24,702 bases of DNA from a virus (lineage: Duplodnaviria > Caudoviricetes): positions 1-24,702 of IMG/VR virus record IMGVR_UViG_3300032282_001299, one strand, 5' to 3'. A program made the translations under genes and the position numbers. Each line of letters starts with the position of its first letter. Position 1 is the stretch's first letter. Positions 1-24,702 of this stretch are shown here, one piece after another. The notes under the pieces are model-generated. The model did no database searches. It worked only from the letters and a program-made list of their open reading frames with translations, and was not told the DNA's origin.

Positions 1-205
1 GCTCGTAGTCAAGTGCTTGCTCGATAGCAACAACATCTTCTATTGACATTGTGATGCGCCCTGATTCCCAAGAAGATACTAAAGGCTGCGACACTCCTAG
101 TTTCTTGGCAAGTTCAGATTGGCTTATCTTTTTATCGGTTCGTTCCTTCTTCAGGATTTGAGCACCATGAAGTCGGGTTTGGTTGGAAGTTTTTCGGGAA
201 CTCAT
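1..205 (-). CDS. XRE-family helix-turn-helix transcriptional regulator (runs off the left edge)
   Basis: Not in the ORF track. Hand translation from ATG 205: MSSRKTSNQTRLHGAQILKKERTDKKISQSELAKKLGVSQPLVSSWESGRITMSIEDVVAIEQALDYE..., a classic Cro/CI HTH_3 pattern (SQxELA..LGVSQ..VS.WE.G). Confidence 0.85.
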   Translation of the reverse strand, partial: MSSRKTSNQTRLHGAQILKKERTDKKISQSELAKKLGVSQPLVSSWESGRITMSIEDVVAIEQALDYE

Positions 206-214
206 GCTTTTATC

Positions 215-382
215 TTATTCCTTTTTATTCTGTTCTGCAATAACTGTTTCATATTTGAACTCCCTTTGCCGACCAGCATCTGGTCTAGGGCATATGTGAG
301 ATGGTGGTGCAGACAGATGAACAAATGTAATAAGAACCTGTGGGCATCTATGGCATCGCCATTCGCTGACAGGCTTGCTCAT
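215..382 (-). CDS. Small hypothetical protein (55 aa) with CxxC...HxC possible Zn-binding motif
   Basis: Start revised to ATG 382 (MSKPVSEWRCHRCPQ...SHICP), coupled by TAATG overlap to the upstream small ORF. The track start at 481 overlaps that ORF. Confidence 0.6.
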   Translation of the reverse strand: MSKPVSEWRCHRCPQVLITFVHLSAPPSHICPRPDAGRQREFKYETVIAEQNKKE

Positions 383-516
383 TATTTCTTCTTTTGCCTT
401 ACGCCGTAGTCCCATCCGTATAGCCAGCCTAAGCCAGCACCACAGACCATCCCGAACAAAGCGAAACCTAAGTCTCGCCACTCTTGCCCAAGGTGTATTA
501 CCACTTCACCAATCAT
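382..516 (-). CDS. Small membrane protein (44 aa)
   Basis: Hand translation MIGEVVIHLGQEWRDLGFALFGMVCGAGLGWLYGWDYGVRQKKK. AAGGAG RBS upstream, one hydrophobic Gly-rich segment and a basic tail. Fills the gap exactly. Confidence 0.6.
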   Translation of the reverse strand: MIGEVVIHLGQEWRDLGFALFGMVCGAGLGWLYGWDYGVRQKKK

Positions 517-530
517 TTTCTTTCTCCTTT

Positions 531-986
531 TTATTTATATTTGAGGCATCCGTAATGCCATTTCTTGACAACAGATTTATTACTTCTGCATATCATAGAC
601 TTTAGAACTTCACTATTGCGAACACAGCCCCAACCCCACATCCCAACTGGATATACAAACTGACCATCAGGTTCAGTATGTCCCTTGAAGGCGATTGCAT
701 CAGCAACCTTGACCTGCTGTCGGGCTGTCTTGTTCTTAGCACTAGACGAGTTGCTCCATCGTTTCCATGTGCCACGATATATTCCTAAGCCACCAGTGTA
801 AGAGCGTGTGGAATGTTGCCAGTTGCCACCAGTTTCACATTGAGCGAGCCTGTCATAGTATTTATCAGGCATTACTCCGTGATACTTCTGATGACCAGTA
901 GATGCTTGGGTCGCTTCAGCCGGCACGATAAATAAAAGCAGGGGTACAAGTACCAACATAGTTATTGGTTTTCTGTTTCTTCGCAT
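531..986 (-). CDS. Secreted resuscitation-promoting-factor (Rpf)-like lytic transglycosylase
   Basis: AGGAGG RBS before ATG 986. Signal peptide MRRNRKPITMLVLVPLLLFIVPAEA. YDRLAQCETGGNW...YTGGLGIYRGTW...QQVKVA...WGWGC matches the Rpf consensus (WD.lAqCESGGNW...yyGGLQF...TW...eQiavA...W..C), including the catalytic Glu. Confidence 0.8.
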   Translation of the reverse strand: MRRNRKPITMLVLVPLLLFIVPAEATQASTGHQKYHGVMPDKYYDRLAQCETGGNWQHSTRSYTGGLGIYRGTWKRWSNSSSAKNKTARQQVKVADAIAFKGHTEPDGQFVYPVGMWGWGCVRNSEVLKSMICRSNKSVVKKWHYGCLKYK

Positions 987-1621
987 TGTATTGCCTCCTG
1001 TATAGGCGCACCTGCCGATGTGGCTAGTGGGATGTCTAACTGATGAGGTTTCGCTACCGTGAGGAAACCTTCCTGAATAAGTTGGAAGTTGATGTCCTTC
1101 TCGTATTCCTCTATTACACGAGAGTATGTCCATCCTAGCCGACCAAACACGATGCCCTTAGTAATCCACTGGTCTTTCCAACTTTCTTTGCGAGGCGTGT
1201 TATTGGTTTTAGTTCTAGTGGCTTTAGTTAGTTCGCCACCTGTGATGCCACCCCTACCCTCAGCCTTGAGACGAGGTGGTACAAGATTTGAAGCCACCCC
1301 CTTAGGGAATGACCGAACAACATACAAGTTAGATGTGTAATCTCCCGACTCGCTTTTGCGATGAGTTATCTCAATAGCCCCACCATCGGACAGTTCCTTG
1401 ATAGCCCTATCCAATGTTGAAACAGAAACCCTCGCTCGCATAGCAAGCAAACGCCTTGAAGGGAAACACTCACCAGTTGTGTTATCAGCAAACCTACGCA
1501 AGCAACAATAAACACGGATTGCATTTGCAGATACAGGTAACGCTAATACCCACTCGGGAACAATCGCAAAATAGAAATCTGCAGATACGGCAATAGGGTT
1601 CTGTTCAGGTGTATCGTTCAT
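962..1621 (-). CDS. Phage replication initiator-like protein, N-terminal winged HTH (HTH_36-like)
   Basis: GGAGG RBS before ATG 1621. FAIVPEW...AIRVYCCLRRFAD...CFPSRRLLA.RARVSVSTLDRAIKEL...G...SNLY is typical of phage replisome-organiser N-termini. Confidence 0.75.
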   Translation of the reverse strand: MNDTPEQNPIAVSADFYFAIVPEWVLALPVSANAIRVYCCLRRFADNTTGECFPSRRLLAMRARVSVSTLDRAIKELSDGGAIEITHRKSESGDYTSNLYVVRSFPKGVASNLVPPRLKAEGRGGITGGELTKATRTKTNNTPRKESWKDQWITKGIVFGRLGWTYSRVIEEYEKDINFQLIQEGFLTVAKPHQLDIPLATSAGAPIQEAIQCEETENQ

Positions 1622-1623
1622 AT

Positions 1624-1675
1624 GCCAACCTCCATTGGCTTCGTGAGGGGGAGTCTGTCGGGGGCTCCCCTTCAC
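1624..1675 (-). promoter_or_regulatory. Two tandem hairpins in the leader of the replication initiator gene
   Basis: mRNA GUGAAGGGGAG-CCCCCGACAGA-CUCCCCCUCAC (1643-1675), then GCCAA-UGGAGG-UUGGC (1624-1639) with the SD sequence in the loop. Confidence 0.45.
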
Positions 1676-2112
1676 CCTTTCTCTAGGTCATCTAGTAATG
1701 CCATAAAGTTTTGGAACTCGGACAGTCTCATTATTATTAGACCGTCACTTGTTCCATCAGGCATCGCCACCATACCAAAAGGTCGGATGTCTCCGAGCGC
1801 AGAACCATTTTTACTTTGCTGTTCAGCAAGTAGGAAGCGAGTGTAGATAGGCTGCACCTGCTTACCTGCTTTCACTTCAACACGAATAGCCCCTCCCCAC
1901 ACTTCTTCATGTCGTGAGTTCACGCCACCAAGACCAAGCATTTTGCGAGCATGTCTCGCTTTGCTATCGCCTTTACTGCGATTACGCTTGCCCATACACT
2001 GTTTGCATTTGCAGTCCTTGACATGGTCTATCGGTCTACGACGTAGTGTTCCCCATAAGCCACAGCCACATGCGCAGTCGCCTTTACGCTTCTGCTCAAT
2101 GGGAGCGTTCAT
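1672..2112 (-). CDS. Cys-rich protein with putative PD-(D/E)xK nuclease (Holliday junction resolvase-like) C-terminal part
   Basis: N-terminal CACGCG and CKCKQC motifs. RNRSKGDSKAR helix, then IRVEVKAGKQ (ExK) and a C-terminal LIIMRLSEF pattern as in Hjc-like resolvases. Located in the recombination/replication module. Confidence 0.5.
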   Translation of the reverse strand: MNAPIEQKRKGDCACGCGLWGTLRRRPIDHVKDCKCKQCMGKRNRSKGDSKARHARKMLGLGGVNSRHEEVWGGAIRVEVKAGKQVQPIYTRFLLAEQQSKNGSALGDIRPFGMVAMPDGTSDGLIIMRLSEFQNFMALLDDLEKG

Positions 2113-2299
2113 TGTCTAAGGCTTTCTGAAGTCGTCTGTTATGTTCGTAAGCCTTTGTAAGTTCCTGCGCTAACTGCCCAATGTGACCGAACATTTTTTT
2201 GGTGCAAAAACAATGTGGGCTTGAGTTCAGTTCAATGTCGCATTCCCGATAGTGGTATTGACCGTTCAGCCCTGTGGGCATATACATAATTGAGTTCAT
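2096..2299 (-). CDS. Hypothetical protein (67 aa)
   Basis: Start revised to ATG 2299 (GAAAGGA RBS, ATGA overlap with upstream stop). HxxxC...CxC motif and C-terminal coiled coil. Confidence 0.6.
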   Translation of the reverse strand: MNSIMYMPTGLNGQYHYRECDIELNSSPHCFCTKKMFGHIGQLAQELTKAYEHNRRLQKALDNERSH

Positions 2300-2769
2300 T
2301 TGTTTTCCTTTTCTTTCATAAGTTCTTGGGCTAGGTTCTTCCAACGGTCTCGGTCAGCAGTAAGTTCTGCTACCTGCTCCTTTAGTTTCTCGTTTTCTTC
2401 CATACGCAATACTCCCACCGTCTTTACAGGCTCATCAAATCTGTCTTCAACGGCATAGTGGTCACGGTATTTCACATGCACATAAGGGTGGCATCTGTCT
2501 CGCTGATTTCGTAGCACGAACACTTCACCATTGGCGTGCATTTTAGATAACGCACCCGAGATTTGACCGTGATGCAGTCGTAGTATCTCACCGAGTTCTC
2601 GCCAAGTTGCTCCTTGCTCGCCAATCACATCTAGATATTTGGTTATCTTTTTATGCCGTTGGTTTCTTACGCCACTCTTTGACTCTCGGAACGCCCTATC
2701 TCGTGATGCTGGATTATTGACAAATCCATCCGTGTCGTCAAACCAGTTGAACAATGGTTCGTCATTCAC
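2296..2769 (-). CDS. Winged-helix DNA-binding protein with C-terminal coiled coil
   Basis: Probable GTG start 2769 after AGGAG. GATWRELGEILRLHHGQISGALSKMHANGEV resembles a wHTH. Confidence 0.6.
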   Translation of the reverse strand: MNDEPLFNWFDDTDGFVNNPASRDRAFRESKSGVRNQRHKKITKYLDVIGEQGATWRELGEILRLHHGQISGALSKMHANGEVFVLRNQRDRCHPYVHVKYRDHYAVEDRFDEPVKTVGVLRMEENEKLKEQVAELTADRDRWKNLAQELMKEKENK

Positions 2770-3004
2770 TTTTGTTATCTCCTGTATCCCATTTTTCTGC
2801 AAGGGGCGTGATGTCTGCAAATAACTCAGCACCTTTCTCTGTCATCCGTTGAGCCAAGTTGTTCATCTCCTCGTGAAGCAGAATGATGTATTGCACCAAC
2901 TTGGTGTTGATAGTCACATGGTCGTCTAGTTGTTTTATTGACTCGATAAGACTTTCGGTCAGAGATTTGTTTATTTCTTTGTAGTTGTTTTCGGGTATAT
3001 CCAT
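2762..3004 (-). CDS. Hypothetical protein (80 aa, helical)
   Basis: AAAGGAAAG RBS. Fills the gap between the ERF and wHTH genes. Confidence 0.6.
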   Translation of the reverse strand: MDIPENNYKEINKSLTESLIESIKQLDDHVTINTKLVQYIILLHEEMNNLAQRMTEKGAELFADITPLAEKWDTGDNKSE

Positions 3005-3013
3005 GTCTTTCCT

Positions 3014-3751
3014 TTACTTGTGAACAATGCGAGGACGGCTATCTTCACCGAACTCTATTGAGGCTGTGTCTTTGGTGACTGCTAAAAGGTCAGCGATAAA
3101 AGCAGACGCTTCAGCAGAGTTCATCTCACTCGGCACTTTGCCTGCAATCTCGGCAATGTCTTCTTCTGCAAGTTCAATCTTTGTAGCCAACTTAGTAATA
3201 AAACTAGATTGTGAGTCGCTTATCGGATGATTACCTGACGCTTGTGGCTTGCCACTCGCTACTTGCTTTACTGGTGCTTTCTTTACTGCCGACCCGACAG
3301 TCACTCTCGGTGATTCAGCCGGCAATGGAGAGCGCACAAAGGTGTCTGCATCGGGGTCTTGGTCATCGGTGGGTAAGCACAATGTCTGCAATAACGCTGT
3401 GCGATAAGCAACGCTCATTGCTTTTGCTGTTGCTTTGTCTCCACTATCCATAGACTCAGCACTTACTGTTGCTGTTACAGAAGTTCCGTCTACGGCGTGG
3501 AAAGTGTATTGAACCATTACTCGTGCATGACCCATTGTTGTTCTGTTCTGTCCGACCTGCACCGATTCGTATTCGCTAGTAATAACTGTAGGTGTGCAAA
3601 AGATGCCGTGCTTTCGGAACGCAGGTGATACTGCATTGATAACAGCATCGATGCCTCGGAAGTTGAAGTTCTGATGAGTGTTGCGCTGTTCTTTGCCGAC
3701 AGCACCCACATCTTTCATCACCTCGTTTAGTGCTTGATAAATGTTTGTCAT
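3014..3751 (-). CDS. ERF-family single-strand annealing protein
   Basis: IYQALNEVMKDVGAVGK...NFNFRGIDAVINAVSPAFRKHGI and SMDSGDKATAKAMSVAYRTALLQTLCLPTDD.DPD are ERF-superfamily signatures. Adjacent to a YqaJ exonuclease. Confidence 0.85.
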   Translation of the reverse strand: MTNIYQALNEVMKDVGAVGKEQRNTHQNFNFRGIDAVINAVSPAFRKHGIFCTPTVITSEYESVQVGQNRTTMGHARVMVQYTFHAVDGTSVTATVSAESMDSGDKATAKAMSVAYRTALLQTLCLPTDDQDPDADTFVRSPLPAESPRVTVGSAVKKAPVKQVASGKPQASGNHPISDSQSSFITKLATKIELAEEDIAEIAGKVPSEMNSAEASAFIADLLAVTKDTASIEFGEDSRPRIVHK

Positions 3752-3764
3752 TGTTTTTCCTTTT

Positions 3765-4721
3765 CTATTTTAGTTTCAAGACACGATAGGTCGTGTCAGG
3801 TTTCCGAAACTGGCTAGCCAGTGCCGAGAGTTCAGGGTTATGGTTCAACATTCTGTCAATGTCAATACTGCCCTTGCGACTTTGTCTTTTGTAAGAAACA
3901 ACTGCTTGACCATTGAACGTTCCCACCTGCACATCTTTCAACATGCGAGCAACACGGTCACGAGCGTTTGCTTCTGCATCCTTGAGTAAGTTCATCTGGT
4001 CTTTCCACGCTCTGTATTCCTCAAGTGCTGACATCTCATCAGCCGTTAGTTCACGTTCGCCAACTGGGTCAGGAAACATTAGGTCTACTTGTTTGGATGT
4101 CAGGCCATCAGCGAGTTGGTCAAGGATTGTTCCGTCATCTATTTTCGCACCAATCAGTTCTGCTTGTTCACGCATCTCCTCGATACAGAAGGGGTCTGCC
4201 TCAACAGTCCAAAATCCAAGGCGCATATATTTGTCAAGGGCTACAACAACTGTTTCGTTGCAGCCGACAGCATCCATCTGCGCTTGCGCTTGCCAAAAAT
4301 AACTTATTGGAATTGTGTCTGAAAGTGCATAGGCCGTTGTTGTCTTAGCCTCAACGGTGCGAGTGGCAATGCCGTTCTCGTCAAACTGTATGCCGTCTAG
4401 CGTTGCCACGATACGGTCACGCTGGTACATCACATCTGGAAGTGTTACTTCGCCGTAGTGCCTGCGAGCGAACTCAATAAGTGCTGGCTCAAGGATGTGT
4501 CCTCTAAGTGTTGCATCGTTGCTTGACGATGAGAAGTTCGGGTTCACTTTCTTTATCACAAGGTCAGCGAGGTTGTCCCATTGAGAGACACCCATCAATG
4601 CTGGTATTTCGGAAGCACCGAAAACTGTTCCACCATTCTGCGTTCGTCTTTGTTCAAGCCAAGCCTCTGAGCCATAGCGAGCCTTTGGAAAGGTTCGTCT
4701 TTTGTTTGCATCCATATCCAT
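3765..4721 (-). CDS. YqaJ/lambda-exonuclease-family recombination nuclease
   Basis: WLEQRR..., FGASEIPALMGVSQW, RGHILEP, ATLDG, VEAKT and YFWQAQAQM motifs. Start set at ATG 4721 after GAAAGGA. Confidence 0.9.
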   Translation of the reverse strand: MDMDANKRRTFPKARYGSEAWLEQRRTQNGGTVFGASEIPALMGVSQWDNLADLVIKKVNPNFSSSSNDATLRGHILEPALIEFARRHYGEVTLPDVMYQRDRIVATLDGIQFDENGIATRTVEAKTTTAYALSDTIPISYFWQAQAQMDAVGCNETVVVALDKYMRLGFWTVEADPFCIEEMREQAELIGAKIDDGTILDQLADGLTSKQVDLMFPDPVGERELTADEMSALEEYRAWKDQMNLLKDAEANARDRVARMLKDVQVGTFNGQAVVSYKRQSRKGSIDIDRMLNHNPELSALASQFRKPDTTYRVLKLK

Positions 4722-4807
4722 TTGTGTTCCTTTCAATGAACTTTATTTGTTGTTGTAATCATAACGAAGGCGTGTATCAGAGAACAGGCAAACATAAAAG
4801 TTTTACC

Positions 4808-4841
4808 CAATAAGAAAATCCCCCACCGAAGTGGGGGATTT
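4808..4841 (-). terminator. Rho-independent terminator after the orphan gene
   Basis: Perfect 11-bp stem AAAUCCCCCAC/GUGGGGGAUUU with a UUCG loop (4816-4841), running into U-rich UUUUCUUAUU on the minus strand. Confidence 0.85.
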
Positions 4842-4868
4842 ACTTCCAAGTGAAAAGGCAAGATTGTG

Positions 4869-5399
4869 TTAGTCGGTATTTGAAATACTTTCTCCGTACT
4901 GAGCAAGGTTCACTTCAGAGAAGCCGTATGTCCTAAGTCGCTCAACGCCACCAACAGAAGCAATGTTCCAATCCGTAGCGACCACTGCATCGTGCGATGG
5001 GTCGCCCATGTGGACTGGATATATTTTCGCCGTGTCAATGTCTCGGTTGCTTGTTCGCAGAACAAAGATGATTTGGTTATGCAAGCAAAAGTAGTTTGGG
5101 TAGTGTTCCAAGACATGGGAAATCTTTTCCACTCTCCAAACCCATTCATGAGTTCCCAAGACCTGATGCACTTGAGTACGGAAGTTGTTGTTGAAATCAG
5201 AACCTGATGTCGTTGGAGTAACGATTGACTGGTCAAGGTATAAGTCGGTCATGAAACCATTGACTGGAATAATCGCACGAAGGATTGTTCCACCCCCTCG
5301 TCCATTGACTTCTCTTAGTGCTTGACGCAATCGTTGTCTCACCTGATTAGGCGAGAAGTGTGTAAGTGCTCTGCGTTGAGAGCCAGTTGGTGTAGGCAT
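4869..5399 (-). CDS. Orphan hypothetical protein (176 aa), moron-like
   Basis: Open ORF with GAAAGGA RBS, its own promoter-like element and its own terminator. No motif recognised. Confidence 0.7.
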   Translation of the reverse strand: MPTPTGSQRRALTHFSPNQVRQRLRQALREVNGRGGGTILRAIIPVNGFMTDLYLDQSIVTPTTSGSDFNNNFRTQVHQVLGTHEWVWRVEKISHVLEHYPNYFCLHNQIIFVLRTSNRDIDTAKIYPVHMGDPSHDAVVATDWNIASVGGVERLRTYGFSEVNLAQYGESISNTD

Positions 5400-5431
5400 C
5401 GGTAATCCTTTCTCTTATTTCCGACAAACAA

Positions 5432-5440
5432 ATAATACCA
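5432..5440 (-). promoter_or_regulatory. Putative extended -10 promoter (TGGTATTAT) for the orphan gene
   Basis: TGn-TATTAT about 32 nt upstream of ATG 5399. No convincing -35. Confidence 0.4.
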
Positions 5441-5475
5441 AACGCTAATCACAGATGTGTGTCTGTTTGATTTAT

Positions 5476-5549
5476 CTACCCAATGTGAAACTGCACTTCA
5501 CATCAGTCTGATGTTGCAGTTCAGTTCAATGTTGAAGTGGGTAGCCACT
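5476..5549. repeat. Nested inverted repeats
   Basis: ACATCAG-T-CTGATGT (5500-5514) inside AACTGCA/TGCAGTT (5489-5521) inside CTACCCA/TGGGTAG (5476-5544). Confidence 0.6.
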
Positions 5550-5573
5550 AGCAAACATCGCCACCGAAAACAA

Positions 5574-5675
5574 CTACCCGATACCCGATAAAGGTCAGCG
5601 GCGAATCCGGGATGACCCGATACCCGATGCTGTTTATTGAGTTGAAATCCGATTGGCAATCTCGCTACCCGATAC
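5574..5675. repeat. Iteron-like ACCCGAT repeats
   Basis: ACCCGATACCCGAT at 5576-5589 and 5615-5628. CTACCCGATAC at 5574-5584 and 5665-5675. Confidence 0.7.
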
Positions 5676-5737
5676 TTTTTTGAGGGGCGTTTTGGAACGC
5701 AACCCACCCCCCCCAAAAACGACACATATATAGAGGT

Positions 5738-5796
5738 AAGGGTTTCCCAGTATCTAAAGGGTTTCCCAGTTTTGCCCTATTTCGTCATAACGAAAT
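5738..5796. repeat. 14-bp direct repeat plus operator-like palindrome
   Basis: AAGGGTTTCCCAGT at 5738-5751 and 5757-5770. ATTTCGT-CATA-ACGAAAT at 5779-5796. Confidence 0.7.
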
Positions 5797-5815
5797 TATT
5801 GGGGGGTCTCAGTGC

Positions 5816-6292
5816 CTAAGGTTTAGGCAGACTTCTCCATGCTTTTTCAAATGCATCTGCATCATCAGCCATCGCAGGACTTAGTTCAACATGCAACCAT
5901 TTGCCCCCGATACTTCCAGCAGACTCAGCCTCGTTCTTATACACCTTGACCAGTTCTTCACCGACCTTGCGCTTGCACCGATAACCCCTGCCGAACTTCC
6001 CGAACGAATAGTCATGGACTTCTTCGATACCCAATACATCAGCGTGTTCAACAAACCAGTCAAATGCTTGCAATGCTTTGTTTCGGTCATCACGCCCATA
6101 CCCGATATCTGCAGCACGACCAGTAGCATGCACCGATAGTTGTCCAGGCTTCCCACGCATATCCCGAACTACCCATGTGCCGAGATTGCTGAAGTGCCAC
6201 CTGCGATTGCAGAGATAAACTAGGCGTTCAGTTCCTTCACGCTTGCCTTTGCTCGCTCCGTCAGATGTTCCTGTGTATGGTCTAACTGGCAT
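5816..6292 (-). CDS. Endolysin, M15-type Zn peptidase (catalytic domain only)
   Basis: R...SVHATGRAADI (SxHxxGxAxD) and WLHVE motifs. Directly downstream of holin-like genes. Confidence 0.75.
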   Translation of the reverse strand: MPVRPYTGTSDGASKGKREGTERLVYLCNRRWHFSNLGTWVVRDMRGKPGQLSVHATGRAADIGYGRDDRNKALQAFDWFVEHADVLGIEEVHDYSFGKFGRGYRCKRKVGEELVKVYKNEAESAGSIGGKWLHVELSPAMADDADAFEKAWRSLPKP

Positions 6293-6551
6293 CGTGCTTG
6301 CTTCTATCTACGCCGAAGGCTTTATCTATTTCGTCTTTAGTAAGTTTGCCGTCGCTCATAGATTTGCTCAGGTCATAAACAACTAGTGCAACTGCAGCGC
6401 CACCAGCCTGCAATGCTTGAAACCACATTGGTACATCTACCTTGTCGGTGAATGCTTGAATTACTCCTGTGCCTGTGATAATGCCCAATGCCGACGATAC
6501 GAACAAGGCGATGAGCCGAGTTGCTACATCCTTGAAAACATTTATGTTCAT
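6282..6551 (-). CDS. Putative holin (89 aa, two hydrophobic segments)
   Basis: Start revised to ATG 6551 (AGGAGG RBS, ATGA overlap): MNINVFKDVATRLIALFVSSALGII...AGGAAVALVVY...DGKLTKDEIDKAF. Precedes the endolysin. Confidence 0.65.
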   Translation of the reverse strand: MNINVFKDVATRLIALFVSSALGIITGTGVIQAFTDKVDVPMWFQALQAGGAAVALVVYDLSKSMSDGKLTKDEIDKAFGVDRSKHDAS

Positions 6552-6712
6552 TCTTCCTCCTGAGTGAAGATACCTACTAAGTGTACTGCTAAACCTGCCA
6601 ATGAAATGTATATACCCATACGGCGAGTGTCGCCTGCCAATGTGATAAGAACCAAGCCTGTGCCTGCCAATGTCCACGACAGTTCGCCAAGTTCCTGAAA
6701 AATCTTTTTCAC
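6548..6712 (-). CDS. Small two-TM membrane protein (54 aa), possible lysis accessory
   Basis: Not in track. From GTG 6712 (GAGGA RBS; alternative ATG 6727): MKKIFQELGELSWTLAGTGLVLITLAGDTRRMGIYISLAGLAVHLVGIFTQEEE. Its stop overlaps the holin ATG. Confidence 0.65.
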   Translation of the reverse strand: MKKIFQELGELSWTLAGTGLVLITLAGDTRRMGIYISLAGLAVHLVGIFTQEEE

Positions 6713-6759
6713 CCTAAATCCTCTCATTAGAGTCTGATGTCGGGGAACTGTTGTAAATC

Positions 6760-7890
6760 TTAGCGTATGTTTTGTTTGCTTGGCGCAGGTACAGATGCAA
6801 TAGCCAGTAACCCTGTCACGGCAATAACTGCACGGCGAGTTCTAACAGGGACAGATGACCCAATTGGAACATAAGTATCTGTTTTGCCATTGAACAAATC
6901 AACTTCGTTCTCAAAAGCCTCACGAACCTCTGTCGGTGCATTTTGCACAGCCTCAACTAGTTGCTCTGCTTGGGCATCTGAAAGTTCGGTCACATCTAAA
7001 GATTGGAAGATTTCCGTTGCTGTTTCCTGCGTTACAGCATTGAGCACCTCAACGCTCGTAGCGAGGGCTAAAGCGTCATCAGGGGTAATGCCGTCTTCCA
7101 CACTCTGAGCCACGATAGAAGCGATTTCAGATTGAGGCAACTCGTCAATATTGGAAAGTAGTTCAGCGACCAATGGAGAAACTGCATCCGGCACGATAGT
7201 AGTTGATGTGATAACCTCGGGCTGTGATGTTGTTGTTGTGGTTATCAGCACTGGTGCAAGGGTTGTTGTGCTTGTTGTCGTACTTGTCGTGGAAGGAACG
7301 ACAGAAGTCGTAGTAGATGCGTAGACGATTGGCTCTGATGTTGTGGTTGTTATCGGGCGTACTGTTGTCGTCGTTATTGGGATTGTTGTGGTTGTGGTTG
7401 TGGTGGTCGTGGTTGAAGTGGTTGTCGTAGAAGTGGTAGTAGTGGACGTAGTAGATGTAGATGTAGTAGTGGTTGCTTCAGTAGTAGAAGTAGATGTTTG
7501 ACCTGCCCCATTGAACCCAAGTTCATACTGTAGATTCCACCCACCATTTGTACGCCAAGCGTTAGGGTCGCCACAACAGATACCAGCCCTTAGTCGATAC
7601 TTTCCTGCAGGTACAGCCAGAGAAATATAAGACTGCAATCCGAAACTGTCATCGTTCTGAGCGAGTAGAGTTCCTTCTTCGTTGTAGAGCCACAACATCG
7701 GGTCAGATGGATAGTTTTCTATCATATATGTCTGTGCTACGAACTGTGTCGGCTCAAGATAGTCAAACCAAAAATCTGTTGGCTGAGTAACAATCGGGTT
7801 ATTTGCTAATGCAGGCGAAGTGAACAATGCCAGTACTGCTACTGGTGCAAACACAAGCCAAAAACTACGGCGTATCTTCAGACGGAGCAT
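6760..7890 (-). CDS. Exported, membrane-anchored protein: beta-sandwich (PPC-like) domain, Thr-rich stalk, acidic helical domain, C-terminal hydrophobic anchor
   Basis: Signal peptide ...RRSFWLVFAPVAVLALFTSPALA. DPMLWLYNEEGTLLAQNDDS...PAGKYRLRA resembles pre-peptidase C-terminal domains. About 100-aa poly-Thr tract. Ends RRAVIAVTGLLAIASV. Exact start uncertain. Confidence 0.7.
   Translation of the reverse strand: MLRLKIRRSFWLVFAPVAVLALFTSPALANNPIVTQPTDFWFDYLEPTQFVAQTYMIENYPSDPMLWLYNEEGTLLAQNDDSFGLQSYISLAVPAGKYRLRAGICCGDPNAWRTNGGWNLQYELGFNGAGQTSTSTTEATTTTSTSTTSTTTTSTTTTSTTTTTTTTTTIPITTTTVRPITTTTSEPIVYASTTTSVVPSTTSTTTSTTTLAPVLITTTTTSQPEVITSTTIVPDAVSPLVAELLSNIDELPQSEIASIVAQSVEDGITPDDALALATSVEVLNAVTQETATEIFQSLDVTELSDAQAEQLVEAVQNAPTEVREAFENEVDLFNGKTDTYVPIGSSVPVRTRRAVIAVTGLLAIASVPAPSKQNIR
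7196..7500 (-). repeat. Low-complexity ACN (Thr codon) tract
   Basis: Runs of GTA/GTG/GTT/GTC on the plus strand encoding TTSTSTTEATTTTSTSTT... Confidence 0.85.
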
Positions 7891-7981
7891 TTTCTGTCCA
7901 TCCCGATTCAAGTAGTTCTGCGTATTCTTCCTCGGTCATTTCACGCACTTCATTATCTATTTGTATATTTGGTCTTGACAT
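7865..7981 (-). CDS. Small acidic protein (38 aa) after the tail fibre-like gene
   Basis: Not in track. Hand translation MSRPNIQIDNEVREMTEEEYAELLESGWTENAPSEDTP, starting 2 nt after the upstream stop. Confidence 0.55.
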   Translation of the reverse strand: MSRPNIQIDNEVREMTEEEYAELLESGWTENAPSEDTP

Positions 7982-7983
7982 TC

Positions 7984-8529
7984 CTATCCTAATCTGTATC
8001 CATAGACGGTAATTGTTCCACCTGTCAATGTTCCTGCAGATGGTGTGATGGTTATTGAACTATAACTGGTGGCTACTTGGTGAACACCTGTGCGTTGTCC
8101 AGCGACTGCTGAACCTGCAATCATTGACTGAAAATAAGTCCATTTAGCCAAGAATGGATTTACTAAATCAGCAGAACCAGTCAGCCCATTAGATGCTGTT
8201 GAATAAAAGCCTTGTGTCCAAGATGCTGCGTTATTGTCGCAAACAAAAAAAGCACCTGCTGTTGAGAAAACAATCAAAGCACCTGCTGAATAGTAACCAG
8301 TAGTAGATGCTCCAAGTCTCAAAGCCAAGTTTGCATCAGCAGATGATGCGCCACCTGCAATCACAATTTTATATGCATCATAAGTGCTGTTGAAGCAGGA
8401 ACTTAGGGTCACGCTAGATACGCCTGAACCGATGGTTGTGCTCGTGACATACACTAGTCCTGAGTTGGCTAGATAAGTGTTGGTGTCGGAAACTGTGAGT
8501 GTTTCGCTTGCGAATGTTTTTACTGCCAT
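7984..8529 (-). CDS. Minor tail / tail fibre-like protein
   Basis: Ser/Thr/Gly-rich beta-type sequence (SGLVYVTSTTIGSGVSSVTLSSCF...GTITVYGY). AAGGAA RBS. Last gene of the tail module. Confidence 0.65.
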   Translation of the reverse strand: MAVKTFASETLTVSDTNTYLANSGLVYVTSTTIGSGVSSVTLSSCFNSTYDAYKIVIAGGASSADANLALRLGASTTGYYSAGALIVFSTAGAFFVCDNNAASWTQGFYSTASNGLTGSADLVNPFLAKWTYFQSMIAGSAVAGQRTGVHQVATSYSSITITPSAGTLTGGTITVYGYRLG

Positions 8530-8538
8530 ATCTGTTCC

Positions 8539-10383
8539 TTACTTATAAAGAATAACATCTGTGCCACCAATAGTAGAAAAACCAATACGAAACACAGAAG
8601 CCCATCTATTAGAACCATTGATAAAAGTAGACCAATGATTGGGTTCAACTCTATGGCTTATTTTTTGTAGAAGAATATCTTTCGTAATGGTTGAACCTGT
8701 CGGTGGTGCAATTGCTAACGTTACTCGTTCATTTAGTTCAAGACCAAGAGTGGAAGCCCAGTTATTGTCGGGACTCAACACAACTTCCATATCCTCAAAT
8801 GAGGGAAATATCTGTTGCCCGAACCCGACAAGTATTTTGCCTACAGCAATAGTGGCTACTGGATTATCTAACTGCGTATCCCAAGTTTCTGAAGCCTCAC
8901 CATAAGTTGTTGTAGTAGAGCCTGTTTCTTGGTATTGCAATCCACCCGACATTGTTACATTTATAACATTCCTTAGTTCATCGCCGTTGTATTGCATTTG
9001 TACTTCTTTGCCTAAAGCCGTACCACCACTTCCATAGGTCACTTGGCTATTGAACGATTTGGTGTTTGTAAATCTGTCGTATCTACCCATCATTGTGACC
9101 ACGCCTGACCTATCTACAAATAGTGGAGCGCACTCAGCGTTGGCAACTAGTTCTAGTTCGGGTGCTACAAATGGTGCGTCATCTGTTATTTCTAAAACAG
9201 AAGCGTTAGGCGATGCAGGAGTAGACACTAACGATGTTGAAAAAATGGTTTGTGCAATAATTCTAGATACACGAGCACTTGTTGTTTCAAGAAAGTTTGC
9301 TGTTGAATATTTGATTATGGTTTGTATTTCTGCTTGTGACCGTGCAGTTGTCCATTGGCACAGTTGTTGCATCGCACCAGCGTAAATGTTTACATAATCA
9401 CCATCAGTTGGAAAGAATATGCCACCAACTGCCGTACTCCTCGTACCAGTGACATCTACACCATTGACATAAATAACAGCAGTGAATAGTACTCCGTTCC
9501 ACGCAAAAGCAAAATGTACTGATTCGCTTTCTTGAAGCGCCGAAGTAATAGTCGTATAACTATATGTAGTGTTTGTTCCGAATGAAGTGACTTGCAATAC
9601 AAACTTGCCACTAGTGAATGACACATTCCATCCGAAGTTTCCTGTTTGACCACCGATAATGCCATTGGTGGCGTTGCCATTTGGTATTACCCAAAATGCG
9701 ACAGTGAAGTTATTGTTTGCAGTGAAATAACTTGGGTTGCCACCAAAACCTAAATCGTTAGTTGCAATAACATCTAATCCTGATGCAGTATTAGCAATTC
9801 CACCCAAAGAAGAATCAACTAAACCAACAGCCAACTGACCTTCATTTAGCGCATTGGTTTTTGTAGTAAGAGGTAATGGAACAGAACCGTAGTCAAACAT
9901 TGTACTTGCACTAAAATTAGTTATCGGTTCGTCAAGAGGCCAAAAATGTCTCGGACTAAGTGATTTGATATAAGCCTTTGCCCAATCTTGAGGTAACTGT
10001 TCAGTTGCCAACAACTGCAAAGCGTCAAAACAAGACAACGTTACTGTAGACATTTTGCCTGCATCGCTCCACTCAACAGGCCAGCCGTCTATATATCCAC
10101 GAAAAACTGGATATGTTGTCGCACTATAAACAGCCTCTATTTTTATTTGTTTTCTCGGAAACAACTTGCCAGCATAAGTTCCTGCACTATTGAAAGGGTC
10201 GTATTTGCGTGAAGTGTTTAGTAACACCACTTGTGCACTACCACTAAATGAACCCCAATCACCATCGGTTCCTCTATCAATAGACATACTAAGAACATCG
10301 GTAGTCACTTCTGTCCAAGTGGGTGACAATGCGTAAGGTGTATCGTCAAAAGCGATATAAACTTTTGGTGTTGGATATGGCAT
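8539..10383 (-). CDS. Tail tip/baseplate hub protein with internal LamG/concanavalin-A-like domain
   Basis: Follows the tape measure gene (TAATG overlap). N-terminal WTEVT.DV...IDRG...VFRGYID...TVTLSCFD tail-hub pattern. Central FWPLDE...FTVAFWV...HFAFAWNG...IYVNG is LamG-like. Confidence 0.75.
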   Translation of the reverse strand: MPYPTPKVYIAFDDTPYALSPTWTEVTTDVLSMSIDRGTDGDWGSFSGSAQVVLLNTSRKYDPFNSAGTYAGKLFPRKQIKIEAVYSATTYPVFRGYIDGWPVEWSDAGKMSTVTLSCFDALQLLATEQLPQDWAKAYIKSLSPRHFWPLDEPITNFSASTMFDYGSVPLPLTTKTNALNEGQLAVGLVDSSLGGIANTASGLDVIATNDLGFGGNPSYFTANNNFTVAFWVIPNGNATNGIIGGQTGNFGWNVSFTSGKFVLQVTSFGTNTTYSYTTITSALQESESVHFAFAWNGVLFTAVIYVNGVDVTGTRSTAVGGIFFPTDGDYVNIYAGAMQQLCQWTTARSQAEIQTIIKYSTANFLETTSARVSRIIAQTIFSTSLVSTPASPNASVLEITDDAPFVAPELELVANAECAPLFVDRSGVVTMMGRYDRFTNTKSFNSQVTYGSGGTALGKEVQMQYNGDELRNVINVTMSGGLQYQETGSTTTTYGEASETWDTQLDNPVATIAVGKILVGFGQQIFPSFEDMEVVLSPDNNWASTLGLELNERVTLAIAPPTGSTITKDILLQKISHRVEPNHWSTFINGSNRWASVFRIGFSTIGGTDVILYK

Positions 10384-11915
10384 TATGCAGCGACACCTGT
10401 TCTTCTACCATAAGCATTGAGTACTCGTTGGACTTCACGCCCTATAGCGACTGGGTCGCCTACGCCAGTTTGTATTGTGATGTTCATTCCACCACTCATT
10501 TGGTTCATCTTGGATAGTGGAATGATTGCTTCACTACCTGCCTCGCCTGCGAGAAGAAGGGTTGGCTTTGTGACGATGCCCCCCTTTGCCATTTTCGGAA
10601 CTGTATCCAATCGTGATTTGTCTGCGCCAGTAGGTGCAGCCTTTTCTCCGATGCGACCAAACTTGAACTCACCTAACAATGGAATGTCATCGTGGAACGG
10701 TAGAAGGTTGTAGCCACGAATAATTAGGTTAATAACTTGTCGCCACATGTTAGCCATAAACTCAAAATAGCCAATCACGGCATTGATGACTGTGTTCACT
10801 ACTTTTCTGAAACCCTCAAACTTTATGTATGCAGCAGCAAGACCGACAACAAGCAATGCGATGCCTGACACAATTAGACCGATACCTGTTGCGTTCCAAG
10901 CCACGCCAAATGCGACAACTGCAATATTGGCTAAACCTTGTGCAACAGTGAATGCAAGCGTGGCAACCTTCAACGCTGTTACTGCAGCGACAATGCCGTA
11001 GACAAGAGCACCGAAACCATCTAAGTCTTGGATTGCCTTTAGTCCTTTATCGCCTAAGAACTTGAGACCTGCACCAAGACCTTTCTGCCCGACAATGTCT
11101 TTGAACTGTTGGAAGATAGGCAAGATATTGTCGGTCACAAATCGAGAAAGTTTCTCAAACATAGGCAGAAGTAATGTCCCTAAATCTTCTGCGAGGTTAT
11201 CAATCGCCACTTTCATTCTGTCAAAATCAGTTGCCGTTGCTTGAGCAGTTCCACCAACCTGTGATTCCACTTCAGACAAAATTATTTTCTGTGCTTCAAG
11301 CGTATGACCTGATTTTACGAGTGTCTTGATTTGTTCTTTTTGTGCATCGGAGAAGTTGATACCTGCACGGTTCAATGCAGTAATACCTCTAACAGGATTA
11401 GACAAAGCCTTACCAAGTTGTTTTGCAGCACCATCAGTAGAGCCAAATACATTTCCTAAGTCAAGTGCAGCCTGAGATGCCCTATTGAAAATGTCGTTGC
11501 CTTTACCAGTTTCATTGCGTACCTGCTTGAAGGTCAGCAACAAGTTCATACTGCTCTGGATTGCTTCGTCATCAATACCAGTTTTTAGTGACAAACTATT
11601 TGCAAGGTCAGATATGTCTTTACTGGTCATACCTGCAGCACTGCCAGTTGCCTTGATAATTGCTTCTGTCTGCTTGGAAACTTTCTGTGATTCAAGTGCT
11701 GCTTTTATTAGCGTTCCACCAATAACGCCACCTACGCCACCTGCGATACCTGCAAGTTTTCCAAAACTCTTAGCGAAACTACCTACTGCTTTATTGGCGT
11801 TCAGTAATCCGAAGGCTGTTTTCTGACCTGCGCCCTCTAGTTTCTTGAAGTCACGGATTGCACGGTCAATTCCCTTGCTATCAAATGAACTAATAATTGG
11901 GACAACGATTGCCAT
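10383..11915 (-). CDS. Tape measure protein (510 aa)
   Basis: Ala/Gly/Lys-rich helical sequence, AKQLGKALSNPVRGITALNRAG core, hydrophobic segments, AYIKFEGFRKVVN, C-terminal MAKGGIVTKPT...GEAGSEAIIPL. Confidence 0.9.
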   Translation of the reverse strand: MAIVVPIISSFDSKGIDRAIRDFKKLEGAGQKTAFGLLNANKAVGSFAKSFGKLAGIAGGVGGVIGGTLIKAALESQKVSKQTEAIIKATGSAAGMTSKDISDLANSLSLKTGIDDEAIQSSMNLLLTFKQVRNETGKGNDIFNRASQAALDLGNVFGSTDGAAKQLGKALSNPVRGITALNRAGINFSDAQKEQIKTLVKSGHTLEAQKIILSEVESQVGGTAQATATDFDRMKVAIDNLAEDLGTLLLPMFEKLSRFVTDNILPIFQQFKDIVGQKGLGAGLKFLGDKGLKAIQDLDGFGALVYGIVAAVTALKVATLAFTVAQGLANIAVVAFGVAWNATGIGLIVSGIALLVVGLAAAYIKFEGFRKVVNTVINAVIGYFEFMANMWRQVINLIIRGYNLLPFHDDIPLLGEFKFGRIGEKAAPTGADKSRLDTVPKMAKGGIVTKPTLLLAGEAGSEAIIPLSKMNQMSGGMNITIQTGVGDPVAIGREVQRVLNAYGRRTGVAA

Positions 11916-12532
11916 TACAGACCAAACCTTCCAAAAGTATTACGAACTTGTGACCTTGCTCGCATAGATGAGTTAGCACGACGTTCACTCTCGTTGGCTA
12001 TTTGAATAGTGAAATCTTTTTCAATCTTGGAAACAATGGTATTCAACTCTTTAGTCACTAACGGTATAAAACTTCTAACCCTTTTCCACATGACACGAGA
12101 AGGAGAACCAGTCTTATTTAGGTTCTGCACAAAAGACTGCTTGCCGGCTGTGCGATTGTTCTTTGCAAGGTCAAAAATCATACCTGCAGCATCGGATTGC
12201 TTTATGCGAACAATGGGGTAAGAGTTTGTCCTACGAACTTTGCGACCACCTACTTGAACAGTCACGCTCCGTCTAGCCTTTTTCCCATCGTACTTAGGGA
12301 ATGAAGCACCATTTGCCCCTTTAGGTTTTCTGCCCCTAGTTGTTCTGCCGTACTGCACCCATTGTATTTTTTTGGATGAAGTCCATGGTTGGTCAGGGAA
12401 TCCTTGCGCTACGCCAGCCCTCATAGGCTCAACCTTGTTTTTTATGTCTTTTGAGATTTGCTTATACAGGTCAGGTTCAATCCGTCTTAGCACTTCAAGA
12501 ACTGGCTTGACTCCATGAACCATTGTTGTCAT
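11915..12532 (-). CDS. Basic virion morphogenesis protein, possibly HK97 gp10-like neck/tail-completion
   Basis: Very basic. N-terminus VHGVKPVLEVLRRIEPDLYKQI resembles gp10-like proteins. Coupled to the tape measure gene by TAATG. Confidence 0.5.
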   Translation of the reverse strand: MTTMVHGVKPVLEVLRRIEPDLYKQISKDIKNKVEPMRAGVAQGFPDQPWTSSKKIQWVQYGRTTRGRKPKGANGASFPKYDGKKARRSVTVQVGGRKVRRTNSYPIVRIKQSDAAGMIFDLAKNNRTAGKQSFVQNLNKTGSPSRVMWKRVRSFIPLVTKELNTIVSKIEKDFTIQIANESERRANSSMRARSQVRNTFGRFGL

Positions 12533-12541
12533 AGCAAAATA

Positions 12542-12694
12542 CTACTTCTTAGATGCTTGTTTATTGCGCCAAACAATCATGTCGTACATCGCCTGCAGTA
12601 AAATAGGGTCTTCATTCAGTAGTTGGCTTGGGGCTATGCCAGTTTCAATAGCGACAAAGACTAACTGACTGGTTGCGCTTGAGTTCCCAAAGGG
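12542..12694 (-). CDS. Tail assembly chaperone frameshift extension (gpGT-like)
   Basis: The -1 frame opens exactly at CCCTTTGGGA (after an in-frame TAG) and gives PFGNSSATSQLVFVAIETGIAPSQLLNEDPILLQAMYDMIVWRNKQASKK*. It has no start codon near its 5' end. Confidence 0.75.
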   Translation of the reverse strand, partial: PFGNSSATSQLVFVAIETGIAPSQLLNEDPILLQAMYDMIVWRNKQASKK

Positions 12695-12951
12695 CTATCA
12701 CCGTCTTCGCTATCGTCAATCTCTACCTTGAAAACACTGTTTAGCCAGTCAGGCTCAAATGGCGCACTGGTCTGACCTAAACGAGTTTGCGCTCTCCAAG
12801 CAATCCAAGCAATATCGGTAAGCCTGATTTCTTTCTCAAAGTTAGCGACGCTTCTGTTCCACGTTCGCTCAAACATCACGAAGTCGGGCAACAAGGCTGT
12901 TACTTTTTTGGTTTCTTCATTGGTGAAAGTCACCAATAGTTTCATTTGCAT
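12661..12951 (-). CDS. Tail assembly chaperone (gpG-like)
   Basis: Directly after the major tail gene, with a slippery sequence near its 3' end. AAGGA RBS. Confidence 0.8.
   Translation of the reverse strand: MQMKLLVTFTNEETKKVTALLPDFVMFERTWNRSVANFEKEIRLTDIAWIAWRAQTRLGQTSAPFEPDWLNSVFKVEIDDSEDGDSPLGTQAQPVS
12685..12694 (-). other. Programmed -1 ribosomal frameshift site
   Basis: C CCT TTG and overlapping T TTG GGA both fit X XXY YYZ in the chaperone reading frame. Confidence 0.7.
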
Positions 12952-12967
12952 GTCGGGTTTCCTTTAT

Positions 12968-13375
12968 TTAGGAGGTGGTTTTTACTAGAGTTCCCCCAGT
13001 AAAAGACAAAGTTGTCATCGCCAACTCACCCACTGCACCAGCGACAGGGGTATGTGCTGATAGGAATGTATTACTGAGTGTGTATGTTGGGTTTGTCGCA
13101 CTAGTTGCAGACGATGTTGGTTTGACAACAACTGTAGTAGTTGTGCCGACCAATGGATAAACAGTTGCTTCAACATTGCTTGCTGCAAAGTCTTGCATCA
13201 GGGCTACTTCAAGTGAGTTGTTTTGCAATCCACCCGAAAACTTATGTCCAGTATCTCCAAACGCTGTCACTTCAATAGAGTCAATTTCATAATTGAGTGT
13301 AATGGAGTTGGCATGGTCAGATAATGCCACGCTATTGATTGTGATAGATGCGTTCGTAAGTGTGAGAACAGCCAT
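12968..13375 (-). CDS. Major tail (tube) protein
   Basis: ITINSVALSDH...IEVTAFGD...GGLQN...QDFAAS.V.ATVYPL...NPTYT...GAVGELA. Positioned before the chaperone. Confidence 0.8.
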   Translation of the reverse strand: MAVLTLTNASITINSVALSDHANSITLNYEIDSIEVTAFGDTGHKFSGGLQNNSLEVALMQDFAASNVEATVYPLVGTTTTVVVKPTSSATSATNPTYTLSNTFLSAHTPVAGAVGELAMTTLSFTGGTLVKTTS

Positions 13376-13384
13376 GTTTTTTTC

Positions 13385-13549
13385 CTATTCCTTAGTTTCG
13401 GTCTTTGGTGTCGGGACTTTTCCTTGTTCTTTGATATGCCCACCTGAGATAAGCGCATCTATGTTCAAGTCTTGTAAATCAGTATCGGAAACAACTGCAC
13501 CTTCAGGGGCGAGAGTGAAGTTTTGACTGGTCACTTTGTAAGTAGTCAT
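13385..13549 (-). CDS. Small virion-module protein (54 aa)
   Basis: Not in track. TAAGGAG RBS. MTTYKVTSQNFTLAPEGAVVSDTDLQDLNIDALISGGHIKEQGKVPTPKTETKE fills the gap. Confidence 0.7.
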   Translation of the reverse strand: MTTYKVTSQNFTLAPEGAVVSDTDLQDLNIDALISGGHIKEQGKVPTPKTETKE

Positions 13550-13557
13550 GTGTCTCC

Positions 13558-13965
13558 TTATGTGTACACGGTAAGTGTAGACGATATCTGCAGGAATTCT
13601 GCGTCATCTTGTTCCAATGCTGAGATATTTGCAGATTGCGAAAGAATTAGGTTTTGAACTACGCCACCCAATGTCTTGTCTGCTTCAAGTGCAGCACGGA
13701 TTGAAGATGTACCTGAGTAGGACAAGTATCCATCAAGGGTTGAGTGGGCGACTCTGTCCACATACCTGCCTACCACGACACGGATGTTCCACTCCATTGC
13801 GACCAACCCACCGTTCATCGCTCCGTGATATGTCACTGCATTGAGCACTGGGAAGCCGATAGGAGGGTTCAATTGCTCAGGTTGGTACGAGTACGCCCTA
13901 AGTCCTGAAATCGTTGCTAGAGCCGTCTGTATCGCTACAGCAACTTGGCTTACTGTGGCAGGCAT
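13558..13965 (-). CDS. Putative tail terminator / head-tail joining protein
   Basis: Position between adaptor and tube genes. SIRAALEADKTLGGVV motif. TAATG coupling. Confidence 0.65.
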   Translation of the reverse strand: MPATVSQVAVAIQTALATISGLRAYSYQPEQLNPPIGFPVLNAVTYHGAMNGGLVAMEWNIRVVVGRYVDRVAHSTLDGYLSYSGTSSIRAALEADKTLGGVVQNLILSQSANISALEQDDAEFLQISSTLTVYT

Positions 13966-14567
13966 TATGCAACTGCCAAAAGTCGATACGGATTGAGCAT
14001 CTCTCTAACATCAGGGTCTACAGCACGGACTTGAATTGCCATATCAGCAAAGCCGACCACGCCAAGTGCAGCGTTGTATCGAGCGAAACCTCTCATAGTG
14101 AGTAGAAGCGTTGCTTCCCGAACATCATCTGGAACTACATCCCAACCCCATTGGGCTGTGACCTGCACAAAAGGTGGATTGGGTGGAATAGAAATTGGGA
14201 ATGTCTTAGAACCAATAGCCGTAATACGCCTGTACGGTCTGCTATTTAGCATCGCATTGGTTGGCTCAACCATGTAGTCAGTTCCAAGCGTCCATGTGGT
14301 TTCAAATGTTCCGTCACCACTTTCGTCAGTTTTTACAATTAGACCTGTTGTGGATGCAATGTCCTGAGTGGGAACATGGTAAAAGCCATTTGGCATAAGA
14401 GACACAGCAGTGGCTGTTGTTTTATAAAACCATCTACCACAATAGCCATCTACACGGCGAGATGCGCCTTCAATAGAGTTCTCTAAAAGAGTGTCATCAG
14501 TTGAATCGGTGAGGCGCAATGCAGCCTTGACTTCTGCAAGAGTGCAGTAGCCGTTCGTGATTGCCAT
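13965..14567 (-). CDS. Head-tail adaptor (HK97 gp6/SPP1 gp15-like)
   Basis: YCTLAEVKAALR...DDTLLE..IEGASRRVDGYCGR...WGW..VPDDVREATL...LNPYR. Confidence 0.85.
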   Translation of the reverse strand: MAITNGYCTLAEVKAALRLTDSTDDTLLENSIEGASRRVDGYCGRWFYKTTATAVSLMPNGFYHVPTQDIASTTGLIVKTDESGDGTFETTWTLGTDYMVEPTNAMLNSRPYRRITAIGSKTFPISIPPNPPFVQVTAQWGWDVVPDDVREATLLLTMRGFARYNAALGVVGFADMAIQVRAVDPDVREMLNPYRLLAVA

Positions 14568-14758
14568 TACTCATCTACTGGCTTGCGAGCACGAGGTTTC
14601 GCCCGGCTAGCAGTTTCAACAGTTGGTGCGACAGATGCAGTTTCAACAGCAATACCGAACTTTGCAAGTTCAGCGTCTACTTGTGCAACTCGCTGTGGCA
14701 AGCCTCGGCGTAAATAACCTTCACGCTCGGCTAGTAATGATTCAACTTCGGTGGTCAT
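14567..14758 (-). CDS. Small post-capsid protein (63 aa)
   Basis: Start revised to ATG 14758 (AAAGGA RBS): MTTEVESLLAEREGYLRRGLPQRVAQVDAELAKFG... Confidence 0.7.
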   Translation of the reverse strand: MTTEVESLLAEREGYLRRGLPQRVAQVDAELAKFGIAVETASVAPTVETASRAKPRARKPVDE

Positions 14759-14770
14759 AGTTAGTCCTTT

Positions 14771-14824
14771 GCTGTTGGGGCAGGTGCAGGGAGAAAGTGG
14801 TAAAAACCCACACCTGCCCACAGC
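14771..14824 (-). promoter_or_regulatory. GC-rich stem-loop immediately after the capsid gene
   Basis: GCUGUGGGCAGGUG...CACCUGCCCCAACAGC. No U-tract. Abuts the next RBS. Confidence 0.5.
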
Positions 14825-14832
14825 ATATTGGA

Positions 14833-16128
14833 TTAGAAGGTCGGTGTGACCAATCCAGTTCCATTGACTTGAGCCCATGCGTTTGGATAACGGTTAGCCG
14901 TGTAAGCAGCGTATCCATAGACAACAATGGTTACATCAAGTTCTGATACTCGTGGTTGCTCAAAGCGCAACATCATTGGCTGACCATTGCCATCTTCCCA
15001 CAAGTGAAGTTCTTGTGCGTTACCAATGTAGATGGTGTCTTGGTTTGTGCCTGCACCCTTGTTCGTTGCAATTGTTGCATCGGTTACAACTGGCAATCCA
15101 GCAATGCTATATCCACTGTTTCCGTACTGAACAGCACCTGAACCAACAGAAAGTGCGTTCATAGGGCCATTAGGTGTAGGTACAGCAAGTGGTCGGTTGC
15201 TTGAGTCAAGTGCTGCAAGAATCCAAGCCAAACGGCGTGGATGCATAATGATTACATTAGGCCCAGCAAAGAAAGTTGTCTGAACTTTCTGGATTCCGTC
15301 AAGCAATTTTGGATAAATCTCAGCCACTGTCGGTGAAGCGTCTGTATAGGTAACTGCTTGTCCTGCAGATGAGAACAATTCAGCAACAACAAGTGTGTTC
15401 AAGTTGGTGTGATAAGCCGATACAAGGTCTGCCATTACGAGGGCGTCAATGCCTGTTCCACGCTCAATTGCTTGGCGAGTGACATTTTGCTGACCAGCAA
15501 TGGTCTGAACAGTAATGTCCAACTTCGTGTCGTCCATGTCTGTTTCTTGAACAGCGTCACCTTCAGTTTGAACTGCAGTTGCAGAACCAGTTGTCACCTT
15601 AGAGATTGACAATGTCAAACCTGCAGGTGGAAGTTGATGCTTACGAGCAATGTCTGCTGTTGGGCGACCTGCACGAGCGTATGGCGCTGCCAAGTCTGTG
15701 AGATACTGAGGAACAATCAAGCCTGAGAAGTTAGATGAAGTAACTTCACGGCGTTCAATACGCTCTTCATTCATGTGACGAGCAAGGCGCTCACGAGCCT
15801 CAAAATCATTGTTGAACTGTGCAGAGAAAGCATCAGACAAGAATGAGTTTTCAGAACGCTCCGTGTAGGTGCGAGCCTCTGATTTTACAACTGCAGGCTT
15901 GATGCCAGCAATTTCTCGTGCTTCAGATGCTTCTTTAGAACGCTGTGCAAGTTCTTCTTGCTGTGCGATAGATGCATCGAGGTCACGAACTTGAGTAAGT
16001 GAATCAGATACTTCTGTGTCTTCGGCAGGCGTGAGGTCACGGTTTTCCTGCTCTGCTAATTGCACGAGTGACTCTGCTTTTGTAACAAGAGCCTCACGCT
16101 TTTCATGGAGTTTTGCTAAGTATGACAT
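14833..16128 (-). CDS. Major capsid protein, HK97 fold, with N-terminal coiled-coil scaffolding (delta) domain
   Basis: Start ATG 16128 (AGGAAAG). Coiled-coil N-terminus (AEQENRDLT.AE), then GLIVPQYL, QTEGDAV.ETD, IIMHPRRL, IAGLPVVTD. Follows the protease gene. Confidence 0.92.
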   Translation of the reverse strand: MSYLAKLHEKREALVTKAESLVQLAEQENRDLTPAEDTEVSDSLTQVRDLDASIAQQEELAQRSKEASEAREIAGIKPAVVKSEARTYTERSENSFLSDAFSAQFNNDFEARERLARHMNEERIERREVTSSNFSGLIVPQYLTDLAAPYARAGRPTADIARKHQLPPAGLTLSISKVTTGSATAVQTEGDAVQETDMDDTKLDITVQTIAGQQNVTRQAIERGTGIDALVMADLVSAYHTNLNTLVVAELFSSAGQAVTYTDASPTVAEIYPKLLDGIQKVQTTFFAGPNVIIMHPRRLAWILAALDSSNRPLAVPTPNGPMNALSVGSGAVQYGNSGYSIAGLPVVTDATIATNKGAGTNQDTIYIGNAQELHLWEDGNGQPMMLRFEQPRVSELDVTIVVYGYAAYTANRYPNAWAQVNGTGLVTPTF

Positions 16129-16206
16129 TTTGTCTTTCCTTGTTTTGTTGGTGGAATATTTCAACGGTGAAATAGCAAGTGAATGTTCGGCTTGTTTTTT
16201 CGGCAG

Positions 16207-17823
16207 TTATCTTGTTCGTGCAATTGCTACTTGCTGTCGGCGCAAGCGTGTAGGTGCACTAGGCGCAGTGTAATGCATATTTCGCAGTTCTGCAATAGTT
16301 TCCTCATAAGCAGGGTAAGTGACTACGGAAACATCATAAAGTTGAACTTCACGCAACTGGCGTACTGAACGGTCTGCGTTCCAAGTGTCTTTTATGGTTC
16401 TAAAAGCGAACGACATTTGATTGAGGTCGCCTCTACGAAGTGCAGACATTATTTGTTGTGCTAATGGGTTGGCAGGGTCAAGGTCTGCCTCAACCTTCAA
16501 TCCTCTTGAATCTTCGCTCAATCGCAAAGTGCCTGATTTGGTTCGGGCAAGAGGAGCACCATCGTGGTCAAATAATAGACGAACATCAGCACCGTCTTTT
16601 AGGGTCTTGGTAAATGCGCCCCTTGTTACATACTCGGTGAAACCTAAGTCTTGAGATGGCGTATCCCACATCGCAGCATAACCTACAAGGGTTGTACCGT
16701 CACCCTCGGAACGGACTTCCAAGTTTGAATAGGCTATTGAACGCTTGTCGTCAATAGAACGAGTTACCCACTCAACCGTGTTGCTCCGAGTGGCAAGAAC
16801 ATCTAAAGAAGCCTTCAACTGCCAATCCCATTTTTGATGCTGGTCAATTCTCTCGGCAAGAAAATTAGCAATACCCTGTTCATCCGTTTCATCAGCAACC
16901 TCAAAAGTATTACGCAAACAAATAAGTATTTGAGTATTGCCAAGAAGCAACGCTGTTGCCAAAGCAGAGGTTGTATCTGCTGGTGCAGTTTGGCGTACAG
17001 AACTCATAGACAAAAAGTCTTGAAGCATGAATGGTGCTTCGCCCCCAAGTTTGCGAATGTTTTCTGCAATTGGGTCAATAGAACTATAAATATCTTCGTA
17101 AATCTCACCGAAAAGTGAATGGTACTGCGAAAAGTCTGTTCCTCTTACATTCCAATGCGAACCATGCGCTTGAAAATAAAGAGAAACGGCATCGGACAAT
17201 AGTTCCCTAAGACCATCTACCAAAGAGTAGGTCGGCATAGGTTCTTCTACATCTACCTCTGCTTCTGCTACTGGTTCTACAACTGATTCAACCATGTCCA
17301 TAAGTGCTCCTCGTTTGGCTTCCTTGTCAAAGTTATCTACCACTCTAATAGCATATTGCATTGCTCGTTGTGCATCTTTTTTAGATGGCCCAGAACCCCA
17401 AAGAAGATGAGCCACTAATCCTGCGCCCGGATAACCACTATCGTTTGGGTCATTATTTTTGGGTGCATCTAAATCAACTAAATGTCTTGCTATCCAAGGG
17501 GCTATTTTGCGCCACTTTTCTATTGACACATCGCCGTTAGCCATTTTACGAGCAGAACTAATAGTCGCTTGAACAAGACCATCGCCACCATAACCATCGG
17601 CGTAAAGTTTCAATCCTCGCTTTGCAGCGTTCCTCATATAAGTAGGGGCTGAAAGGTCTACTGCTCTTTCGCTTTTGGAAATTGCAATATTCAATGCGTC
17701 TGCATGGGCATTTGCGTGTTCTTCTGTGTGGTGGCATCCACCGTCAATAGGGATTTGTGAACCCACTTTTACAACAGCAAAACCGTTGCATCCATTTGCA
17801 TTGTCAATAACTTCGTATGGCAT
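16207..17823 (-). CDS. HK97-family prohead protease polyprotein: two unknown N-terminal domains + Dps (mini-ferritin) domain + protease domain
   Basis: C-terminal LVGYAA, GAFTKTL, LLFDHD (His), GTLRLSEDSRGL, QMSFAF (Ser), DVSVVTYPAY. Central AHGSHWNVRGTDFSQYHSLFGEIY...IDPIAENIRKLG...HQKWDWQL is Dps. ATG 17823 overlaps the upstream TGA. Confidence 0.92.
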   Translation of the reverse strand: MPYEVIDNANGCNGFAVVKVGSQIPIDGGCHHTEEHANAHADALNIAISKSERAVDLSAPTYMRNAAKRGLKLYADGYGGDGLVQATISSARKMANGDVSIEKWRKIAPWIARHLVDLDAPKNNDPNDSGYPGAGLVAHLLWGSGPSKKDAQRAMQYAIRVVDNFDKEAKRGALMDMVESVVEPVAEAEVDVEEPMPTYSLVDGLRELLSDAVSLYFQAHGSHWNVRGTDFSQYHSLFGEIYEDIYSSIDPIAENIRKLGGEAPFMLQDFLSMSSVRQTAPADTTSALATALLLGNTQILICLRNTFEVADETDEQGIANFLAERIDQHQKWDWQLKASLDVLATRSNTVEWVTRSIDDKRSIAYSNLEVRSEGDGTTLVGYAAMWDTPSQDLGFTEYVTRGAFTKTLKDGADVRLLFDHDGAPLARTKSGTLRLSEDSRGLKVEADLDPANPLAQQIMSALRRGDLNQMSFAFRTIKDTWNADRSVRQLREVQLYDVSVVTYPAYEETIAELRNMHYTAPSAPTRLRRQQVAIARTR

Positions 17824-18083
17824 CAATCTACACTCGGTGTCATAACACGCACATTTTCAGTACCACTAGCAGTCACAGCCCATAGTTCTTCATTAGCAGG
17901 CAAATTCATAACAAAAGGTACTGCGTTTTTTTCGGTGAGCATACCGTTGGCAGATGTCACATCAGCCCCACCGATATAGACAGTTCCAGCACCAAGAGTA
18001 TGTAAATAAACCTCACGATTGATGTTGTCTTTGTCCACTATTTTCACTCTTGTTGTGGATACAGAATAAGCGTACGTGTTCAT
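17823..18083 (-). CDS. Small beta-rich head-module protein (86 aa)
   Basis: Coupled to both portal (ATGA) and protease (TGATG). TVYIGGADVTSANG...LWAV. Function unknown. Confidence 0.7.
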   Translation of the reverse strand: MNTYAYSVSTTRVKIVDKDNINREVYLHTLGAGTVYIGGADVTSANGMLTEKNAVPFVMNLPANEELWAVTASGTENVRVMTPSVD

Positions 18084-19261
18084 GCAGGCAAATCCGAAAT
18101 TGCTGCTGGCAACGGTGGCACAGCATCAATACCAATTGAAGATGCGACCTGACCGTAGTAGAAGTTGTCGCCACCTTCGTATGGCTCTCTACCTTCTAGT
18201 GCTCTTGCTTCGTTAGGCGACAATGTCCCAGACTGGATTTGCACTTGTTGTGCCTGCACTCTTGTCATCAAATCTCCCCTCATAAGACCATCAGCATTGA
18301 GTCGTACTCTTTGAGGCACTGGCAACATAGAACTAAGAGTATCTTCAAGGCGATGCATCCAAGGAAGTAAAGTGTGGCGCACAAAATTGATACCTGCTGA
18401 TTCAACATTTTGATAAGTTTGTGTATCTCCACCTGTGCCTGCAATTAGGTGTAGAGGAATTCTATACGCTCTTGCGACATCTCGCACAATAGATTCCCTA
18501 TGTTCCATTGTGTCCATATCCGATGCCGATGCCGTAACTGAACGCCACTTCAATCCACCTGCTAGTACTGCTGGTCTGCGCCTTTTCCAATGTGCGTCTT
18601 CCCAAGTGTTTCTTAGGATTTCTGCTTGTTCCATTGTCACTTGCTGGTCAGTTTCCAATACTGATGAAGGTGTTGCTCCATCGCCGTAAAACTGTGCGAG
18701 AAAACGGTCAATAGCAATTCCAGTACCAATAATGTTGCGAAGTGCATCTAGTGGTGATACGCCGTAAGCCTGATTCGGAAAACGAAGCCACGAAATATGG
18801 TACATAGATTCAGGGTCTAACTCATTTTTTCCATAAGAGTAAATCCGATTACCGTTATCTCCAATTACGACTGTTACTAAAAGTGGGTGTAGGCAACGCA
18901 TTTCTAGTGGTGCTTGTCCTGCGTTGCGTGGTGCAAAGATAAAAGCATTGCCGTGAAGGGCGAGAGTAGCAATAGTTTGGTGAATAAACTCAAACATGTT
19001 TTGGTCATCATTTGGTTTTACGAAAACACTTGGAACTGGTAATTCTTGAATAGTTCCACCTACGTCACGATAAACCTGTAAAGGCATTGTGGCGATTGAA
19101 TCTGCCAAGAGTGTTACGGCTGATAGTACGGCAGTAGATGATATTGCAGTTCGTTCAGTAACAATTTCACCTGAATAGTTGGGAAATGCTGGACGAGCAG
19201 ATATTTGGTTTGGGTCTATTGAAACTGGAAGTGCCCGAAACTCTCGGCGAATAATGCTCAT
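18080..19261 (-). CDS. Portal protein, HK97 family
   Basis: Start revised to ATG 19261. AVTLLADSIATMPL, LALHGNAF, YGVSPL, FYGDGATPS, VARAYRIPLHLI, TLLPW..RLE, LSPNEARALEG. Confidence 0.95.
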   Translation of the reverse strand: MSIIRREFRALPVSIDPNQISARPAFPNYSGEIVTERTAISSTAVLSAVTLLADSIATMPLQVYRDVGGTIQELPVPSVFVKPNDDQNMFEFIHQTIATLALHGNAFIFAPRNAGQAPLEMRCLHPLLVTVVIGDNGNRIYSYGKNELDPESMYHISWLRFPNQAYGVSPLDALRNIIGTGIAIDRFLAQFYGDGATPSSVLETDQQVTMEQAEILRNTWEDAHWKRRRPAVLAGGLKWRSVTASASDMDTMEHRESIVRDVARAYRIPLHLIAGTGGDTQTYQNVESAGINFVRHTLLPWMHRLEDTLSSMLPVPQRVRLNADGLMRGDLMTRVQAQQVQIQSGTLSPNEARALEGREPYEGGDNFYYGQVASSIGIDAVPPLPAAISDLPA

Positions 19262-19395
19262 GCTGAAAATGCTCCACCTGCGATAAGAAGTGCTCCAGTA
19301 ACAATAAACCCTAATGGAGTCCAAATAAGGAATGCTCCAATAGAAACTAGGACTGCACCGATTACTTCAACTGTTGATGTTATGTTTTGCCTCAT
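19258..19395 (-). CDS. Small two-TM membrane protein (45 aa) between terminase and portal
   Basis: Not in track. MRQNITSTVEVIGAVLVSIGAFLIWTPLGFIVTGALLIAGGAFSA. GAGGT RBS and ATGA overlap with portal. Confidence 0.75.
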   Translation of the reverse strand: MRQNITSTVEVIGAVLVSIGAFLIWTPLGFIVTGALLIAGGAFSA

Positions 19396-19400
19396 TGACC

Positions 19401-20915
19401 TCACCAAACTGGAACGACACTAGGGCCATTGTATCCATCAGGTTTGCGTGTCGCTCGGTCAAGCGCAATAACCATTGCAATACAAGCGTCAATCTTTCTG
19501 TGGCTCTTGCCTTTACTTAGTCGCCACCCATTGTCCGTCATGCGTTGCGCTGCAGAAAGAACTTGGTCTGTGAAAACTGGTGAGCCGTTATGCACAATCT
19601 TGCTGTTGATGATGAGTTCATATGTGTGACCACAGGCTGGAATCATACGCTGACTACTCTGAGGGTATTCAACCATTGGAAGTCCATCGTCTATAAGGAT
19701 TTCGGCAGAACGCTGGAAATATGCAGGGTCGTAGGCAAACTCTTTTATGTTGTAGTTCAAATGGATTTCCCGAAGGTAATGCTCAATGGTCGCAACATCT
19801 ACTGCCTTCTCGGACGGATGCCAAATCTTGGCTGATACGGCTACCTTCTCTCCTTGAGGTTGAGCCATAACAACAGCAATGCTGTCGTGTTTCAATGCCA
19901 TGTCAATGCCCACCCAAGTTTCTAGGTCAGGGTCTATCTCTACTTCACCTGCAAGTCTTTCCCATGCGCCTGCAGGGAGCCAACTTTCTTCTGCTCTTAC
20001 CCATTGGTTCAAGCGAAATCTACGAAATGCCATTTCGCTTGACTGTCGTGCAGATGTTTCAAGGTCGTCTTCGTCTATCAACTTGGAAGCCAAGTTGGGA
20101 TTGCATTGTTTCCATACAGTCTTGTCCGTGATTGAGCAATCGGCTGGTGCTTCCCACCAAAAGAACCCAAAGTTCTCATCTTGCTGTTCACCCATAGCAA
20201 CAGACTTGCCGTAGTCGTAAAGCCTTCCACAAAGAGTGTTGATGTCATAACCTGCTGTAGTAATTGAGACAATCATTGGGTCTACACGAGCACCCGAACC
20301 TAGTGTAAGTTGGTCATAAAGGTCATCGTTTCTCTGTACCCATAGTTCGTCAAAGATAACTAGTGAAGGGTTTAGACCAGCCTGAGATTTAGCGTCTGCC
20401 GATAGAACTCGATACACCGAGTTGAAAGCAGGAACTTCAATAGCGTCACGATAAACCTTGCAATGGGCAGACAGGACTGGAGATTTGACTACTTGTTCCC
20501 GAGCCTCGTTGAATACAATGCGAGCCTGCTTACGGTCACCTGCAGCCGAATACACTTCTGCACCTGCTTCACCAGCGAATAGACCATAAAGAGCAAGGGC
20601 TGACCCCATTAGAGATTTACCTTGCTTTCTCGGTAGTCCGACAACTGCACGACGATATCGCAAACGATTATTGTCTCGGCGTTCAAGCAAAGCTTTCAAT
20701 AGCCACTGTTGCCACTCAACAAACTCTAAAGGCTGTCCTGCTCTGACACCTTTGGAAACTCTTAGCCACTGGTAGGCAAAATCAATAACATCATCACCAT
20801 CACTAATGTTGCTATGGCGTTTTGTGTAATAAGTCGGCTCCCACGCCTTTTTAGGCAGTAGCCCTCTTTGTTGCGATTCTGTCACGGAAGTCTTGGATTG
20901 CGTCATTGGAGACAT
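19401..20915 (-). CDS. terL: Terminase large subunit
   Basis: WQQWLL adenine-binding Q, Walker A GLPRKQGKS, Walker B LVIFDE, ITTAG motif III, nuclease GIDMA, YDP and KIDAC. Exact start uncertain. Confidence 0.97.
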   Translation of the reverse strand: MSPMTQSKTSVTESQQRGLLPKKAWEPTYYTKRHSNISDGDDVIDFAYQWLRVSKGVRAGQPLEFVEWQQWLLKALLERRDNNRLRYRRAVVGLPRKQGKSLMGSALALYGLFAGEAGAEVYSAAGDRKQARIVFNEAREQVVKSPVLSAHCKVYRDAIEVPAFNSVYRVLSADAKSQAGLNPSLVIFDELWVQRNDDLYDQLTLGSGARVDPMIVSITTAGYDINTLCGRLYDYGKSVAMGEQQDENFGFFWWEAPADCSITDKTVWKQCNPNLASKLIDEDDLETSARQSSEMAFRRFRLNQWVRAEESWLPAGAWERLAGEVEIDPDLETWVGIDMALKHDSIAVVMAQPQGEKVAVSAKIWHPSEKAVDVATIEHYLREIHLNYNIKEFAYDPAYFQRSAEILIDDGLPMVEYPQSSQRMIPACGHTYELIINSKIVHNGSPVFTDQVLSAAQRMTDNGWRLSKGKSHRKIDACIAMVIALDRATRKPDGYNGPSVVPVW

Positions 20916-21315
20916 TGTTCATTCCTAGTCGGGCTCGGTCTGTTGGTGAGAAGCCTAGCGCAGAAAGGTTTTGAGCAATCATCTTTTCTAATGTTCTCAA
21001 CGATGCTCTGTCTCGCCACTCTTGTTCCCTAAACACTTTCGTTCTCAATACTGCTCGTTCATCAACTTGCTCGCAAGTCATCATTACCAACTCAATGTCA
21101 GTATCTCTGCGAAGCCAAGCACAACCTGAAGTCCAAATAGAAGTCCATAGTTGAAAGCCTGGGCCATTGTCTATTAGTGGGCGATGTGGCTTAGGCATCT
21201 CACGATTTGCAATAACAGGTATTACATCTGTTGAAGGAAGTTTTCTTCCACCCGGATTGCCAATACGAGCCTTCTGTTCAATCGGCTTGGGCTTACGCCC
21301 TCTTGTCTCAGCCAT
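20851..21315 (-). CDS. terS: Terminase small subunit (P27-like)
   Basis: RGRKPKP...GNPGGRKL N-terminus and LGFSPTDRARLG C-terminus. Confidence 0.9.
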   Translation of the reverse strand: MAETRGRKPKPIEQKARIGNPGGRKLPSTDVIPVIANREMPKPHRPLIDNGPGFQLWTSIWTSGCAWLRRDTDIELVMMTCEQVDERAVLRTKVFREQEWRDRASLRTLEKMIAQNLSALGFSPTDRARLGMNNVSNDAIQDFRDRIATKRATA

Positions 21316-21610
21316 CTAATCTGTTTCCCCTGCGTGAGTTGCACGACCTATGTGCAGGCAATAACAAACTATCGGGATTACTAGGAACGACATGGTCGGC
21401 TGTCCATGGGTCATTGCGTCTTGCACCTTCGCCACAAATCCAACATTTACTGGCGTTCATGCGTACTTCTCTTGCTCGTCTTCGGTAGTCGCCTGCGTAG
21501 TGTGGGCGTTCCTTTTTAGGCTTGAGACTTTCACGGTAGATACGACAAGAGTTACACCTTGAATCGCTAGTGACTAAAACGCCACAGCCAAGACAAGGCT
21601 TAGGAATCAC
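21308..21610 (-). CDS. HNH endonuclease (terminase-associated, gp74-like)
   Basis: CxxC...CxxC zinc motifs, CWICGE...TADHVVP...AHRSCNSRRG. Immediately upstream of terS. Confidence 0.9.
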   Translation of the reverse strand: MIPKPCLGCGVLVTSDSRCNSCRIYRESLKPKKERPHYAGDYRRRAREVRMNASKCWICGEGARRNDPWTADHVVPSNPDSLLLPAHRSCNSRRGNRLDG

Positions 21611-22137
21611 GATGCTTTAGTCGGGATATGTTCACATTGGATTTCGTCAAGCAATCCTTTTGCGCCACATATTCCACATTCAACTTCCCCAAGTTCGGTA
21701 GCGATTGCGTTGTATTCAACTAACGCCATGCGTTCAGGGTCATCTGGAAGTTTATGTGGTGAGCCAACAGCGAGGATGTGGTGTTCTTCAATAGCCCCAA
21801 CAGCATGAGGATGGTCACTTTCAATGAAATAAACCTGCCCTGCGTGGGTCGGATAAATCTTGGAATCAACTGTAATAGTTCCCTTGCCTGCAATAACAAT
21901 CAGTAGATGTGCCCCCGGATGAGTGTGAGGTGGAAAGCCTGCTCCTGCAGGAACTGAGATGTGGTCTACGCCTAGCGCACCACTACTGACCAATGGCCAT
22001 GCAGTTGCTGTCGTGTTGTGCATATGCACAGTTCCTTCACCCTTGAAAGGTGTGATAGAACCGTCTCCGTTGTCTGTTGCCCAATCAGCAATAATCAAAT
22101 TGCCGTTTGCGTCTTTACCGTGTACTTGATTGCTCAT
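21607..22137 (-). CDS. Cupin-domain protein with C-terminal CxxC...CxH tail
   Basis: Start revised to ATG 22137 (ATGA overlap). Motif 1 GAGFPPHTHPGAHLLIVIAGKG, motif 2 GQVYFIESDHPHAV. Confidence 0.85.
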   Translation of the reverse strand: MSNQVHGKDANGNLIIADWATDNGDGSITPFKGEGTVHMHNTTATAWPLVSSGALGVDHISVPAGAGFPPHTHPGAHLLIVIAGKGTITVDSKIYPTHAGQVYFIESDHPHAVGAIEEHHILAVGSPHKLPDDPERMALVEYNAIATELGEVECGICGAKGLLDEIQCEHIPTKAS

Positions 22138-22643
22138 CGTTTTTCTGCCACCCATGCTGGTTTGTATTCATCGTTGCCTGCTCGTTTTATCATCTGCCCT
22201 CTATCGAGAAGACGACTTACTTCTTCTTTTTCCATGCCCAATCTCTTTATAAGTTCGGCAGGTTCAATATCAAGTTCGTCAATAAGTTCAGTAACGATAT
22301 CTGCCATAGACATTACATAATGTTCGCCTCTTGCACGGTTATGTCTGATGGTTGCCATGCGTTGGCGAGCAGGGTCAATTTCCTTGATAAACACTACTGG
22401 CACTAGACCGTCTGTAAGTTTGGCAACATCCTTGTCTGCCGACACAGTCCAACGGTGAAATCCATCTACGATTTCTCCGTCAAGCCGAGCGACAATAGGT
22501 TGAGTCCAGCCGTCTTCCATAATGCTGACCTTCAATAAACCAAGTTCTGTCTTAGCCATTTTGTTCGGGTTGTAATCATTTGCTTTTAGCGTGGTGCGTT
22601 CTACCCACTGAACGCTTGCTATTGGTTGGTCTTCACGACTCAT
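22134..22643 (-). CDS. ibrB: ParB/Srx-like protein, IbrB/YbdM family
   Basis: QPIASVQWV, ANDYNPNKMA, SIMEDGWTQPIV, IVDGFHR, MATIRHNRARGEH and LGMEKEEVSRL. Directly downstream of an IbrA-like gene. Confidence 0.85.
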   Translation of the reverse strand: MSREDQPIASVQWVERTTLKANDYNPNKMAKTELGLLKVSIMEDGWTQPIVARLDGEIVDGFHRWTVSADKDVAKLTDGLVPVVFIKEIDPARQRMATIRHNRARGEHYVMSMADIVTELIDELDIEPAELIKRLGMEKEEVSRLLDRGQMIKRAGNDEYKPAWVAEKR

Positions 22644-23853
22644 CTTTTGTGCTCTTTTCTATGCTTTCTTTATATTTCTTCACCATTGAAGTTCTAGATG
22701 CCCCATCCGAAGTTGTCAATTTAGGAACAACTCTAGATTTGAAATCACCCTTAGACGCAACCTTCATAAGCATTCTCCATGAGATGCCTGTGACCGGATG
22801 TGGGGTGAAAAGTATTGGGTCGGTAGTTCTGCGATAGTGGCGATTAATATGCCCTTGTAGTTGCTTCGCTACAAACTTGCGTTCTTCAGGTGGGAACTTA
22901 TCTAGTTCGGCTAGAACTTTCTGTTCCCAAGTTTCACCTTCAGCAAGGTCGTCTTCCTTCACGCCACCTTGACCTGCATGGTAGAGCGCACCTCTTGCGT
23001 ATCGGGCTGCAGTCTTAGCCCCTGGCACTCTGTCGCCCAACTTATCCCATACATCAGGGAAGCATTTAGCGAACATCCATAAAGATTGCATTGGCTGTTC
23101 ACCGTATGGTGGTGCGATGCGTTGAAGATGATGAGCCATGCCTGCTAACTCCATCATGTCGTAGCCTCGGTTGTAGTCCCACCCATGCAGTTTCGGTGCT
23201 CGCCACACATCTTGTGTAGACCAGTCGTAGATTGGATAGACCTTCGCCATGCCTTTCTCGTGTTCAATGATGTAGTTATCTACCTCTTTGCGAGTGACTG
23301 CTTGACGACGACGGATTGATTCATCTGCTCGGATACCCATAATGAAACAAGTTCTGCCGTACTTACGAGGTGGATAAAGGATTGGGTCGGTCTCGGTGAA
23401 CGGTAGTCGTGCGCTTGCAGGCCAAATAGCAAAACCTTCTGCCTCTGTTTTCCCTTCAGGTGGAAGTGGGCGAACCCATTTTTCTTCCATCTCTGGAGCC
23501 CATGGATGCCAAATAGAATCGCCTTCTTCTGACGAGCAACTGTTTCGGTGGGCGATAGGCAAGCACCACCAGTCCAAATCAATGTCCTCAATCTCTGATA
23601 CACGCCTAACATATTCTTCTGTTTCGTAGGGAATTGCTTCCTCGTCAAAATGCTTGACCTTCAATGGCAATCGGTTTCTACGCCGTGCTTCTTCTAGCGC
23701 AAGGTTCAAGCAGACAGTCGAGTCTTTGCCACCCGAGAACGAAACGATAACTGTGTCAAATAAATCAAATGCCCTTGACACTCGTTCAACAGCCATCTCA
23801 TAAACATTCTTGTCAATGAAAGTCTGTCTTATATATTCTTTTGGGCGAGCCAC
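22633..23853 (-). CDS. ibrA: PAPS-reductase-like PP-loop protein, IbrA/YbdN family
   Basis: VSFSGGKDS PP-loop, FDEEA, MGIRADESIRR, YPIYDWSTQDVW, YNRGYDMMELAG, QRIAPPYG, WDKLGDRVPGA. Confidence 0.85.
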   Translation of the reverse strand: MARPKEYIRQTFIDKNVYEMAVERVSRAFDLFDTVIVSFSGGKDSTVCLNLALEEARRRNRLPLKVKHFDEEAIPYETEEYVRRVSEIEDIDLDWWCLPIAHRNSCSSEEGDSIWHPWAPEMEEKWVRPLPPEGKTEAEGFAIWPASARLPFTETDPILYPPRKYGRTCFIMGIRADESIRRRQAVTRKEVDNYIIEHEKGMAKVYPIYDWSTQDVWRAPKLHGWDYNRGYDMMELAGMAHHLQRIAPPYGEQPMQSLWMFAKCFPDVWDKLGDRVPGAKTAARYARGALYHAGQGGVKEDDLAEGETWEQKVLAELDKFPPEERKFVAKQLQGHINRHYRRTTDPILFTPHPVTGISWRMLMKVASKGDFKSRVVPKLTTSDGASRTSMVKKYKESIEKSTKDES

Positions 23854-24476
23854 TCTGCCACCACCTTCATAAGAGCGTCATTGCGATTTGTAATTCCTGT
23901 GGCGTGAAGGGCATCACGCAAGGTGTCAAACTCGGCTGAGGTTAGATAGAACTGAGCAACCTTCGTGTCATTGGTGACATGATTGGACTCGCTTTCCATA
24001 GGGTTGTGAGCACCTTCAGTGTCAATACTGGTGATACCCGACACAGCCATGTTGGCGATTGACTGCGACTGGCTAGCAAGCATGTCGTCAAGGTCGTCCT
24101 GATTCCAGACAAGACCTTCCATGTCGTAGCCCCTAGCGAACTCAGAAAGGATTTCTGCCAGTGCAAAACTGTCGTAGTCGGCAAGGTCGCTTGTGCGATT
24201 ATCGGCAAGCAAGATACGCAAGGCTCGGTCATCGTCCATGTCAAGTTCAATCACAGCAATCTTGTCCCACTTCAGCGACTTTGCAGCCGACCAAGTGTGG
24301 TTGCCTGCGACGATAAAGCCAGTTGATTTCTGTACGAGGATTGGTCGGTATTGACCGTGCGCTTCAAGTGAAGTGCAGATTGCACCTACATCACCTTGAC
24401 GGACATTCTTCGGATGGGGGGAGATGCTGTCTATTGGGACTGCGCTCTTGGCTAGTTCTTTTCGGATATTGCTCAT
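23829..24476 (-). CDS. ParB N-terminal (ParB/Srx-like) domain protein
   Basis: VPIDSISPHPKNVRQGDV..I..SL..HGQYRPILV...IVAGNHTW.AAK.L.W...LADNRTSDLA, typical of phage ParB-like domains near packaging genes. Confidence 0.88.
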   Translation of the reverse strand: MSNIRKELAKSAVPIDSISPHPKNVRQGDVGAICTSLEAHGQYRPILVQKSTGFIVAGNHTWSAAKSLKWDKIAVIELDMDDDRALRILLADNRTSDLADYDSFALAEILSEFARGYDMEGLVWNQDDLDDMLASQSQSIANMAVSGITSIDTEGAHNPMESESNHVTNDTKVAQFYLTSAEFDTLRDALHATGITNRNDALMKVVAEWLAQKNI

Positions 24477-24561
24477 AGAGGGCTTTCACTCCATTGGGTC
24501 GGGTAATCCAAAACGAAATCAATGCGATATCGAATATGGCTAGCAGGATTACAAAAATCAT
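24391..24561 (-). CDS. Possible small membrane protein
   Basis: MIFVILLAIFDIALISFWITRP... is hydrophobic, with an ATGA overlap to an upstream open frame. It overlaps the ParB gene by 86 nt, so it is uncertain. Confidence 0.3.
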   Translation of the reverse strand: MIFVILLAIFDIALISFWITRPNGVKALYEQYPKRTSQERSPNRQHLPPSEECPSR

Positions 24562-24701
24562 TGAGGCCATGCGAAACACTCTACACATGTTTTATAAACA
24601 ATGAAAGTATTTGCTCTGATGACTGATGCTAAATGCAGACGCTTATCCAGTTGAAGTGGCTCGCAAAGAAACTTGTTTATTTCGCCGTTGCACGCTCTGC
24701 G
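24558..24701 (-). CDS. 3' end of a hypothetical gene entering from the right edge
   Basis: Open frame ...RRACNGEINKFLCEPLQLDKRLHLASVIRANTFIVYKTCVECFAWPQ*. Confidence 0.3.
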   Translation of the reverse strand, partial: RRACNGEINKFLCEPLQLDKRLHLASVIRANTFIVYKTCVECFAWPQ

Positions 24702-24702
24702 A

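Follow-up and report, generated by a model that had tools for sequence, protein, structure and literature searches.

The window, a stretch of 24,702 bases, is the whole of a linear virus fragment. Its head genes run in the order terminase, portal, an 86-codon orphan, a protease fusion and an HK97-fold capsid gene, followed by connector and tail genes, and a tape-measure gene is also among the neighbours. No tRNA, Rfam family or excess of promoter- or terminator-like sites was found in the window. The features used in this study are as follows (↓ marks a candidate cut).

14833..16128, minus strand: HK97-fold major capsid protein, 431 aa
15748-16128, minus strand: predicted removable delta domain, capsid residues 1-127, E-x-R-rich, ending in E-R-R↓E
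16207..17823, minus strand: prohead-protease polyprotein gene, 538 aa (Cys/His peptide, helical module, acidic linker, Dps, S78 protease, basic tail)
16210..16281, minus strand: basic C-terminal tail, residues 515-538, behind E-L-R514; pI 12
16282..16710, minus strand: HK97-type S78 protease domain, identified by profile and by invariant His420/Ser471
16711..16800, minus strand: linker, residues 342-371, with four R↓S junctions as candidate cut sites (R346, R355, R361 and R371)
16801..17232, minus strand: Dps (mini-ferritin) domain, residues 198-341, with His223, Trp224, His235, Asp250 and Glu254 intact
17233..17310, minus strand: acidic linker, residues 172-197, behind A-K-R171↓G; 0 K/R, 8 D/E
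17311..17664, minus strand: helical module, residues 54-171, five helices, part of phrog_2859 (E 5e-6)
17665..17823, minus strand: optional 'MPY' module at the N-terminus, 53 residues, C...CH pattern, recurring among relatives
17823..18083, minus strand: orphan gene of 86 aa that matches no known family, situated between portal and protease; its stop codon overlaps the protease start (TGATG)
18080..19261, minus strand: HK97-type portal protein, by profile matches
19401..21315, minus strand: terminase large and small subunit genes, by profile matches

The fusion gene (16207-17823) is a single open frame of 538 codons with its ATG at 17823 and zero internal stops. The first-pass annotation had described an uninterrupted 538-aa ORF between the portal and capsid genes and had read a Dps and an HK97-type protease domain in it; the frame and gene order agree with this description, and both expected profiles, ferritin and Peptidase_S78, were found above cut-off. 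Pfam Ferritin PF00210 matched residues 203-343 (56.8 bits, cut-off 24.5), and PF04586 matched residues 367-515 (154.5 bits, cut-off 21), with a TIGR01543 score of 119 against a cut-off of 59. His420 and Ser471, which we take to be the catalytic residues of the S78 protease, were unchanged in all 51 protease relatives compared. Arg514 was likewise invariant in these relatives, and the Leu-Arg of the tail was nearly so. By analogy with HK97 gp4, the tail (residues 515-538) is a likely candidate for a prohead-targeting segment.

The first 171 residues, on which the first-pass annotation was silent, comprise two recurrent modules, a Cys/His peptide of 53 residues and a helical domain of 118. The peptide ('MPY' module), which ends at the candidate cut site S-E-R53↓A, was present in 32 of 72 non-redundant proteases, with the C...CH pattern in 27 of the 32. 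It is absent in the sister L001 and matched no Pfam family. The helical module gave an AlphaFold model with a pLDDT of 90 and no clear fold match (Foldseek E<=0.001; the best hits were generic helical bundles, with VIA Z 5.3). Hence, a reading of this module as an 8-oxoguanine glycosylase, based on weak Pfam OGG matches in 8 of 30 scanned proteins (E 0.003-0.02, below cut-off), was not adopted. In the acidic linker, GAGGAG stands 5 bases ahead of the Met175 ATG (nt 17301) and is kept in the sister L104; Met175 is a possible nested start, which would give a 364-aa Dps-protease form. A ribosome site precedes 8 of the 78 ATG codons in linkers but only 4 of the 292 in domains.

The same fusion was found on an independent contig of 33,283 bases (L001/L104) at 81% DNA identity. 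Since this separate contig carries it, an assembly chimera is unlikely; a stop or chimera between the domains, which the first-pass annotation had named as fatal to its proposal, is contradicted by the open frame and by this contig. Between the window and the sister contig (one sequence pair, Nei-Gojobori method), dN/dS was 0.036 in the Dps domain and 0.027 in the protease; the helical module (0.076), the portal (0.080) and the capsid (0.157) had higher values. The Dps domain is under strong purifying selection. Furthermore, a search with the Dps region returned 305 proteins of 295-942 residues, and among the best 120 of the 305, 65 had the Dps ahead of a close S78 domain and 2 had it behind, so that the architecture sought by the first-pass annotation in viral databases does recur. 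The fusion is real, selected and recurrent. That it is an assembly chimera or a neutral, decaying insertion could be argued from the window being a single 24.7-kb fragment, but the independent contig, the low dN/dS of the Dps domain and the 65 homologues with the same order make this extremely improbable.

PDB sequence matches all fell on the Dps stretch. The top matches were Dps, NAP and Dlp, and the first of them was 8ff9 (E 1e-19). Curated NCBIfam Dps models, which are lineage-specific, scored below their cut-offs (40.9/114, 43.5/170 and 34.4/300 bits). The spacing of His223, Asp250 and Glu254 (27 and 31) equals that of His31, Asp58 and Glu62, the inter-subunit ferroxidase ligands of Listeria Dps (PMC8389677), and His235 is also there. 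These four ligands were intact in 100 of 101 protease-fused copies and in 166 of 166 free copies. The claim that all ferroxidase residues are present thus held for His223, His235, Asp250 and Glu254 and was a slight overstatement, as two other positions depart from the usual residues. The window has Gly239 at the position four after the second His, where an acidic residue is usual. This residue corresponds to Asp47 in Listeria and varies among Dps; an acidic residue stands there in 17 of the 101 fused copies and in 68 of the 166 free viral ones, and one of the five solved Dps compared has Gln. In addition, Asn255 stands where the A-E-R motif has Arg, a residue found there in all five solved Dps compared and after Glu254 in 0 of 297 copies of the viral group, all of which have Asn instead. 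Both departures may affect assembly and rate, and they weigh against the explanation that we prefer below. A distinctive iron-entry pore (Asn320) was considered and dropped, as solved Dps differ among themselves at that position.

The fragment 172-346 has a pI of 4.2, with 10 K/R against 29 D/E, and carries no basic DNA-binding tail, a trait of only one Dps subgroup. The median net charge was -13 in 42 fused Dps domains. Because of the low pI and the missing tail, a DNA-binding role is doubtful, and the Dps domain is unlikely to bind DNA.

The window Dps is a member of a mainly viral group. Two clade-specific patterns gave at least 542 confirmed matches in the viral collection and one in the genome collection, and this lone match adjoins a capsid gene. 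Among 201 genomes of one phylum, the sole match above 33% identity was that capsid-adjoining contig. A cellular Dps copy was 32% identical to the window Dps, and viral copies beyond the close sisters were 44-77% identical. No isolate of the annotated phage collection matched the whole fusion protein; eight isolate records matched the Dps region at 24-27% identity, and their annotations name stress or DNA-binding proteins and in no case a protease.

When 297 distinct Dps domains were compared, 101 proved to be fused to prohead proteases of five profile groups, with the Dps ahead of or behind the protease; since the sets were gathered by a length window, the fused and free proportions are not frequencies. 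The 101 fusions comprised 61 with canonical S78, 16 with divergent S78-like, 5 with XkdF and 19 with a weakly identified type. The last 19 carry a phrog_859 label that would make them Dps fused to portal. This label was rejected: the matched region can be aligned, if weakly, to the protease core (hhalign E 0.013), and a sub-threshold S77 match, matches to head-maturation-protease PHROGs and the position before the capsid gene also contradict it. These 19 were counted as probable proteases only.

Among 95 redundant loci, 13 had a protease-fused Dps, 7 had other long fusions (5 of them adjoining a head gene) and 75 had a free copy. By PHROG matches on cluster representatives only, 27 of the 75 free copies adjoined a recognised head gene, one lay within three genes of one, and 47 had none recognised. 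The last number fits a cytoplasmic role, in which the fusion would merely give late, strong expression of an auxiliary stress gene, the Dps would work in the cytoplasm of the infected cell and its entry into the prohead would be incidental. Phage Dps genes have indeed been read as aids to host oxidative tolerance (PMC8008677, PMC6669764), and the Dps module is optional, as described below. However, a free gene would already give late expression, the partners in the repeated fusions are proteases and not just any late genes, and motifs matched to the protease occur even on free copies behind XkdF protease genes. We consider this explanation unlikely.

The region before the protease was found to be a site of exchange. 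In the relatives, a Cys/His peptide, a HiPIP-like four-Cys module, the helical module, DUF5824, Tudor, an HAD phosphatase and Dps are shuffled ahead of the protease, together with unassigned stretches. A zeta-like kinase is also among the companion modules in related genes. In six loci with 94-96% identical proteases, DUF5824 occupies the slot that holds Dps in the window, and six of the seven closest protease loci are without Dps. When three of the DUF5824 sisters were aligned with the window, DNA homology ended at residues 164-168 and restarted at residues 347-349. In a 72-row protease tree, the presence of Dps needed 8 changes, 5 of them forced by well-supported branches; six of the seven modules needed at least 8 changes, and HAD needed 3. 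In a 127-row Dps tree, which has few columns and many open forks, the canonical fusions needed 7 changes, 3 of them forced. Dps occurred in one of 80 loci found via the helical module, and among 58 metagenome loci that matched on the protease side one spanned its junction; in each case this was the sister contig L001/L104. These results show that the gene did not evolve for Dps alone but is a cassette in which at least seven modules are shuffled, Dps being an optional one. The Dps is dispensable, which weighs against the explanation that we prefer below.

The nearest named phage, phiPsal1, has the peptide, HiPIP-like and helical modules without Dps, and is reported to have accompanied a Pontimonas culture and later to have been lost (PMC6106888). 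The window itself encodes a resuscitation-factor-like transglycosylase. This gene and the link from phiPsal1 to Pontimonas suggest an actinobacterial host. In Nodularia phage gp15, the helical module lies beside an InPase domain.

The linkers were compared with the capsid delta domain for shared motifs, in counts taken from related, non-independent sequences. E-x-R occurred 129 times in 19 non-redundant delta domains against 31.9 expected, and 0 times in the mature shell parts of the same capsids against 8.6 expected. All 55 capsid sequences compared had E-R-R at the delta-domain junction, with D or E as the next residue, and the delta domain would probably be removed at this E-R-R. In linkers not leading into the protease, E-x-R was likewise enriched (41 against 16.1 expected), as was R-A/S (60 against 20.2), and the control motifs E-x-K and R-x-E showed no enrichment there. 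E-x-R was neutral in the 23 non-head proteins of the window (17 against 19.7 expected) and was enriched in the portal too (63 against 30.5). R-A/S was present in 99 of 120 linkers, and shuffled sequences gave a mean of 46 and a maximum of 63. Overall, cut-like motifs occurred at 33 per 1000 residues in linkers and at 1.3 in domains. An origin of the motifs as ribosome-site remnants was ruled out by arginine codon use, AGA/AGG making up 15 of 75 junction arginine codons and 139 of 786 in domains. We infer that E-x-R↓small residue is an arginine-centred candidate cleavage site.

The motif around the Dps appears to track the protease lineage, being arginine-based with canonical S78 and lysine-based with other proteases. 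In the Dps flanks of 59 canonical S78 fusions, R-A/S was found 113 times against 48 expected, and K-A/S 30 times against 31. In contrast, the flanks in 8 divergent-S78 fusions had K-A/S 26 times against 9.7 expected, and a second lysine count in the divergent fusions was 11 against 4.8. Seven free Dps behind XkdF protease genes also had the lysine motif (8 against 1.6 expected), and in four XkdF C-terminal fusions the motif was not enriched (7 against 8.2). In the window, the junction ahead of the Dps, A-K-R171↓G, matches the motif poorly, and the ribosome-binding sequence before Met175 could supply the upstream end of the Dps instead of a cut. This junction, the XkdF C-terminal fusions and the enrichment in the portal weigh against a cleavage code.

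The interior of the fused Dps was not depleted of E-x-R (6 against 6.3 expected in 18 sequences), and thus there is no sign of shielding from the protease. A depletion (7 against 15) that had suggested shielding did not survive the removal of redundant sequences, and was shared by reversed control motifs. The lack of depletion would fit a Dps that acted in assembly only, by clustering the protease or buffering iron in the prohead, and was then digested and lost with the delta domains, much as core and scaffold proteins of T4 are digested to fragments (PMC5694885). Against this, the iron ligands are as strictly kept in fused as in free copies, the cut-like motifs are concentrated in the linkers at the densities given above, and sister phages assemble without Dps. 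We therefore regard a role confined to assembly as very unlikely.

Based on these comparisons, we propose that the gene encodes an HK97-type prohead protease with exchangeable front modules, one of which is an intact Dps, and that the protease chain would carry the modules into the assembling prohead. HK97-type proteases act inside the prohead, and since the protease must do so, the modules fused to it are likely to be carried in; loading of the long form is accordingly highly probable. The protease would then cut the modules free at arginine sites resembling the capsid delta-domain motif, and overall the release of an intact Dps seems probable, with less confidence than its loading. As a folded fragment of 19 kDa, the Dps would not easily be cleared from the head and could self-associate, which it would have to do because the iron site is inter-subunit. 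The freed Dps would then remain in the mature head, where it would bind or oxidise Fe(II). Fenton damage to the packaged genome would be limited by removal of Fe(II), not by coating of the DNA, because the Dps is strongly acidic and without a basic tail. For the whole chain, in which the Dps is loaded, cut, retained and self-assembled and carries out iron chemistry in the particle, we estimate a probability of roughly 0.45.

The initial idea that the phage uses its maturation protease as a carrier is only partly borne out. It is favoured by the joining of Dps to several protease lineages, by the 27 of 75 free loci beside a head gene and by the lineage-matched motifs, and it is weakened by the status of Dps as one optional passenger of at least seven modules and by sisters with near-identical proteases and no Dps.

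The companion modules bear on where a released Dps would act. The HAD phosphatase and zeta-like kinase look cell-acting, and would point to action in the cell rather than in the particle. The Dps might accordingly be loaded and cut, and then ejected with the DNA as an early effector that buffers iron or peroxide in the host. Precedents are the internal proteins and Alt of T4, which are ejected (PMC9026906), and the polyvalent proteins, which have been proposed as injected (PMC5512222). The InPase neighbour of the helical module in the Nodularia phage is also in line with ejection. However, a Dps cage is about 9 nm across and could not pass the DNA channel without coming apart, and the HK97 protease is present in tens of copies, a number that would add little to the ferritin-family proteins of the cell itself. 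We regard ejection as unlikely and retain the reading in which the Dps stays in the head. This reading could be extended to many uncultured tailed phages that would build working mini-ferritin cages in the DNA-filled head, the iron being mineralised, detoxified, stored and possibly passed to the next host. Here the protease would import Dps subunits as a polyprotein and free them, and the slot would be a plug-in site reloaded by recombination. We regard this extension as doubtful.

If the Dps is in the particle, the virion would carry a redox enzyme for self-protection or iron delivery, iron in virus particles would gain a defined, testable protein, and the roles of phage internal proteins would extend beyond anti-defence. 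The sister phages offer a natural control pair, since their protease and head genes are nearly identical and only one of the two has Dps. Furthermore, the cassette suggests that HK97-type proteases may be general cargo carriers with a readable cleavage code, gives a working context to orphan modules (the helical module, DUF5824 and the HiPIP-like module) and bears on the loading of proteins into engineered capsids.

Among known systems, HK97 itself has a protease of this family and genes in this order, and its capsid protein likewise begins with a removable domain, which in the window is predicted. Its gp4 protease and gp5 delta domain were reportedly treated by Duda et al. in 2013. To our knowledge, gp4 carries no folded passenger, and the site proposed for the window differs in being arginine-centred (E-x-R↓small). 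The window Dps resembles cellular Dps (8ff9, 1ji5, H. pylori NAP 1ji4 and Listeria innocua Dps) in its ferritin-like domain and its His/Asp/Glu spacing, and is unlike them in having A-E-N for A-E-R, in lacking a basic tail, in being fused and in falling below the NCBIfam Dps cut-offs.

Family 1 encapsulins, including Flp-shell fusions, similarly have an HK97-fold shell holding a four-helix-bundle iron protein; they are cellular one-protein shells that take up cargo via a targeting peptide, an N-terminal domain or fusion to the shell (PMC8346489). In contrast, the window belongs to a tailed phage with portal, terminase and tail genes, its Dps is fused to the protease and not to the shell, and its shell would be filled with DNA. 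The encapsulin parallel drawn in the first-pass annotation is thus kept as an analogy only.

In T4, a capsid targeting sequence directs the internal proteins IPI-III and Alt to the core; the prohead protease gp21 trims them, and they stay in the head (PMC9026906). Internal proteins of giant phages are also loaded and trimmed by a prohead protease (PMC9026906, PMC5694885). The T4 cargo is optional and exchangeable, prohead-loaded, trimmed and retained, as would be the case here. It differs in that each cargo protein has a gene of its own and a 10-residue N-terminal tag, which is cleaved after L/I-X-E (PMC9026906), whereas the presumed carrier in the window is the S78 protease chain itself and the motif is centred on Arg.

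Free phage Dps have been reported as auxiliary stress genes in gut phages (PMC8008677) and Lactobacillus phages (PMC6669764), and occur in Synechococcus phage S-SRM01 and Clostridium phages. They share a phage-encoded Dps with the window, and differ in that they are read as stress genes and that the isolate matches are of low identity and carry no protease. A predicted ferritin-fold protein was also detected in a Vi01-like phage preparation (PMC10892097). In the open-access literature, outside of which most subscription papers lie, we found no description of a Dps-protease fusion, in line with the first-pass annotation, whose author knew of no characterised example.

Nearest among the described kinds are not the encapsulins but the phage polyvalent proteins with an assemblin-like peptidase at their end, which Iyer et al. 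reported in 2017 and proposed to be packaged and processed (PMC5512222). The likeness lies in at least two disparate domains, a C-terminal prohead-type peptidase and a portal-terminase phage. The main text of that paper contains no 'Dps', 'ferritin', 'iron' or 'oxidative', and its supplements may list such domains. Its polyvalent proteins carry mostly protein- or nucleic-acid-modifying enzymes (PMC5512222), whereas the passenger here is iron-handling, and the present comparison adds the exchange of modules between near-identical sisters. Taken together, the head polyprotein is of a kind already known, and what is new here is its Dps passenger and a slot that is demonstrably exchangeable.

The free Dps genes of the loci L002, L005, L006, L052, L057, L058, and L086 had a common short N-terminal extension (W-N-G-F-R/K-V...A), which could serve as a capsid-targeting tag. 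A metallophosphoesterase gene was observed among the neighbours of these Dps genes. At eight loci (L035, L036, L067, L069, L071, L072, L078, and L081), a free Dps gene was located directly behind the XkdF protease gene and its product carried an N-terminal extension with K-A/S as the final residues, whereas at L041 Dps was fused to the XkdF protease.

Long proteins containing Dps were also found. P0002, P0004, and P0242 had a tandem pair of Dps domains, and two of the three additionally contained a divergent S78 protease. The set comprising L023, L051, L059, and P0243-P0255 consisted mostly of head proteins of 1,660-1,900 aa with the helical module and a probable protease, several members having a Cys-rich cluster immediately ahead of the Dps domain.

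A HiPIP-like module (C-x2-C...C...C-x2-W), assigned by a Pfam HIPIP match below the cut-off, was present on 16 of the 72 non-redundant proteases (e.g., L098:2882-3070, L102, L111, and L097), and is possibly a second iron-binding passenger of the proteases.

The remaining genes considered in the window were as follows.

531-1133, minus strand: transglycosylase-like protein, PF06737 (resuscitation-factor type; Pfam)
6760-7911, minus strand: 383-aa protein with hydrophobic ends and a long Thr/Ser-rich run
10383-11915, minus strand: tape-measure protein, 510 aa
17823-18083, minus strand: 86-aa orphan in the portal/protease interval
21607-24476, minus strand: Cupin gene, two ParB-like genes, and PAPS-reductase/DUF3440 gene, directly upstream of the genes for HNH and terminase

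The candidate cleavage-related motif E-x-R was over-represented in the portal of the window (18080-19261) and related portals (63 observed against 30.5 expected), being grouped close to both ends and at two inner sites; the portal protein is possibly trimmed. At L070:3425-5278, the helical module was observed at the C-terminus of a 617-aa portal. The 86-aa orphan was also kept in the sister contig, and its look-alikes in the Atlas were clusters without a name, mostly viral.

Because the tape-measure protein is just 510 aa, a short, non-contractile tail is suggested. The PF06737 protein had a hydrophobic N-terminal stretch and its gene sat outside the tail module, and the Thr/Ser-rich protein gave no match in Pfam and PHROG profile searches. 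The group at 21607-24476 is possibly a DNA-modification cluster of an IbrAB-like type.

Among isolated phages, gp15 of Nodularia phage vB_NpeS-2AV2 (L188:6524-8017), encoded three genes past the portal, combines Tudor, the helical module, and InPase, and this phage offers a tractable system for asking whether such modules occur in virions.
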